A stretch of 64,000 bases of DNA, from NCBI GenBank assembly GCA_021824575.1, contig JAKAKJ010000082.1:50211-114210 (forward strand). The letters are read 5' to 3'. Under the pieces are notes generated by a model. It saw only the letters and a list, made by a program, of their open reading frames with translations, was not told the DNA's origin and did not search any database. Below, piece by piece: positions 1-64,000 of the stretch. The stretch comes from Chloroflexota bacterium. Its GTDB lineage: Bacteria > Chloroflexota > Anaerolineae > Anaerolineales > Villigracilaceae. The position numbers and the translations under genes were made by a program. The stretch's first letter is position 1. The number at the start of each line of letters is the position of its first letter.

Positions 1-1134
1 GGACGCAAGATGTCCAAAACTTACGGCAATGTGATTGATCCGCTGACTGTCATGGATGACTTTGGCACAGACGCGTTACGCTTCACCCTGCTGGTTAACT
101 CTACCCCGGGCAACGACACAAATATTGATCTTAAGAAGGTGGAGTCCAACCGCAACTTCGCCAATAAGTTGTGGAACGCAGGACGATTTGTAATCAATGC
201 AATCGATTCGCTGGACGGTGGATCGAAGACGGTAGATGGTGGAGGACAAACGGTTCACGGTCAACCGTCCACGGTCTGGACTTTGGCCGATAGTTGGATT
301 TGGGCGCGGCTCGAACAACTCATCCGCGATGTGGAACGACTTTTCCAAACCTTCCAATACGGCGAGGCCGGACGGCAGATTTACGAATTCTTCTGGTCTG
401 ATTTTGCGGATTGGTATGTGGAAATTGCCAAGGAGCAGATGAAGAGAGAAGAGATTAGAGAGCAGACGATTGAAACACTTGCCCGCGTGTTTGATTTGTC
501 ATTGCGGCTCTTGCATCCGTTTACGCCATTTGTCACCGAAGAGATTTGGGGACATCTGCGAAACGCGATTCTCGATTCTCGTATATCGAATATCGCGAAA
601 GATTGGCCTGAAGCATTGATTGCCGCTAAATGGCCGGAGCCAAAACAACTCGAAGGTTGGGAAGATGCGAAGATCGCAGACTTTGCGCTAATCCAGGAGA
701 TCGTGCGCTCGATCCGCAACCTGCGCGCGGAAAAATCCGTTGCGCCTGCAAAGCGTATCGCTGCAAACTTTGCAGCCGGCGAAAAGACTGCGCTCCTGCA
801 ATCGCAAAAATCTGTTATTGCATCGCTTGCAGGTTTGGACGAATCCCAATTTACGATTCAGGATTCGCTTTCATCAAAGCCAAAAGACAGCATGGCGCTT
901 GTGATCGGCACAGTTGAAATTTATATCCCGTTAGCTGGCATGGTTGACCTTGCTGACGAAAAAGCGCGGCTGGAAAAAGAATTGAAAGAGGCCGGATCGC
1001 AAATCGAACGTCTCGAAAAACTTTTGTCCAGTGACTTTGCCAACAAGGCTCCCGCGCCCGTTGTTGCAAAAGAACGAGAAAAGCTGGCAGCGTTCAAAGA
1101 AACAGCAGAGAAACTGAAAACGCAGTTGAGATAA
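1..1134 (+). CDS. valS: Valyl-tRNA synthetase, C-terminal part (5' end lies upstream of the window)
   Basis: The frame of ORF 10..1134 stays open back to base 1 (GRK-MSKTYGNVIDP, the class I KMSKS loop). It also has GTDALRFTL, NFANKLWNA, an anticodon-binding region and a terminal coiled coil (ADEKARLEKELKEAGSQIERLEKLL) typical of ValRS. Confidence 0.9.
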   Translation, partial: GRKMSKTYGNVIDPLTVMDDFGTDALRFTLLVNSTPGNDTNIDLKKVESNRNFANKLWNAGRFVINAIDSLDGGSKTVDGGGQTVHGQPSTVWTLADSWIWARLEQLIRDVERLFQTFQYGEAGRQIYEFFWSDFADWYVEIAKEQMKREEIREQTIETLARVFDLSLRLLHPFTPFVTEEIWGHLRNAILDSRISNIAKDWPEALIAAKWPEPKQLEGWEDAKIADFALIQEIVRSIRNLRAEKSVAPAKRIAANFAAGEKTALLQSQKSVIASLAGLDESQFTIQDSLSSKPKDSMALVIGTVEIYIPLAGMVDLADEKARLEKELKEAGSQIERLEKLLSSDFANKAPAPVVAKEREKLAAFKETAEKLKTQLR

Positions 1135-1138
1135 TTGA

Positions 1139-1176
1139 TTGCGGCACATTCCCATCGAGTGTGCCGCAATTTTATA
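1139..1176 (+). terminator. Rho-independent terminator after valS
   Basis: A 10-bp stem TTGCGGCACA (1139-1148) pairs with TGTGCCGCAA (1160-1169) and is followed by TTTTAT. Confidence 0.6.
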
Positions 1177-1271
1177 TGACGAAATTTTTCAAACCGACGA
1201 CATTCGTCATTTGACGGCCTTCCTGAGATGAATTAACGTAGGCGTGAAATTTTCAAGTAGGAGAAAAAACT

Positions 1272-1466
1272 ATGACAATGAAAATCAAAGAAGACTGCAT
1301 CGCTTGCGGTGCGTGCGTTCCGGAATGCCCGACTGAATCCATCAGCGAGGGCGATGGCATTCTGTACGTCATCAATCAGGACACCTGTGTCGAATGCGAA
1401 GGCCATTACGATTCGCCGCATTGTGTCTCGGTCTGCCCGGTTGAGTGCATCGTCAAAGCCGAGTAG
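1272..1466 (+). CDS. Small 2x[4Fe-4S]-type ferredoxin (YfhL-like)
   Basis: 64 aa. Cluster motifs CIACGACVPECP and CVECEGHYDSPHCVSVCP. AGGAG lies upstream of the ATG. Confidence 0.85.
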   Translation: MTMKIKEDCIACGACVPECPTESISEGDGILYVINQDTCVECEGHYDSPHCVSVCPVECIVKAE

Positions 1467-1527
1467 TTAACGCCTGAAACGAATTTACAATTGAAATTCC
1501 TGCTCGTTGTTTGAACAAGGACGCCCG

Positions 1528-3411
1528 CTATTTCTTTTCGGCCGACTGCTTTGCTGATTTGGGATGCCTGCCATTCGATGAAACGATGGCAGGCGTTTCT
1601 TTTTTGACTCGTGACGGGACATTCGAAGTCAGCCATCCCGGTTCGCGGACGCGCTCCTCGTGCAGACGGCGCAGACGCGCCTCCATCACTGCCGAGCGCC
1701 CAAGATAGCCGACCAGTTTCCGCGGATCACGACGATCCACAACCGGCAGACGGCCAATGTCGTGACGCAGCATCTTGTGCACCGCATCCTCCATCAATTC
1801 ATCAGGATAAGTTACTACAGGTTCGTTATTTCCTGCCTCGAGCACAGTCTTTTCATTGGCCATGTTTGCGGCCACGGTTTTTGTAATATCGCCCCATGTA
1901 ATGATTCCAGCCAGCTGATTCTTTTCATCCACAACCGGAAAACCTTGATGATTTCCTAGTTCTCCGCGCGCAATGCGGTCGGCCAGTTCGCTGACTTTCA
2001 TCGTGCTTGGGACCGCATCAGGCTCGCGGTCCATCACTTCGCCAACATAAATTTGCTGGAGGATATCCGCTTCGTAATCTTGAGGAATGCGGAGTCCGCG
2101 GCGGGCAAGTTTTTCAGTCATGATCGAATTTCGCATCAGGTATAACGCTACGCCGTCCGCGATGACGCAGACCAGCATCAGAGGCAGGATTCCGTTATAG
2201 TCGCGCGTGATCTCGAAGGCAAAGATGATCATCGCAAATGTCGCGCGAGCGGATGATCCAAACACTGCGGCCATTGCAACCAATGCGCAAGCCGCCGGTG
2301 ACAAATTGGCGCCCGGAATGATTTGATTGACGATCATCGCAAATGCCCCGCCCATCGCCGCCCCTGACATGAACATCGGCGCCAGTAGTCCGCCCGAAGT
2401 CCCGGAGCCGAGCGAGATGACCAGCGCCAGAGCTTTGAAGAACATAATGAGCAATAATGTTGACAAGGCCAGGCGCGCATTCAGGATGTCCGTGATGGTG
2501 CCGTAACCAACGCCCAGAACGCGCGGCACAAAGAATCCAATGATGCCCAGGCCCAATGCTCCGATGGCAGGCCGCCAAAGTTTATCAATGGGCAGCCGGT
2601 TGAATTGATCTTCGATCCAGTAGAGAACATTGCTAAAAGCGACTCCCATCAATCCGCACAGAATGCCCAGGAGAAGATAATAAGGCAGTGCAAACGGCAC
2701 ACCAAAATCAATTGGCTGAACGGAAAACAAGGGCCCTGCGCCTATCAAAAGAACATGGATGACGGTTGCCAAGACGCTGGAGATGACCAGCGGAATGAAT
2801 GAGCGGGATTTGAATTCAAACACCAGTAATTCAATGATCAGAACGACAGCTGCAACTGGCGTGTTGAAGGTGGCCGCCATACCTGCGGCTGCGCCGCACG
2901 CCAATAAGACCTTCCGCTCTGCGGCCGTGGTGTGGATCAACTGGCCGACCAGCGAGCCAATCGCTCCGCCAGTCTGGATGATCGGTCCCTCGGCGCCAAA
3001 AGGGCCGCCGGTGCCGATTGCAATCGCCGCCGAGAGCGGCTTCAAGATTGCGACGTTCGGAGCGATGCGGCTCTTGTTGACCAGTACAGCTTCCATGGCT
3101 TCCGGGATGCCATGACCCTTGATTTTTTCCGTTCCATATTTTGCCATCACTCCAACGATCAACCCCCCGATCACCGGGACTACAATCACAAACAATCCTA
3201 ATGGGTTGCTGGTAATATTCGGAAGTTTCAGGGAAAGCCGCTGGAAGAAAACCGCATTGGTCAGGAGCGCGATCAGGGAATAGAGTCCGTATGCGATGAA
3301 ACCCGCGATCAGCCCGATCAGAGCCGATAACGCTGATACGAATAACATGCGGAAATCCCCGGAAGCTTCGACACTTGCAGCGCGCTTATAATCCAAGTCT
3401 TTTCTTTGCAT
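1528..3411 (-). CDS. ClC-family voltage-gated chloride channel/antiporter with C-terminal CBS pair
   Basis: 627 aa polytopic protein. ClC selectivity motifs GKYGTEKIKGHGIPE, GPFGAEGP and GSGTSGGLLAPMF. The C-terminal CBS-like region includes VGEVMDREP and GFPVVDEKNQLAGIIT. Confidence 0.9.
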   Translation of the reverse strand: MQRKDLDYKRAASVEASGDFRMLFVSALSALIGLIAGFIAYGLYSLIALLTNAVFFQRLSLKLPNITSNPLGLFVIVVPVIGGLIVGVMAKYGTEKIKGHGIPEAMEAVLVNKSRIAPNVAILKPLSAAIAIGTGGPFGAEGPIIQTGGAIGSLVGQLIHTTAAERKVLLACGAAAGMAATFNTPVAAVVLIIELLVFEFKSRSFIPLVISSVLATVIHVLLIGAGPLFSVQPIDFGVPFALPYYLLLGILCGLMGVAFSNVLYWIEDQFNRLPIDKLWRPAIGALGLGIIGFFVPRVLGVGYGTITDILNARLALSTLLLIMFFKALALVISLGSGTSGGLLAPMFMSGAAMGGAFAMIVNQIIPGANLSPAACALVAMAAVFGSSARATFAMIIFAFEITRDYNGILPLMLVCVIADGVALYLMRNSIMTEKLARRGLRIPQDYEADILQQIYVGEVMDREPDAVPSTMKVSELADRIARGELGNHQGFPVVDEKNQLAGIITWGDITKTVAANMANEKTVLEAGNNEPVVTYPDELMEDAVHKMLRHDIGRLPVVDRRDPRKLVGYLGRSAVMEARLRRLHEERVREPGWLTSNVPSRVKKETPAIVSSNGRHPKSAKQSAEKK

Positions 3412-3444
3412 ACTTCATTCCTCTAAAAAGAATATCCGAAATTA

Positions 3445-3463
3445 TATATCGTTATGCGATATA
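3445..3463. promoter_or_regulatory. Inverted repeat TATATCG-N5-CGATATA in the divergent ClC/MarR intergenic region (candidate MarR operator)
   Basis: A perfect 7-bp inverted repeat with a 5-nt spacer, 62 nt upstream of the MarR start codon. MarR regulators typically bind such palindromes. Function is inferred. Confidence 0.3.
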
Positions 3464-3524
3464 ATTCAATGGTGGCCTCGAAGAAAATTTCCGCTACAAT
3501 TGGCCGATCAGCACTGGAGGAAAA

Positions 3525-3938
3525 ATGGCTTCCGTTAAACAATCAGAATATGAAGCGCTGGCTGCATTCCGCTATTCGCTGCGGCAATTTCTGCGATTCA
3601 GCGAGGAAGCCGCGCAATCAATTGGTCTGACCCCCCATCAGCATCAGGCTTTATTGGCGATCAAAGGTTTTCCGGGCCGCCAAAGAATCACAATTGGCGA
3701 ACTTGCGGAACGTTTGCAAATCAAACATCACAGTGCGGTGGAACTGGTCAATCGCCTGGTTGCGGATGGCCTCGTCATCCGCGAAGATTCGGAGAAAGAT
3801 CATCGGCAGGTTTTTGTCCTCCTGACCGAACGCGGCACGAATCTTTTGGAACAGCTTGCGGCAACGCACAAACAGGAATTGCGGCGCATCGGCCCGCAAT
3901 TGAATCAACTACTCGAACTTTTGTCGAACGATAAGTGA
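3525..3938 (+). CDS. MarR-family transcriptional regulator
   Basis: 137 aa. Winged-helix pattern (LTPHQHQALLAIK...ITIGELAERLQIKHHSAVELVNRLVADGLV...D.R...V.LT..G). Confidence 0.8.
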   Translation: MASVKQSEYEALAAFRYSLRQFLRFSEEAAQSIGLTPHQHQALLAIKGFPGRQRITIGELAERLQIKHHSAVELVNRLVADGLVIREDSEKDHRQVFVLLTERGTNLLEQLAATHKQELRRIGPQLNQLLELLSNDK

Positions 3939-3953
3939 ATCCTAATTTTTGAG

Positions 3954-3982
3954 TTGACACTGCCACATGCGCTCGTTATAAT
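3954..3982 (+). promoter_or_regulatory. Consensus sigma70-type promoter driving the FMN riboswitch leader
   Basis: TTGACA (3954-3959), a 17-nt spacer, then TATAAT (3977-3982). The riboswitch P1 stem begins ~16 nt downstream. Confidence 0.7.
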
Positions 3983-3995
3983 CTTCTCAACAAAA

Positions 3996-4116
3996 TATCA
4001 ACCTTCGGGGCAGGGTGTAATTCCCGATCGGTGGTAAAGCCCACGAGCCGCAAGATGGCATGAGCCGGTGGAATTCCGGAGCCGACAGTTAAAGTCTGGA
4101 TAGAAGAAGGATTGAC
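3996..4116 (+). promoter_or_regulatory. FMN riboswitch (RFN element) aptamer
   Basis: Conserved RFN core read directly: CTTCGGGGCAGGGTGTAATTCCCGATCGGTGGTAAAGCCCACGAGCC ... GGTGGAATTCCGGAGCCGACAGTTAAAGTCTGGATAGAAGAAGG. P1 pairs 3998-4006 with 4106-4115. Confidence 0.9.
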
Positions 4117-4149
4117 TTGGCCGATGATTCGGACGAGTCCGCTTTGACG

Positions 4150-4180
4150 CCCCCGAAACAATTCGTTTTCGGGTTTTTTG
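4150..4180 (+). terminator. Intrinsic terminator (expression platform of the FMN riboswitch)
   Basis: CCCGAAA (4152-4158) pairs with TTTCGGG (4167-4173), followed by TTTTTT (4174-4179), directly after the aptamer. Confidence 0.7.
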
Positions 4181-4184
4181 TTAA

Positions 4185-4218
4185 GTCCTACGAAGTAGGA
4201 AGGTCCTACGAAGTAGGA
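4185..4218. repeat. Two tandem copies of the hairpin-forming 16-mer GTCCTACGAAGTAGGA (period 18 nt)
   Basis: Copies at 4185-4200 and 4203-4218. Each is itself a palindrome (TCCTAC-GAA-GTAGGA). They lie between the riboswitch terminator and the permease start codon. Confidence 0.8.
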
Positions 4219-4305
4219 TAAGCGGCTCGGTCCGGACTTCGAGCTTTGTTCCACGCCCCGCGGTTTAATCTGTGCGAGGCGTTTTTCTTTTGAAAACGAA
4301 CATAT

Positions 4306-5088
4306 ATGGCTGATGCTCTTCGTAACATTCACCGCAACCGCCGCTGGCTCGGATTGATTTCTTTGCTGATGGGATTGTTCCTCTGGTGGCTGGTTTCGCA
4401 GACGGCGAATCTTCCGTCGTTCATTCTTCCATCGCCGATGGAAGTTTGGTCGCGCTTTTTGGTTGCGCTTGCCGATGGAAGTTTGTTTCTCAACACAGGC
4501 GTCACTTTGTTTGAAATCCTGTGCGGTTTGTTCGCGGGCGCGGGATTGGCAACCGTCATTGGTTATCTTGTTGCGAAATCACGCGCGCTCGAACGCGTGC
4601 TTGCACCGTATCTGGTCGCAAGCCAGGCTGTGCCTCTGGTTGCAATTGCTCCATTACTGGTCATTTGGTTTGGACCGGGAATGTTTTCCAAGATTCTGAT
4701 TTGCGCCTTGATCGTGTTCTTCCCTGTGCTGGTCAATACCGTTGTCGGCGTACGCGCGGTTCCGCCCGCGTTGAACGATTTGATGCATTCCCTGCGCGCC
4801 ACGCGCGGACAAATCCTTCTCAAGCTCGAAATTCCCGCCGCGCTGCCGATTTTTCTCAGTGGGTTGCGAATCGGGGCGACGTTATCGGTGATCGGCGCGG
4901 TGGTGGGGGAACTCGTCGGCTCGGATCGCGGCCTGGGTTTTCTCATCAACATCGGGCGCGGTCAATACGACACGGCGTTGGTATTTGTTGCAATTTTCAT
5001 GTTGATTATCCTTGCGCTGGTTCTTTATGGAATCGTGGCATGGATCGAAAGCCGCGTGTTGAGCTGGCAAGAGTGGAGAAGTCAATAA
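4306..5088 (+). CDS. ribX: ABC transporter permease, NitT/TauT (ThiX-like) family; candidate riboflavin importer permease
   Basis: 260 aa with ~6 TM segments and an EAA-like loop (LNDLMHSLRATRGQILLKLEIPAALP). First gene downstream of the FMN riboswitch. The RibXY assignment rests on the published Chloroflexi FMN-riboswitch regulon, recalled from memory. Confidence 0.7.
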   Translation: MADALRNIHRNRRWLGLISLLMGLFLWWLVSQTANLPSFILPSPMEVWSRFLVALADGSLFLNTGVTLFEILCGLFAGAGLATVIGYLVAKSRALERVLAPYLVASQAVPLVAIAPLLVIWFGPGMFSKILICALIVFFPVLVNTVVGVRAVPPALNDLMHSLRATRGQILLKLEIPAALPIFLSGLRIGATLSVIGAVVGELVGSDRGLGFLINIGRGQYDTALVFVAIFMLIILALVLYGIVAWIESRVLSWQEWRSQ

Positions 5089-5106
5089 ATTCAAAGAGGT
5101 GAAGTT

Positions 5107-6087
5107 ATGTTTCGCAAGTTAGGTTTGCTCATGCTTGTTTTGATGATCGGTCTTTCGGCCTGCAGCAACTCGCAGTCTCAGAATGCCGCGGGATCATTGG
5201 TCCAAATCAAATTGCCGGTTGGATATATTCCCAATATCCAATTCGCACCGTTGTATGTCGCCATTGATAAAGGGTATTTCAAAAACGAAGGCATCCAGAT
5301 TCAATTTGATTATTCGCTCGAAACCGATGCGACGGCTTTGGTCGGCGCGAACAATTTGCAATTCGCCGTCGTTTCAGGCGAGCAGGTTTTGCTGGCGCGC
5401 GCGCAGGGACTGCCTATCGTCTATGTGGGCGCATGGTATCAACAATATCCGGTGTCGGTGGTGTCGAAAGTGGATCAGGGAATTGTCAAGCCTGCCGACT
5501 TGAAAGGCAAGAAGATCGGTCTGCCCGGCTTGTATGGCGCGAGCTATATCGGACTCGATGCACTGTTGTTCGCGGGTGGTTTGACCGAGAAAGACGTGAC
5601 GCTCGATTCGATTGGATTCAATCAAGTCGCGGCGCTGGCCGCGGATAAAGATCAAGCCGTTTCAGTTTACACAACCAACGAACCGATCCAGCTTGCGGCG
5701 CAGGGAATCAAGTTGAACGAAATCCGCGTGGCTGATTATGAGCAATTGGCGTCCAATGGTTTGATCACAAATGAGACAACGATTGCGAAGAATCCCGATC
5801 TGGTGCGCCGCATGGTTTCCGCTTTCTTGAAGGGTCTCGCCGATACGATTGCGAATCCAGGTGAAGCATATACCATAAGCGAAAAGTATGTCCCGAATCT
5901 TTCCGCGGCTGACAAGACTACGCAGATGGAAATCCTTACGCGCTCGATTGATCTGTGGAAGGCGAGCCGACTCGGTTATTCCAATCCGCAGGCATGGCAG
6001 AACATGCAGGATACTTTGCTCAAGATGGGATTATTGAAGCAGTCGTTGGATTTGACCAAAGCATTCACAAATCAATTCGTTCCGTAA
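5107..6087 (+). CDS. ribY: ABC transporter substrate-binding lipoprotein, NMT1/THI5 (ThiY-like) family; candidate riboflavin-binding component
   Basis: 326 aa. Lipoprotein signal (LVLMIGLSAC-S). NMT1-like pattern (GYIPNIQFAPLYVAIDKGYFKNEGI). Same operon as the permease. Confidence 0.7.
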   Translation: MFRKLGLLMLVLMIGLSACSNSQSQNAAGSLVQIKLPVGYIPNIQFAPLYVAIDKGYFKNEGIQIQFDYSLETDATALVGANNLQFAVVSGEQVLLARAQGLPIVYVGAWYQQYPVSVVSKVDQGIVKPADLKGKKIGLPGLYGASYIGLDALLFAGGLTEKDVTLDSIGFNQVAALAADKDQAVSVYTTNEPIQLAAQGIKLNEIRVADYEQLASNGLITNETTIAKNPDLVRRMVSAFLKGLADTIANPGEAYTISEKYVPNLSAADKTTQMEILTRSIDLWKASRLGYSNPQAWQNMQDTLLKMGLLKQSLDLTKAFTNQFVP

Positions 6088-6098
6088 ATATTTTTAAT

Positions 6099-6152
6099 AC
6101 GAAGGGCACAAAGCACATAAAAGAAAATCTTTTCCCTTCGCATCCTTTGCAT
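6099..6152. repeat. Imperfect inverted repeat built from CGAAGG/CAAAGC and CTTCGC/CTTTGC half-sites (REP-like family 2, copy A)
   Basis: ACGAAGGGCACAAAGCAC ... CCCTTCGCATCCTTTGCAT in the gap between the SBP and ATPase genes. Related copies lie at 42484-42541 and 51819-51890. Confidence 0.5.
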
Positions 6153-6172
6153 AAAAAACAAAAACTGTAATC

Positions 6173-6919
6173 ATGACAACTGCGCCTATCCTGACTGTTC
6201 AAGATTTATCTGCCGTGTTTCCCGATAACAATGGCGGTTTGCGCGCATTGCAGAATGTTTCATTTGAAATCTGCCCGCAGGAATTTATTTGTGTGCTTGG
6301 ACCGTCGGGCAGCGGCAAGACCACATTGCTGCGAATCCTTGCCGGGCTTCTAAAACCAACATCCGGCAAAGTGGATTTTGGCAATGGACGCCAGCCGCGC
6401 ATCGGCATGGTCTTTCAGCAAGCCAATCTCATGCCGTGGCGCACGGCGATTCAAAACATCATGCTGCCGCTTGAGTTGGACGGCATGGATCATGACGCGG
6501 CAAAAGAGCGCGCGCGAAAACTGATTGATCTTGTTGGGCTTCAGGGATTCGAGTCATCGCTGCCGCGGGACTTATCTGGCGGGATGGCGCAGCGTGTGGC
6601 GATTGCGCGGGCGCTCATCCATGACCCGGACCTGCTCCTGCTCGATGAGCCTTTCGGGTCGCTGGACGCTTTGACCCGCGAACGCATGTGGACGGAGCTT
6701 TCCCGCATCTGGCAGGCGCGCCAAAAAACGGTCATCATGGTCACGCATTCGATTGAAGAATCTTTATTTCTGGCTGACCGCGTGCTGGTGTTGACTCAGC
6801 GTCCGGGCAGGATCAAACTCGATTTAACGGTGGACATTCCACGTCCGCGCGAAGATGAGATGCGGTACACATCCCATTTTGGAGAATTGGCAAAGAAGTT
6901 GAAGGAAGCGATTGGATGA
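6173..6919 (+). CDS. ABC transporter ATP-binding protein (NitT/TauT family)
   Basis: Walker A GPSGSGKTT, signature LSGGMAQRV, Walker B LLLLDEP, H-loop VTHS. Confidence 0.9.
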   Translation: MTTAPILTVQDLSAVFPDNNGGLRALQNVSFEICPQEFICVLGPSGSGKTTLLRILAGLLKPTSGKVDFGNGRQPRIGMVFQQANLMPWRTAIQNIMLPLELDGMDHDAAKERARKLIDLVGLQGFESSLPRDLSGGMAQRVAIARALIHDPDLLLLDEPFGSLDALTRERMWTELSRIWQARQKTVIMVTHSIEESLFLADRVLVLTQRPGRIKLDLTVDIPRPREDEMRYTSHFGELAKKLKEAIG

Positions 6920-6920
6920 A

Positions 6921-6957
6921 AGAAGGCCGCAGAAAAAATCTGCGGCCTTCTTTTTTA
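6921..6957. terminator. Bidirectional intrinsic terminator between convergent genes
   Basis: AGAAGGCCGCAG (6921-6932) pairs with CTGCGGCCTTCT (6940-6951). An A-run precedes it and a T-run follows. Confidence 0.7.
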
Positions 6958-7209
6958 TACTCTGCGGAGCAGTCTTATCGCAAATAACAAAACTGCCGCA
7001 CCGGCGAAGGCTGTAATGATATTGTTGATGATCCCCGTGCCGATTGAGATGTGTAACACGCCAAACAACCAGCCGCCGATGAAGGCTCCCAAAATGCCGA
7101 TGATCACCGTTCCGATACAACCGGCATTTACGCCACCGATCAGCCATTCAGCCAACAAGCCGGCAATCCCGCCGACGATGACCCAGGTTACGATTGCGTC
7201 CAGTGTCAT
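6955..7209 (-). CDS. GlsB/YeaQ/YmgE-family small membrane protein (transglycosylase-associated)
   Basis: 84 aa. IVGGIAGLLAEWLIGG...IIGILGAFIGGWLFG glycine-zipper TM pattern. Confidence 0.75.
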   Translation of the reverse strand: MTLDAIVTWVIVGGIAGLLAEWLIGGVNAGCIGTVIIGILGAFIGGWLFGVLHISIGTGIINNIITAFAGAAVLLFAIRLLRRV

Positions 7210-7324
7210 AGCGGTCTCCTTTCCTTATGACTTATCGAGGAATTCGGGAATTTGTTATGGGGCGCCGATCATACAAAAGTACGGTCAAACATGAGCGAAT
7301 GTTAATCCTTTCGATGACTGGTTA

Positions 7325-7360
7325 ACAAAAAAAGAGCGACGCATTTTGCGCCGCTCTTTC
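7325..7360 (-). terminator. Intrinsic terminator downstream of the giant surface-protein gene
   Basis: The minus strand reads GGAAAGAGCGGCGCAAAATGCGTCGCTCTTTTTTTG: a stem with one mismatch followed by T7. Confidence 0.6.
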
Positions 7361-7369
7361 CGATTTGGA

Positions 7370-10300
7370 TTAGCGCCCGCTGTTACCGGAAGATGTATCG
7401 GCTTCAACTTTGACAAGAACCGCGCCAACTTCCACGCGATGAGCGTAGGTGTTTGTGCTGGCATTGTAATCCTTGCAGGTGATGAGCGTCAGCCACGGCT
7501 GGTTTTCGTGCTTGAACGCCGACATGTCAGTTGGAGAAATAACTTTGTTTTCGCGCACTTCGTAGATGTAACGCTGGCCCTGGAAGTGGATGATGATCTG
7601 GTCACCCCATTTGAGGGTGTGCAGATTGACGAATGGACCGGGTAATCCATTGGCGCCGTATACATGACCGGTCAGCACGCTATTGCCGGACCAGGTTGGG
7701 AAGGCGGTTCCGTCCAGATAACCGACCTGATTCGCCAGCCAGGTCACATCCCAGCTATCGCCGGATTGAGGCACACCAACGATGGAAGTCTTGACGCCCA
7801 ACGCCGGTATTTCGATGGTAAGGTCGGAACTTGTATCGTAGATGTTCGCTGGTTCGGGCGCAATGGATGTGACAACGCCGGGCGCAAAGCCGGTGTGCGG
7901 CAGGAGGCTCCAATAAGCGCCTCCGCCATTCCCATGAGGGGCGGATGGAATTGTCAATTCCACCGATGCCAAATCGTTGAAGGTCGGTTCGTTGAGTGAA
8001 CTGGTTGTGATGGACGCGTTGTTGACGCCTCCCGGCGGCCGGCCAAGGCTGTTGACTTTCGTCAAAACGGTCACAGTATAAAAATCGGTTGGAGTAACTG
8101 TCCCAAAATTGATCGTGAATGTGTTGCCAGAAATGACGACCGGGAAATTTTTATTCGGCGAAACATTGATGCTGACAATGTCAAGAAATGCAGGCTTGGT
8201 ATCGGTCAGGACAACATCCAATGCGTCCGCATTGCCGTTGTTTCCAACCGTGATTGTGTAAATCACGGTATCGCCAACATGAGCCGTACCTGGATCGCCG
8301 TATTTGGTCACAGCCGGATCAACGATCGTGGCGCTGGTCTCCCGGTCACCGTAATCCACCACGGCATCGGTTCCACAACCCATCACGACACTCACATGAT
8401 CGAGCGTGGTGCTGACATAGCCGCTCAGATTGGTCTCCATAACGGTGTATATGCCCGGTGACAAATTACTGAAGCTATAACTGCCAGTACTGGTTGTGGT
8501 AGTAGTGGCAATGATATTGTTATTTTGGTCGTAAAGTGTGATCGTTACATTGGGTATGACAAGCTCACCACTATCCAGAGCGCCATTGTCATTGGCATCG
8601 TTGAACACCACGCCGTGGATACTGTTGCTGCCACATCCGCCGATCAGATGATCCGCATCGGCAGCACTGTTATTGTTCGGATTGGCATCCGAAACATTCG
8701 AGGGTGCGGTCACGGTAACGGTATTGACCACATCACTGGTTGCGGCGGAGGAAACAGTTGCAGTGAGTGTGTAAGTGACCTTTTTCCCGGCTGGTATATT
8801 GACACCAGCATCGTTGAGATTGCCTGACCCGCTGGCGGTACACGCTGCGCCCGTATCCGGTGAGCAAGTCCAGGTTGCATGGATGAGTGAGGCTGGCAGG
8901 CTGTCAATCACAGTCGCGCCTGTCGCATCGCTTGGTCCGGCATTGCTGGCAACGATGGTGTAGATCACGGTTTGGCCAAGCCCCACCGCTGAATTTCCGT
9001 CGGTTTTCGTAATGCTCAAATCAGAAACATAAACCGGCGTGTCAGTATCCGTTGCGGAATTATTATCCGGTGTTGGGTCTGTAAAGCCGTTCAAACTTGC
9101 GCTGGCAGTGTTGGACAAATTGCCGGTCGCGCTGGAAGCCACTATGGCGTTGAGCGTGTACGTCACATGCCCGCCCACCGGAATGCTGACAGTATCGTTG
9201 ATATTATTTGTCCCGCTTGAGCCGCAAGTGGCGGTGCCGCTGCCAATGCAAGACCAGGTTACGTTGGTCAACTCGGCTGGCGGGTTATCGGTCACGGTTC
9301 CCGGCGCTGTGATGTTGCCATCGTTGTAGACCGTGATCGTGTATGTGATGGCAGTGCCCGGCGTGTATGTTGTTGATCCGTCATCTTTCGCCACGCGCAG
9401 ATCAGGGCTATTGACTGTGATTGGCGCTGACGCTGACGCGGCATAATCATTCAACGCGCCGCCTGCGCCGTCCGCGCCGGTTCTTTCCCCGGATACCGAG
9501 CCGGGTTGCGATGTCCAAGTTTCCAACACACTGTTGGTTGATGTGCTGCCAATCGCGCCGCTGACGGTGACATCGTATGTGACCGTCACATCACATCCAA
9601 GCGGAATGGTTCCGATGGTCAGGTCAAGTTGGGTTGACGTTGATGCCGAGGCATCAACACCCGTAGCGCATCCGTTTGGATTGCTGCTGGTTACATTTAC
9701 ATTCGTCAGGCCGGTCAATCCCAATGGCATGGCATCGGTAATGTGAGTATCGTACGCAGGAGCATTGCTTGCGCCGCTGTGCGACACCGTCAAGGTATAG
9801 GTGAGCGTCGAGTTGTACGACGGTGTTGCTGAATTGACAGCTTTGCTGATAGTCAGATCTGGTTCGATGACCGTGACCGCAGGCGCGGACGAATTCAATG
9901 TCAGCGTGCCAGCCGCGTTTGGATTTGTATATGTAAAGCTGGTGGGATTCGTAAATGATGTCCCGGATTGATTTCCTATAACATTCGCAACTTGTGCCTG
10001 GAAAGTTACCGTGATGATTCGGTCTGTTGCCAATGATGCGGGCGATGTGGTGATCGAGCCAAATGTCAACGTTATGATTTGACCGTTCAAATTGAAGAAC
10101 GAAGCGTTGGCGTCTGTGTATGGTGCGGCGGTGCCAATGCTCATCCCCGATGGAACATTCACCGACAAACTGCCCGGAACATAATTCAAGCCGTTTGGCA
10201 AAACGTCAACCAGGTCTGCTGTTGGATTGCCCGTTACGCCTTTGGGAGCAAAGATTTGGATGCGATAAGGAATCGTCGCACCAATGGCGTATGTTGTCCC

Positions 10301-13300
10301 TGTCGGATCGATATCCTTTAAAAGTGACGGTGTGCCAAGTGTTGTAGTGACGGTATTGCTTGATGCAACGTAATCGTTCGTCCCAGTCGGACCATCTGAG
10401 CCATTACGTTCGCCGTTCGTTGCGCCTGAAGCGCCGGGAGTGGTCGAGCCGGTGTTATTCCCGCCGCTGCCGTTCGGTGTGCCCGTGCCCGGAAGACTTG
10501 TGTACGTCAGGCCTGCCGCGTTCGAGAAGGTTTTGCCTGTCGGCGCAGTGCTGCTTACCACAGCAGAAATATCAATGGTTGCCGTCCCGCCCGCTGCAAG
10601 ACAAGTCAACGTGGCGACTGCTGTCGGCGCGGCATAAGAACCGCTCACTGTCGGAGTTGTGGAACCGCATGAGCCTCCGGTTGCCGAACCGCTGACAGTG
10701 ACCGGCCCTGTCAATGTGGAATCCAAAACATCGGTCAGATTGATATCGAAGGCCGGGGCAGATCCATTGTTTGTGAATTGGAATTGATATGTGATCGGGT
10801 CGCCCGCATTGGTGGGAATGACAGCTACAGATTTTGTGATACTCGCTATGGATGGCTCTACAACGGTCACTCGATTGCTGTTGCTTTGCGATGATGTCAC
10901 GAGACTGGCACCACTGACATATACGCTGAATGAATTGTTACGCGTGCCGCCACTTGAGTTTGTGCTGACGTTATCTACCAGCGCGTTGAATTCGATGACG
11001 ACGTATTCGGCGTCCGCATCGTTGTCATTGTTCGTGATCGTGCCGAGACTAAAGAGCGGATCGTTGCCATCCGGGAAAGGATTTGTGCCGATGCCTGGCC
11101 CATTGTTCGTGATGTCGGTGGATGGCAAAACAAAGGTCGGTGTGACGTTTGCAGAGTTGCCGGAAATTACAGGACTGGAACCAATGCCCGGGTCGGAGGA
11201 AGATGCGCAGTTTGCTCCGCTGTTGCAAACAAAAGCCACTTTGGTTGTGCCGTCATTGAGATAGCGCATCCCGGTGACGAGGTTATCCAACACCGCGACG
11301 CTGTTGGTTGTGCCTTCAGGAAGATTCATCACGAGATGATAGTGGACGATTTCACCAATCAGTACCGGACGCGGCGAGGCGACCTCGGAAGTCGAGTCTT
11401 CCGAGGTGCCAACGATGGTTTTGGTTGCGCTGATGACGCCCAGCTTGGCCGAGGCAGTGTTACCGGTGCCGCCCTCAGTCGAGGTGACCGCGCCGCTGGT
11501 ATTAACAATCGTTCCACTTGTTGAAGTGGTCACGTTTATCGTGACTGTGCATGAGCCGTTGGATGCAATAGAACCGCCCGCCAAAGTGATCGAATTGGCG
11601 GTACTGCTGACGGTGCCTCCGCATTGCGGCGTTGCCGGTGTTGCGGAGCGGGTCATTCCAGTTGGGAAGGTATCGGTGAAACCAATGCCGTTCAACGTTG
11701 TGCCGCTGTTCGGATTGGTCAGTGTAAATGTCAGCGTCGTGGTGCCGCCCGGAGCAATCGGATTCGGCGAGAAGGATTTGCTGATGATCGGCGGTGCGAT
11801 CACTGTCACACTGGCCGAAGCCGTGTTGCCTGTTCCGCCGTTTGCCGATGCAACATTGCCTGTCGTGTTGTTCTTGAGTCCGGCAGTTGCGCCGGTCACG
11901 GTTACATTGATCATGCAATTAGCGCCCGGGTTGAGCGAGCCTGCGCTCAATGTGATAATGCCTGTTGCAGCAGTTGTTGTCAGCGTCCCGCCGTTACATT
12001 GCGTCGAAGTAGAATCGGCGACGGTCAAACCGGCCGGTAAGGTATCGCTGAACGCAATACCGGATAACGAAACTGTATTTGCAGCCGGGTTCGTAATCGT
12101 GAAAGATAATGTGGTCGTGCTGCCCTGTGCTATCGAAGTCGGTGAGAACGATTTGCTGATCGTAGGCGGCGCAACTGCTAGCAGACTGGCAGAGGAAAAA
12201 TTGCCGCTGCCGCCTTCTGTGGATGTTACATTGCCTGTAACGTTGTTCAGCGTTCCGGCGGTCGTGGCTGTGACATCAACTGTCACGGTGCAGGTTCCGC
12301 CTGCGGCAATCGAACCGCCGCTGAACGAAAGGCTCGCATCAGCCGCGGACGGTGAGAATATCGGCGTGCTGGATGCGTTACAACCACTGACAATCGCATT
12401 CGGTGCGCCTGCCACTTGCATTCCTGATGGAAGTGCATCGGTGAATCCAACGCCGGTCAAAACTGCCCCCGCGTTTGGATTCGTGATTGCAAATGTGATC
12501 GTGCTTGTACCGCCGACCAAAATGGAATTCGGCGAGAAGGATTTGCTGATGGTCGGCGGCGCGATGACCGTCAGGCTGGCCGATGCGGTGTTGCCATTTC
12601 CGCCGTTTGATGAGGTTACCGTTCCAGTGGTGTTGTTCTTAACGCCGCTGGTTGTGCCGGTCACATCAACCGTTACAATGCAATAGTTGTTGATGTTGCT
12701 TGAATCGTTTATAACCGTCCCGTTTGTCAGTGTAATGGAATTGGCTGTAGAGCTTACTGTGCCGCCGCATTGCGCTGAATCCGGCGTGTTTGCCACGACA
12801 ACGCCAGCCGGAAATGTGTCGGTAAACCCAACGCCAGTCAATGGGACCGCGTTGGTGGAGGGATTCGTGATCGTGAACGTCAGCGTTGAGATCGCTCCGA
12901 CTTGAATCGTGCTGGGCGAAAATGCTTTGCTGATTACCGGCCCGATGATTTGATAGACCGTGACACTGCTTGTGTTCGATGTGACGGTGTTGCTGCCGGA
13001 GTCCTGTGCCGCTGCCGTTGCGATGTTCGTTACGTATCCGGTTGTCGCATCTCCGGTCGTTACAGCATACGTTTTGGATGAGCAAATCAAGTTCGCGCCG
13101 GGCGTGAGGCTCGAAGGAGGAGTTGTAACGCAGTTAAATGGCGTTCCAAGAGGTGAACCGATATGATCGTCAGTAACAGTGAACGGCGGATATAAAGTTA
13201 CATTGCCTGTATTGGTGATGGTGTAGTTGTAGGTAATTGTATTTCCCGCGCTTCGATAACCAGCAGTGGTTGTGCTTTTCTTAAGTGTCAAAGCTTCAAG

Positions 13301-16300
13301 GTTAACGGTCACACTGCTTTGATTTGAATCTACAGGCGTTGCCCCGGATAGCGCGTGAGCTGTCGCTGTATTGGTTACGGACTTCGCCGTTACATCGGTG
13401 GCCTGAACTGTGTAAGTCGCTGTGCAAGTCACGCTCTGCCCTGCATTTAAACTGGTTGTTCCCAGCGGACAACTTACCGTGGCCTTGTCATCGGTCACCG
13501 TAAATTCTCCGCTTGCGCCATTTCCATTTAGCGTTGTGTTACCTGTGTTTGTCAGCAGGTAACTGTAATTGATCGAGTCGCCAGACTTTTGATAGCCAAC
13601 AGTGCTCGTGGATTTTGCTAACGATAATCCAGGGCCGTTTACCGTCAACGTATCACTGGCAGTGTTGCCGGTCCCGCCGTTTGTCGAATTTGCTGCTCCG
13701 GACGTATTAGCGTACGTGCCGCCATTTGCCGTTACGTTGACTGTAACAGTACAGGAATCGTTCGCGCTAATGGAGCCGCCCGTCAAAGTGATTGAAGTAG
13801 ATGTGGAAGTTACCGTGCCGCCGCATTGAGGCGAAGTCGGCGCGGTCGCAACTGTCAAGCCAGTTGGGAAAGAATCAGTGAATCCAACCCCGGTCAATGC
13901 GACAGGGTTGACAACCGGATTGGTGATCGTGAACGTTAAGATTGGAGCGGGATCGCCCACATTTATTGATTTGGGTGAGAACGATTTGCTGATGGATGGC
14001 GGCGCAATTACATTCAGTGTCGCAGACGCAGTGTTGCCAGTGCCGCCGTTGGTCGAGGTCACAGCATCACTTGTGTTTGGATAACTTCCTGCGGGCGCAG
14101 TCACGCTGACGGTCACTGTGCAGGAACTATTTGGGTTGATTGTGCCGCCGGTCAGTGTGACCGAATTGCTGGCGCTGGTGACCGTGCCGCCGCATTGAGA
14201 TGTATTGGGAACGCTTGCCAGTGTCATGCCGGTTGGGAAAGTATCGGTAAAACCAACGCCGGTTAAAGCAACCGTATTCGCGGCCGGGTTTGTGATGGTA
14301 AACGTCAGCGCGGAGGTTCCTCCGGCCGGTATGGGATTCGGCGAAAACGCTTTCGCAATGCTTGGCGGCTGGGGAACGGGATTCACTGTGAGCGTATCGC
14401 AAGCTGCTTCTTGATTGGTTGCGTTTTGGTTATCTTTCAGCGTACCTTTGGGAATGCAGTTCTGATAGCTGCCCGGTGCGGGTGCGGTCACGCTGACAAC
14501 GATGTCACAGGTTGTGCTGTCCGCCAATGACCCGCCAGTCAATGTGATCGAATCGCTGGTGCTGGTTACCGTGCCTCCGCATTGCGATGAAGCGGGCGGG
14601 CTTGCAACCGTCAGACCGGAGGGTAAAGTATCAATCAGGCCGACGCCATCTATCGGAAAATTGCTGAGATTCTGAATCGTGATGGTTAACGTGGACGAGT
14701 TTCCGCTCCCCGCGAGAATCGGATTCGGACCGAAGACTTTGCTGAGGCTCGCGCCCGGCAGGTTGGTCAACGTCGCGGAAGCGTCCTGTGTATTTGTTGC
14801 GCCGTTTGCGGTTGTTACCGCGCCGGCACCAATCGTATTGATGAGATTGTTATCCACATTCATCGTTGTGCTGACGGTGAGGGTGCAGCTGGCATTGGCC
14901 GCCAGGCTTCCGCCGCTAAAAGAGAATGATGTGTTGCCGGGCGCTGCAGAAATGGTTCCGCCGCATGTTCCCACCGACGGATTCGGCGGATTGGCAATCA
15001 TCACACCACGACCAGCATCTGCGCCCGTGCCTTGCGGCAGGTTATCAGTGAACATGATGCCGGTCAGGGGTACATTATTTGGATTGATGAGTTGGATGCT
15101 CAACATGGAGGCTGAGCCACCATAAACGGTCAGTGGATCAAAAGCCTTGACCACCTGAATCGTAAGGGGAGCAATTTTGAGTGTGGCAGCTGCCGGAGAA
15201 GGCGGATGGATTACAGTTGTTGTGTTGTGGATCGTCCCTGAAACACTAGTTGTCGAAATGCCATTGTCATAAGTTCCGGCTGTTGTGCCGGTTACATCCA
15301 CATTGATTGTGCATGTGCCGGGCACGCTTCCAACCTGTGCTGGGATGATTCCATTGATCAACTGAATTGTCGAAGTTCCCCGATCAGCTGTCAGGTTTAG
15401 AGTCGGGTCCCCGTTACAGGTTGTTGACGCGTTGGGTGAGTCCGCGATGGTCACGCCGCTGGGCAGGTCATCTGTCAGCGAGACACTATCGAGTTGACTG
15501 GTATTTGTATTGTCGAGCGTGATCGTCAACGTGGAAATTCCGGTTGGGTTGATCTTCGGTGGATAAAAAGCTTTACTGATCGTAAGTCCGCTGACGGTCA
15601 AGTCGGTCGCTATGTTTCCCGAAAGGCTGCGGTTCTGATCATCCAAAATATTGGCGGGGGAAATCGTGTTGGTGTAAGCGCCCGGTGTATTGCTTGTCAC
15701 ATTGACTTTCAACGTACATGTCTTTCCTGCCGGGATCGTCCCTCCGGAATAAGTGAGAAGTGTATCCCCTGCGGCAGGAGAGAATGTTCCTCCAACACAG
15801 TTGGCATTTTGTGATGCGGACGGCAGATTGGCTACCTGCACCCCTGCGGGAAGCGCATCGGAAACGGCGAAATTCGTAAGCTGTGTGTCAGCAGGCGCAG
15901 TGAGATTCAACGTTAGCGTAGATATGCCGCCGACTGCAATTGTAGGCGGACTGAAGCTTTTGCTTCCCGTAACGCCCAGGCCCGTGGCATATACCGTGAT
16001 ATTTGCCGTCGCGGCAAGCACATTGGTAGCGCCCTGGGTCGTCGTCAATGCACCAGATGGAATCTTGTTGGTATAACTGGCAGGCGTTGACGATGTGACC
16101 GTCGCTGTGATTGTGCAAGTGCCCGGGGTTAGCACAGAGCCGGCAGGGATTGTTCCCCCGCTCAAGCTGACCGATGAAGATGTGCTGGTGACCGTGCCGC
16201 TGCCGCAGGTTGTGCTTGGCGCTGGCGATGCTGCCACTGTCAAACCTGCTGGCAATGTATCGGTAACCGTCGCACCTGTGTACGCGGAGCTGGTTGGATT

Positions 16301-17284
16301 TTTCAGAGTGATTGTCAGTGTGGCAGAACCGCCCTGCTGAAAATTGGAGGGTGAGAACGCTTTCGCAATTCCGATGGATTGAACGTTCAGCGAAGCGGAT
16401 GCCGCGCTGGCATTCGTCACACCCTGCTGGGTTTGAATGGCACCAGCCGGAATATTGTTTGTGTAGACTCCGGGAACTGTGGATGTCACTACAACGACCA
16501 GGCTGCACGAAGACGATTTTGCAATGCTGCCACCGCTCAAGCTGATGGAAGTGGAGGTGTAACTAACTGTCCCGCCATTGCATTGAGAAGGGGCTGGAGC
16601 AGATGCGACTGTCACATTGGCTGGTAAATTGTCCGTGATGGATACGTTCGTGAGGGAATAATTTGAGTCATTATTTCGCAGTGTGATCGTCAATGTGCTG
16701 ATCTGTCCCACCCACATGGTATTTGGAGCGAAACCTTTGTTCAAGGATGGCGGCTGCACTGCGTTGACGTTCAAGGTGGCACTGGCATCCGATGCGCTGG
16801 TGATATTGATCGTCCCACTTGGATCCGTCGCTTTCAGCGTTCCTGCCGGGATCGTGTTGATGTGGTTTCCGGTAACCGTCGAGGTGACGTCAACCGTGAC
16901 CGCGCAGGAGCCTTGCACGGTCCCAACCTGAGCCGGAACTGTCCCGCCGCTGACAGAAAGGACATTGCCGCTCGTTGTCACGGTGCCGCCGCAGGTGGTG
17001 GTCACATTGAGCGGGTTGGCAAAACCTACACCCGCTGGCAAAGTGTCTGTCCATGCGGCTGGAGAGGACGAGAGAATAAGAGGAAATGTATTCGGGTTAT
17101 AGATGGATACGCTGAGAGTGGACGTTCCCCCAGCCGGAATGGCAATGGGATTGAATTTCTTGTTCATATCCACTTGAAAATACGGCCCCTGCGCGTGGAC
17201 AGTATTGATTTGCCCAACCGAAATACCAATGACCAACGTAATAACAGCGATCAAACCCGCGCGATAAGAGATGTGACTTCTCAC
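7370..17284 (-). CDS. Giant secreted surface protein (~3,304 aa): signal peptide, >20 tandem DUF11-like modules, SdrD/Cna-B-like domain, LPHTG motif and C-terminal sortase (C60) domain
   Basis: Single uninterrupted ORF. The best start is GTG 17284, 6 nt after GGAGGG; the ORF-track start is TTG 17311. Signal peptide RSHISYRAGLIAVITLVIGISVGQINTVHA-Q. Repeated K(A/S)FSP..GG.STLTFTITNP..TGVGFTD.P.G..C.G....C.V.V modules. IHGVVFNDANDNG...GSYSFSNLSPGIYTV at ~8390-8625. LPHTG at 7889-7903. Sortase His (LTGH, 7664-7666), Cys (LTLITC, 7475-7477) and Arg (AHRVEV, 7436-7438). Confidence 0.9.
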   Translation of the reverse strand: MRSHISYRAGLIAVITLVIGISVGQINTVHAQGPYFQVDMNKKFNPIAIPAGGTSTLSVSIYNPNTFPLILSSSPAAWTDTLPAGVGFANPLNVTTTCGGTVTTSGNVLSVSGGTVPAQVGTVQGSCAVTVDVTSTVTGNHINTIPAGTLKATDPSGTINITSASDASATLNVNAVQPPSLNKGFAPNTMWVGQISTLTITLRNNDSNYSLTNVSITDNLPANVTVASAPAPSQCNGGTVSYTSTSISLSGGSIAKSSSCSLVVVVTSTVPGVYTNNIPAGAIQTQQGVTNASAASASLNVQSIGIAKAFSPSNFQQGGSATLTITLKNPTSSAYTGATVTDTLPAGLTVAASPAPSTTCGSGTVTSTSSSVSLSGGTIPAGSVLTPGTCTITATVTSSTPASYTNKIPSGALTTTQGATNVLAATANITVYATGLGVTGSKSFSPPTIAVGGISTLTLNLTAPADTQLTNFAVSDALPAGVQVANLPSASQNANCVGGTFSPAAGDTLLTYSGGTIPAGKTCTLKVNVTSNTPGAYTNTISPANILDDQNRSLSGNIATDLTVSGLTISKAFYPPKINPTGISTLTITLDNTNTSQLDSVSLTDDLPSGVTIADSPNASTTCNGDPTLNLTADRGTSTIQLINGIIPAQVGSVPGTCTINVDVTGTTAGTYDNGISTTSVSGTIHNTTTVIHPPSPAAATLKIAPLTIQVVKAFDPLTVYGGSASMLSIQLINPNNVPLTGIMFTDNLPQGTGADAGRGVMIANPPNPSVGTCGGTISAAPGNTSFSFSGGSLAANASCTLTVSTTMNVDNNLINTIGAGAVTTANGATNTQDASATLTNLPGASLSKVFGPNPILAGSGNSSTLTITIQNLSNFPIDGVGLIDTLPSGLTVASPPASSQCGGTVTSTSDSITLTGGSLADSTTCDIVVSVTAPAPGSYQNCIPKGTLKDNQNATNQEAACDTLTVNPVPQPPSIAKAFSPNPIPAGGTSALTFTITNPAANTVALTGVGFTDTFPTGMTLASVPNTSQCGGTVTSASNSVTLTGGTINPNSSCTVTVSVTAPAGSYPNTSDAVTSTNGGTGNTASATLNVIAPPSISKSFSPKSINVGDPAPILTFTITNPVVNPVALTGVGFTDSFPTGLTVATAPTSPQCGGTVTSTSTSITLTGGSISANDSCTVTVNVTANGGTYANTSGAANSTNGGTGNTASDTLTVNGPGLSLAKSTSTVGYQKSGDSINYSYLLTNTGNTTLNGNGASGEFTVTDDKATVSCPLGTTSLNAGQSVTCTATYTVQATDVTAKSVTNTATAHALSGATPVDSNQSSVTVNLEALTLKKSTTTAGYRSAGNTITYNYTITNTGNVTLYPPFTVTDDHIGSPLGTPFNCVTTPPSSLTPGANLICSSKTYAVTTGDATTGYVTNIATAAAQDSGSNTVTSNTSSVTVYQIIGPVISKAFSPSTIQVGAISTLTFTITNPSTNAVPLTGVGFTDTFPAGVVVANTPDSAQCGGTVSSTANSITLTNGTVINDSSNINNYCIVTVDVTGTTSGVKNNTTGTVTSSNGGNGNTASASLTVIAPPTISKSFSPNSILVGGTSTITFAITNPNAGAVLTGVGFTDALPSGMQVAGAPNAIVSGCNASSTPIFSPSAADASLSFSGGSIAAGGTCTVTVDVTATTAGTLNNVTGNVTSTEGGSGNFSSASLLAVAPPTISKSFSPTSIAQGSTTTLSFTITNPAANTVSLSGIAFSDTLPAGLTVADSTSTQCNGGTLTTTAATGIITLSAGSLNPGANCMINVTVTGATAGLKNNTTGNVASANGGTGNTASASVTVIAPPIISKSFSPNPIAPGGTTTLTFTLTNPNSGTTLNGIGFTDTFPTGMTRSATPATPQCGGTVSSTANSITLAGGSIASNGSCTVTINVTTSTSGTIVNTSGAVTSTEGGTGNTASAKLGVISATKTIVGTSEDSTSEVASPRPVLIGEIVHYHLVMNLPEGTTNSVAVLDNLVTGMRYLNDGTTKVAFVCNSGANCASSSDPGIGSSPVISGNSANVTPTFVLPSTDITNNGPGIGTNPFPDGNDPLFSLGTITNNDNDADAEYVVIEFNALVDNVSTNSSGGTRNNSFSVYVSGASLVTSSQSNSNRVTVVEPSIASITKSVAVIPTNAGDPITYQFQFTNNGSAPAFDINLTDVLDSTLTGPVTVSGSATGGSCGSTTPTVSGSYAAPTAVATLTCLAAGGTATIDISAVVSSTAPTGKTFSNAAGLTYTSLPGTGTPNGSGGNNTGSTTPGASGATNGERNGSDGPTGTNDYVASSNTVTTTLGTPSLLKDIDPTGTTYAIGATIPYRIQIFAPKGVTGNPTADLVDVLPNGLNYVPGSLSVNVPSGMSIGTAAPYTDANASFFNLNGQIITLTFGSITTSPASLATDRIITVTFQAQVANVIGNQSGTSFTNPTSFTYTNPNAAGTLTLNSSAPAVTVIEPDLTISKAVNSATPSYNSTLTYTLTVSHSGASNAPAYDTHITDAMPLGLTGLTNVNVTSSNPNGCATGVDASASTSTQLDLTIGTIPLGCDVTVTYDVTVSGAIGSTSTNSVLETWTSQPGSVSGERTGADGAGGALNDYAASASAPITVNSPDLRVAKDDGSTTYTPGTAITYTITVYNDGNITAPGTVTDNPPAELTNVTWSCIGSGTATCGSSGTNNINDTVSIPVGGHVTYTLNAIVASSATGNLSNTASASLNGFTDPTPDNNSATDTDTPVYVSDLSITKTDGNSAVGLGQTVIYTIVASNAGPSDATGATVIDSLPASLIHATWTCSPDTGAACTASGSGNLNDAGVNIPAGKKVTYTLTATVSSAATSDVVNTVTVTAPSNVSDANPNNNSAADADHLIGGCGSNSIHGVVFNDANDNGALDSGELVIPNVTITLYDQNNNIIATTTTTSTGSYSFSNLSPGIYTVMETNLSGYVSTTLDHVSVVMGCGTDAVVDYGDRETSATIVDPAVTKYGDPGTAHVGDTVIYTITVGNNGNADALDVVLTDTKPAFLDIVSINVSPNKNFPVVISGNTFTINFGTVTPTDFYTVTVLTKVNSLGRPPGGVNNASITTSSLNEPTFNDLASVELTIPSAPHGNGGGAYWSLLPHTGFAPGVVTSIAPEPANIYDTSSDLTIEIPALGVKTSIVGVPQSGDSWDVTWLANQVGYLDGTAFPTWSGNSVLTGHVYGANGLPGPFVNLHTLKWGDQIIIHFQGQRYIYEVRENKVISPTDMSAFKHENQPWLTLITCKDYNASTNTYAHRVEVGAVLVKVEADTSSGNSGR
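11410..17170 (-). repeat. Tandem coding repeats (~366-390 nt, 122-130 aa modules) inside the giant gene
   Basis: The recurrent DNA signature GG(C/T)GAGAA(G/C)GATTTGCTGAT occurs at 11766, 12141, 12531 and 13974, with diverged versions at 12915 and 14340. Spacings are 375, 390, 384 and 366 nt. Compared segments looked roughly 85% identical by eye. Confidence 0.8.
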
Positions 17285-17445
17285 TGGTGACCCTCCATAT
17301 CGATTCGACAAACAAGCCCGGAATCAAAAGATGATTTCAAACCACCACTCTCGCCAACAAACCAAAATGAAACAGGGCGATTATATTTCCATTGAGTTTT
17401 CTGAACAAGAAAATTACATATCAATTTTGTCGGTTGCCTTTTGCA

Positions 17446-17478
17446 AATCAAAATCTCCCGTCATTTTCCGGGAGACTT
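17446..17478 (-). terminator. Hairpin plus T-rich tract downstream of the DUF2277 gene
   Basis: TCTCCCG (17454-17460) pairs with CGGGAGA (17469-17475). On the minus strand it is followed by TTTTGATTT. Confidence 0.45.
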
Positions 17479-17531
17479 TGCGTAGACCGCTTTGTTTTCG
17501 CGGTGAGGATCAGATGATATTTTCCAGATGT

Positions 17532-17747
17532 TTATTGTTCACGCGTTTGGTTCACCGAGAGATTCGTCAGCAATTTTTGTGTGGACGACGCGATCTCACG
17601 CACCGCCGTGTCGAACGCGGCCTGATTGGCCTTGGACGGCTTTCGATATCCGCTTACTTTGCGGACGTATTGCAGCGCGGCTTCGCTGATTTCCTGTTCC
17701 GCTGCGATGTGATCTGGTAAACGCAAAACTTTAATGCTTCGACACAT
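17532..17747 (-). CDS. DUF2277-family small protein
   Basis: The family-typical N-terminus MCRSIKVLR starts at ATG 17747, preceded by AAGGA. ALQYVRKVSGYRKPSKANQAAFDTAV is present. The longer ORF-track start at 17822 was rejected. Confidence 0.7.
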   Translation of the reverse strand: MCRSIKVLRLPDHIAAEQEISEAALQYVRKVSGYRKPSKANQAAFDTAVREIASSTQKLLTNLSVNQTREQ

Positions 17748-17922
17748 ATCATTTTCCTTTATATAAGCGACCGTCATCTTCGCGGAGCACTCCCGAAGGG
17801 AGTAGGATGACGGGCACTTCATTATCGAATATGGATTGTACTTTTTGTCTCTTTACTTTTTCAACCTTGCGCCATAATGATTCATCGTTCAACGTCCGCC
17901 AGCGGCGTTCGGCCTGGATTTT

Positions 17923-18879
17923 TTATCCGCCGCTGACGCGTCCGCGCCCATTTCGTTTGGAATGGTAGACGCGTTCATCGGCAGTTTTCAGCAGTGCTTT
18001 CGGCGTATCGCCATCTTCGGGAAAGTTCGCAACGCCCGCACTGAATGAAATGCACAGCGGCGGATCACCCTTTATGGGTTCTGTGCGCGCCTGTTCCATA
18101 AGCCGCTGGATCAACGCCTGGCCGCGGACCGGGTCGGTGCCCTGCAGAATCAACACGAATTCATCGCCGCCATAACGAAAGAGCAAGTCGGTCGTGCGCA
18201 GCTCTGCCATCACGCGTTGCGCAAAGGCAACCAGAATCTCATCGCCGCGCGCATGACCATAATTGTCATTGACTTCCTTGAAGTGATCGAGATCAAGGAA
18301 AGAAAGAGAAAAACCATATTGATACAACATCGCGCGCTTGATAACTTCATGCAGGCGCTCATCAAGCGCTCGACGCGATAGCGCGCCGGTCAAATGATCG
18401 AATAACCCCGCACTATACTCGGCAGGTTGTATCTCGCGCAGACGGGCGCTGAGCAGGCGCATGATCTCGATTCCCACTCCAGGATTTTGCTGGAGAAGTT
18501 CATGGAACTCCTCGCGCGTCAACGATTTCAAATGTGTTGGCACAACAGCAGCAATGCTGGCAGTGCGCGGAATATCCTCGAGCAGGGCAATTTCGCCTAC
18601 TAATTGGCCGGGATGGCGAAAGCCAAGCAAACGCGGATTTTCCAATTCGCCTTGAAGGATGGCCAGCGCGCCGCTTTTGATCCAATAGACGCGGTCAGCG
18701 TAGTCATTTTCGCAAAGGAGAATTTCACCAGCTTCCAATTCACAATCCCTGCCGGACGTTTCCACAATCCGCGCGAATAGCTGGACGCTTTGAGACAGAT
18801 CGTTCCCCTCGGGCCTGTTTGTGTACGCGTTCTGGATTTTTGCAAAGACTTGGTTCGTCAGAGATTGAGCATTACTCAT
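17923..18879 (-). CDS. Cyclic-nucleotide-binding (CAP_ED) domain fused to a GGDEF diguanylate cyclase
   Basis: N-terminal cNMP cassette (VGEIALLEDIPRTASIAA). C-terminal DHFKEVNDNYGHARGDEIL and RYGGDEFVLIL with an intact GGDEF site. Confidence 0.85.
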   Translation of the reverse strand: MSNAQSLTNQVFAKIQNAYTNRPEGNDLSQSVQLFARIVETSGRDCELEAGEILLCENDYADRVYWIKSGALAILQGELENPRLLGFRHPGQLVGEIALLEDIPRTASIAAVVPTHLKSLTREEFHELLQQNPGVGIEIMRLLSARLREIQPAEYSAGLFDHLTGALSRRALDERLHEVIKRAMLYQYGFSLSFLDLDHFKEVNDNYGHARGDEILVAFAQRVMAELRTTDLLFRYGGDEFVLILQGTDPVRGQALIQRLMEQARTEPIKGDPPLCISFSAGVANFPEDGDTPKALLKTADERVYHSKRNGRGRVSGG

Positions 18880-18964
18880 GGATGGTCAGCCGATTTTAGC
18901 ACGGCTGGAAGCAACACGCGTTGCAAGCTGTTTGACCCTGCGAAAGTAACGCGTGAAACGTGAC

Positions 18965-19954
18965 TTACACTTTCGGCCAATCGAGCAGAAGGATTTCCGC
19001 TAACAGCCGCGCATTGACGTTGGCTTCGAGCTGCGATAAGGCTTTTTCCAAATCGGATACCACGCGCCGCGCCTCGGACAAATTGATCCGGCCCGCTAAG
19101 AATTCGATTTCCTGCACCCGGTCAATGTTTGCAATCGGCGTGGACGCGCCGCCCACGCGCAGCAACACATCGCGCCAGAATGAAAGCCATAATAAAAGAA
19201 CAGTCCGCATCCCATCTTTGTCTTTGGAAAGTTTCTCGGCATAGGAAAATTTGTCCACGCGCGTGGCGGGAAGCAATGTTTGCAGATCGCCCAGCTTTTC
19301 ATCGCGGAACGATAATGCGTTTGGGTCTTGCAGCAACCGCAGCGCATAACCCGGCCGTCCGCCGCTGACATGCGAAATGAGCCGCGCCGAGTCCTCGTTC
19401 GCGCCGCGCTCCTTTAGAAATGATTCGACGATTTCCAAAGGCAGTGGACGCAATCGCAGAACTTCGCAGCGCGAAACGATGGTCGGCAAAAGCCCTTCGG
19501 GATTGTCGGCAGTCAAAATCAAAACCGCGTACGATGGCGCTTCTTCAAGTGTTTTGAGTAACGCGTTGGCTGCGTTGTCGTTGGCTTCTTGGAAGCGGAG
19601 AAATAATGCAACGCGATATTTGGATTGATACGGCTTAAGCGTCAGTGAACGGCGCGCTTCGCGGACCTGATCCACTTTCAGCGTGCCGCCTTCGGAATCG
19701 GCTTGGATGATTGTCAAATCAGGATGCTGCATTGCTTCGATTTGTTTGCAGTCGCGGCATTTGCCGCAGGGCACGCCCGGTTCGACAGTCTGCGTGCAGT
19801 TCAAGGCTTGGGCCAAACGCAAAGCCAATGTGCGGCGTCCCACGCCCGGAGGCCCCGCGAAAAGATACGCATGGCGCGTCGCATCGTGTGCAACATGCTG
19901 GCGAAGCATATCCACAGCCCATTCGTGTCCGAGCAAACCCCAGTTGTCAGTCAT
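18965..19954 (-). CDS. holB: DNA polymerase III subunit delta'
   Basis: HAYLFAGPPGVGRRTLALRLAQALNC, zinc module CGKCRDCKQI and SRC box TIVSRCEVL. Confidence 0.85.
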   Translation of the reverse strand: MTDNWGLLGHEWAVDMLRQHVAHDATRHAYLFAGPPGVGRRTLALRLAQALNCTQTVEPGVPCGKCRDCKQIEAMQHPDLTIIQADSEGGTLKVDQVREARRSLTLKPYQSKYRVALFLRFQEANDNAANALLKTLEEAPSYAVLILTADNPEGLLPTIVSRCEVLRLRPLPLEIVESFLKERGANEDSARLISHVSGGRPGYALRLLQDPNALSFRDEKLGDLQTLLPATRVDKFSYAEKLSKDKDGMRTVLLLWLSFWRDVLLRVGGASTPIANIDRVQEIEFLAGRINLSEARRVVSDLEKALSQLEANVNARLLAEILLLDWPKV

Positions 19955-20002
19955 CGGTTTTTCAGTATTCAGGCTGAATCGTAAATCGTCAATCGGTAAT
20001 CG

Positions 20003-20911
20003 TCAATCTTGTCCCGTGCGCAATCGCAAATACGATTCATATCGTTCGGGATGAATCTTGCCTTTGTCCAATGCGGCGCGCACCGCGCAGCCCGGTTCAT
20101 GGATGTGTGTGCAATCGCTGAACTGACATTTTGCCACGAGCGGCGCAAGCTCGGGAAAATACGCATCCATCTCTTCAGGTTCGGTATCCCACAACGCCAG
20201 CGATTTCCATCCGGGCGTATCGGCAACATAACCGCCGCCATCGAGCTTGAACATCTCGCGCGTGACCGTTGTGTGCTGTCCTTTGTTGACCGCGCTGATC
20301 TCGTTGACCGCCAAACCCAATCCCGGTTGGACCCCATTGAGCAGGCTTGATTTACCTGCGCCGCTTGGCCCGGCCATCACGCTGATTTTGCCAATCAATT
20401 GTGATTTGAGTTCGTCCACGCCTTTGCCATTTTTTGCTGATGTATAAATCACGCGATAACCAAGCGGCCCATAAAAACCAAAAATCTTTTTTGCTTCTCT
20501 CAAACCGATCAAATCAATTTTGTTCGCGACGATGACGGCGGGCACGCGCTGTTTTTCTGCGATGACGAGATAGCGGTCGAGCATTCGCAATTTTGGATCC
20601 GGTTGTGCGCAGGCGAAGACAAACACAGCCTGATCGGGATTCGCCAACAGAATTTGTTGGTACGCGCCTTGCGGTCTCGGGTCGAGCCGGACGATGGCCT
20701 GCTTCCGTTCTTCGACCTCATCTATCATCCCGGAGCCATCTTCCAAAACCGTAATGCGGACGCGGTCTCCCAGCGCAGCGATATCGCCGGTGGCTTTGCC
20801 TCGTTTGAGTTTGCCGCGCAGTTGACAAATGACGAGGCCCTCTCCAGTCTCGACTGTAAAGAAACCGGATTGGGCCTTGATGATCAAACCTTGTCGAATT
20901 GTTTGCGTCAC
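20003..20911 (-). CDS. rsgA: Ribosome small-subunit-dependent GTPase A
   Basis: OB fold followed by a circularly permuted GTPase (VANKIDL ... GPSGAGKSSLLN) and zinc knuckle CQFSDCTHIHEPGCAV. Confidence 0.9.
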   Translation of the reverse strand: MTQTIRQGLIIKAQSGFFTVETGEGLVICQLRGKLKRGKATGDIAALGDRVRITVLEDGSGMIDEVEERKQAIVRLDPRPQGAYQQILLANPDQAVFVFACAQPDPKLRMLDRYLVIAEKQRVPAVIVANKIDLIGLREAKKIFGFYGPLGYRVIYTSAKNGKGVDELKSQLIGKISVMAGPSGAGKSSLLNGVQPGLGLAVNEISAVNKGQHTTVTREMFKLDGGGYVADTPGWKSLALWDTEPEEMDAYFPELAPLVAKCQFSDCTHIHEPGCAVRAALDKGKIHPERYESYLRLRTGQD

Positions 20912-20918
20912 CGCGTAT

Positions 20919-23204
20919 TTATGGAACTGGAGTAGGCTGATTGTTTCCGCCTTTTGGCCGCGGCGTCCTCGTTGGGATGCCGCCTATAGGCGTGGGCGTA
21001 TATGGATTCCCAATCGGGCCAAACCACGGCTGCGCCTGCGGGCTACCATAATAATAAGTTTCCACCATGGCGCGAAAAATCGGAGCGGCATAGTCGGCAC
21101 CTTCGCCCGCATTTTCCATGATGACTGCAATGGCAATGTCCGGTTTGCCGGAATTCTGCGCGTCGTTGGTGTAGCCCGCGAACCACGCGTCCGGTTCCAG
21201 TCCCGGACCGGTTTGCGCGGTTCCCGTTTTGCCGCCCATTGGAATATTGAGACCGAGCATCGCATAATAGCCCGTGCCAAGCGGGTTGGTCATCACCCAA
21301 TTCATTGCTTCTTGTATCGCCGCAAGATTGTCTGAACGCACCGGGAGCGTGCCTTGCGCGTTCGGCTTGAACGTCTGGATGGGGCTGCCATCTGCCGGCT
21401 GGACTTTTTCAACGAGTTGAGGCTGATAAAGCGTTCCGCCATTTCCAACTGCCGCGACGAATCGCGCGACTTGCAGTGGTGTCACCGTCACATCGCCCTG
21501 ACCAATCACCTGGTTGGTTGCCTGCAGTAAAGTGGTCGGCACGGAAATGCTGCCTGTTGCCTCGGCGATATCATCAATGCCGGTCGGCGAGCCAATGCCA
21601 AAGGCGTGCGCCATGTTGGTAATATCGCCAGCGCGGTTGTTGTTGAACAGGTCAACGCTGATGTGCCAGAAATACGGATCGCAAGAGCGCATAAGTCCCT
21701 GCTGCAGGGTGATCAAGCCAGACGGCGTAGTAGATGGATCGTTACACTGCTTTCCAGCTTTCAACGCGTTCTGGCAGAATTCCCATGTCCAATCATTTAG
21801 AGTGATTCCGTTCAGTTCAGTGAAATGGTACTGGCAATCGTATGTGGTTTTAGGCTCGTATAAACCGCTTTCCAACGCGGCGGCCATCGCAATGATCTTG
21901 AACACGGATCCAAGCGGATACTGTCCCTGCGCGGCGCGGTTGACCAATGGCTGGTTGGTGTCATTAAGTAAGTTGTTGATCAGGTAGCTGTTATTGAAAT
22001 TATTGGCATCGAACGCGTTCGGATCGAATTCCGGCGAGGATGCCATGGCCAGCACGCGGCCTGTGTTGCGCTCCAGCACAACAATTGCGCCGTTGTATCC
22101 GGTCAATGCTTGCTGCGCCCAGTATTGCATGTTTTCGTCAATGGTCAGGTAAACCGAGTCGGCGGCCTGCGGATTTGCAGCCGCGATTTGTTTTACGATC
22201 TGGCCGTTCGGGTCCACCACGTAAAGCGTCCCGCCATGCTTTCCAGCCAGGTACGACTCCATTGATTTTTCAATGCCGGATTGCCCAACGCTTTCCGTGC
22301 CGCGATAGCCCATGCGCCGGTATTGATCGAGCTGCTGCGGCTGGATCAGTTGGGTATAACCTACGACCTGCGGCGCAATGCCGCTGTCGAAATAGAAACG
22401 CGAGTTATAGGGTGTGGCTTGCAGGCCCCCAATTCCCAGGTTCAGAGCGGCTTTTGCCTGATCCGCACTGACCTCGCAGATGCCCACATACCAATCCGGC
22501 GCAGCATTGGCATACAAAGCTTTGATCTCATCTGGCGGCATGCCGCATACCTTCGAAAGTTCCGTGTCCAGCACCGCCTCGGATTTGGCGCCGATCTGTC
22601 CCGGCACGACGCCCAGCGCGTACGCGTCGGATTGGGCCACGATGGGCTTCCCGTTCTGATCATAGATATCGCCGCGCGCAGGGATTTGGTAATCCGTTTT
22701 CAAGACATCCCCGTTTGCCATTTCGGGCAGGATCAGGTTATTGTTCCACTCGACGCGCCATTCGCCATTCTCGTTTTTCAGGTTTGCCGAAAATTCCCGC
22801 TGAATGTCGCCGAATAACGCGGTGTGATATGTGATGCCATATCCGACCAGTGCCGTATCGGGATGAAGAGTTTCGGTATGGACTTCGTAATCCAGTTTCT
22901 CCACGCCCATCGCATCAAGGGCATCATTATATTGCTTGGCGAAGGCATCCTGGGTAAGAGCCGCTTTGCTGTCACTGGCAAGCAAGGCGTACATCGAAGC
23001 GAAATCATTGGTCTTGAGCGCCTCGAGGAAATTCGTGATGGCAATGCGCGCGTCCGGCGCGTGCGTCACAGACACGCGCGCGGTGGGCAGCGGCGTGGGA
23101 CTGGGAAAAACCCCGAAGATGCCGGAGCCGCCTCCGCCCGATTTTGGCGCGCAGGCACTCAGGAAGACCAACAAGAGGATCAGAAGCCATCGAATCAATT
23201 TCAT
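20919..23204 (-). CDS. Penicillin-binding protein 2-type D,D-transpeptidase with N-terminal NTF2/MecA_N-like domain (lipoprotein)
   Basis: Signal/lipobox LLVFLSAC. Transpeptidase motifs GSVFK (SxxK) and GGKTGTAQ (KTG). NTF2-like N-terminal region. Confidence 0.85.
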   Translation of the reverse strand: MKLIRWLLILLLVFLSACAPKSGGGGSGIFGVFPSPTPLPTARVSVTHAPDARIAITNFLEALKTNDFASMYALLASDSKAALTQDAFAKQYNDALDAMGVEKLDYEVHTETLHPDTALVGYGITYHTALFGDIQREFSANLKNENGEWRVEWNNNLILPEMANGDVLKTDYQIPARGDIYDQNGKPIVAQSDAYALGVVPGQIGAKSEAVLDTELSKVCGMPPDEIKALYANAAPDWYVGICEVSADQAKAALNLGIGGLQATPYNSRFYFDSGIAPQVVGYTQLIQPQQLDQYRRMGYRGTESVGQSGIEKSMESYLAGKHGGTLYVVDPNGQIVKQIAAANPQAADSVYLTIDENMQYWAQQALTGYNGAIVVLERNTGRVLAMASSPEFDPNAFDANNFNNSYLINNLLNDTNQPLVNRAAQGQYPLGSVFKIIAMAAALESGLYEPKTTYDCQYHFTELNGITLNDWTWEFCQNALKAGKQCNDPSTTPSGLITLQQGLMRSCDPYFWHISVDLFNNNRAGDITNMAHAFGIGSPTGIDDIAEATGSISVPTTLLQATNQVIGQGDVTVTPLQVARFVAAVGNGGTLYQPQLVEKVQPADGSPIQTFKPNAQGTLPVRSDNLAAIQEAMNWVMTNPLGTGYYAMLGLNIPMGGKTGTAQTGPGLEPDAWFAGYTNDAQNSGKPDIAIAVIMENAGEGADYAAPIFRAMVETYYYGSPQAQPWFGPIGNPYTPTPIGGIPTRTPRPKGGNNQPTPVP

Positions 23205-23215
23205 TCATTCACCTT

Positions 23216-23887
23216 TTATCCGGCTTGTTCGCCGTTCAAAATTCGCTGCGATACCGGGCATGGATAGTGCAAATGGTTTTGGCAATTAGCCGGGACGTCG
23301 CCGTTTGGCGTGACATCCAATTTGTGAAGGACGCGCACCAGATGACACATCGGCAGTCCCATGACCGAGGCAAAACATCCACTAAAATTTTCAACCGGTT
23401 GAAATTGCGGATGCTGAATGGCGTAGGCGCCCGCTTTATCGAGCGGATCGCCAGTTCTCACATACGCATTGACTTCCTCGTCACTGTAGTTTCGCATCGG
23501 AACATCAGTAACGCACAAATCTTTGATCAGCCTTCCATCGCCTATTTTCAGAACGGCCAGCCCCGTGTACACCTGGTGCTTGTGCCCGCGCAAACGTTTG
23601 AGCATTTGAATCGCTTCGGCTTGATCGAGCGGCTTGCCGAGAATTTTGTTTCCGTCAACAACGGTGGTATCTGCGGCAACGATGATCTGATCGGGTTGTG
23701 CCTTTTTCTCCGCGGCGCGCGCTTTTGATTCGGCCAATCTCAAAACGTAATCAGCAGGCGATTCGCCTGCGCGTTCGCTTTCGTCCACATCCGAGATGGA
23801 AACGGTAAATGTCCAGTTCCCAAGTGCGATCAATTCCTTCCGGCGCGGCGAATTGGATGCCAATAAAATCAAAGCTTGTTCATTCAC
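23216..23887 (-). CDS. maf: Maf-family nucleoside-triphosphate pyrophosphatase with Cys-containing C-terminal extension
   Basis: LILASNSPRRKELI, VVAADTVV-like core and GAYAIQ. About 45 extra C-terminal residues contain 4 Cys. Confidence 0.85.
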   Translation of the reverse strand: MNEQALILLASNSPRRKELIALGNWTFTVSISDVDESERAGESPADYVLRLAESKARAAEKKAQPDQIIVAADTTVVDGNKILGKPLDQAEAIQMLKRLRGHKHQVYTGLAVLKIGDGRLIKDLCVTDVPMRNYSDEEVNAYVRTGDPLDKAGAYAIQHPQFQPVENFSGCFASVMGLPMCHLVRVLHKLDVTPNGDVPANCQNHLHYPCPVSQRILNGEQAG

Positions 23888-24018
23888 GGATAAATTCTAA
23901 CACAGTCATTCGATGAGGCTTTAAGGCGGGATTCATGTGTGCTGGCGGGCTGTTTGCGAGTGTTGTACAATTCGGGATGTCTAGACGGCGACAGAATAAA
24001 AAATTATTTGGAGGTCAT

Positions 24019-24591
24019 GTGAAAGAACTTCAAGAACGGATTCTGCGTGAGGGCCAAATTCTCGGCAATGGAATTTTGAAAGTGGATAGTTTTGTCAACC
24101 ATCAAGTGGACGCGGCGTTGATGGATTTATGTGGCAGGGAATTTGCGCGGCGCTTTGCGCATCTGGGCGCGACGAAAGTGCTGACCGCCGAAATCTCCGG
24201 CATCGCACCCGCGCTGACAACGGCGCTTCATCTCGGACTGCCGGTTGTGTACGCGCGAAAAACAAAGCCGATCACCATGCCCGATCAAGTCTATCTCACG
24301 CTTGCGCCTTCGCATACAAAGGGCCGCATGGTGGAATTGATCATCTCGCCCGAATATCTTGCCAACCACGAAAGGGTTCTCATCATTGACGATTTCCTCG
24401 CGTCCGGCGCGACGATTCTTGGACTCGTCCGACTCGCGGAAGCCGCGGGCGCTACAATCGTCGGCATCGGCGCGTTGATCGAGAAGACTTTCGAAGGCGG
24501 ACGCGATGCGTTGAAGCACCTGAATCTTCCGGTTGAATCATTGGCATCCATCACATCGCTGGACGATAATAAGATCACGTTTGCAGATTGA
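24019..24591 (+). CDS. xpt: Xanthine phosphoribosyltransferase
   Basis: Xpt-typical N-terminus (V)KELQERILREGQILGNGILKVDSFVNHQVD starts at GTG 24019, 4 nt after GGAGG. PRPP loop VLIIDDFLASGAT. The ORF-track start at 23935 was rejected. Confidence 0.85.
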   Translation: MKELQERILREGQILGNGILKVDSFVNHQVDAALMDLCGREFARRFAHLGATKVLTAEISGIAPALTTALHLGLPVVYARKTKPITMPDQVYLTLAPSHTKGRMVELIISPEYLANHERVLIIDDFLASGATILGLVRLAEAAGATIVGIGALIEKTFEGGRDALKHLNLPVESLASITSLDDNKITFAD

Positions 24592-24965
24592 TGCAACGAA
24601 TTCTTCGTCTACCGCCTCTTTCCCGGACGATCGGCTGGATCTTCGCTAAAATGAGTTTTATCCTGCCTGTAAATCGCCTCCGCGAAACGGACACATTGCT
24701 CGCGTTTTATCATCCGAAGCCCGCGTATCCGTTTCATGTTTTGATCGTTCCGAAGAAGGCTGTTCAAAATTTGGCGGGCCTCGATACAAATGATTCTGCG
24801 TTTCTCACAGATTTATTTTCCGTTGTTCAAAACATTGTCGAAGAATTTCATCTTTCTGCATATCGGTTAATCGTCAACGGTGGAGAATATCAGGATTTTC
24901 CCCAATTGCATTTTCATCTGATATCAAATGTAGGGGCGGATGACCATCCGCCCTTACGGGATTAA
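24591..24965 (+). CDS. HIT-superfamily protein with degenerate triad; C-terminus encoded by a REP-like hairpin
   Basis: [19 protein letters not shown] ... QLHFHLIS. The start ATG overlaps the xpt TGA (TGATG). The last ~12 codons lie in the palindrome at 24930-24957. Confidence 0.7.
24930..24957. repeat. REP-like palindrome GTAGGGGCGGA-N6-TCCGCCCTTAC (family 1 variant)
   Basis: An 11-bp stem with one mismatch. It shares the GTAGGGGC...GCCC(C/T)TAC ends with the copies at 53087 and 57446. Confidence 0.7.
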
Positions 24966-24967
24966 TT

Positions 24968-26503
24968 ATGAACTCGATAGCAATCCTCGATTTTGGTTCT
25001 CAATATGCTCAACTCATCGCGCGGCGCGTTCGTGAAGCGCATGTCTATTGTGAGTTGTTCCCGTGGGACGCGCCCGCGGAAAAGGTTTTAGCCATCCATC
25101 CCAAAGGCTTCATTCTTTCCGGCGGACCGAAATCGGCTTATGAACCGAACGCGCCATATATTCAAAAATATATTTTCGATTCGGGCTTGCCCATTCTCGG
25201 AATTTGTTATGGAATGCAGGCTTTGACTCATGCCCTCGGCGGTCAAGTGGACGCTTCTGCCCGTCGAGAATATGGCACTGCCGACATAAGCCCCCTGGTC
25301 TCTAGTCCCCTGGTCTCTAATCTCTCACGCGTCTGGATGTCGCACGGCGACCGGATTACCCGCATGCCCGAAGGTTTCATTGCGCTCGCTACAAGCGGAA
25401 ACAGTCCGTTCGCGGCGATGGGCGATATGCAAAGAAAATATTTCGGTGTGCAATTTCATCCCGAAGTCAAGCATACGCCGAATGGCGCAGCAGTCATCAA
25501 ACATTTTGCGGTTGACATTTGCGGAGCAGCGCCTGATTGGACCCCAGCATCCATCATCGAAGATTCGATTGTCCGCATTCGCCAGCAAGTTGGAAAAGAA
25601 CGCGTGCTGGCCGCAGTCAGCGGCGGCGTGGATTCGTCGGTGGCGGCGGCACTGGTTCATAAAGCTATCGGCGATCAATTGGTCGCCGTATTTGTGGACA
25701 CTGGTTTGTTGCGCCAGGGCGAACCTGAACAAGTTGTTTCTACTTTTCGCGAGAAGATGCATGCGGAATTGATTGCGGTAGATGCCAGCGCTGAATTTAT
25801 TGGTGCGCTGAAAGGTGCCACCGAGCCGGAACAAAAGCGAAAAATCGTCGGTGAGAAATTTATTCGCATCTTTGAAGGACAAGCCAAACAACTCGGATCG
25901 CCAAAATTTTTAGTGCAGGGAACAATTTATCCCGATGTGGTCGAATCGTCCGCGCCGGATCGCAGTAAAGCCGAACGAATCAAAACGCATCACAACGTCG
26001 GCGGATTGCCGGAGGATATGCAGTTCGATCTGGTCGAGCCGCTGAGATATTTGTTCAAGGATGAAGTGCGCGCAGTCGGTGAAGCGCTCGGGCTGCCGGA
26101 AGCGATGGTTTGGCGGCAGCCGTTTCCAGGTCCGGGATTGAGCGTGCGCTGCCTTGGCGAAGTCACGCACGAACGGCTGGATCGTCTGCGCGCCGCGGAT
26201 GCCATCTTCCAGGAAGAATTGTCTCATGCCGGTTTGATCGGCAAGGGTGCGGATTTGTCGCAGGCGTTTGTTGTTCTATTGCCGGTGAATTCCGTTGGCG
26301 TAATGGGCGACCAGCGCACCTATCAGGAGGTCGCCGCCATCCGCGCCGTGACCACAGAAGATTTCATGACCGCGGATTGGGCGCGCCTGCCGAATGATCT
26401 TCTGGCAAAAATTTCCAGTCGTATTGTCAACGAAGTCCACGGAATCAATAGAGTGGTGTATGATATTACGAGCAAGCCGCCCGCTACGATTGAATGGGAA
26501 TAG
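24968..26503 (+). CDS. guaA: GMP synthase (glutamine-hydrolysing)
   Basis: GATase domain (GICYGMQ, HPE), ATP-PPase P-loop SGGVDSSV and C-terminal dimerisation domain ending IEWE. Confidence 0.95.
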
Positions 26504-26524
26504 GCTGTTTTACCTCGATTTCAT

Positions 26525-26573
26525 CCACAGATTTCGCTGATTACACAGATTAAAAAATCAGCAAAATCTGTGG
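26525..26573. repeat. Long hairpin (18-bp stem, 1 mismatch) downstream of guaA (REP-like family 3)
   Basis: CCACAGATTTCGCTGATT (26525-26542) pairs with AATCAGCAAAATCTGTGG (26556-26573). No T-run follows. Confidence 0.7.
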
Positions 26574-26628
26574 AATGCTCTTTCGAGTACGATGTCTGCG
26601 GATTAGTATTAATGACTGGAGATAAAGT

Positions 26629-27045
26629 ATGACCAACCAAATTGAGCCGCGCCAGCCTCGATTGAAAATCAATCGCAGTCCGATTCCGTCTGCACCCGTG
26701 CATCCGCTCTCGGCGCTGGCCACAATTTTGCTCGATAATGTTTTTGGCGCAGTGGAGATCGTTGATCCGTTGTTGATTCTCCTGACCGGTCTTACCGTTG
26801 GAGTTGTCAACACAGTGACGGTTACCCTCGTGCAACGTTATCTCGCCAAGGATGATTGGGGACCGTCGGTTGCCAAAGGATTGGTAATGGGTGTCATCGC
26901 GGGCGTGCCTTTTTCAGTCAGCGGCACGGCGGTCGGCGGATTGCTGCTGGCATGGGCTGGGGCGCATGAATGGATCAAACTGCCATCCTCGACAGACGGA
27001 TCAAGCAGCGACGATAATGAGATCATTGACGTGAATCCGAAATAA
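26629..27045 (+). CDS. Hypothetical small membrane protein
   Basis: 138 aa with 3 predicted hydrophobic segments and an acidic S/D-rich tail. No family recognised. Confidence 0.55.
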   Translation: MTNQIEPRQPRLKINRSPIPSAPVHPLSALATILLDNVFGAVEIVDPLLILLTGLTVGVVNTVTVTLVQRYLAKDDWGPSVAKGLVMGVIAGVPFSVSGTAVGGLLLAWAGAHEWIKLPSSTDGSSSDDNEIIDVNPK

Positions 27046-27077
27046 CTCAAGAAATCAACGAACCCGGTGGAGGGACC

Positions 27078-28088
27078 ATGAATTTTGGCGAAGTCGTAAG
27101 CAAAGCGTGGAAGATTACCTGGAAGTTCAAGGTGTTGTGGATTTTTGGAATGCTTGCCAGTTGCGGAACGCGCAGCGGCGGAAACTTTAATTTCAATAGC
27201 ACGTATCGAACCGGCGAAAATAATTTTTCTGGCTCAGCGCCCAATTTGCCTCCAGGAGTCTTGAATTGGTTCAATCAATTTGTGCGATCATTCGACAATC
27301 CGCAATTCGTCTGGGGATTCGTTGCGGCGATCATTGCCGTTGTTTGCGTGATCGTCATTGTGGAGCTTGTTGTAGGAGCACTCGGCCGCGTTGGTTTGAT
27401 CAAAGGCATCTGGGAAGCCGATGAAGGCGCGGAGAAGTTAAACTTTGGCGGTTTGTGGAGCCGAAGTATGCCATTCTTCTGGCGTGTATTTTGGCTTTCG
27501 ATTTTGGTTGGCTTGCCATTTTTCATCATCGCGCTCATCATCGCAGCTGGTTTTGTTCTGGCACTGATTCCCGTCATAGACAATAACTCAGCAGGCGCGG
27601 GATTGGCGTTCCTAACATTACTTCCCGTTATATGTGTGCTGGCCTGTGTTATTTTCATCCTTGCGATCCTGGTTGGATTCATCGTCCAGATGGCGGAGAA
27701 TGCGATTGTGATCGAAAATCAAACCATCCTCGGCGGCTTCCAACGCGGCTGGGATGTGCTGGTCAAGAATCTTGGCCCAATTTTGATTATCTGGCTGATC
27801 ACGGCGGTAATAGGGTTTGTGGCCGCCATCTTAATTGCTTTGCCACTTTTGATCGTTCTTGTTCCACTTGTATTCGCATTCATCGCAAATGCAAACAGCG
27901 TAAATTTCTCCCTCACACCCTGGCTCATTGCCTTCGTGTGCATTATTTGCGCTTACATTCCAATCTCCTGGATTGCCAATGGCATTCTGATGACATACAT
28001 TCAATCTGTTTGGACTTTGACTTATCTGCGTCTTACAAAACCTAAGGAAGAATCACAAATACCGATTGCTTTGCCCACAAATGCGTAA
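27078..28088 (+). CDS. Hypothetical polytopic membrane protein (GDPD-membrane-domain-like N-terminus)
   Basis: 336 aa with ~6 TM segments. N-terminal motif FGEVVSKAWKITWKFKVLWIFG. Translationally coupled to the next gene. Confidence 0.6.
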   Translation: MNFGEVVSKAWKITWKFKVLWIFGMLASCGTRSGGNFNFNSTYRTGENNFSGSAPNLPPGVLNWFNQFVRSFDNPQFVWGFVAAIIAVVCVIVIVELVVGALGRVGLIKGIWEADEGAEKLNFGGLWSRSMPFFWRVFWLSILVGLPFFIIALIIAAGFVLALIPVIDNNSAGAGLAFLTLLPVICVLACVIFILAILVGFIVQMAENAIVIENQTILGGFQRGWDVLVKNLGPILIIWLITAVIGFVAAILIALPLLIVLVPLVFAFIANANSVNFSLTPWLIAFVCIICAYIPISWIANGILMTYIQSVWTLTYLRLTKPKEESQIPIALPTNA

Positions 28089-29994
28089 ATTTCTTATTGT
28101 CGTCATCAGCCTGATCCTGCTCTTCGGATGGGGCCTGCCGGTTCGCGCCCAGACTCAGGCTGAAGTGGATCTTTATCCGGCGGATGCGTCTGCCTTTCCG
28201 ACTGTGTCCGCGTTCATGGATGTGTTCGACGCGTCGGGCCGGTTCGTTAGCGGACTCAAAGCGCCGGATGTGACCGTCATCGAAGACGGCAGCCCGCTTC
28301 CCGTCGCGGAACTGACCGAGCAGGCCGTCCCCGCGCAAATCGTCGTGGCAATCAATCCCGGACCGGCGCTGGCTGCGCGGGATACCCAGGGTATAGCGCG
28401 CTTTCAACGCGTGGTCAACGCGCTGGACGCGTGGGCGCAGGCGCTTTCGACGCAGCAGCCCGATGACTTGAGTCTGGTCACGATTGCCGGGCCGATCATC
28501 GCACATGCCAGCGCAAAAGATTGGCGCGTGAGCCTGGATTCGTTTCAACCTGATTTCCGTTCTACGACGCCCAATTTACAATCGCTTTCCATCGCCCTCG
28601 ATACGATCACAAGCCAGCCGCCGCGTGTTGGCATGAAGCGGGCTATTCTCTTCATCACACCGCACATGGATGACCCCAACATTGACACGCTGGTCCAGCC
28701 GCTGATCCAGCGCGCCACGCAAAATCACGTGCGCGTCTTCGTCTGGTTTGTGGATGCGGACATGTACGCGGCCACCACCAGCGCAGCGGCGTTCAATACG
28801 CTGGCCATGCAAACCGGCGGCGGATTCTTCGCGGCTTCTGGAAGCGCTCCGCAATACCCAAACCCTGATTCGTATTTTGCTCCATTGCGCCGCGTGTATT
28901 TGCTCAAATACAATTCGGTGGTGGCAACCGGTGGTTCGCACACAATGAGCGTGCAAATCAAAACGTCGGCTGGCGAAATCAAATCCGGCGACCAGCCTTT
29001 TTCGGTTGATCTCCAGCCGCCGAATCCGATCTTCGTTTCGCCGCAGCTTCAAATTGTCCGCGCACCGCCGCAGAATGATCCGTACAACACAAAAGTTTTG
29101 CTGCCCACATCAACCCAAATTAACATCATCATCGAATTTCCTGACGGGCATAAACGTTCGCTGGCAAGCACGACATTTTTTGTGGACGGGCAAGCTGTTG
29201 CTGTAAACAAAAGCGCGCCATTCGATAAATTCACATGGGACTTGAGTCAATATCAGGTCAGCGGCGATCATAAGATTGCGGTCGAAGCGGTTGATTCGCT
29301 TGGGTTGAGCAAGACCAGCATCGAAATCCCGGTGACGGTCACAGTCGTGCAGGCGCCGCATGGCCTGACCGCAGTGTTTTCCCGCTATCGCCAATACATC
29401 GTTGTAAGTTCCATTTTCCTTGCCGGCGTTGTTCTTCTTCTCATCATTTTCATGGGGCGCCTGCGGTTGCTGTTCTCGCATGCGCGCGCCGCGCAGCAAG
29501 CGCAGGCGGACCCGGTCACGCAGCCAGTCGTGGCGATTGTCGAAGCACCGTCCATCGAAAAGGGTCAGAAGACCAGACGCGGACGAGCCGCGCGCGGACG
29601 CAAGGATGCGCCCGCTTATCTCCACCGCCTCATCCCGGACCTTTCAGCGGGCTCCGCCCAAGCGTTCAAGCCCGCCGGCGATGCGCCGATCCCGTTAAAC
29701 GAAAAAGATATCACGTTCGGGACCGACCCGGTTCAATCCGCTATTGTGTTGAGCGATCCGTCCGTGGCAGCGCTTCACGCGCGCGTTACGCACACGGACG
29801 ACGTCAACTTTCTTGTTATGGACGCCGGTACGATCGCAGGAACGTGGGTCAATTTCGAACCGGTGGGAAAAGAGGGTCATCTGCTCCGGCATGGAGACGT
29901 GGTACACTTCGGAAAATTGATTTTCCGCTTTGAGTTGAAGAATGCTCCGCCTGCGGCGGAACCCAAAATCATCAAAGAGAAATCTCGATCATGA
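28081..29994 (+). CDS. Single-pass membrane protein: extracytoplasmic vWA-like + Ig-like region, TM helix, cytoplasmic FHA domain
   Basis: Signal peptide MRKFLIVVISLILLFGWGLPVRA-Q. TM helix YIVVSSIFLAGVVLLLIIFMG. C-terminal FHA (ITFGTDPVQSAIVLSDPSVAALHARV...GTWVN...L.HGDVVHFG). I did not see a vWA MIDAS DxSxS motif. Confidence 0.75.
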   Translation: MRKFLIVVISLILLFGWGLPVRAQTQAEVDLYPADASAFPTVSAFMDVFDASGRFVSGLKAPDVTVIEDGSPLPVAELTEQAVPAQIVVAINPGPALAARDTQGIARFQRVVNALDAWAQALSTQQPDDLSLVTIAGPIIAHASAKDWRVSLDSFQPDFRSTTPNLQSLSIALDTITSQPPRVGMKRAILFITPHMDDPNIDTLVQPLIQRATQNHVRVFVWFVDADMYAATTSAAAFNTLAMQTGGGFFAASGSAPQYPNPDSYFAPLRRVYLLKYNSVVATGGSHTMSVQIKTSAGEIKSGDQPFSVDLQPPNPIFVSPQLQIVRAPPQNDPYNTKVLLPTSTQINIIIEFPDGHKRSLASTTFFVDGQAVAVNKSAPFDKFTWDLSQYQVSGDHKIAVEAVDSLGLSKTSIEIPVTVTVVQAPHGLTAVFSRYRQYIVVSSIFLAGVVLLLIIFMGRLRLLFSHARAAQQAQADPVTQPVVAIVEAPSIEKGQKTRRGRAARGRKDAPAYLHRLIPDLSAGSAQAFKPAGDAPIPLNEKDITFGTDPVQSAIVLSDPSVAALHARVTHTDDVNFLVMDAGTIAGTWVNFEPVGKEGHLLRHGDVVHFGKLIFRFELKNAPPAAEPKIIKEKSRS

Positions 29995-30857
29995 ATCGAT
30001 CCCAGCACACCCATCTTAACGTCGCGGCCCTGAGCCACGCGGGCATGTCTGGCAAAAATAATGAAGACCGTTACGCGGTCGCTTCCTACACCAATGAAGA
30101 AAACAAACCGGTAATCTTCGCAGTGGTATCTGACGGGATCGGGGGACACCGCGCCGGCGAGGTCGCGGCTGAACTGGCAGTGAATTACATCGTCGAAAAA
30201 GTTTCGGAAAGCAATGGCAAAAATCCCTCGGAAATCATGGAGGCCGCAATCCACTATGCCAGCCAGGCAATCGCCTCGCGTTCGGCCAGCAAAACCGAAC
30301 AATACGGCATGGGCGCGACGTGCGCGTGCGTGTGGATTGACGGAGATCGGCTCTACACCGCGTACGTGGGCGACTCGCGCACTTATCTGGTGCGCGATGG
30401 AAAAATTCAACGCCTGACAGTTGACCACACGTGGATTCAGGAAGCCATCGAGAAAAAAATCATCACGCCCGATCAGGCGCGTGACCATCCAAATGCACAT
30501 GTCATTCGCCGGCACTTGGGTTCTGTGGAATTGCCGAAAGTGGATTTCCGTCTGCGATTGAGCAATGAGGACAGCAGCGAACAGGCTGTCAATAATCAGG
30601 GTACCCGCTTGAAAGCCAACGATGTTTTGTTGTTGTGCAGCGATGGCCTGACCGATCTGGTTTGGGATGATGAAATTCAGCATGTGATCATAACGCGGAG
30701 TTTGTTGAAGTCCGCGGCTGAGGATCTTGTCGCACAAGCCAATGAGCGCGGCGGCCACGATAATATTACGGTAATTCTGATCGGCGTGCCAAAAGAAGGT
30801 TTCGCAGAACCGCCCAAAAAGAAAAAAGGATTGCTGGACAGCATTTTTGGAGAATAA
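29991..30857 (+). CDS. PP2C-family Ser/Thr protein phosphatase
   Basis: NEDRY, VSDGIGGH, GATC, VGDSRTYL, LLCSDGLTD and GGHDNITVILI. ATGA overlap with the upstream gene. Confidence 0.9.
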   Translation: MNRSQHTHLNVAALSHAGMSGKNNEDRYAVASYTNEENKPVIFAVVSDGIGGHRAGEVAAELAVNYIVEKVSESNGKNPSEIMEAAIHYASQAIASRSASKTEQYGMGATCACVWIDGDRLYTAYVGDSRTYLVRDGKIQRLTVDHTWIQEAIEKKIITPDQARDHPNAHVIRRHLGSVELPKVDFRLRLSNEDSSEQAVNNQGTRLKANDVLLLCSDGLTDLVWDDEIQHVIITRSLLKSAAEDLVAQANERGGHDNITVILIGVPKEGFAEPPKKKKGLLDSIFGE

Positions 30858-30860
30858 AAA

Positions 30861-30896
30861 GGAGTCCGAAGTCGCATGACTTCGGACTCCTTATAT
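30861..30896 (+). terminator. Intrinsic terminator after the PP2C gene
   Basis: A 13-bp stem GGAGTCCGAAGTC pairs with GACTTCGGACTCC around a GCAT loop, followed by TTATAT. Confidence 0.65.
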
Positions 30897-30910
30897 GGCA
30901 GAAAAGAATC

Positions 30911-30940
30911 AATCGCTGGCTTGCCAGCGATTCTTTTTTT
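30911..30940. terminator. Second hairpin/T-run between convergent PP2C and plsY genes
   Basis: AATCGCTGG (30911-30919) pairs with CCAGCGATT (30924-30932), followed by CTTTTTTT. Confidence 0.55.
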
Positions 30941-30954
30941 ATTTGTAACCGTTC

Positions 30955-31563
30955 CTATTGGTGCTTTTCGCGGTCAAGCCAAAGTTCGCCGCGATACTGG
31001 CGATTCCAGTCAATCAGAAATCGTAAGGCAATGATGATACCAGCCGCGACTGCAATCCAGAATCCAATTCCGCGCAAACCAAATAGCCACAGCGCAGGCG
31101 CCGTAACAATTCCAGTAAAAACACTGGCACGCGCCGGATGGCGAAGAATCAAGACAAGCACGATCAAAACCGCGGCCGCGATCAAAAATGAAAGCGGACT
31201 TATCACGAGGAGACTTCCGCCAGCGCAGGCCAATCCCATGCCGCCGCGGAATTGCGCGAAGACCGGCCAGCAATGACCGATCACAACACACGCTGTCGTC
31301 AGCGGGATGATCCAAATTGCAGGCGCGTATCTCAAGGCCAGCCAGGTTGGGAGAAAACCTTTTGCCAGGTCGAGGATCAGGACCAGCGCACCGGGGCCAA
31401 ATCCGGCTTGGCGAATCGTGTTGGTTGTCGTCGCGTGTCCCGAACCGGAGTCGCGCACATCCACGCCCTTGAAAAGCCGCGTAATCCAAATCGAAAAAGG
31501 AAGCGAGCCGCTTAAATATCCAAGCGATGAAAATCCGAGGGCGGAGAAAATGGTCATAGTCAT
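30955..31563 (-). CDS. plsY: Glycerol-3-phosphate acyltransferase PlsY family
   Basis: GYLSGSLPFSIWITRLFKGVDVRDSGSGHATTTN...LDLAKGFLP. The start was chosen at ATG 31563 (MTMTIF); the longer ORF-track start was rejected. Confidence 0.75.
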   Translation of the reverse strand: MTMTIFSALGFSSLGYLSGSLPFSIWITRLFKGVDVRDSGSGHATTTNTIRQAGFGPGALVLILDLAKGFLPTWLALRYAPAIWIIPLTTACVVIGHCWPVFAQFRGGMGLACAGGSLLVISPLSFLIAAAVLIVLVLILRHPARASVFTGIVTAPALWLFGLRGIGFWIAVAAGIIIALRFLIDWNRQYRGELWLDREKHQ

Positions 31564-31836
31564 GGATCGAAAAATCACGTTTGCGAAAATGAAATTTATT
31601 TTTAATAAAACGAGGTTGATGATAAGCCCGGTTCGTAGGTTTGTCACGGCTAAATCAGGAGAGGAAAACGAAAAAAGCCCGCGTGTCCTTTCTAAATTGT
31701 TAGATTACAGATATGTGGATGTGCTTGGAGCTTCCTACTTTTATACTGCTGAGCCGATCAGCGGAAGACCTTTCTGCAACAATCCGTTACATAGGTTCCG
31801 CCTCTGATCGATCCTTTATTTTTAGCAGGAGAAAGT

Positions 31837-33828
31837 ATGAAAAGAACAGTTTATCGGATAGCGAGTTTCTTAACGTCAATTGCTTTGCTGTTTGGAAGTT
31901 ACATCCTTATTGGCGCTTCGTCTGCATCTGCAAGCCCCAACTCTTATTACGTTTCGCCAACCGGGAATGACACCAATCCGGGCACATTGACATCGCCATT
32001 CCAAACCATTACGAAAGCCATCAATACCGCTGTGGCCGGGGATACCATTTATGTTCTCACGGGAACATATCCGGGTTTTGAAATTGACAAGAGTGGCATA
32101 ACTCTGACCGGATACAATAATGAGATGCCTCTTATCAGTGGAGGCACTGGAATAAAAATTGTTGGCGCGTCCAATGTTTCGATCAAGGGGTTTGAAGTTG
32201 TGGGGGCAACCGGCAATTGGACGGGTGCAATCTATTCCACAGGCGGTAGTTATAACCTTATTGAGGGCAACAAGGTTCACGACAATATCGAAAACGGCAT
32301 GACCGGAATTTTGATCGAGAGCGGTTCCTACAATAAAGTCCTTTACAATGATGTTTATAACAACAATTTTGTCGGAATCCGAATCTATGGAACATCCACG
32401 GATGTGATGCCCGGAAACGAAATTGGCTTTAATGTCAGCCACGATAATGTTTTATCGGGCGGCAACTCGGATGGGATTGATATTGACGCTCCCATCTCGA
32501 CAGGCGCATATATCCACGACAATGTTGTCTATGGAAATGCCGATGACGGGATAGATACCTGGAACAGCTCGAATAATCTTATCGTTAGAAACGTAGCCTA
32601 CGATCAAAACGGCGTGGGCGATGGCAATGGCTTTAAGATGGGAGGCTGGACAGGATCGGTTGGCGGTGGAAACAACACCGTCATTGGAAACGTTTCCTAC
32701 AACAACAAAACCGCCGGGTTTACAACCAATGGCGGCTATGGCAGCAAATACTACAATAACGTTGCCTACAATAACGGTTCCTACGGTTTTGATGATGGCT
32801 GGCGGGATTTCTCATGTTCTGTGAGTACCTGTCCCAGCGTATATATAAACAATATCGGCTACGATAATGTCAAAGGAAATTTCTCCGCTTATATCTATAC
32901 TGCCGTCTCTCACAACAACATTTGGTATTCGGATGATGGTTCGGCCAATGTGCTATATAACTATATCAATTACACATCCCTGTCTTCGTTTTTCGCAGCA
33001 AAAGGACTGGACGATCCTGACGGCGGCGATTTGGCTTCCATACAGGCCAATCCGCAATTTGCAAATCCAGCTACAGGATCATTTACTTTGCAGTCTTTGT
33101 CCCCGGCGATTGATGCCGGTGACCCGTCCAATCCCGGACAGATCACAGCTGTCAATCGCGTTGACATAGGTGCATTCGAGTTTCAGGGCACTTCCCCAAC
33201 AGCCAGTCCAACCGCATCTCCCACACCATTGTTACCCACTTTTACACCAACAGCGATCCTGCCCACAGCTACTCAGACAGCTTCTCCTGTTCCGCCGTCA
33301 CCAACTTATACCCCTACATCTCAACCGACTTTGACATCTACAGCAGTGCCGACACAAACCTCGCCTACATCAACGCCCACTGCCGCGCCGACACAAATCC
33401 CACCCACGTCAACGCCCGCATCCATTCCGGAGACTCCAACTGCACAACCAACCGTTCAAGTGCTCGCACAAGTCACTTATGATGACCTGAACAGTGCGTT
33501 TGTCTACTCCTCAGGCTGGAATGATGTATCCAACAGCAAAGCATACGATGGATCATATAAGCAAACCAGCACTCGGAATGCGTCGGTAACTCTGCAATTT
33601 ACGGGTCAATCAGTCGGCATTCTATATACAGGCGGTTCAGGTTTTAGCCGCATGGACGTTTATCTGGACGGTGTGCTGGTCGGTTCGATCAATGAAAAAT
33701 CATCGAAGCTCGTTTATCAAAAGCGTTGGAGCTATTCGAGTCAAAGTGCGGGGGCGCACATACTGAAACTCGTTTTCATGGGTTCGCATTCAACAAAGGG
33801 TACTTTGGACGCGGTGATCATCCAATAG
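31837..33828 (+). CDS. Secreted right-handed parallel beta-helix protein with PT-rich linker and C-terminal beta-sandwich (CBM-like) domain
   Basis: Signal peptide. DUF1565/pectate-lyase-like start (YYVSPTGNDTNPGTLTSPFQTITKA...GDTIYVLTGTY). Repeated N/G-rich beta-helix turns. An ~85-aa P/T/S linker (~33190-33445). Confidence 0.75.
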   Translation: MKRTVYRIASFLTSIALLFGSYILIGASSASASPNSYYVSPTGNDTNPGTLTSPFQTITKAINTAVAGDTIYVLTGTYPGFEIDKSGITLTGYNNEMPLISGGTGIKIVGASNVSIKGFEVVGATGNWTGAIYSTGGSYNLIEGNKVHDNIENGMTGILIESGSYNKVLYNDVYNNNFVGIRIYGTSTDVMPGNEIGFNVSHDNVLSGGNSDGIDIDAPISTGAYIHDNVVYGNADDGIDTWNSSNNLIVRNVAYDQNGVGDGNGFKMGGWTGSVGGGNNTVIGNVSYNNKTAGFTTNGGYGSKYYNNVAYNNGSYGFDDGWRDFSCSVSTCPSVYINNIGYDNVKGNFSAYIYTAVSHNNIWYSDDGSANVLYNYINYTSLSSFFAAKGLDDPDGGDLASIQANPQFANPATGSFTLQSLSPAIDAGDPSNPGQITAVNRVDIGAFEFQGTSPTASPTASPTPLLPTFTPTAILPTATQTASPVPPSPTYTPTSQPTLTSTAVPTQTSPTSTPTAAPTQIPPTSTPASIPETPTAQPTVQVLAQVTYDDLNSAFVYSSGWNDVSNSKAYDGSYKQTSTRNASVTLQFTGQSVGILYTGGSGFSRMDVYLDGVLVGSINEKSSKLVYQKRWSYSSQSAGAHILKLVFMGSHSTKGTLDAVIIQ

Positions 33829-33854
33829 CCAGGAAACTTTCGTGATCGTAATAG

Positions 33855-33890
33855 AAGCAGCGTAGATTTCAATACGCTGCTTTTATATTT
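33855..33890. terminator. Bidirectional terminator between convergent genes
   Basis: AAGCAGCGTA (33855-33864) pairs with TACGCTGCTT (33873-33882), followed by TTATATTT. Confidence 0.6.
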
Positions 33891-34089
33891 ACTCTTCGTT
33901 CAAAATCTCTTTTACTCGTCCCACTGCCCCGCTCGTCAAACGCACTTTGATCCCATGCGGATGCTTCGGCGATTTTGTCAAAATGTCTTTGACAATTCCT
34001 TTCGTCAATTTGCCGGTTGGCTGATCCTGTTTCAACACGATCAAAACGGTCATGCCTGGTTTGATGTCTGCGCGAATTTGTCCGTTCAT
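33889..34089 (-). CDS. YwbE-family (DUF2196) small protein
   Basis: 66 aa. GMTVLIVLKQDQPTGKLTKGIVKDILTKSPKHPHGIKVRL..G.VGRV. Confidence 0.75.
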   Translation of the reverse strand: MNGQIRADIKPGMTVLIVLKQDQPTGKLTKGIVKDILTKSPKHPHGIKVRLTSGAVGRVKEILNEE

Positions 34090-34114
34090 TTTGACTGCTT
34101 TCCGATCATTGAAA

Positions 34115-35347
34115 TTAATCCAAAGTCCGTACGGCAGGATGCGTGAGTCCCAGCATGGTGATGCACAGCGTAATCACTCCGCCGACGATGAAGACGCTGG
34201 ATGGGCCGATCAAGTCCGTTGCCCAACCGGCGACTCCGTAACCTATCGGCGTGAACACCAATGATCCCAAATTATCAATGCTGGACACGCGTCCCAACAG
34301 ATTGGCTGGGACCAGTTCCTGAAGTGTGTTGACCCAGATCAAATTGCCAATGGACAATCCCGCGCCGCAGATGAAAGCCGCGGCTGCAACGCCGATGACC
34401 AGCGGTGAGAATCCGATTGCAGTCATAACCAGCGCACTGACCAGCCATGACCCGTAGGTGAAGATGCCTCGTCTCCGAAGGCGCAATCTGGAACCAAGCC
34501 AGACCGCGGTCAGCACCGATCCAAGGGAAATTGCCGAATACACCAATCCCAGGGAGCCAACACCGGCATGCAGGTGATCCTTGATCAGGAATGGCATAGT
34601 CACGCTGAAAGGCCCTGCCAATGTAATATTGGCAAAGGCCGCCAGCGCAATTGTGATCCACAGCCAAGGCGATGCACGGACTGTTCCGATTCCTTCGCGC
34701 ATGTCGCGCAGCACGCTCGATGATTCGCGGCGCTCGTTTTCAGCTGGCGCCATGGACAAAATGGCAGCCAGACAGCCGGCGGATATAAAAAAGGAAATTG
34801 CGTCCAGCACGAATGCCATCGAGGTCCCGCCCGCTGCGACAATTGCCGCGCCCACTGCCGGTCCTCCGATGCCCGCAATCTCATTGCTGAGAGATGTCAA
34901 CGAGTTTGCGCTTGTCAACGTTTCACGCGGGGCGATATCTGGAACGATTGCGCTATAAGCCGGGCGAAAGAAAGCTTCTGCCAGGCCAAACACAATGCTG
35001 GCCGCGTAAATGTGCCATATCTGGAGCAGATTTTGAAAAGCCAGCAGGGCGACAATGGCGACAACAAGACCGCGCAGCAAATCGGAAGCAAACATCACGC
35101 GTGGACGAGGCAGGCGATCCACCACCACGCCGCCAATCAGCAAAAATAAAAGCATCGGCACGGAGGAAAATATAAGAACGGCTCCCATTGCAACCGCAGA
35201 GCCGGTTTTCTCCAATACCCACCATGCAAGCGCGATCTGATAGAGGCTGTCTCCCATGCGGGAAATGGTTTGGCCGCTCCAGAGAAGAGCGAATGGGCGA
35301 TATGTAAGGGCGCGGAACAGTCTCATGGAATCATGGCAGTATAGCAC
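34115..35347 (-). CDS. MFS transporter
   Basis: 410 aa with ~12 TM segments. The DRLPRPRVM loop lies between TM2 and TM3. Confidence 0.8.
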   Translation of the reverse strand: MLYCHDSMRLFRALTYRPFALLWSGQTISRMGDSLYQIALAWWVLEKTGSAVAMGAVLIFSSVPMLLFLLIGGVVVDRLPRPRVMFASDLLRGLVVAIVALLAFQNLLQIWHIYAASIVFGLAEAFFRPAYSAIVPDIAPRETLTSANSLTSLSNEIAGIGGPAVGAAIVAAGGTSMAFVLDAISFFISAGCLAAILSMAPAENERRESSSVLRDMREGIGTVRASPWLWITIALAAFANITLAGPFSVTMPFLIKDHLHAGVGSLGLVYSAISLGSVLTAVWLGSRLRLRRRGIFTYGSWLVSALVMTAIGFSPLVIGVAAAAFICGAGLSIGNLIWVNTLQELVPANLLGRVSSIDNLGSLVFTPIGYGVAGWATDLIGPSSVFIVGGVITLCITMLGLTHPAVRTLD

Positions 35348-35485
35348 ATGGAAAAAGATCGGCTATGATAAGATTCGTTTCGAGATTCCAAATCTCACAC
35401 AGGGCGGGACACGTCCCGTTGTGATGAGCGGGAACTTTTTTCGTCATTGAACGTCTTGAACATGAAAAACACAAAGGAGAATCGA

Positions 35486-36214
35486 ATGAAACGAATTACT
35501 TTTATTATGACAGTGATTGCGCTTGCGGCAATTGCCCTTAGCGCCTGCGGTCCGGCAACGATTGTTGCGAATCCGCTCCCGCCTCAGCGGACACTGGTTG
35601 TGACCGGAACTGGCATGGTCCAGATGACACCCGACATTGCTTACATCAACATTGGCGTTCATACCGAAAAGCCAACCGCCGCGGAAGCCGTTGCTGAGAA
35701 CAATACCCAAACCCAGCAGGTAATCAATGCCATCAAAGCCGCGGGTGTGGATGCGAAGGATATCCAGACTACCAACTTCAGTATTTACCCGAACAATCAG
35801 TACGATCCTCAGACCAGCCAGAAGACCGGAACAACCTACGTGGTTGATAACACCGTGAATGTCACCGTCCGCAAACTGGACCAGCTTGGTGACATGCTGG
35901 ACGCGGCAGTGAACAGTGGCGCAAACAGCGTCAACAGCATCCAGTTCGATGTGCAGGATAAGTCGCAGTATCTCCAGCAGGCTCGCGCACAGGCCGTCAA
36001 GGACGCGCAGACTCAGGCACAACAGCTTGCCGGCGATGCGGGCGTGACGCTCGGCGCGATCCAGACCCTGAGCTTTGCTAACAACATACCGTCACCCGTC
36101 ATGGAGACCTTTGGCAAAGGCGGAGGCGCTGCATTGGCCGCACCATCTGTACCGATCCAGTCTGGCCAGATGACCATGACAGTGACAGTCAACATCACCT
36201 ACGAGATCAAATAA
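35486..36214 (+). CDS. SIMPL/DUF541-family periplasmic lipoprotein
   Basis: Start ATG 35486 after AAGGAG. Lipobox ALSAC. TNFSIYP...YVVDNTVNV.VR and VNSIQFDV motifs. Confidence 0.75.
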   Translation: MKRITFIMTVIALAAIALSACGPATIVANPLPPQRTLVVTGTGMVQMTPDIAYINIGVHTEKPTAAEAVAENNTQTQQVINAIKAAGVDAKDIQTTNFSIYPNNQYDPQTSQKTGTTYVVDNTVNVTVRKLDQLGDMLDAAVNSGANSVNSIQFDVQDKSQYLQQARAQAVKDAQTQAQQLAGDAGVTLGAIQTLSFANNIPSPVMETFGKGGGAALAAPSVPIQSGQMTMTVTVNITYEIK

Positions 36215-36233
36215 TCGCTCCTTTCTGGAATTC

Positions 36234-36268
36234 AACCGGCCTCCATTAACGAGGCCGGTTTTTGTTTT
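36234..36268 (+). terminator. Intrinsic terminator after the SIMPL gene
   Basis: AACCGGCCTC pairs with GAGGCCGGTT, followed by TTTGTTTT. Confidence 0.7.
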
Positions 36269-36374
36269 GACCCATCCTCATTCCTCCCCATTTTCTGTGA
36301 AGATGGGAAGGAGGCCGAAGGCCGGTGGGGACGGCAGGTTATAATCCCATCAACTTTTCCAAAGGAGTCACCTT

Positions 36375-37268
36375 ATGCTCAAGGTTGGATATATCGGCCT
36401 CGGACTGATGGGCAAGTCCATTGCCCGCAATATTCTCAAGGCAGGTTTTCCGCTAGTCGTCCACAATCGCTCGCGCGCCGCGGCGGATGAACTTGTGGCA
36501 GAGGGCGCGACGGCTGCCAGTTCGCCCGCGGTTGTTGCCGCGCAGGTGGATGTGGTCTTCACCAATCTGCCCGATACGCCGGATGTCGAGAAAGTCGCGC
36601 TCGGCGAAAAAGGAATTATCGAGGGCGCGCATAAAGGTTTGATCTTCGTTGACAATTCAACCATCAAACCTGCTTCGGCCCGCATGATTGCAAAAAAGCT
36701 CGCAGACAAAGGCACGCTGTCGCTCGACGCGCCCGTTTCCGGCGGGGACATCGGTGCGAAGAACGGCACGCTGACCGTCATGGTCGGCGGCGATGCGTCC
36801 GCCTTTGAAAGAGTCATGCCAGTATTTCAAGCCATGGGAAAAACAATCACGCTTGTTGGCGACTCCGGCGCAGGCCAGGTTGCAAAAGCCGCGAATCAAA
36901 TCATGGTTGCGGCACAGATGGTTGCAATGGGCGAACTGCTGATTTTTGCGCGCAAAGCCGGAGTCGATCCGCAAAAAGTTGTGGACGCCATCAAAGCCGG
37001 CGCGGCCCAATGCTGGACTTTGGATGTCAAACCACCGCGCTTGTTTGTCGGCAATCGCAATCCGGGATTCAAGGCATATATGCAGTTGAAAGATCTGAAG
37101 ATCATCATGGATACGGCGCGCGAATACAACATGCCGCTTTCGTCCGCAGCCGAGCACACAAAACTTTTTCAGCAAATGATTGACATGGGGTTGGGCGAGC
37201 AGGACAATTCAGCAGTGATCGGCGTGATCGAAAATTTGGCGGGTGTCAATTTGTTGGATGAATCGTAG
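36375..37268 (+). CDS. NAD(P)-dependent 3-hydroxyisobutyrate/2-hydroxy-3-oxopropionate dehydrogenase family oxidoreductase
   Basis: KVGYIGLGLMGKSIARN Rossmann motif, DAPVSGG and GAGQVAKAANQ. Confidence 0.85.
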   Translation: MLKVGYIGLGLMGKSIARNILKAGFPLVVHNRSRAAADELVAEGATAASSPAVVAAQVDVVFTNLPDTPDVEKVALGEKGIIEGAHKGLIFVDNSTIKPASARMIAKKLADKGTLSLDAPVSGGDIGAKNGTLTVMVGGDASAFERVMPVFQAMGKTITLVGDSGAGQVAKAANQIMVAAQMVAMGELLIFARKAGVDPQKVVDAIKAGAAQCWTLDVKPPRLFVGNRNPGFKAYMQLKDLKIIMDTAREYNMPLSSAAEHTKLFQQMIDMGLGEQDNSAVIGVIENLAGVNLLDES

Positions 37269-37315
37269 GGGCAGGATAATATGCTTCCAGCGCCGAGAAC
37301 GGCGGCAGAACAGAA

Positions 37316-38191
37316 ATGGATTTTCTCAAACGCTTCTGGCCTTTGTTCTTTGATTATCTCCTGATCTCCCTCGGTTCGGCGGTGCAGGCAATCGGTTTGC
37401 GCCTGTTCCTGGTTCCTGCGAATCTTGCCAGCGGAGGCGTGACCGGAATTTCCCAACTCATCAACCATTTTACAAAATGGCCGATTGGTGCGATGGTGCT
37501 GATCGGCAACATCCCGCTTTTCATTTTGGGATGGCGTTTTCTTGGCGGACGGCGCTTCGCGCTCCGCACCGCGTTCGCCGTTGCGGTGTATTCCGTTATC
37601 GTTGATTTGATTCCCCGGCTGAATCTTTTTCCCGCCAACGGCATCACCGATGACATTTTCCTCAACTCGCTCTACGGGGCGGTGGTCAGCGGCGTGGGGT
37701 ATGGGCTTGTCTACCGCGCCCGCGGTACGAGCGGCGGTTCCGACATTCTTGCGCGGATTCTGAATCATTATCGCGGCGTTTCGATGACGCAAAGTTATTT
37801 GATGGTTGATTCGGCGGTGATCCTTGCGGCGGGCTTTGTCTTCGGCTGGAAGCAGGCGCTGTACGCGATCATCACACTTTACGTGAGCGGACTGGTATCA
37901 GAGTTGACCCTCGAAGGTTCGGGAACCGTCCGCACCGCGCTCATCATCACGTCCAAGCCTGACCTCGTTTCCCAGCGTGTGCTGGATGAGTTGGAGCGCG
38001 GCGTGACGATCCTTCAAGGAACCGGCGCATATACCGGCGAAGATCGTCCCGTGCTCTATTCCGTAATTACGCGCTCTGAGGTCGTCCAACTAAAAACGAT
38101 TGTTCAGGAAATTGATCCGCTGGCATTTATTGTTATTGGTCAGGCGTATGAAGCATTGGGTGAAGGCTTCAAACCGCTAATCAAATCGTAG
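37316..38191 (+). CDS. YitT-family membrane protein (DUF2179 C-terminal domain)
   Basis: SGGVTGISQL, GGSDILA and a C-terminal VTILQGTGAYTGEDRPVLYSVITRSEV pattern. Confidence 0.8.
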   Translation: MDFLKRFWPLFFDYLLISLGSAVQAIGLRLFLVPANLASGGVTGISQLINHFTKWPIGAMVLIGNIPLFILGWRFLGGRRFALRTAFAVAVYSVIVDLIPRLNLFPANGITDDIFLNSLYGAVVSGVGYGLVYRARGTSGGSDILARILNHYRGVSMTQSYLMVDSAVILAAGFVFGWKQALYAIITLYVSGLVSELTLEGSGTVRTALIITSKPDLVSQRVLDELERGVTILQGTGAYTGEDRPVLYSVITRSEVVQLKTIVQEIDPLAFIVIGQAYEALGEGFKPLIKS

Positions 38192-38247
38192 GGCTTTCTG
38201 GCACAAACAGTGGCATGAGAGAAATATATTGCTCTGACAAACGGCAC

Positions 38248-38277
38248 TTGACAACGCGTACTCAAAAAAGTTAAAGT
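38248..38277 (+). promoter_or_regulatory. Candidate sigma70-type promoter for the lipoprotein/decarboxylase operon
   Basis: TTGACA (38248-38253), 17-18 nt spacer, then TTAAAG/TAAAGT. Sequence match only. Confidence 0.3.
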
Positions 38278-38303
38278 GGAATCGGCCAATAAGGGAGGCC
38301 GTT

Positions 38304-38888
38304 ATGTTGAAACGCGTGCTACCGTTCCTTCCACTATTGGTAATTCTTGTTTTTACCGCTTGTTCGTCAGTATCACCGCAGCAAGGTGGGATTTCCCCGG
38401 AAGAAGTGACCGCTGTTATTCAAACCATGACAGCTGCTTTATGGACGCCCACGCCTTCTTTGACGCCGGAGCCGGATTCGCGAACTATCACCGATCTGCT
38501 GAATGGCGTGATGATCGGTTCAGACCCTCTGAGCGAAACCATTGAGGCAAAGTTCAATGTGCTCGATGTGCGCTTTCCGATTGAGCCAAACTCCAAAAAA
38601 GTTGTGACGATGCAGATGGACGTTGAGTGCGAATGGATATTTACCGATAACTGCACGCCGGAGGAAACTTTTGTCCATTTGATGAAAGGTTTTGATCCCA
38701 AAAGCAAGTTGATAGACAAAATAAGCGCTCAAGTTCCTCCCACAGTCAAGATCGTGGAGGTGACTACATTCAACCACAGGGTGCAGAACGGCAAGATCAT
38801 TGTCAATTGGCAGGATATGGTGGATTTTGCGACTGGTAAAATCAACGGGAATCAATTGGGTTCGCGAATTGTGAGGCTCACACATTAG
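38304..38888 (+). CDS. Hypothetical lipoprotein
   Basis: Lipobox LVFTAC-S. 194 aa, no family recognised. Its stop lies 2 nt before the next start. Confidence 0.6.
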   Translation: MLKRVLPFLPLLVILVFTACSSVSPQQGGISPEEVTAVIQTMTAALWTPTPSLTPEPDSRTITDLLNGVMIGSDPLSETIEAKFNVLDVRFPIEPNSKKVVTMQMDVECEWIFTDNCTPEETFVHLMKGFDPKSKLIDKISAQVPPTVKIVEVTTFNHRVQNGKIIVNWQDMVDFATGKINGNQLGSRIVRLTH

Positions 38889-38890
38889 TC

Positions 38891-39877
38891 ATGTCCGCTA
38901 TCACTGCCCAGGCTTTACCAAATATCGCCTTCATTAAATATTGGGGAAATCGGGATGAAAAATTGCGCCTGCCGGTTAACGGATCCATCTCGATGAATCT
39001 GGATGGACTGTTCACGCGCACGACGGTGAGCTTTCAGCCGTCGCTGCCATTCGACGAATTGGTGATCAATGGACACGATGTCGCTGGCCCGGGGTTGGAT
39101 CGCGTTTCGGCCATTCTCGATTTGGTTCGTGGGATGGCGAAGATCGAAGAACGCGCAGAAGTCGTCAGTGAGAATAATTTTCCGTCTGGCGCAGGGATTG
39201 CTTCATCAGCGTCGGCGTTCGCGGCGCTGGCGTTGGCCGCGAGCAAAGCGGCTGGACTCGAATTGAGCGAACGCGAGTTCTCGCGTTTGGCGCGGCGCGG
39301 ATCTGGATCGGCGGCGCGTTCCGTTCCTGCTGGTTTTGTAGAATGGCAGGCCGGAACAAGCGATGAAGATTCTTTTGCGTTCTCGATTGCGCCGCCCGAG
39401 CATTGGGCTTTGATGGACTGCATTGCCGTGATCAGCGCGGCGCACAAGAAAACCGGGTCCACTGAGGGACATGCATTGGCTGGCACGAGTCCGCTGCAAG
39501 CCGCGCGTGTGGGGGATGCGCCTCGCCGCCTCGATATTTGCCGGCGCGCGATTCTCGAACGCGATTTCGAGGCGTTAGCGTCAGTTGTTGAATTGGATTC
39601 GGATATGATGCACGCGGTGATGATGACTTCTTCGCCTGCGCTGCATTACTGGCAGTCAGCCAGTTTGGCGGTGATGCAAGCCGCCCGGCAATGGCGCGGA
39701 GACGGGATTCCAGCCTGTTACACGGTGGATGCCGGGGCGAACGTCCACGTCATTTGTCCCGAAAAAGAAGCGAAAGAGATTGCGACGCGTCTTCGCCTCA
39801 TCCAAGGCGTCACGGATGTGCTCACGGCTCGCGTCGGAGGTCCGGCAAAATTTCTGGAGGAAAATCTGGGGGATTAG
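38891..39877 (+). CDS. Diphosphomevalonate/phosphomevalonate decarboxylase (GHMP kinase fold)
   Basis: NIAFIKYWGNRDEKLRLPVNGSISMNL, GAGIASSASAFAALALA, SGSAARS and YTVDAGANVH. Confidence 0.85.
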   Translation: MSAITAQALPNIAFIKYWGNRDEKLRLPVNGSISMNLDGLFTRTTVSFQPSLPFDELVINGHDVAGPGLDRVSAILDLVRGMAKIEERAEVVSENNFPSGAGIASSASAFAALALAASKAAGLELSEREFSRLARRGSGSAARSVPAGFVEWQAGTSDEDSFAFSIAPPEHWALMDCIAVISAAHKKTGSTEGHALAGTSPLQAARVGDAPRRLDICRRAILERDFEALASVVELDSDMMHAVMMTSSPALHYWQSASLAVMQAARQWRGDGIPACYTVDAGANVHVICPEKEAKEIATRLRLIQGVTDVLTARVGGPAKFLEENLGD

Positions 39878-39964
39878 AGTCGTAAGGCACAAACGGGGAA
39901 CATTATCTATATCTCTGTTCATTTACCGCTCATGTAACGCGGATATAATAATTGCGAGTTGACT

Positions 39965-41422
39965 ATGAATATTACACTTCTTTCCGGTTTGATTTTTGTG
40001 GCTGTGTTCGCGGGCGTGGTTTTCATCCACGAATTCGGCCATTTTATCGTGTCGAAGTTGCTGAAGGTCGAAGTCGAGGAATTCGGCTTTGGATTCCCGC
40101 CGCGCATGTTGACGCTGTGGCGTCAAAAAGGTTACCTTCTGCTAAAAAGCGGACAACGTCTCGAAATTCCGCGTTCGTTCGGTTTGTCCGGATGGTCAGC
40201 GGTTCTCGATCACGAGTTGAAAATTACTGCGGATCGCGAGGACAATAAATTGATCCTGCGGACGCTCGAATGGACAGAGACAACGCCAGGGAAAAAGAAT
40301 ACAAATTCCGCCGATCCGCTCAAGAATGTGGATATTTCGATTGACCCATCGGGCCATGTGATTGACAAGTCGCTGGATAAAACGGCCGAGCGTAAAGTTA
40401 CGATTGGATCGCAGGCTGGCGCAATCGAGCTAAAAGATGTTATCGCGGAGGCGCATCCCGGCACGGAATTCACTCTCAACTGGCTGCCGCTTGGCGGTTT
40501 CGTCCGGCCCAAAGGCGAGAACGATCCGACCGTTCCGGGCGGTTTGGCCGCCTCCAGTCCGTGGACGCGGCTGGCTGTGCTTTTTGCGGGACCGACCATG
40601 AATCTTTTGTTGGGTGTGATCGTTTTCAGTTTTCTGTTCTTCCAAATGGGAGTGCCCGATTACACCAAAGTGCAGATTCAAGACGTGCTGGCCGGTTCGC
40701 CCGCGCAGCAAGCGGGCATTCAAGTCAATGATGTGGTGTTGACCGCGAACGGCATTGCCATCACCGACGCGACCCAACTGCATGACATTATTTATGCCAA
40801 TCTTGATAAACCGGTTTTGCTTACGCTCAAACGCGGCAATCAAACTGTCAGCGTCACGGTGACGCCGTTAAGTTCGCGCCCGCAAAGCCAGGGCGCTGTC
40901 GGTATTTCGATGGGGCCAATGATGGTTCAGTCTGGTTCGGTCATCGAGTCGCTTCAATTCGGCACGCTGGCCGTTTATGAACAAACGCGCGCGCTGATTT
41001 TGCTCCCATCGCAGATGCTGCGCGGACAAGTCAGTTCACAGGACAGCCGCTTCATCGGCTTAAAAGGAATTTACGACCTCTTCGGCCAGGCGGTCAGCCG
41101 CGATGTTCAGAGCCGCGAGCCTACTGCTTCGACTTCAAGTTCACCCGCCGCACCGACCTCGCCGCAAACGCCGACATATTTCACCATCCAACTGATCGGC
41201 ATTCTGACCATCAGCCTCGGCGTTTTGAATCTTTTCCCGTTTCCCGCCTTGGACGGCGGACGCATCCTTTTTGTGCTGCCTGAACTCATCATCCGCAAAC
41301 GTATTCCGACCGCGTGGGAAAACAGCATCAACGCCATCGGCATGGCGATCCTTTTGCTGTTCATGCTTTACGTCAACGTGATGGACTTTGTAAACCCGGC
41401 CGTAATTAATTTACCGAAATGA
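39965..41422 (+). CDS. RseP-like site-2 (M50) zinc metalloprotease with PDZ domain
   Basis: HEFGHFIV (HExxH), PDZ (GSPAQQAGIQVNDVVLTANG) and LNLFPFPALDGG. ATG at 39965; the ORF-track TTG is at 39959. Confidence 0.85.
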   Translation: MNITLLSGLIFVAVFAGVVFIHEFGHFIVSKLLKVEVEEFGFGFPPRMLTLWRQKGYLLLKSGQRLEIPRSFGLSGWSAVLDHELKITADREDNKLILRTLEWTETTPGKKNTNSADPLKNVDISIDPSGHVIDKSLDKTAERKVTIGSQAGAIELKDVIAEAHPGTEFTLNWLPLGGFVRPKGENDPTVPGGLAASSPWTRLAVLFAGPTMNLLLGVIVFSFLFFQMGVPDYTKVQIQDVLAGSPAQQAGIQVNDVVLTANGIAITDATQLHDIIYANLDKPVLLTLKRGNQTVSVTVTPLSSRPQSQGAVGISMGPMMVQSGSVIESLQFGTLAVYEQTRALILLPSQMLRGQVSSQDSRFIGLKGIYDLFGQAVSRDVQSREPTASTSSSPAAPTSPQTPTYFTIQLIGILTISLGVLNLFPFPALDGGRILFVLPELIIRKRIPTAWENSINAIGMAILLLFMLYVNVMDFVNPAVINLPK

Positions 41423-42381
41423 CAACCAAAAAAACTTCCTTCGAAAAAGCAATGGATGAACTGCTGGACGAGGCGCATGATCTGTCGCGCCGTTCCTTGC
41501 AGGAATTTTCGGACATTGATCCCGCTTCGCTCAAAATGCTGATGGCGGGCTGGCCCCGCGTCAAACCGGAGCGGAGGCGGCTCCTGCTCGATAAGCTTCA
41601 GGATGTTGCTGACAACGACACGCTCGTCTGCTTCGACGATTTTGCGCGCGCCATGCTCACCGATGACGATTCGCAAGTGCGGGCCCGCGCCATTCGTTTA
41701 TTGGCCGAATGTGACGATGCGAAGCTCGCCGCGTCTTTTATCAAAATTCTTGCAAGCGATGATGATGTAAACACGCGCACGGAAGCCGCATTCGCGCTTG
41801 GAAAATATGTCGAGCTGGGCGAACTGGAAGAAATCCCGGAAAAGACTCGACGCCAGGTGGAAGATGCGCTGTTGGAAAAAGTCAACAGCGAGGACAAATC
41901 AGGTGTCAGGCGCGTTGCGTTGGAGGCGCTGGGTTATTCATCACGCCCGGAAGTTCTCACGTTGATCGAATCCTCTTTCCGCCGCGAAGATCCTGAATGG
42001 CAGGCCAGCGCCTTGCGTGCCATGGGAAATTCGTCCGATGAGCGCTGGGAGGAGCAAGTCATCTCGCACATGCTGGATGTGAATCCGCACGTGCGGCTGG
42101 CTGCTGTCGAAGCCGCGGGCGACTTGGGACTGTCGGCCGCGCGAATGCTTTTGTTCAAAGTCCTGGAAGACGAAGATGACGATGATGTTGTCGGAGCCGC
42201 GATCTGGTCACTTTCACAAATTGGCGGCGAGGATGTGCGTATCTTCATCGAAAATCTGATTGACCGGGCTGAAGATGATGAACAAACTGAGTTCCTTGAG
42301 GATGCTTTGGATAATCTCGCGTTCACCGAAGATATGAGCCACTTTGATCTAATGTCTTTCGACGCGGACGAGGAAGAATAA
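41419..42381 (+). CDS. Acidic HEAT-repeat protein
   Basis: Repeated VR..A...L helical repeats. Very acidic C-terminus. ATGA overlap with the protease gene. Confidence 0.65.
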   Translation: MTTKKTSFEKAMDELLDEAHDLSRRSLQEFSDIDPASLKMLMAGWPRVKPERRRLLLDKLQDVADNDTLVCFDDFARAMLTDDDSQVRARAIRLLAECDDAKLAASFIKILASDDDVNTRTEAAFALGKYVELGELEEIPEKTRRQVEDALLEKVNSEDKSGVRRVALEALGYSSRPEVLTLIESSFRREDPEWQASALRAMGNSSDERWEEQVISHMLDVNPHVRLAAVEAAGDLGLSAARMLLFKVLEDEDDDDVVGAAIWSLSQIGGEDVRIFIENLIDRAEDDEQTEFLEDALDNLAFTEDMSHFDLMSFDADEEE

Positions 42382-42400
42382 ATTCTTTCGTTTATAAATC

Positions 42401-42440
42401 AACCGCGAAGCTATCGAATCGAGCTTCGCGGTTTTCGTTT
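42401..42440 (+). terminator. Intrinsic terminator after the HEAT-repeat gene
   Basis: AACCGCGAAGC (42401-42411) pairs with GCTTCGCGGTT (42423-42433), followed by TTCGTTT. Confidence 0.65.
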
Positions 42441-42483
42441 CCAGGTCATCGCTCACCCCCCCGTCACGGCGGCACAAAAATTT

Positions 42484-42541
42484 ATCGCAAAACTCGCGAA
42501 GAACGCAAAGAGAACTTAAAAAACTTGGCGGCCTTTGCGAC
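42484..42541. repeat. REP-like family 2, copy B (CGCGAAG/CGCAAAG ... CCTTTGCG)
   Basis: ATCGCAAAACTCGCGAAGAACGCAAAGAG ... GGCGGCCTTTGCGAC in an intergenic region. Confidence 0.45.
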
Positions 42542-42620
42542 TAAGCAGCTTTGGAGAATCTTGAGAATTCGATTTGGATATTTTCACACTTCCCTGTAAA
42601 ATACACGGCGCGGATACTTC

Positions 42621-43538
42621 ATGTTTATCAACGAACTACTGACAACCTTTGCTGACAATCTGCTGCCCATCCTGCTGATCGGCGGGGCGGGCTTTTTGCT
42701 TGGCAAATCCCTCTATGTCGAATCTCGCGCGCTGGGCCGCGTCGTCTTTTACATTTTCAGCCCAATCCTCGTTTTCGATTTGCTGGTCAATACCAAACTC
42801 GATTCGGCTCAGATTTTCACTACCATGGGATTCTCCATTTCTGTGGCTTGTATGGTCGGTTCATTGGCTTTCGTGGTTGGAAAAATGCTTGGCTTCGAGC
42901 GCCCCACCCTGATGGCAATGATCCTGACATCTGCGTTTGGCAATACAGGCAATTACGGACTGCCGCTGGTTTCCTTTGCATTCGGCAAGGACGCGCTGGC
43001 TTTTGCCACGATATATTTCGTCACTAATTCCATCATGTTCAATACCGTCGGCGTGTTGATTGCCTCGCTCGGTCACATGGACTTCAAAACTGCCGTGCTC
43101 GGCCTGTTCAAAGTCCCAACGGTGTATGCGGTTACCGTGGCCGCATTGTTGAATCGCTTCCAAATAGTTTTGCCGCTGCCGCTGGCGCGCACGGTTGACC
43201 TGGCATCCAATGGCAGCATTCCGGTGATGATTGTTCTGCTCGGCCTTGAACTTTCGCGCGTCCAATGGTCGCATAGTTTTCGCGCGATGGGACTCAGCGC
43301 AGCGCTGCGTTTGTTGGGCGGGCCGGCAGCGGCGCTCCTGCTCGCGATTCCATTTGGATGGCACGGTGTGGCGCGGCAGGCCAATGTGCTCGAAGCCTCC
43401 ATGCCAGCCGCGGTGACGAATACAGTATTGGCAACAGAATATGGACTCGATACATCGCTCGTCACTGCCACGGTTTTTATCGGGACGATTTTGAGTCCGC
43501 TCACGCTGACGCCGTTGCTGGTATATTTAAGCAGGTAA
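42621..43538 (+). CDS. AEC (auxin efflux carrier) family transporter
   Basis: 305 aa with ~10 TM segments and the family-typical GNTGNYGLPL motif. Confidence 0.8.
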   Translation: MFINELLTTFADNLLPILLIGGAGFLLGKSLYVESRALGRVVFYIFSPILVFDLLVNTKLDSAQIFTTMGFSISVACMVGSLAFVVGKMLGFERPTLMAMILTSAFGNTGNYGLPLVSFAFGKDALAFATIYFVTNSIMFNTVGVLIASLGHMDFKTAVLGLFKVPTVYAVTVAALLNRFQIVLPLPLARTVDLASNGSIPVMIVLLGLELSRVQWSHSFRAMGLSAALRLLGGPAAALLLAIPFGWHGVARQANVLEASMPAAVTNTVLATEYGLDTSLVTATVFIGTILSPLTLTPLLVYLSR

Positions 43539-43549
43539 CTTGCCTCACG

Positions 43550-43620
43550 CAGTGTCATTCTGAGCGAAGCGAAGAATCTGATTTTTTATGCGAAGAGACC
43601 TCTCGCTGCGCTCACATCGT
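43550..43620. repeat. Imperfect inverted repeat GTCATTCTGAGCGAAGCGAAGAATC ... TCTCGCTGCGCTCACA (REP-like family 4)
   Basis: The arms match 13/18 when reverse-complemented, with a T-rich loop. The element translates as HSERSEES in the spurious N-terminal extension of ORF 43358. Confidence 0.5.
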
Positions 43621-43660
43621 CCCGATATCCTTCGGGAGGGTGACATCGGTAAATAGAGAT

Positions 43661-44869
43661 ATGCAGCGAACACGCGCACTTTTCTTTCTTCTAGCCTGGA
43701 TCACGTTCGGGTTCACGCGCCCGCCTCAAGTCCAGAGCGGACTCGATGTGAACAACGTCGGCGTTGTGTACAACTTTGGCCAGCAGATCACATTCAGAGC
43801 GCGGCTCACTTCATCCATCCCCATCACGCAGGCAACCATTTCATTCCGCGAGGTCAACGAGCAGAACACACGCGTCGAACCGCTCGCGCTTGCATCCGAT
43901 GGAACGACCGCATATCAATATGACGCGTCGCAGAATCTCATCCCGCCTTTTGCGACAATTGTCTTTTCGTTTCAAGCCACGCTTGCGAACGGCGGCACGG
44001 TTTCAAGTCCCACCTATAATTTTCGTTACGACGATAACCGTTTCAATTGGAAAACCTTAACAGACGGCCCAATTCGCGCGCACTGGTATGAAGGCGATGA
44101 CGCGTTCGGCCATGCCGCGCTCGATGCAGCGCGCGGCGGCTTGCAGTTTGTGAATCAAATTGTGCCGGTCTCGCTCAACAGTCCGCTCGATGTTTACGTT
44201 TATGCCAATGCCAGTGATCTTCAAAGCGCACTGCAGCTTGGCGGACGCTCGTGGGTGGCTGGTCATGCAGACCCGACGCTGGGCGTTGTGATGGTGTCTG
44301 TGACTCCCGGCGATACGCAAACCATCGAATTGCAAAGACAGATTCCGCATGAACTCGCGCATGTAATGTTGTATCGCAATCTCGGAGCCGGATACAATCG
44401 TTTGCCGGTCTGGTTGAACGAAGGCATCGCATCCATCGCGGAACTTTATCCGAACCCTGATTATGCGAGCGCGCTAAAAGCCGCGAGTCAAAACAATACA
44501 CTACTCCCATTTTCGGATTTGTGCGCTTCGTTCCCCGCCGATAGTGGAGGCGCGTTTTTAGCTTATGCCGAGTCTGAATCCTTTGTCCGTTACCTGCGCG
44601 ATACATATGGTAATACCGGCCTCGTGGCTTTGGCCAAGGCCTATGTCGACGGACTTGATTGCAATCTCGGGACCATGCGGGCGGTCGGCGTGCCGTTGAA
44701 TGTGTTGGAAACGCGCTGGCGCGCGTATGTTTCTGGCGAAAGCGTGGCGAGCATTGCCGCGTTCAATTTATTGCCGTACGTTATTTTCCTCGGCCTGACG
44801 CTGATCGTCCCGATTTGGGGCGCCCTCGATATTCTGCGCGAAAGGAGACGCAATGCCCGATCCAAATGA
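43661..44869 (+). CDS. Peptidase-MA-like (gluzincin) metalloprotease with C-terminal TM anchor
   Basis: Start at ATG 43661 (MQRTRALFFLLAWITFGF signal). HELAHV plus downstream NEGIAS. Terminal TM followed by an RRR tail. Confidence 0.7.
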   Translation: MQRTRALFFLLAWITFGFTRPPQVQSGLDVNNVGVVYNFGQQITFRARLTSSIPITQATISFREVNEQNTRVEPLALASDGTTAYQYDASQNLIPPFATIVFSFQATLANGGTVSSPTYNFRYDDNRFNWKTLTDGPIRAHWYEGDDAFGHAALDAARGGLQFVNQIVPVSLNSPLDVYVYANASDLQSALQLGGRSWVAGHADPTLGVVMVSVTPGDTQTIELQRQIPHELAHVMLYRNLGAGYNRLPVWLNEGIASIAELYPNPDYASALKAASQNNTLLPFSDLCASFPADSGGAFLAYAESESFVRYLRDTYGNTGLVALAKAYVDGLDCNLGTMRAVGVPLNVLETRWRAYVSGESVASIAAFNLLPYVIFLGLTLIVPIWGALDILRERRRNARSK

Positions 44870-45149
44870 AATTGTCCGCGCCCATGTGTGGGTGAAGGGA
44901 CGCGTGCAGAACGTCGGCTTCCGCGCGCATGTGGAATACAGCGCAAGTCTGATCGGCGTCACGGGCTGGGTGCGGAATGTTGGCTACGATACCGTCGAAG
45001 CCGTGGCGGAAGGCCCGCGCGAAAAAGTTGATCGTTTTATCGAAGCGATGAAAGAAGGTCCGCGCGGCGCGCGCGTGGATGAATCAAGAATCGAATGGGA
45101 AAATGTAACGGGTGAGTTTAAAGAGTTTGGCGTGAAGAGAAGCATGTGA
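44853..45149 (+). CDS. acyP: Acylphosphatase
   Basis: VWVKGRVQNVGFRAHV ... GWVRN..DG.VE ... GP..A.V. Overlaps the upstream gene by 17 nt. Confidence 0.85.
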   Translation: MPDPNEIVRAHVWVKGRVQNVGFRAHVEYSASLIGVTGWVRNVGYDTVEAVAEGPREKVDRFIEAMKEGPRGARVDESRIEWENVTGEFKEFGVKRSM

Positions 45150-45167
45150 TTATTTCATGCTTGACTT

Positions 45168-46418
45168 TTATCGCAATGAGTAAAGATAGCCATCTTTGGT
45201 AGAAAAGTAAGCTTTACCATTTGATATTACTACTTCTGAGTAAATTGTGCTGTCAGCTTTGAAGTTCCATAACTCCTTGCTTGTTGTATCTATTGCATGG
45301 ACAGTCCCATCCTCGTCACCAAAATACAAAACATTATTTACCACTGTTGTATCGGTGGAAGCACATGAAGAAAGATGGAGTTTCCAAATCGTATGACCAG
45401 CTGTCGATTCCACAGCATACAGATAACAATCACTTTGTTGGTTATCATCATTTAAGTAATGGGTAAAAGAACCTGTAAAATAAATAGCGTCATTGGCTAT
45501 GGCCACATTCTGGTCAATTGATATTCTGTCAACTGACTTTAAGCTAACTGATGTCAAATCTTGTATCTTAATTTCCCATTTCAACTTTCCATTTTCATCT
45601 ATCGCAAAAACATCACCGTCATTACTCCCAACATATATCGTCCCATTTAATACAGATGGAGAAGAAAGAATAGTTCCAAAGTTTAATTCCCATTTTTCAT
45701 TGCCGGTATCGTCTTCAAGCGCATATAAATAACCATCAAGGCTAGTGAAGTAAATGCTTCTATTTGATATTGCTACTTCAGTTGCTATTCCTCCTGGCAT
45801 TTCATAGTTCGAAGCAGCAGTTGGAGATTTCAATGGTTGTTCTAGGCCATTAGTTTTGAATTTCCATTTTTCTTTGCCTGTCCCGGCATCGAATGCATAT
45901 AAATACCCAGCGAGGTCCCCAATATATACTATGCCATTGGATATCGCTGGTGAGGAAACAATCATGTTACTCATGGCTGGCGAGGAAACAGCCATGTTTT
46001 CCGTTTCAAATTTCCACTTCTCTTTACCATTTTTAGCATCCACGGCAAAAAAAGTATTGCCATACTTACCAGCATAGACTATACCGTTTGATATTGCAGG
46101 TGCACGGCCCGCATATTTTTGTTGATTAAATACCCATTTGATTTTTCTGGAGTTTGCATCAACTGCATATAAAGCTCCTGCTCCATTGGCAAATATCATT
46201 CCCTGCGAAACTATCGGCGAAGAAAGCGCATGATAAGAATCTAATTCTGTTTTCCAATCCAATTGACCAACTGGCAATTGACCATTTGTATTATATGAAC
46301 CAGTCCGCTCTAAGTTTTCCCGATACATAACCCAATCACTACTTGTTGAACTGCATCCAGCTATAGTGATTAGGAAAACTAGAATCAAAATTAGTTTGAG
46401 TAATTTGTTTTTACACAA
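45168..46418 (-). CDS. PQQ-like (BamB-type) beta-propeller repeat lipoprotein in a low-GC cassette
   Basis: Lipobox ITIAGC-S. Repeated G.(I/L)Y.....G.LYA.D..TG...W.F blades. TTG start at 46418 overlaps the radC stop. 32-38% GC in the lines I counted. Confidence 0.8.
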
Positions 46419-47115
46419 ATCCCAGCCCTCTTTCCTTCATCGAAACGAATTTCCCCAAACCAATAATCAAATGATCTAAAACGTCCACGTCAATCAACTT
46501 GCCTGCCTGCACAAATGCGCGCGTCACGGCCACATCGTCCGGGCTGGGCGTTGGGTCGCCGCTGGGATGATTGTGTACAACGATCAGCGCGGTGGCATTG
46601 CGTCGAATCGCGGCTTTGAACACTTCGCCAACGCGAACCTGCGATGTATTCACCGATCCGCGATAGACCTCGACGATGTCCAAAACATGATTGCGCGTGT
46701 CGAGCAACAGCACGCGCAGATGCTCCTGTTCCAATGCGGACATTTCATATTGCACCAGCGCGGCAGCGTCTGCGGGCGAATTGATGGTCGGACGTTCCTC
46801 CGGTGATTCGAGAGTCAACCGTCTGCCCAATTCAATCGCGGCCTTGATCTGCGCGGCTTTGGCTTCGCCGATTCCATGCTGATTCATCAGTTCCTCGAAC
46901 GGTGCGCGATGCAATCCGCTGAGTCCGCCGAATTGTTGAAGCAGGCGCTGTCCAACCTGGACCGCGTTCTCGCCGGTCACACCAACGCGCAAGAGGATGG
47001 CGATCAATTCGGCGTTGGTCAAGGCCTGAGGTCCGAGTGATGCGAGACGCTCGCGCGGCCGTTCGGTCTCGTGTAAGTCCGTGATGCGGTAAGCGGGTTT
47101 AGTCGGCTCAGTCAT
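46411..47115 (-). CDS. radC: RadC-family JAB/MPN-domain protein
   Basis: HhH region ([14 protein letters not shown]-like) and JAMM motif [14 protein letters not shown]. Confidence 0.85.
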
Positions 47116-47536
47116 GGCATTCCCTCGATGGATTTGTAATATACAACAAAACTATCCGGTTGCGGAAGTTATTTTATTCCGCGAATCAGCTACTTAAAGC
47201 AGGAGTTCGACAATGGCCGCACCACCGTCGAACTCACGGAGGAGGAGAAGAGAAACGTTACTGATTGATAAGGTCATTTTAGAATCTGCGCGTGAACATC
47301 AGGTGACAAAATTGTGTAGAGAATCTGCAGACCGCTATTAGCCTTGTCTCAAGATATTTATTTTTTTAAATTTTTCTAACAAGAAGTCATGCGCTGTGAC
47401 TGCATTGGGACAATAAGCAGGCGATCCGAGAAAACAATCCGCGGCGGGTCGCCAGGTGACGCACCTTATCATTAAACAAACCGTGGGACAGGCTTTTAGC
47501 CCGTCCCGTTTCTTTCAGGCAGTATAATCAAACAGT

Positions 47537-48748
47537 ATGAGCGTCCTGAAAGATAAACATATCCTGCTCGGCGTTACAGGTTCCATCGCGGCATTCAAGG
47601 CGGCTGACCTCGCATCCAAGTTGACACAAATGGACGCTCAAGTGGATGTCATTCTCACACCCACTGCAGAAAAATTCATCACACCGCTCACATTTCAATC
47701 CGTCACCGGACGCCACGCGTTTACAGAGTCCGATCTTTGGGGCGGCGAGGCACATGTGCTTCACGTTGGCCTAGGCAAGAGCGCTGATATTCTTGTTATC
47801 GCGCCATGCACTGCAAACACGATTGCAAAATTAGCGCACGGCGAGGCTGGTAATTTATTGACCATCACCGCGCTTGCCGCGCAATGCCCGCTGCTGGTTG
47901 CCCCGGCAATGGACGGCGGCATGTTCGATCATCCCGCCACGCAGGAAAATCTTGCGAAGTTAAAAGAACGCGGCGCGTATGTCGCTGGCCCTACCGAGGG
48001 ACATCTTGCATCAGGATTGGCTGGCAAAGGACGTTTGATTGAACCTGCTGAATTGATCGGTCACATCCGCTTCGTTCTCGGACGAAGGGGGCGGCTCGCC
48101 GCCAAAAAGGTCGTTGTCTCCGCTGGCGGGACACAGGAACCTCTCGACCCTGTCCGTGTTCTCACCAACAAATCTTCAGGCAAACAAGGTTACGCGTTGG
48201 CACAGGCCGCGCTCGATGCGGGCGCAAACGTGACCTTGATTACCACGCCAACATCGTTGACGCCGCCGGTTGGAGCGCGCGTGATCAATGTTCAAACCGC
48301 AAAACAAATGTTGGATGCCGTATTGAAAGAATCCGCCGATGCCGACGCGCTCATCATGGCCGCCGCGGTGGCAGACTTCAGGCCGAAGCAGGCCGCTGGA
48401 AACAAGATGAAGAAACGGGACGGCATTCCGCAGATCGAGCTTGAAGAGACGGAAGATATTCTCGAAGCAGTAGCCGCTTTGAAATCCGGGAAGAGGCGGC
48501 CGCGCGTCATGGTCGGATTCGCGGCTGAGTCGCGCAATCTGCTCGAGAACGCAAATGAAAAACTTAAGGCGAAAAAATTGGATTTTATTGCCGCCAATGA
48601 CATTTCGTCGAAAGACGCAGGTTTTGGCGTGGAGACGAATCGAGTTACTTTGTTATTTGAAACTGGGAAGCACGAATCTTTGCCGTTGATGAACAAAGCG
48701 GAGGTGGCCGATGCCATCATCGAACGCGTCGCGGCGCTGCTGGAGTAA
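47537..48748 (+). CDS. coaBC: Bifunctional phosphopantothenoylcysteine decarboxylase / phosphopantothenate-cysteine ligase
   Basis: ILLGVTGSIAAFKA, PAMD..M, TAGGT.EP.DPVR..TN.SSGK and AAAVADFRP. Confidence 0.9.
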   Translation: MSVLKDKHILLGVTGSIAAFKAADLASKLTQMDAQVDVILTPTAEKFITPLTFQSVTGRHAFTESDLWGGEAHVLHVGLGKSADILVIAPCTANTIAKLAHGEAGNLLTITALAAQCPLLVAPAMDGGMFDHPATQENLAKLKERGAYVAGPTEGHLASGLAGKGRLIEPAELIGHIRFVLGRRGRLAAKKVVVSAGGTQEPLDPVRVLTNKSSGKQGYALAQAALDAGANVTLITTPTSLTPPVGARVINVQTAKQMLDAVLKESADADALIMAAAVADFRPKQAAGNKMKKRDGIPQIELEETEDILEAVAALKSGKRRPRVMVGFAAESRNLLENANEKLKAKKLDFIAANDISSKDAGFGVETNRVTLLFETGKHESLPLMNKAEVADAIIERVAALLE

Positions 48749-48750
48749 TC

Positions 48751-49482
48751 ATGCGCATTCTGGTCATTTCGGACATTCACGCCAACTACACCGCACTGGA
48801 GGCTGTACTTAATGATGCAGGCACGGTGGATGAAACCTGGTGTCTCGGCGATCTGGTCGGTTACGGGCCGGACCCGAACGCGGTTATGGAACAAGTGCGG
48901 GAACTGGCGCATTTGACCTGTGTTTTGGGCAATCACGATGTGGCGATCATAGGCAAGATGCCTTTGGAAGCTTTCAACGGTGACGCGCGCCGTTCGCTTG
49001 TTTGGACTGAGAAGGTGCTTACCGCCGATAATATGGACTTCATGCGTTCCCTGCCGCAGAACACAAAAGTGCGCGGACACGTGACGCTCGCGCACGGCAG
49101 TCCGCGTGACCCGGTTTGGGAATATGTCTTGAATACGCTTTCAGCGCGCCTCAACTTCGAGCATTTCGATACGCCATTTTGTTTTGTGGGACATTCGCAC
49201 ATCCAAAGCATGTTCCAATTGAACGTCAAGAACGACCGCGTGACGATGGAAGTGGCGCGGGAACGCGAAGCGACGGAGCTTACGCCGCGTGCGATTCTAA
49301 ATCCCGGCTCGGTCGGACAGCCGCGCGACCGTGATCCGCGCGCCGCGTATGCCATTTACGACAGCCAGGCCGACACGTGGGAGGCCCGCCGCGTGGCATA
49401 TGACATTGCGGAAGTCCAGCAGCGCATTCGCGAAGCAGGATTACCAGAAAAACATGCGGTGAGATTGGCAGAAGGTTGGTAA
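48751..49482 (+). CDS. Metallophosphoesterase (calcineurin-like, YfcE/MJ0936-type)
   Basis: ISDIHAN, GDLVGYG, GNHD and GH(S)H motifs. Confidence 0.8.
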   Translation: MRILVISDIHANYTALEAVLNDAGTVDETWCLGDLVGYGPDPNAVMEQVRELAHLTCVLGNHDVAIIGKMPLEAFNGDARRSLVWTEKVLTADNMDFMRSLPQNTKVRGHVTLAHGSPRDPVWEYVLNTLSARLNFEHFDTPFCFVGHSHIQSMFQLNVKNDRVTMEVAREREATELTPRAILNPGSVGQPRDRDPRAAYAIYDSQADTWEARRVAYDIAEVQQRIREAGLPEKHAVRLAEGW

Positions 49483-49596
49483 TTCAGTAAGCAGTTGTCA
49501 ATACGCAGTAACAGTGGGGAGGGCTGGAACTTTTAGAGTTGCGTTTCGTCATTAAGGCAAATCAATCACCTTACGCCCTTGTCGAAGGAGGACGAA

Positions 49597-50577
49597 ATGA
49601 AACGCTCATTCACGGTCATTGCTTTCATCACGATTTTGATTCTGTCGGCTTGCAGCACAATGCGCCTGTCTCCTGCCGCAACTCAGGCTCCTGCTCTTTC
49701 TTATGGCAAGGGAGGAGGTGCTCCATCACTACAGGAAGCGCCCGCTGCGGCGCCCGCCCCATTTTTAAATGATGCTGCAAAAAGCGCGGCTCAAAATTCG
49801 GTTGTCTCAACAACCGGCGAAACAGCACCATCCAGCAACCGACTTGTCATCCAAACTGCTGAACTGACCATCGTGGTAAAAGATGTCAACGCCCGCGCGG
49901 CGGCGATCCAAAATATGGCGACGCAAATGGGCGGATTCGTCGTATCGGCAAACAATTATCAAACCTATGCCAGCGATGGAACGCAGGTTCCACAGGCGGA
50001 TGTTGTTGTCCGCGTGCCTGCGGACCAACTCGAGGCCGCGCTGACTCAAATCAAGCAGGGCACGGTTGACGTCAAGAGCGAGACGCGTTCCGGCCAGGAT
50101 GTCACCGATCAATACGTTGACCTGCAATCGCGGCTTACAGCAAAACAGGCCGCCGAAGATCAATTGATAAAGATCATGCAGAACGCCACGCGGACTCAAG
50201 ATGTACTTGATGTCTACCAGCAGTTACAGCAGGTCGAGAGCGACATCGAAGTGTTGAAAGGCCAGATCAAATATTACGAGCAGTCCGCCGCACTATCCGC
50301 AATCACGGTTCATATCGTGGCTGAAGAAACGGTCAAGCCTCTTCAGGTCGGCGGATGGAAACCGCAAGGCGTCGCGCGCGATGCGATCCAAAGCCTGATC
50401 TTTTTCTGGCAGGGTTTCATCAATTTCCTGATCACATTCTTCCTGCTGGTCCTGCCGGTGCTCATCACCATTGCCATTCCAATTTTCCTGGTGGCCCTGC
50501 TTCTGCGCTGGATCTTTCGCAAGATTTGGAAGCCAAAAGCCAAAGCGGTCATGCAGGTCCAGGAGAACAAGAATTAG
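49597..50577 (+). CDS. DUF4349-family lipoprotein with C-terminal TM segments
   Basis: ATG 49597 after AAGGAGG. Lipobox ILSAC. Coiled coil DVTDQYVDLQSRL...LKGQIKYYE. Confidence 0.7.
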   Translation: MKRSFTVIAFITILILSACSTMRLSPAATQAPALSYGKGGGAPSLQEAPAAAPAPFLNDAAKSAAQNSVVSTTGETAPSSNRLVIQTAELTIVVKDVNARAAAIQNMATQMGGFVVSANNYQTYASDGTQVPQADVVVRVPADQLEAALTQIKQGTVDVKSETRSGQDVTDQYVDLQSRLTAKQAAEDQLIKIMQNATRTQDVLDVYQQLQQVESDIEVLKGQIKYYEQSAALSAITVHIVAEETVKPLQVGGWKPQGVARDAIQSLIFFWQGFINFLITFFLLVLPVLITIAIPIFLVALLLRWIFRKIWKPKAKAVMQVQENKN

Positions 50578-50587
50578 TCCCAGCGTA

Positions 50588-50626
50588 CTCCCCTCCCGCA
50601 AAATGGAGGGGAGTATAATTTTTTCA
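50588..50626 (+). terminator. Intrinsic terminator after the DUF4349 gene
   Basis: CTCCCCTCC (50588-50596) pairs with GGAGGGGAG (50605-50613), followed by a T-run at 50619-50625. Confidence 0.65.
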
Positions 50627-50632
50627 TCAGGC

Positions 50633-51343
50633 ATGGATAAACTTGTTCAGCACGCACAGGAATTATTTCACGTCCATCTAATGGGGCGGCAGGTCATGGC
50701 GCTGGTCACGTATGAGCGCGAGCTTCTGGATTGGAATCGCAAATTCAATTTGACGGCCATCCGCGACGCGGAGTCGATTCGCACCAAACATTTTTTGGAT
50801 TCGTTCTCCTGCGTGCTGGCGTGGGGTGCGAATCCGCCGCATCGTCTCATTGACGTTGGAACGGGTGCGGGTTTCCCGGGCCTTCCCCTGAAAATTTTGT
50901 ATCCGCAAATGAAGCTGACGCTCGTGGAGTCAGTCGGCAAGAAAGCGATGTTTTGCGAACATATCGTCCGCATGATCGGTCTCGATAATGTGGAAGTCAT
51001 CAAGACGCGCGCCGAAGATATTGGACAAAAGCCAGACCACCGCGAGAAATATGATTGGGCCGTGGCGCGCGCCGTCGCTGACATGAAAGTGCTCGCCGAA
51101 TATCTTCTGCCCCTCACGAAAATCGGCGGGACGATGCTCGCGCAAAAAGGTGAAAACGGACCCGCCGAAGCGCAGTCCGCTGAAAAGGCAATGAAATTAT
51201 TGGGCGGAAAATTGCGGCAGGTGATTCCCGTCAATTTGCCGGGAGTGCCCGATGACCGCTATCTGGTTCTGGTGGATAAAACCGCAGCCACGCCGCCAAA
51301 ATATCCGCGCAAAGCTGGGATGGCAGCAAAACAGCCGTTGTAG
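50633..51343 (+). CDS. rsmG: 16S rRNA (guanine527-N7)-methyltransferase
   Basis: Start at ATG 50633 (MDKLVQ). FNLTAIRD...HFLDS and the SAM motif DVGTGAGFPGLPLKI. Confidence 0.85.
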   Translation: MDKLVQHAQELFHVHLMGRQVMALVTYERELLDWNRKFNLTAIRDAESIRTKHFLDSFSCVLAWGANPPHRLIDVGTGAGFPGLPLKILYPQMKLTLVESVGKKAMFCEHIVRMIGLDNVEVIKTRAEDIGQKPDHREKYDWAVARAVADMKVLAEYLLPLTKIGGTMLAQKGENGPAEAQSAEKAMKLLGGKLRQVIPVNLPGVPDDRYLVLVDKTAATPPKYPRKAGMAAKQPL

Positions 51344-51431
51344 GTCGGTCTTCCAAGTCAATAAGTCCAACAAGTCATATTGGTTGCCCAGCAGCTTGTT
51401 GGATTTTTTAGACCCCAGACAATAAGACCAA

Positions 51432-51809
51432 TTAGCAACTCGCCTCATCCATAACCACGACTTTGTCTTCCTTGTTGGGGATGATGCACAAAAATTCAAA
51501 TGGTTCTTCGCCCGTGTTTAGATACGAATGAATCGCACCTTCGGGGATGAAAACCACGTCACCGGCTTTGACATGATGCGTCTCATCGCCGATGGTGATG
51601 GTGGCTTGCCCGCGCAAAACATATTGTTCATGTTCAACAGTGTTCGTGTGGCGCGGCATGCCTCCACCCTTTTGCATCGAGAATTTCCGCAGGGCAAAGT
51701 TTGGTCCTTCTTTCGATGAGATCAAGACTTGAATTTTCGTGTCTTTGGCGTTCAAGACATCTTTCGCTTCGACATCACTGGCATGTTTGACGGTCATTTC
51801 TGCCTCCAT
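51432..51809 (-). CDS. Cupin-domain protein
   Basis: 125 aa. G..MPRHTN.VEHEQYVL.G and GDVVFIPEGAIH. Confidence 0.7.
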   Translation of the reverse strand: MEAEMTVKHASDVEAKDVLNAKDTKIQVLISSKEGPNFALRKFSMQKGGGMPRHTNTVEHEQYVLRGQATITIGDETHHVKAGDVVFIPEGAIHSYLNTGEEPFEFLCIIPNKEDKVVVMDEASC

Positions 51810-51818
51810 TCATTTTGG

Positions 51819-51890
51819 AACCGCGAAGCACGCTAAGAGCGCAAGGTTTTCTAAAATTTTCTCTTCGCGTTCTTCGCACCCTTTGCGGTT
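51819..51890. repeat. REP-like family 2, copy C: ~28-nt imperfect inverted arms
   Basis: AACCGCGAAGCACGCTAAGAGCGCAAGG (51819-51847) and CTTCGCGTTCTTCGCACCCTTTGCGGTT (51863-51890). The recF stop codon (51889-51891) overlaps the 3' end of the right arm. Confidence 0.6.
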
Positions 51891-53079
51891 AATTCTTCTT
51901 TACAGTTCCATCTTCCACTTTCCATACTTCCGCTTTCTCTACAAACTCCGGAGCGAACATATTCACATCGGTTGCAGTGAAGAAAACCTGTTCGCTCTCG
52001 CCAACATATTTTAGTAAATCTGCGCGGCGTTGTAAATCCAACTCAGCCATCACTTCATCCAACAAAATCACCGGCCACTCGCCCGTGCGTTCCTTCATCC
52101 AATTGACTTCAGCCAGCTTCAACGCCAGCAATGTCGTACGGATCTGTCCGCGCGAGCCGTAATCGCCGAGGTCAATGCCGTTGGCGAGGAAGCGCAATTC
52201 GTCGCGGTGCGGGCCGATGGTGGTCACGCCGCGTGCGATCTCCTCGGAGCGGATTTCTTTCAGGCGAGTCAAAAACCCCTTGCGGATGTCGTCCGCTTTG
52301 AGGGCAGAGCGATCCGTGTCTGTTGTCAGCTTCATGCTGATCGGCGGAAGCGGGTCGTACGCTGGCTGATAGTTCAATCGCAAAACTTCGCGGCCATGAG
52401 TCAATTCATTGTGGACGCGCGCCGCGAGACGTTCGATCTGCTGGACGGCCTCGACGCGCCACTGGATGATCTGCGCGCCGAGACGCGCCAGCGCCTCATC
52501 CCAGACTTCGAGCTGGTCGCCGCTTCCTCCGCTTTCGTATAACGCCTTGAGCAGCGCGTTGCGCTGACTGAGCGCCTGGTTGTAATCGCTCAACACGCCC
52601 GCAAAAGTTGGGACGGCTTGCGCCAACGCGAGATTGAGATAGCGCCGTCGTTCATCGGGGCCGTCTTCGATGATGGCTGACATTTGAGGAACGAAGATGA
52701 CCGCGTTGAAATGACCGATGACATCGTTCATCTGCTTCTTCACGCCATCGAGCAAAATCTCTTTGCGGAGGCGCTGACCATTTACGCCGGTTGGTTCGAG
52801 AATCAACCGCGCTTCGATGTGATGATTGCGTTTGTTGCGTTGATAATCTGCAACGAGGCGCGCCACTGCCAATGGATTTTTTGCTTCGACAAGGTTGACC
52901 ATTTGACGGTCGGTGTTGGTTTGAAACGACGTGAAGGATGCAAGAAAATAAACAGCTTCGAGAATACTGGTCTTGCCCTGCGCGTTATTCCCCACCAGCA
53001 AAATAACCCGCCGGGGCAGGTCAATATCCAGGCGGGCAAAATTACGGAAGTTGGTGAGGGAGAGACGCTTGAGGTGCAT
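51889..53079 (-). CDS. recF: DNA replication and repair protein RecF
   Basis: LSLTNFRNF, Walker A GNNAQGKTSILEA and Walker B ILLDEVMAELD. Confidence 0.9.
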   Translation of the reverse strand: MHLKRLSLTNFRNFARLDIDLPRRVILLVGNNAQGKTSILEAVYFLASFTSFQTNTDRQMVNLVEAKNPLAVARLVADYQRNKRNHHIEARLILEPTGVNGQRLRKEILLDGVKKQMNDVIGHFNAVIFVPQMSAIIEDGPDERRRYLNLALAQAVPTFAGVLSDYNQALSQRNALLKALYESGGSGDQLEVWDEALARLGAQIIQWRVEAVQQIERLAARVHNELTHGREVLRLNYQPAYDPLPPISMKLTTDTDRSALKADDIRKGFLTRLKEIRSEEIARGVTTIGPHRDELRFLANGIDLGDYGSRGQIRTTLLALKLAEVNWMKERTGEWPVILLDEVMAELDLQRRADLLKYVGESEQVFFTATDVNMFAPEFVEKAEVWKVEDGTVKKN

Positions 53080-53086
53080 GGTTTTT

Positions 53087-53115
53087 GTAGGGGCACAGCG
53101 TCGCTGTGCCCCTAC
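53087..53115. repeat. REP-like family 1 palindrome GTAGGGGCACAGCGTCGCTGTGCCCCTAC (copy 1)
   Basis: 29-nt element with a 12-bp perfect stem. Identical to the copy at 57446-57474. It sits between the GNAT stop and the recF start. Confidence 0.85.
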
Positions 53116-53121
53116 CGCAAT

Positions 53122-53598
53122 CTATAGATTCATTTCCAATTCAAGCTCATCGCGTATCGGGATGTCATCGTGACCAGTCGGCGGAATGCTTAATTTTATT
53201 TTGCGAGATTCGTTCACGGCGCCGCGATGAAGCGCCGAGAGCTCAAAGCCGCGTTTCTGAAAAAAACCAAGCGCCGGCAGATTATCATTGGTTGTGATGA
53301 GGAAGAGGCGCTTGCAGCCTTTTTCGCGCGCTGCTTTGATGGCCGCTTCGAGCAATGATGTACCGATGCCCTTTTCCTCGCGGACACTGTCAATCGAAAC
53401 GATTTCACAGTCGTCATCCGAATGCGCCAGCGTGATCGTGCCCACGATCTCCCTGCCATCCAGAGCGAGAAATCCGTCCATTGTGTCCACGCGATAGACG
53501 ACCCCATGTGCCACAATGGTTTCATCGCCCCAGCGCTCCACCCAGAACTTACGCAGGCGCGGCTGGTCTTCACGCGTGATACTGCGGATCGTAATCAT
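53122..53598 (-). CDS. GNAT-family N-acetyltransferase
   Basis: 158 aa. Acetyl-CoA motif REEKGIGTSLLEAAIKAAREKG. Confidence 0.8.
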   Translation of the reverse strand: MITIRSITREDQPRLRKFWVERWGDETIVAHGVVYRVDTMDGFLALDGREIVGTITLAHSDDDCEIVSIDSVREEKGIGTSLLEAAIKAAREKGCKRLFLITTNDNLPALGFFQKRGFELSALHRGAVNESRKIKLSIPPTGHDDIPIRDELELEMNL

Positions 53599-54125
53599 CA
53601 GACCATATCCTCCTCTTCCTCGGGTTCCGGCTTCCAGACTTTGGTGGCGCGGTCCGGGAAGACAATGCCGTTGATGTGATCAATCTCATGCTGGAAGATG
53701 CGCGCCAGCCAGTCCTCCGCTTTGACTTTCATCGGCTTGCCATGACGGTTCAATCCCTTGACCTGTATTTTCGAATACCGTTCGACTTCTCCCACCAGGC
53801 CGGGAATGGACAGGCAGCCTTCCACGCCCATCACAGTCTCCTCTGAAGTCTTTACGATTTCCGGATTGATCATCACGTAAAGTTTTGGTTTTACTTCTTT
53901 GGGCTTTGCGCCTTCTATAACATCCGGTTGATCTGCATACTCCACAACGATCAATCGTTCGGGGATTCCAACCTGCGGCGCGGCCAATCCAACGCCGGGG
54001 GCATCGCGCATGGTATCCACCATGTCATCAATCAACGTCTGCAAGTCTTTATCGAATTTACTAATGGGCCGGGCCTTTTTCCTCAAGACCGGGTCCGGAA
54101 GGGTTACGATTTTTCTAAGAGTCAT
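53598..54125 (-). CDS. def: Peptide deformylase
   Basis: GVGLAAPQVG, EGCLSIPG and QHEIDHINGI. Confidence 0.95.
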   Translation of the reverse strand: MTLRKIVTLPDPVLRKKARPISKFDKDLQTLIDDMVDTMRDAPGVGLAAPQVGIPERLIVVEYADQPDVIEGAKPKEVKPKLYVMINPEIVKTSEETVMGVEGCLSIPGLVGEVERYSKIQVKGLNRHGKPMKVKAEDWLARIFQHEIDHINGIVFPDRATKVWKPEPEEEEDMV

Positions 54126-54155
54126 ATTCCATACCTCGAAAATTGTCCCCGGATT

Positions 54156-55850
54156 TTACTCGTTTTTTGTCTCATTTTTTGGCTGGCGCAGTTCGTTGTC
54201 GATTTCCTGAATATTTTCGTGATAACTTGCCAGCCAGTCTGCCATGCGTTCGCGTTCCGCCTTTGCGCGGGCCTCTTCCTGCCTGGCCCGGCGCGCCAGG
54301 CGGCGGTCATCAATATCCTGCTGCACGGCGGCTGGATTGTAAACATCCTCGAACTCCAGCCGCGAGCCGCCGACGGTAATGTAAACCGTCCCGTAATTGA
54401 AGATGTGACCGATGATGCCCCACCGTTTCGATTCGGTCGCGAGGATATTCTCCAGCGGCGCGGCTTTGCGCTCCTCCGTGCCAAAGGGCTTCTTCTCGAT
54501 ATCAATGATCTGATCGTCTGTGACCTGATAAATATCGTTGCGCCAGTCAACGTATTGATAACCCAATTGGTAAAGCCCATAAAAGAAGAGGAGCAATAAG
54601 AAAAAGAAGATATAGTCAACGTGGAGAGTTCCCGCCTGCACCCAAATAAAAAACCGCCAGAACATTCCAATGGCAAGGAGCAGGCAAAATAATGCGGGAA
54701 GCCCGGCATGTTCGACCAAAACGAAAATGTGTTTGCGATACGTGATGGTGCCAGCCGATTCAAAGCGGACTTTGAGCAGCATGGAATCCCTGAACAATTT
54801 GGATGCCAGAATTTTCAAGATGCCCGGCTTGTACATGCTGCGAACGACAACATCCTGTTCGGATTCGGACCCGGTTGTTTTCGCTTCCTCGGTCAGCCCC
54901 AGCTTCCTGCGAATCTCGTTTCGCATTGCCTCTTTTTCGTGTGCGGAAGCCACGTGCTTGCTGCGGCCCCAAAGTTCCTCGACCATGTCCGCGGCCTGGT
55001 TGGGATGCGAAACGTGATGAAATGGGATTTTGCCGACGAACGTCCGCACAACTACGTTGCCGTAATCCATCATGCGGCCAGTAAAGTCCGTCTCGACGCC
55101 CACCGAAAGGATGGTGGATAGCGGCGCTTCCATGCGGCTGTCGTAAAGCATGACCACTTTCTCGAGCCACACCACCCGCTGGTTCGTGACGATGTAATAA
55201 TCGTTGCCCCAGTCAATTGCGCGCCAGATCGCCCAGCCAATCAAATAGAGGGTTATGATCGAACTTATGGCGATGGCGACCCATGAATGCACGTGAATAG
55301 CCCATGCCAAAAACAGGAAGGCAAAAAATGTCAGCGCAAGCGGAAGAGCCAGCGCATCAAATAATAAAATGGGATGCTTGCGAGCTAGGAAGTAGATAAC
55401 CTCGTCTTTTCTCAGCCATTTGAACTGGATCTGGCGCGCCAGCCTGCGGCTCGCGATCGAAACCTCGAACGCCGCCTTCATTCTTGGAAAGCGTTTGATC
55501 AGCTTGTTGAATTCTTCGCGGGTGAGCGAGAAAATGAACGTCGTTTCTGAGGCTGTGATCGTTGCAGAGCGCTTCCGGCTCACGTAAAGAGCTTCTTCGC
55601 CAAAATAATCTCCGCCCACCAGGGAAGCCAACTCCATCTGTTCATTATGCCGCGTTTGCGTAATCCGCACATTGCCTTGATAAATGATAAAGAACCTGTC
55701 TGCCTGCGAGCCTTGCGAAAAAATTGGCGCACTCGCTTCAAAGGTTTCTTCCTTAAGCTCCTCTGCAATAGTAGTCAAATCCTCATCCTTCAAACCCCGA
55801 AAGAGATGAATACGTTTAAGAAATGCAACGCGAGCAGGGGTGGATATCAC
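54156..55850 (-). CDS. Cyclic-nucleotide-binding domain fused to two membrane-embedded bacterial PH (bPH_2, YdbS/YdbT-like) modules
   Basis: N-terminal CAP_ED (FGEEALYVSRKRSATITA). Two units each consist of a TM hairpin followed by (Y)YIVTNQRVVWLEK.../IYQVTDDQIIDIEKK.... C-terminal R/E/A-rich coiled coil. Confidence 0.75.
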   Translation of the reverse strand: MISTPARVAFLKRIHLFRGLKDEDLTTIAEELKEETFEASAPIFSQGSQADRFFIIYQGNVRITQTRHNEQMELASLVGGDYFGEEALYVSRKRSATITASETTFIFSLTREEFNKLIKRFPRMKAAFEVSIASRRLARQIQFKWLRKDEVIYFLARKHPILLFDALALPLALTFFAFLFLAWAIHVHSWVAIAISSIITLYLIGWAIWRAIDWGNDYYIVTNQRVVWLEKVVMLYDSRMEAPLSTILSVGVETDFTGRMMDYGNVVVRTFVGKIPFHHVSHPNQAADMVEELWGRSKHVASAHEKEAMRNEIRRKLGLTEEAKTTGSESEQDVVVRSMYKPGILKILASKLFRDSMLLKVRFESAGTITYRKHIFVLVEHAGLPALFCLLLAIGMFWRFFIWVQAGTLHVDYIFFFLLLLFFYGLYQLGYQYVDWRNDIYQVTDDQIIDIEKKPFGTEERKAAPLENILATESKRWGIIGHIFNYGTVYITVGGSRLEFEDVYNPAAVQQDIDDRRLARRARQEEARAKAERERMADWLASYHENIQEIDNELRQPKNETKNE

Positions 55851-55854
55851 GTTT

Positions 55855-56388
55855 TTATTCTACTGCTTCGCGAATGATGGCGCAACCATAGGCCGGAGTC
55901 TCTGCCAATGCGGGCAAATGCCCATTGAGCAGTGCGTCCACCGCCTCGTCCAGAAAGAATCGGGTTGGCTTGCGCTGGCGGAACGTCACATCGTCCACCG
56001 CGCCGCGATAACGGAGGATTCCGTCGCGGTCAATCACAAAGACATGAGGCGTGGTCTGCGCGTCATACAAATCCGCGACCGTTTGCTGCGCGTCGATCAG
56101 GACGGTGGGCAGGCGGCGCGCTTTAGCGGCCTCTTCCATACTTTGAATTGACTCGCTTCGATTCGACGCGATGGACAGCATCACCACATCTTCGCGCCAT
56201 TGAACGAACATGGACATTAGTGCGTGATCGGCGCGTTCCGAATGTGGGCATTCGCATGACCAAAAATTGATGATGACAATTTTGCCGCGATACTGGCTGA
56301 GACGGTGAAGATTTCCGTTTATATCGGGCAGTTCAAAATCAGGTGCGGATTCGTTGATTTGCACAATTGAATTATATCGTAGGGGCAT
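55855..56388 (-). CDS. Thioredoxin-fold protein (redoxin/AhpC-TSA family)
   Basis: APDFELPDINGNLHRLSQYRGKIVIINFWSCECPHS. Start taken at ATG 56388. Its stop lies 4 nt before the next gene. Confidence 0.7.
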   Translation of the reverse strand: MPLRYNSIVQINESAPDFELPDINGNLHRLSQYRGKIVIINFWSCECPHSERADHALMSMFVQWREDVVMLSIASNRSESIQSMEEAAKARRLPTVLIDAQQTVADLYDAQTTPHVFVIDRDGILRYRGAVDDVTFRQRKPTRFFLDEAVDALLNGHLPALAETPAYGCAIIREAVE

Positions 56389-56407
56389 GGCGCCGTTGTG
56401 CTTCCAC
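56379..56407. repeat. Degenerate copy of REP-like family 1
   Basis: GTAGGGGCATGGCGCCGTTGTGCTTCCAC matches the 29-mer at 22/29 positions. It lies in the divergent start region of two genes. Confidence 0.5.
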
Positions 56408-56435
56408 CACAAACGCCATGATAAAATCACACCCT

Positions 56436-57449
56436 ATGAAACGATGGCATTTTTGGCTTGGAGTTCTCATTAGCGTTGTTTTTATCTGGCTCGCCTTGCG
56501 CGGCTTGCGTCTTGACCAGTTTTGGGATGTGGTGAAACACGCGGACTACTGGTGGCTGATCCCCGGCATCGCGGTTTATTTTGTGGATGTGTGGGCACGG
56601 GCATGGCGCTGGCATTATTTGTTGAGGCCGGTCAAAAAGATTCCGACCCGGCGCATGTTTCCCATTGTGACGATTGGCTTTATGGGCAACAATATCTATC
56701 CGGCACGCGCGGGGGAAGTGCTGCGCGCGGTCATTCTGAAACGCAAGGAAGATGTATCCATTTCGGCCGCGCTTGCAACCATTGTCGTGGAACGCATCTT
56801 CGACGGCGTGGTGATGCTGTCGTTCATATTTGTCAATCTGCCGGAGCTCGCCAAGCTGACGGGGCAATCTGGATTCGTCGGTAACATTCAACAAGTGGCT
56901 GTGATCGGCACGGCGTTTTTTATCGGCGCGCTGATTATCTTTTTATTGGCCGCCATGTTTCCGCAAATCACCATCAAAGTCGGCGGATGGTTCATTGATC
57001 GTTTTCTTCCCGAACGCTTTCGCCAGCAGACGAATGGCTTAATGCACAAATTTCTTGATGGCCTGGCATCCCTGCGCTCGCCGCTGGATATTCTGATGGT
57101 GTTCGTTACGTCGGTGGTCATCTGGTTATTGGAAACGGGAAAATACTGGTTCGTGATGCACGCATTCAACTTTAGTGTTTCGTTCTTTGCGTTGATGCTG
57201 ATGAACGGCATCGTCAATCTTGCAACGACCATTCCGTCCGCGCCGGGATACATTGGCACATTCGATGCGCCGGGCATCGCGGTGCTGACCGCCTACGGCG
57301 TGGATCAAGCCACCGCGGCGGGCTACACATTGGTTTTGCATGTCGCGCTGTGGCTGCCCATCACGTTATTGGGCGCATATTTCCTGACGCGCGAAGGAAT
57401 TCACTGGAGCGATTCGCTGCGCGCAGAGACAAATGAAATTAACGCGTAG
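56436..57449 (+). CDS. Flippase-like (UPF0104 / lysyl-PG-synthase TM region) membrane protein
   Basis: WR.LL.P......R.F.I..IGF..NN.YPARAGEVLRA pattern with ~8 TM segments. Start at ATG 56436 (or 56418). The TAG stop lies inside the REP copy. Confidence 0.75.
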   Translation: MKRWHFWLGVLISVVFIWLALRGLRLDQFWDVVKHADYWWLIPGIAVYFVDVWARAWRWHYLLRPVKKIPTRRMFPIVTIGFMGNNIYPARAGEVLRAVILKRKEDVSISAALATIVVERIFDGVVMLSFIFVNLPELAKLTGQSGFVGNIQQVAVIGTAFFIGALIIFLLAAMFPQITIKVGGWFIDRFLPERFRQQTNGLMHKFLDGLASLRSPLDILMVFVTSVVIWLLETGKYWFVMHAFNFSVSFFALMLMNGIVNLATTIPSAPGYIGTFDAPGIAVLTAYGVDQATAAGYTLVLHVALWLPITLLGAYFLTREGIHWSDSLRAETNEINA

Positions 57450-57474
57450 GGGCACAGCGTCGCTGTGCCCCTAC
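57446..57474. repeat. REP-like family 1 palindrome (copy 2, identical to 53087-53115)
   Basis: GTAGGGGCACAGCGTCGCTGTGCCCCTAC. It contains the stop codon of the upstream gene and ends 10 nt before the next ATG. Confidence 0.85.
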
Positions 57475-57484
57475 CGGAGGAATT

Positions 57485-58768
57485 ATGAAAATTGCAATCA
57501 TTGGCGCGGGATTTGGCGGCATGGCTGCCGCCTTCGACCTGCGCAAGGCCGGGCACAATATCACCATTTTCGAATCCGCGGATTACGTTGGCGGATTGGC
57601 CAGCGGATTCAAAGAGCCAAATTGGGATTGGTCGGTTGAAAAGTTTTATCACCACTGGTTCCAGTCCGATAAATCCATGCTTGGACTCATCCGCGATCTG
57701 GGGTGGGAGGATCAAGTTATTTTTCCGCGGCCGTATACTGTTTTGCTTTATAACGGAAAATGGTATCCGTTCGATTCGATTTTGAAAGCGCTTCTTTTCC
57801 CGGGACTTGGATTCGGTCTCGATAAAATTCGCTTTGGCCTCGTTGGACTCTATCTCCGTTTAACGAACGACTGGAAATCGCTCGAAAAATATACTGCCAA
57901 TGAATGGATGCGGAAATGGGCTGGATCAGCCGTCTATGAAAAGATGTGGGAGCCGCTTCTCATCGGAAAATTCGGGCCGTATTACAAGGATGTCAACATG
58001 GCGTGGATGTGGGCACGGCTTAAGGCGCGCACCACGCGTCTCGGAACATTCGAGGGCGGCTTTCAACGATTCGCCGATAAATTTGCTGAACGATTGCGCG
58101 CCATGGGCGTCGAGATCAGAATGGAGACGCGCGTCAAGTTCATTAAACGGGGGCCAGATAAAGGTCTGCTCGTTGCGGCGGGACAGGTCGAGTCCTTCGA
58201 TAAGGTGCTGGTCACCACCTCGCCAAATCTGATGGCAAAAATGTGTCCCGATCTGCCCGAAGATTATTTGCAGGGTTTGTTGGATCTAAAATCAATGGGT
58301 GCAGTCGTGATGGTGCTGTCGCTCAAACGCCAGCTTTCAGAACAGGGCTATTACTGGTTCAATCTTCCAAAGGAAGAAGGCTATCCGTTTTTGGCATTGG
58401 TGGAGCACACGAATTTCGTGCCAGCCAAAAATTTCGGCGGCGATCATATTGTGTACGCCGGTGATTATCTGGAAAACGACCACGAATATTTTGCGATGAG
58501 CGATGATGAATTGCTCGAGCGTTTCACGCCTGCGTTCAAAAAATTCAATCCTGCGTTTTCACAGGATTGGGTAAACAAGATTTGGGTGTTCAAAACTAAT
58601 TATGCCCAGCCTGTTCCGCTCGTGAATCATTCGAGGAATATTCCATCCATCGAAACGCCGATAGATGGTTTATATTTCGCTTCGATGAGCCAGGTCTATC
58701 CATGGGATCGCGGTACAAACTTCGCAGTTGAGATTGGACGGCGCGCCGCAAGCCTGATGTCGAAATGA
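57485..58768 (+). CDS. NAD(P)/FAD-dependent oxidoreductase (amine-oxidase / phytoene-desaturase / HemY-like fold)
   Basis: MKIAIIGAGFGGMAAAFDL dinucleotide-binding motif, ...GGLASG... and a C-terminal FAS(M)S...G motif region. Confidence 0.75.
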   Translation: MKIAIIGAGFGGMAAAFDLRKAGHNITIFESADYVGGLASGFKEPNWDWSVEKFYHHWFQSDKSMLGLIRDLGWEDQVIFPRPYTVLLYNGKWYPFDSILKALLFPGLGFGLDKIRFGLVGLYLRLTNDWKSLEKYTANEWMRKWAGSAVYEKMWEPLLIGKFGPYYKDVNMAWMWARLKARTTRLGTFEGGFQRFADKFAERLRAMGVEIRMETRVKFIKRGPDKGLLVAAGQVESFDKVLVTTSPNLMAKMCPDLPEDYLQGLLDLKSMGAVVMVLSLKRQLSEQGYYWFNLPKEEGYPFLALVEHTNFVPAKNFGGDHIVYAGDYLENDHEYFAMSDDELLERFTPAFKKFNPAFSQDWVNKIWVFKTNYAQPVPLVNHSRNIPSIETPIDGLYFASMSQVYPWDRGTNFAVEIGRRAASLMSK

Positions 58769-59409
58769 AAGTCATTGGCATTGATCTTTCAGGGCCGCGC
58801 AATGTTGCTGATACTTTTGTGACGGTCTTTGAAGATGCAGGAAACCATTTACGTTTCATGGAAGTAATCGAAGGGGCGGATGATCAAAGAATCTTTCATA
58901 CGATTTCTGATTTTGATAATAGCGAACGCGTCGTGATTGGAATCGACGCGCCGCTTTCCTACAATCCCGGCGGCGGAGATCGCGATTCGGACCGAGAGTT
59001 GCGCCACCTCGTTTTGGAAAAGGGACGCGGTGTTGGCATCATGCCTCCGACGATGATCCGCATGGTTTATTTGACTCTGCGCGGTGCAGCTCTGACGCGC
59101 ATGTTAGAAACGCTGAGGCCGAATCTCGATTTTCAAATCGTGGAAGTTCATTCCGGCGCGTGCATGTTGTTGCGCGGCGCAAATGCCAAAGATGTCGCGG
59201 GATTCAAACGTAACATGCAAGCGCGTTTGAATTTGCTCAATTGGTTGGAAACAAAAGGATTGAGTAATTTACCAAGAACAGAAAATGTTGCAGATCATTT
59301 CGTCGCATCCTGCGCGTCAGCACTGGGCGCGTGGCAGTGGTCGGTGGGCAGGCCGGTTTGGGTCCATGCCGCAGAGCCGCCGAATCATCCGTATGATTTT
59401 GGATGCTAA
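58765..59409 (+). CDS. DUF429-like predicted RNase-H-fold protein
   Basis: VIGIDLSG, VIGIDAPLS, EVHSGACM and DHFVASCASALGA resemble DUF429 motifs. ATGA overlap with the upstream gene. Confidence 0.45.
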   Translation: MKVIGIDLSGPRNVADTFVTVFEDAGNHLRFMEVIEGADDQRIFHTISDFDNSERVVIGIDAPLSYNPGGGDRDSDRELRHLVLEKGRGVGIMPPTMIRMVYLTLRGAALTRMLETLRPNLDFQIVEVHSGACMLLRGANAKDVAGFKRNMQARLNLLNWLETKGLSNLPRTENVADHFVASCASALGAWQWSVGRPVWVHAAEPPNHPYDFGC

Positions 59410-59578
59410 TCACAAAATAGCGTCTTCATCTCAACAAAAAAAATTTGGAAGCCGGGGACAAACTATATGATGTCTCCATATTCTTTTTACAATTTCGAAA
59501 CAACAAAATCATCATCCTTTTACGCTCATCTTTTATCCTTCGCTGATGCGCCAATAGCATCTCTCGAAGAATACAAAG

Positions 59579-60511
59579 ATGTACAAATATATAAATTCAC
59601 TTTCAAAAAGGTTTCTCCTTCCCTGCGTTACATTGACTGCCATTTTGCTTGGCTCCTGCGGGCCATCCGCCTCAACGAACTCAACAAACACCCTCCATGT
59701 AATCTATACTGCGGCCGCGCAGACTGTCGAAGCCCAATACACAGCAGATGTGCCAACAACGACCGAACAAACCGCAACACCCATTCCGACTGACACGCCT
59801 TCCGATATTTCCGTGCCAACGAGTCTGCCTGTGTTGGAGTTTGCTGCAACATCCACTCCATATCCAGCCATAGCTGGAGGAACTGCCTGCGACGACTCAA
59901 GCTATATTTCAGATGTGACGATTCCTGATAACACAGTTGTCCCCGCCGGGCAGACCTTTGTCAAAACATGGATGTTCCAGAATACCGGTTCCTGCGCGTG
60001 GAATGCAAACTACACCCTGACTTTTATCAACGGCGACCCAATGAATGGAGCTGACGCAAGCATCGGCGGCTCGGTTGATCCGGGACAGCAGGCGGCATTA
60101 TCAGTGACGTTGACCGCGCCAACAACTGCCGGACAATATACCGGTTACTGGCAGTTAGCCAACGACTCGGGCGAGGCTTTCGGCGTGACCGTCTACGTGT
60201 TGATAGATGTCGCCGAAGATGCAACAGCAACACCAATCTCCACTGATACTCCAACAGTCACAGCAACGGAAGTTGTTCCGACCGCGACAATCGAAGAATC
60301 ACCCACTCCTACGGAAACGTCTCAACCATCCGCAACGCCAAGCCCGACGGCTGAAATGTCCACACCGACCGGCACAAACACATCCATTCCCACGCCGACC
60401 AATACACCATCAGGGCCGACAGCCACCAGCGTTCCAACCGATACAAAGGCCCCCACTAACACTGCTGTTCCCACGGATACGCCGCTGCCAGCTCCAACCG
60501 CCACGCCCTAA
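59579..60511 (+). CDS. Secreted lipoprotein with NBR1-like Ig (FW) domain flanked by P/T-rich segments
   Basis: Lipobox LLGSC. DVTIPDNTVVPAGQTFVKTWMFQNTGSCAW...YTGYWQLANDSGEAFG. ~95-aa PT-rich tail. Confidence 0.7.
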   Translation: MYKYINSLSKRFLLPCVTLTAILLGSCGPSASTNSTNTLHVIYTAAAQTVEAQYTADVPTTTEQTATPIPTDTPSDISVPTSLPVLEFAATSTPYPAIAGGTACDDSSYISDVTIPDNTVVPAGQTFVKTWMFQNTGSCAWNANYTLTFINGDPMNGADASIGGSVDPGQQAALSVTLTAPTTAGQYTGYWQLANDSGEAFGVTVYVLIDVAEDATATPISTDTPTVTATEVVPTATIEESPTPTETSQPSATPSPTAEMSTPTGTNTSIPTPTNTPSGPTATSVPTDTKAPTNTAVPTDTPLPAPTATP

Positions 60512-60535
60512 CGTTGACCACGTAAAAGTCGAGCG

Positions 60536-60572
60536 CAAAAAAATGCGAGAAAAATCTTCCCGCATTTTTTCA
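60536..60572 (+). terminator. A-run/hairpin/T-run terminator after the NBR1-like gene
   Basis: AAAAAAATGCG ... CGCATTTTTT. Confidence 0.5.
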
Positions 60573-60632
60573 TGCTTGAACGCCGCATTTGGCTGATCGA
60601 ATATTGCTTTCGAGCGAACAGGCAATAAATAA

Positions 60633-60668
60633 CGCCCATCCGAAATCCTAAATGATTCCGGATGGGCG
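60633..60668 (-). terminator. 10-bp hairpin downstream of the VIT-like fragment
   Basis: CGCCCATCCG (60633-60642) pairs with CGGATGGGCG (60659-60668). A T-rich tract follows on the minus strand. Confidence 0.4.
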
Positions 60669-60758
60669 TCGAAAGGAGGAGCATGTTCAGGCCCGCATCA
60701 GCCTATGTTTTTATTCTACATCTGCAAGATGACACTGTGATGAAACATTCCTGGAGAG

Positions 60759-60956
60759 TCACCCAATCCATTTTGTGATTCGAAAAGCGGCGCCTGCGGT
60801 CAGCCCGGCAAGGACAACCACATGACTGGCCGCGACCGCCGAAAGTCCCGCGGCGAGCGCAAATGGAACGGTCAAGCCGTCCGATATGCCAATCATAATG
60901 TCGCGCACATTTTCAGAAGCAGTAAAATGTTTTTCGATGTGTGAAGTTTTCGGCAT
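60759..60956 (-). pseudogene. Truncated VIT1/CCC1-family (iron/manganese transporter) N-terminal fragment
   Basis: MPKTSHIEKHFTASENVRDIMIGISDGLTVPFALAAGL... matches the VIT N-terminus and TM1-2. The frame ends after 65 aa (full-length proteins are ~230 aa) and I found no continuation in any frame downstream. Confidence 0.5.
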
Positions 60957-61173
60957 TAATTCTCTCCTCTGATTCGTTTCCGTGAGTATGCTGCTTTTGA
61001 GATGACGCTCTGAAACTCGACCCACAGCGCAGAACAGAAACCCGGAGAATGCCGCGACTCTTACGATTCGATTCTAGCCAAACACTAATATAAACCTACC
61101 AAAACTTACATTGACCCGATTGGCAACCCGAAGCACAATCGCATCATGAAATTTCAGCCCAGCGAGGGATAAC

Positions 61174-61338
61174 ATGCAGGATCCAAACCAACCGCGTTCC
61201 AACGACAAATCACACATGCCCGCAAATTCAGCGCTTTACGAAAAGGTCATTCCCGCGGCGCTCGTGCTCATGGGAATTCTAACAGTAGCGCTGATTTTGT
61301 TTGCGGCCTTCGTTCTGCTTGGCGTCATCCATCTCTAA
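61174..61338 (+). CDS. Unlisted small ORF (54 aa) encoding a single-TM protein
   Basis: ATG 61174 lies 5 nt after GAGGGA. MQDPNQPRSNDKSHMPANSALYEKVIPAALVLMGILTVALILFAAFVLLGVIHL. It ends 17 nt before the next gene. Below the ORF-track length cutoff. Confidence 0.4.
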   Translation: MQDPNQPRSNDKSHMPANSALYEKVIPAALVLMGILTVALILFAAFVLLGVIHL

Positions 61339-61354
61339 ATTCGCCGGAGTAAAC

Positions 61355-62080
61355 ATGTCCATCATTCAAATCCTTCCATTCATCTCAACTGCGATCATGC
61401 TTGGGTTCACCATTTATGTTTTGCAGCGTTATTTTGTCCGCCGCGCTCCGCACTTTTTATTCTGGGGCATCGGCCTCGCGATGTTCGGCGCGGGGAGTTT
61501 CGCGGAGGTTTATCTTTCACTGGCCTGGAGCCGGGCTGTCTTCATCATTTGGTATTTGTGCGGCGCGATTCTGAACCCGGCCTGGATCGGACAAGGCACG
61601 CTGTATTTGCTGGTCAGGAAACGATGGGTCCATATCGTAACTGGGGTTCTGATCCTGGCGAGTCTTATCAGTGCGGGCCTGATGCTATCCATCCCTATCA
61701 ACGACAGCGCCTTCCAACTCGGAATGCCGATCAGCCAGCAATATAAGGCAATTATTCCAGCCGCATCGTTCAATGTGATTCTTATCCCCACCATTATTTT
61801 TGGAACCGACGGTCTCATCCTGCTGGTGGGTGGAGCGCTTTATTCGGCGTTCCTGTTTTGGCGCAAACGTGTTCTGCCCAATCGCGTCATCGGTAATGTT
61901 TTGATCGCTGCCGGTGCGCTGTCCGTGGCATTCGCCAGCGAACTGACGGGATTGGGCTTCGGGCAGTACCTGTATGTCGGTGAGTTGGTTGCAGCCATTT
62001 TGATGTTCATCGGATTCCTCTCAGCCGCCCGGCCCCAGCCGAATGAGACACCTCAAGCTGTTCCTGCCACTGCCGATTGA
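61355..62080 (+). CDS. Hypothetical polytopic membrane protein
   Basis: Start at ATG 61355 (MSIIQILPF). ~7 TM segments. No family recognised. Confidence 0.6.
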   Translation: MSIIQILPFISTAIMLGFTIYVLQRYFVRRAPHFLFWGIGLAMFGAGSFAEVYLSLAWSRAVFIIWYLCGAILNPAWIGQGTLYLLVRKRWVHIVTGVLILASLISAGLMLSIPINDSAFQLGMPISQQYKAIIPAASFNVILIPTIIFGTDGLILLVGGALYSAFLFWRKRVLPNRVIGNVLIAAGALSVAFASELTGLGFGQYLYVGELVAAILMFIGFLSAARPQPNETPQAVPATAD

Positions 62081-62233
62081 TCTACAACCTTAACCTTAAA
62101 AATTGACCGTCACCTTGGAAGCGACGGTCAATTTTTTTAAATCTCCTCGCAACGATAGATAATAAGTGTAAAATGGAAACAACAATCGTCAACGCCGCGA
62201 CTGCGGCGTTCCCTTAACTCAAAAGGAGATCCC

Positions 62234-62659
62234 ATGTACCACACCATTATCATTGTTGGCAATCTTGGCAAGGACCCCGAAATGCGCTACACGCCGTCGG
62301 GACAGGCAGTTACTTCTTTTTCCGTTGCCACAAGCCGCAAATACACCTCCAGCAACGGAGAACAAGTCAATGAAACGATCTGGTTCCGCGTATCCGCCTG
62401 GGGAAAGCAAGCCGAGATCTGCAACCAGTATCTAAAAAAGGGATCCAAAGTGCTCATTGAAGGGCGATTGACGCCCGATAAAAATACAGGCGGGCCGCGT
62501 ATTTGGCAAAGGCAGGACGGAACTTCGGGCGCCTCTTTTGAAGTCACAGCCCAGACGGTACGCTTCCTCAGCTCGCGCGGTGATAGTGACGGAGGCGGTG
62601 GTGTGGTGGATGCAGGCGATATGGCAACTGCTCCCGCCGAAGATGATATTCCGTTCTAA
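62234..62659 (+). CDS. ssb: Single-stranded DNA-binding protein
   Basis: OB fold (IIVGNLGKDPEMRYTPSGQAVTSFSVAT...WFRVSAWGKQAE), a G-rich linker and the acidic tip DDIPF. Confidence 0.9.
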   Translation: MYHTIIIVGNLGKDPEMRYTPSGQAVTSFSVATSRKYTSSNGEQVNETIWFRVSAWGKQAEICNQYLKKGSKVLIEGRLTPDKNTGGPRIWQRQDGTSGASFEVTAQTVRFLSSRGDSDGGGGVVDAGDMATAPAEDDIPF

Positions 62660-62720
62660 ATTCATTCGTCTTCAAGTCGCGCTGTGGACTTGTAAGACAG
62701 AAAGACCTGTGGGCTAATCC

Positions 62721-63053
62721 ATGTCTCTACCTCAACCTCCAGCTTCCCCCGTGCTGATCGTCCCGGATGGACTTGAGATCGCTTACGCCAATTTGGCGCG
62801 TATTTCCCATTCGCCAGCTGATATTGTCATTGATTTTGCTCACCTGCTCCCCGCTGAAACCAAAGCAACGGTCAAAGCGCGCGTGCTGATGTCGCCGCTT
62901 TCGGCCAAGTTGCTGCTGCGCGCATTGACCGAAAACATTGCGCGCTACGAAGCCGCCTTTGGAGAAATCACAGTTCCGGTCAATTCATCGTTGGCTGAGA
63001 ATCTTTTTCGTCCGCACCAGCCGCCGGAGCCTCCAAAGAACGATCAGGCTTGA
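62721..63053 (+). CDS. DUF3467-family protein
   Basis: YANLARISHSPADIVIDFAHLLP...V.ARV.MSP..AK.LL.AL. Confidence 0.7.
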   Translation: MSLPQPPASPVLIVPDGLEIAYANLARISHSPADIVIDFAHLLPAETKATVKARVLMSPLSAKLLLRALTENIARYEAAFGEITVPVNSSLAENLFRPHQPPEPPKNDQA

Positions 63054-63064
63054 TTGGCTTTAGT

Positions 63065-63760
63065 ATGCATAAACTTCAAAGCATTGCCGAACAAATCCGC
63101 CAGGGTTTTGACGCGCGGACCTCTGCCCGCGATCAAGCGCTGGCACAGGCGCGCCAATTGACACGCGCCTGCTCGCTTGCCATCCGCGCCGTCCACCGCG
63201 ATGAAGCGGATGTTATGAATGAACATCTTGCTGAGACGCATACGCTGGCAGAGTCGCTGAAGCGCGACCTGGCTGATTATCCCGACCTGTTTTTCGCTGG
63301 ATATACACAGGACGCGTTGAAGGAATTTGTCGAGGCCAATGTCACGTGCGCGTTGATTCAAAACCAGCCGCTGCTCACGCCGGAACAACTTGGTGTATCC
63401 GGCTTCACATACTTAAATGGTCTTGCTGAAGTGGTCGGCGAATTGCGGCGCAGGACTCTTGATATTTTGCGCCACGGATATTCTCAGGAAGCCGAACGTT
63501 TGCTCGGCATCATGGATGAGATCTATTCCGTGCTGGTGACGATGGATTATCCAGACGCGATCACCAACGGCTTGCGCCGCCAAACCGATCTGGCGCGCGG
63601 CATCATCGAAAAGACACGCGGTGACATTACGTTCAGTCTGCGCGGCGAGCATCTCGAACAAGCCATCGGGCGATTGAGCGATCAATTAAACGGTGGCGAA
63701 TCCAAAGTCGAGAAAAGAGGCGAACGGACCGTTCCGCCAGACGAATCAAACGAAGAATGA
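63065..63760 (+). CDS. Translin-family (COG2178-like) predicted nucleic-acid-binding protein
   Basis: All-helical. YTQDALKEFVEA, YLNGLAEVVGELRRRTLD and LRRQTDLARGIIEKTRGDI resemble translin motifs. ATG at 63065; the ORF-track TTG is at 63050. Confidence 0.55.
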   Translation: MHKLQSIAEQIRQGFDARTSARDQALAQARQLTRACSLAIRAVHRDEADVMNEHLAETHTLAESLKRDLADYPDLFFAGYTQDALKEFVEANVTCALIQNQPLLTPEQLGVSGFTYLNGLAEVVGELRRRTLDILRHGYSQEAERLLGIMDEIYSVLVTMDYPDAITNGLRRQTDLARGIIEKTRGDITFSLRGEHLEQAIGRLSDQLNGGESKVEKRGERTVPPDESNEE

Positions 63761-64000
63761 TCAGCATGGCAAAAGCGGGAAGACGTTATCCACTTTTGAT
63801 TTATACGCGTATGATGGACCGCTGGTGGCCGGCGGTCTTTTGCATTGGGCTGGCAATGATCGCACTGGCCTGGCCCTTTTATAGCGACCTTTATATCCGC
63901 CTGACAGAACCATGGCGCTGGATGACATCAGCCGGGCTGGGCGCGGCTGTGATTTTCATTTCGCTTATCATGCTTGCGCTGCGAAAGAGCGCGTATGTCC
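63757..64000 (+). CDS. Hypothetical membrane protein, 5' part (runs off the window)
   Basis: Open frame from ATG 63757 (overlapping the upstream TGA) to the window end. Two hydrophobic segments (WWPAVFCIGLAMIALAWPF, AGLGAAVIFISLIMLAL). Confidence 0.5.
   Translation, partial: MISMAKAGRRYPLLIYTRMMDRWWPAVFCIGLAMIALAWPFYSDLYIRLTEPWRWMTSAGLGAAVIFISLIMLALRKSAYV

Follow-up and report, generated by a model that had tools for sequence, protein, structure and literature searches.

Organisation of the locus

The DNA analysed here (the window) is a 64,000-nt stretch from an Anaerolineales (Chloroflexota) bacterium. Its reverse strand carries a giant surface-protein gene whose single continuous ORF encodes, in this order, a Sec signal peptide, a stalk of ~30 isopeptide-type domains, a spacer rich in Gly, an LPHTG motif, a linker and a sortase domain. 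The C-terminal part of the translation reads ...GGGAYWSLLPHTGFAPGVVTSIAPEPANIYDTSSDLTIEIPALGV...GNSVLTGH...LTLITC...AHRVEV...GNSGR, followed by the stop codon. The features of the locus are as follows.

7370..17311, (-) strand: giant surface-protein gene, a single continuous ORF of 3313 codons counted from TTG 17311
17192..17284, (-) strand: predicted Sec-type signal peptide, (M)RSHISYRAGLIAVITLVIGISVGQINTVHA with cleavage before QG, read from the sequence
7943..17191, (-) strand: passenger, a fibrillar stalk of isopeptide-type domains (Pfam and NCBIfam matches)
7904..7942, (-) strand: Gly-rich spacer APHGNGGGAYWSL upstream of the motif; unconserved, with columns variable or gapped in the alignment
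7889..7903, (-) strand: LPHTG motif, aa 3137-3141; predicted scissile bond Thr3140-Gly3141
7823..7888, (-) strand: conserved non-hydrophobic linker FAPGVVTSIAPEPANIYDTSSD, consensus FAP[GN]VxTxLxxQPxxxY, connecting the motif to strand beta1
7415..7816, (-) strand: sortase catalytic domain, aa 3166-3299 (PF04203)
7664..7666, (-) strand: catalytic His3216 (in SVLTGH), invariant; matches the catalytic His in class C sortases of known structure
7475..7477, (-) strand: catalytic Cys3279 (in LTLITC), invariant; in register with the Cys of TLxTC in sortases of known structure
7436..7438, (-) strand: catalytic Arg3292 (in AHRVEV), 13 residues after the Cys; invariant in 97 aligned homologues and 99.6% conserved in 260 aligned tails
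7327..7361, (-) strand: intrinsic terminator, hairpin and U-run, directly 3' of the TAA stop

The first possible start codon is TTG 17311, but GTG 17284 is likely the true start because a GGAGGG Shine-Dalgarno sequence is located 6 nt upstream of it; the protein would then have 3304 aa. The signal peptide reaches a maximum Kyte-Doolittle 19-residue mean of 2.04. A tandem-repeat scan of the gene found no DNA-level tandem repeats, so a collapse of repeats in the assembly is unlikely. The terminator was found by RNA folding (-22.1 kcal/mol, z=-5.4 against shuffles) and was not picked up by a scan for consensus terminators; as it lies directly past the TAA, the gene should be the last of its transcript. 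Neighbouring genes encode a GGDEF protein, HolB, RsgA, a PBP and an ABC transporter.

The passenger consists of tandem arrays of stalk domains, as in isopeptide fibrillar adhesins: 14 DUF7933, 14 CLIPPER/DUF11 and three DUF7507 stretches, SdrD_B/SpaA matches, and four RrgB_K2N_iso_D2 stretches (TIGR04226 x4). CLIPPER and DUF7933 are intramolecular-isopeptide domains of fibrillar adhesins (PMC12617251). Both the isopeptide bonds and an adhesive function of the stalk are predicted from these domain matches. The protein contains no YPKN-like pilin motif.

The sortase domain

The C-terminal domain matches Pfam Sortase (PF04203) with 75.7 bits against a cutoff of 26.6 (E=3.4e-21) and TIGR01076 sortase_fam with 46.5-51.8 bits against a cutoff of 39.35. 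An AlphaFold model of the C-terminal region (mean pLDDT 89.5, pTM 0.85) is predicted to form the eight-stranded beta-barrel of sortases, and in a Foldseek comparison with the PDB the best 50 matches listed were all sortases at a probability of 1.00 (top match 2xwg, E=1e-10). His, Cys and Arg are each invariant in an alignment of 97 homologues. The enzyme appears to be under catalytic selection, because conservation of the three residues is 100%, 100% and 99.6% in 260 tails and sortases are the only HMM and fold matches. Transpeptidase activity on LPXTG is predicted.

The domain departs from the rest of the superfamily in its setting. Sortases are normally stand-alone proteins held in the membrane by an N-terminal anchor; this one is the last part of a 3313-aa secreted protein, and no hydrophobic segment flanks it.

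Assignment to class C, D, E, F or GN was rejected on the NCBIfam cutoffs. The class C model (NF033745) gave 51.1-56.4 bits against a cutoff of 160; the DP[FWY] lid that precedes beta1 in class C is absent, its equivalent segment being occupied by LPxTGFAP; pilin genes with a sorting signal and a pilin motif do not adjoin, and there is no YPKN-like motif. Scores for classes D, E, F and GN (NF033746, NF058671, NF033747, NF033748 and TIGR03784) were 23-51 bits against cutoffs of 140-166.

Continuity of motif and enzyme

An apparent LPXTG-sortase fusion could arise if adjacent substrate and sortase genes were merged by an assembly or sequencing error. Split forms do occur: in two related long-read MAG loci (L001 and L005) the sortase is a separate short ORF, and the syntenic L001 has an in-frame TAA five codons upstream of the motif. 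Other housekeeping genes of L001 are also split (holB, for example, is in two pieces), and the split forms sit in error-prone long-read MAGs with other broken genes; the TAA is attributed to noisy long-read assembly, and a real two-gene form may exist at that locus. Against an artefact, the ORF is continuous over the motif-sortase junction in seven of the 11 related loci (L003, L004, L006, L007, L008, L010 and L011), each from another assembly, and motif and domain share one chain in ~146 of the 149 representatives. Moreover, a sortase encoded on its own would require a signal or anchor, and none lies between motif and domain. Merging by error is thus very improbable, and this reading is effectively refuted.

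The initial annotation had described an LPHTG motif and a complete sortase domain in one polypeptide. The recomputed coordinates of the motif and of His, Cys and Arg agree with it, the catalytic residues fall in register in a significant HMM match, and an adhesin-sortase fusion without stop or frameshift is borne out by the single ORF here and by the seven other assemblies. The idea came through all the computational refuting checks that the initial annotation had named. A substrate motif and an enzyme that are covalently linked and secreted together are supported by the HMM match, the triad, the conserved motif, the single ORF and the lack of a TM segment or basic tail after the motif.

The LPHTG motif and its surroundings

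Given the composition of the protein, LPxTG is expected by chance 0.22 times per protein and 0.002 times per 30-aa window. Chance is irrelevant here because the P and G of the motif are conserved across homologues: in the alignment of 97 homologues, P and G are present in 97/97, T in 96/97 and L, I or M at the first position in 87/97, with the x free, and in the 260 aligned tails P and G are 98% conserved. Invariant P and G, a near-invariant T and a free x make up the conservation signature to be expected of a substrate. The unconserved Gly-rich residues upstream resemble a wall-spanning spacer and may have that role.

The linker between LPHTG and the sortase domain comprises 23 non-hydrophobic residues. 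There is no TM helix after the motif: over the last 190 aa the Kyte-Doolittle mean in 19-residue windows peaks at 1.01, and the family median of this peak is 1.0 over the 45 aa past the motif. No positively charged C-terminal tail is present either, as the C-terminus is ...VEADTSSGNSGR, following the 170-aa enzyme domain, and Pfam Gram_pos_anchor has no match in the protein. Of the canonical sorting signal, therefore, the protein has LPXTG, placed C-terminal to a passenger that Sec exports, but neither the hydrophobic segment nor the basic tail. The initial annotation had also held that no TM segment follows the motif, and the hydropathy scan agrees.

A C-terminal cassette on unrelated passengers

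In an exhaustive search, at least 1352 representative clusters (50% identity) match the C-terminal region at E<=1e-30. The boundaries of homology were analysed in the best 150 of the 1352: in most of these it begins at query residues ~18-21 (LLPHTG), and in all but a few it runs to the C-terminus. The motif pattern ([LIM]PxTGFAP or [LIMV..]PxTGF) was found in ~146/149 representatives, 151-182 aa from the C-terminus (median 170), so the LPxTG is kept at the same spot in homologues. There is one cassette per protein, lengths range from 200 to 5482 aa, and one related locus (L002) carries two cassettes within 7 kb. Passengers include CLIPPER stalks, Ice_binding domains, PD40 and Vgb_lyase propellers, cadherin-like domains and proteins with no Pfam match (287-5482 aa). 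Comparable signal peptides were present at the N-termini of the 48 Met-start full-length representatives checked.

Judged from these homologues, the last ~177 residues are a portable C-terminal cassette on unrelated secreted passengers and not a peculiarity of the adhesin. What the cassette proteins seem to have in common is export and the cassette, i.e., the logic of a sorting signal. Of the options in the initial annotation, self-polymerisation of the adhesin is the less favoured, since occurrence on unrelated passengers speaks for a more general part in sorting or anchoring. Neither the window nor 150 kb of related loci (11 loci of 12-20 kb each) contained another sortase or a tripartite LPXTG substrate with a TM segment, and no pilin motifs were found in the window or in the 11 related loci.

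Position of the motif on the enzyme

In the AlphaFold model, residues 21-30 (PHTGFAPGVV) have a pLDDT of 95, against <50 for spacer residues 1-17, and block means are 91 for residues 31-40 and 88 for residues 41-50. As this high confidence comes without regular secondary structure, the linker is probably packed on the domain. The motif segment is thus modelled as confidently docked on the domain, the pLDDT speaking for the domain and not for the groove.

In class C sortases the lid covers the active site of its own chain (PMC8225981). In a profile alignment the motif falls on the lid segment of class C sortases, with 'GLDPFSETQK' of the E. faecalis Ebp SrtC aligned to 'atGfapgvvte'. The lid Asp lies 28 residues upstream of the 'IP' of beta1, and the T and G of LPHTG lie 29 and 28 residues upstream of it.

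The choice of L or I at the first motif position associates with column 143 in the beta6/beta7 loop (Fisher 5.6e-5) and with the x of TLxTC (4.8e-4). Columns adjoining Arg and Cys are among the top mutual-information columns, and the I-bearing sequences do not form a clade. This covariation with the first motif position may be a true but weak signal, partly surviving correction for multiple testing (Meff ~213), and it would look the same for contacts within a chain or between chains. When mean-field DCA was applied to 256 tails, the contacts recovered included plausible beta-hairpins; the strongest coupling between linker and domain, P21-G96, depends on a handful of variants and was discarded.

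A proposed self-processing mechanism and its alternatives

We regard it as somewhat probable that the cassette is a self-contained, self-processing 'auto-sortase' that replaces the usual membrane anchor. The support consists of the architecture, the conservation, the portability, the intact triad, the sortase fold, the absence of a membrane anchor and the confident docking of the motif segment on the modelled domain. Where a canonical cell-wall sorting signal has its hydrophobic helix and basic tail, this protein would, under the proposal, have the enzyme itself. The protein would be exported by Sec and its signal peptide removed, after which the C-terminal sortase would fold with its own LPxTG in the substrate groove, where class C sortases hold their lid; the conserved FAP...T.L..QP..Y linker would keep it there. 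Cys3279 would then attack the Thr3140-Gly3141 bond and form a passenger-LPHT~S-Cys thioacyl intermediate. The intermediate would be resolved by an amine of the envelope, most probably one that is free on a stem peptide or cross-bridge of the peptidoglycan. This would attach the passenger to the wall by its C-terminus, its stalk directed outwards, and the spent 173-residue GFAPG...sortase fragment would be released. Cleavage between T and G, action in cis rather than on a sibling in trans, a single turnover and the identity of the acceptor are what we infer; since a non-anchored enzyme has no obvious route to lipid II, the acceptor is a guess.

Alignment of the motif with the class C lid, at equal spacing from beta1, fits a non-cleaved pseudo-substrate equally well, an alternative that the initial annotation had raised. 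LPxTG would then be an autoinhibitory lid, and the domain, tethered to its passenger, would act in trans on other proteins. Class C sortases being the best sequence and fold matches is in keeping with this, as is the confident packing of the motif segment on the domain in the AlphaFold model. Known lids, however, are DP[FWY] and not a perfect substrate motif, and the segment here bears the substrate signature of near-invariant P, T and G around a free x. For an enzyme that works in trans, a copy on every one of so many unrelated secreted proteins would be a waste; moreover, the passenger would have no evident anchor after signal-peptide cleavage, and no separate substrates occur near any locus examined. 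An uncleaved lid is for these reasons unlikely. The unrelated passengers, some of them small and globular (ice-binding proteins, propellers, 100-aa unknowns), also bear on a reading in which the cassette joins LPxT to a Lys of another copy and builds covalent pilus- or sheath-like fibres, by the logic of class C and with no membrane enzyme. With such passengers a common passenger-borne acceptor Lys is unlikely, and the protein has no YPKN-like pilin motif. That the nearest relatives are pilin-polymerising class C sortases, that the passenger holds pilin-type isopeptide domains (TIGR04226 x4, SpaA) and that Anaerolineae are filamentous lend the idea some appeal, and we rate it, like the lid, as improbable.

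Sortases hydrolyse their acyl-enzyme in the absence of a nucleophile, and the present enzyme lacks a membrane anchor that would take it to lipid II. The domain might accordingly use water as the nucleophile to detach itself, serving as a pro-domain to be removed or as a means of transient retention, and free the passenger. A transpeptidase fold with a fully conserved triad would, however, be an elaborate route to proteolysis, and the layout of signal peptide, stalk, Gly-rich spacer and C-terminal LPxTG mirrors that of wall-anchored Gram-positive proteins; hydrolytic self-release is therefore held to be quite unlikely.

Comparison with known sorting systems

Class C sortases share with the cassette the His/Cys/Arg triad, the best sequence and fold matches (6ixz, 8t28 and 2xwg) and an N-terminal extension of ~28 residues before beta1 that lies over or at the active site in cis. 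They differ in carrying a DP[FWY] lid where the cassette has LPxTG, in having a membrane anchor, and in being separate proteins encoded beside pilin genes, whereas the cassette enzyme is the last domain of the protein presumed to be its substrate. The canonical tripartite LPXTG signal, served by a housekeeping sortase (class A/E), has the same Sec signal, passenger or stalk, flexible Gly/Pro-rich spacer and LPxTG near the C-terminal end. In place of its helix and basic tail the cassette has a domain predicted to be an active sortase, and both membrane retention and a separate membrane enzyme are missing.

No description of a natural LPXTG-sortase fusion was found in the openly searchable full-text literature; what came up instead were engineered tags that cleave themselves and a survey in which the stalk domains are named. 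In the engineered tags, such as BISOP (PMC2901362), self-cleavage between T and G releases the two halves. These tags also combine sortase and LPXTG in one polypeptide, but they are man-made, their order (sortase-LPETG-target) is the reverse of that in the natural cassette, and they serve release by an added Gly nucleophile rather than anchoring. The natural cassette, unlike them, has a conserved structured linker.

The C-terminal domain of Hedgehog/Hint proteins cleaves at its own N-terminal boundary via a (thio)ester, passes the passenger to a nucleophile and is consumed once. The proposed cassette would likewise be an autoprocessing C-terminal domain, by analogy and not homology, as fold and chemistry are unrelated (N-S acyl shift, cholesterol as acceptor). 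PEP-CTERM/exosortase tags and the T9SS C-terminal domain resemble the cassette as conserved C-terminal modules on many unrelated secreted passengers in one lineage; they are recognised by a separate enzyme or machine, whereas the cassette tag contains the enzyme.

Significance

By the textbook rules, a sortase is a separate membrane-anchored protein, and a TM helix with a basic tail serves to retain its substrate. The cassette breaks both. If the proposal is true, the cassette would be a sortase-substrate Michaelis complex that occurs pre-formed in nature; it would also be plausible as a relative, in evolution, of the class C lid, whose origin it may explain. A cis-linked enzyme-substrate pair of natural origin would be useful structurally, as a Cys-to-Ala mutant should yield the long-sought native sortase Michaelis complex. 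A compact self-ligating C-terminal tag that needs no added enzyme is a possible tool for protein ligation and surface display.

For the Anaerolineae (Chloroflexota), the chances seem evenly balanced that this is an undescribed sorting system, in which a portable, membrane-independent, single-turnover cassette keeps the bond to be cut in its own active site, forms a passenger~enzyme thioester and ligates any secreted passenger to an amine of the envelope, or possibly of a foreign surface. Such a system would show surface decoration in a large, poorly studied phylum, and it suggests that each protein brings its own single-use anchoring enzyme. With at least 1352 clusters on very different passengers, a whole surface proteome may depend on the cassette.

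Layout of the giant gene and its surroundings

The giant protein is encoded on the minus strand and has the layout listed below.

Features of the giant gene and its product (residues numbered on the 3313-codon reading from the first possible start)
7370-17311, minus: giant ORF, 3313 codons, without interruption
after GTG 17284, minus: Sec signal peptide of the classical type, RSHISYRAGLIAVITLVIGISVGQINTVHA/QG
protein body, minus: DUF7933 stalk domains, 14 stretches
protein body, minus: CLIPPER/DUF11 stalk domains, 14 stretches
protein body, minus: DUF7507 stalk domains, 3 stretches
protein body, minus: SdrD_B/SpaA domain matches
protein body, minus: RrgB-type isopeptide domains, 4
nt 7889-7903, minus: LPHTG, between the Gly-rich spacer and a 23-residue segment
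aa 3166-3299, minus: sortase domain, PF04203, 75.7 bits, E=3.4e-21

GTG 17284 is the likely start, since a GGAGGG box lies 6 nt upstream. CLIPPER/DUF11 and DUF7933 are intramolecular-isopeptide domains typical of fibrillar adhesins (2025 survey, PMC12617251). After the stalk come the Gly-rich spacer, LPHTG, 23 non-hydrophobic residues and the sortase domain. The initial annotation had placed an LPXTG-type motif and a complete sortase in one polypeptide, and both the uninterrupted ORF and the PF04203 match bear this out; its coordinates for the catalytic residues (His3216, Cys3279, Arg3292) are correct, and all three align with those of solved class C sortases. Hydropathy of the C-terminal end (...VEADTSSGNSGR) reveals neither a hydrophobic helix nor a basic tail, in keeping with its reading that no TM segment follows LPHTG.

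No DNA-level tandem repeats occur in the giant gene, so repeat collapse is no concern. A strong intrinsic terminator hairpin lies right behind the stop (7327-7361, minus; -22.1 kcal/mol, z=-5.4), a site at which a consensus terminator scan made no call. A second LPxTG-type motif, LPGTG (10481-10495, minus; aa 2273-2277; TYTSLPGTGTPNGSGG...), is found inside the passenger, the secreted part preceding the C-terminal module. It falls within a pilin-type isopeptide-domain region (TIGR04226), away from the module boundary, recurs at the matching place in a close relative (locus L003), and is probably a domain-internal loop. An antisense ORF wholly within the giant gene (11406-12686, plus; 426 aa) is most likely spurious.

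The neighbouring genes are housekeeping: upstream stand GGDEF, holB, rsgA and a PBP, downstream an ABC transporter. Elsewhere in the window there is neither a further sortase nor a canonical LPXTG substrate. The transporter operon (4306-6919, plus) comprises a permease, an NMT1/THI5-like binding protein and an ATPase, and is immediately preceded by an FMN riboswitch (3997-4115, plus; RF00050, 103.5 bits); it probably serves FMN-controlled, riboflavin-related uptake.

Conservation of the motif and continuity of the fusion

From the giant protein's own composition, 0.22 LPxTG motifs are expected per protein and 0.002 per 30-residue window, so the position of the motif is by itself only mildly remarkable. 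The question of chance is settled by its conservation. With the last 210 aa as query, 427 homologues were retrieved; among the 120 listed, 95 carry a strict [..]PxTG[FIY..]xP at 139-189 residues from the C-terminus (mostly 167-180), and the others are N-terminally truncated fragments or minor variants. In an alignment of 97 sequences, P and G are invariant and T is present in 96. The first position is L in 76, I in 9 and M in 2, and x is unconstrained (A, S, D, V, L, N, E and others). Upstream residues vary, and the downstream FAP[GN]VxTxL..QP...Y is kept.

The nine related loci that represent genomes are all from Anaerolineales/Chloroflexota MAGs. Passenger, motif and sortase share one continuous ORF in seven of eleven related loci fetched. 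An assembly artefact is thereby rejected as extremely improbable, and the join of adhesin and sortase stands as originally proposed. The clearest split cases, L001 and L005, are both long-read MAGs, and the splits are probably assembly noise. In L001, which is syntenic with the window, an in-frame TAA (9995-9997) five codons before LPQTG parts adhesin from sortase; it is probably an error, because other genes of that assembly are broken too (holB is split in two, the adhesin in three), although a real nonsense mutation or a two-gene variant is flagged as an alternative.

A family of C-terminal cassettes

Searched exhaustively with phmmer, 1.84 billion representatives yielded 7110 sortase-like matches, 1352 of them with E<=1e-30. 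Among the best 150 of these 1352, the match begins in most at query residue ~18-21, exactly at LLPHTG, and with few exceptions runs to the C-terminus of targets 200 to 5482 aa long. About 146 of 149 representatives from the best of the 1352 carry [LIMV]PxTGF, at a median of 170 residues from the end, and none of the 149 has a TM-like tail. In 260 aligned members His and Cys are present in 100% and Arg in 99.6%, and the 48 members examined that begin with Met carry an N-terminal Sec signal peptide. Using the most divergent member (46% identity) as the query likewise retrieved motif-bearing cassettes only. The divergent protein P0282 has TLVCC for TLxTC, with an extra Cys before the catalytic one, and retains LPGTGFAPG.

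The passengers are unrelated: Ice_binding domains, PD40/Kelch and Vgb_lyase-like propellers, cadherin-like domains, CLIPPER stalks, and several without a Pfam domain. P0248, P0217, P0231 and P0283 bear the cassette on ice-binding-like, PD40/Kelch, Vgb_lyase-type beta-propeller and cadherin-like domains, and in the smallest members only some 100 aa separate the signal peptide from LPxTG and sortase. From these comparisons, the conserved unit is a portable C-terminal cassette and nothing peculiar to this adhesin. Entries for its members in source databases read no more than "sortase" or "LPXTG-site transpeptidase family protein". In one related contig (L002), two cassettes (3675-4205 and 10001-10516) lie less than 7 kb apart, each behind SdrD_B-type passenger fragments, a hint that one genome may carry several such proteins.

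Position of the motif relative to the enzyme

AlphaFold2, run with the 97-sequence alignment, predicted a sortase barrel with high confidence (mean pLDDT 89.5, pTM 0.85). Foldseek matched sortases only, from classes C, E, D and A, with A. oris SrtC-1 (2xwg, E=1e-10) at the top. By HMM, triad and predicted fold, the domain belongs to the sortase superfamily. NCBIfam models for classes C, D, E, F and GN scored 23-56 bits against cutoffs of 140-166, so that the domain does not qualify for these classes by those models.

The spacer (residues 1-17) has pLDDT below 50, residues 21-30 (PHTGFAPGVV) reach 95 and the linker 88-91. High pLDDT in a stretch devoid of regular secondary structure implies that the motif-linker segment is packed on the sortase domain in the predicted model.

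In class C sortases a DP[FWY] lid sits in the active site in cis. When a profile was searched against PDB sequences, the alignment reached into the N-terminal extension of these enzymes (lid reviewed in PMC8225981) and paired GLDPFSETQK of E. faecalis Ebp SrtC with atGfapgvvte of the cassette. Counting back from the beta1 "IP", the lid Asp is 28 residues away, and Thr and Gly of LPHTG are 29 and 28 residues away. The motif thus has the position and spacing that let a class C lid reach into the catalytic pocket of its own chain.

Whether the motif begins with L or I correlates with a beta6/beta7-loop column (Fisher 5.6e-5) and with x of TLxTC, two positions ahead of Cys (4.8e-4). The top mutual-information columns include neighbours of Arg and Cys, and sequences with I do not form a single clade. 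In the SrtA-LPAT complex, the covarying regions are those that bind Leu of LPXTG. This modest covariation (Meff ~213), which fits contacts in cis and with a sibling in trans alike, lends weak support to motif-enzyme contact. Other DCA couplings were dropped, their support being too thin.

Proposed mechanism and comparison with known systems

The layout is that of a Gram-positive wall-anchored protein, with signal peptide, stalk, flexible spacer and LPxTG at the C-terminal end, except that a sortase with intact triad occupies the place of the membrane helix and basic tail. We somewhat favour the view that the cassette is an auto-sortase. After export the domain would fold with its own motif held in the groove, and Cys3279 would cut in cis between Thr3140 and Gly3141, giving a passenger-enzyme thioester. 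An envelope amine, most probably peptidoglycan, would resolve this and fix the passenger by its C-terminal end, leaving the 173-aa GFAPG...sortase fragment spent after a single turnover. The reading first suggested, a self-sorting adhesin, is partly supported: it came through every computational refutation test with its mechanism still conjectural, and its scope proved wider than one adhesin.

The lid alignment would also suit an uncleaved, lid-like pseudo-substrate with the enzyme working in trans, but this is unlikely given the perfect substrate signature of the motif and the fact that many unrelated proteins each bring their own copy of the enzyme. Pilus-like self-polymerisation is comparably doubtful: the affinity to class C and the pilin-type domains of the giant passenger agree with it, whereas the small unrelated passengers do not fit and a pilin motif is absent. 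Hydrolytic self-release seems less probable still.

The domain lacks the membrane anchor that separate sortase enzymes have of their own, and of the three parts that make up a canonical sorting signal its motif supplies the first alone. In function it comes closest to class C lids, bound in cis yet not substrates, and to the man-made self-cleaving sortase-LPETG tags, whose order is the reverse of that in the cassette (PMC2901362). Hedgehog/Hint C-terminal autoprocessing domains resemble it by analogy only. Full-text searches of the searchable literature, subscription-only work aside, turned up no account of a natural LPXTG-sortase fusion. The system is a sortase with its substrate fused in cis and without a membrane anchor, for which cleavage is predicted. 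The cassette is widespread in Anaerolineae, and enzymes or ice-binding proteins displayed on the surface by means of it would be interesting in their own right.
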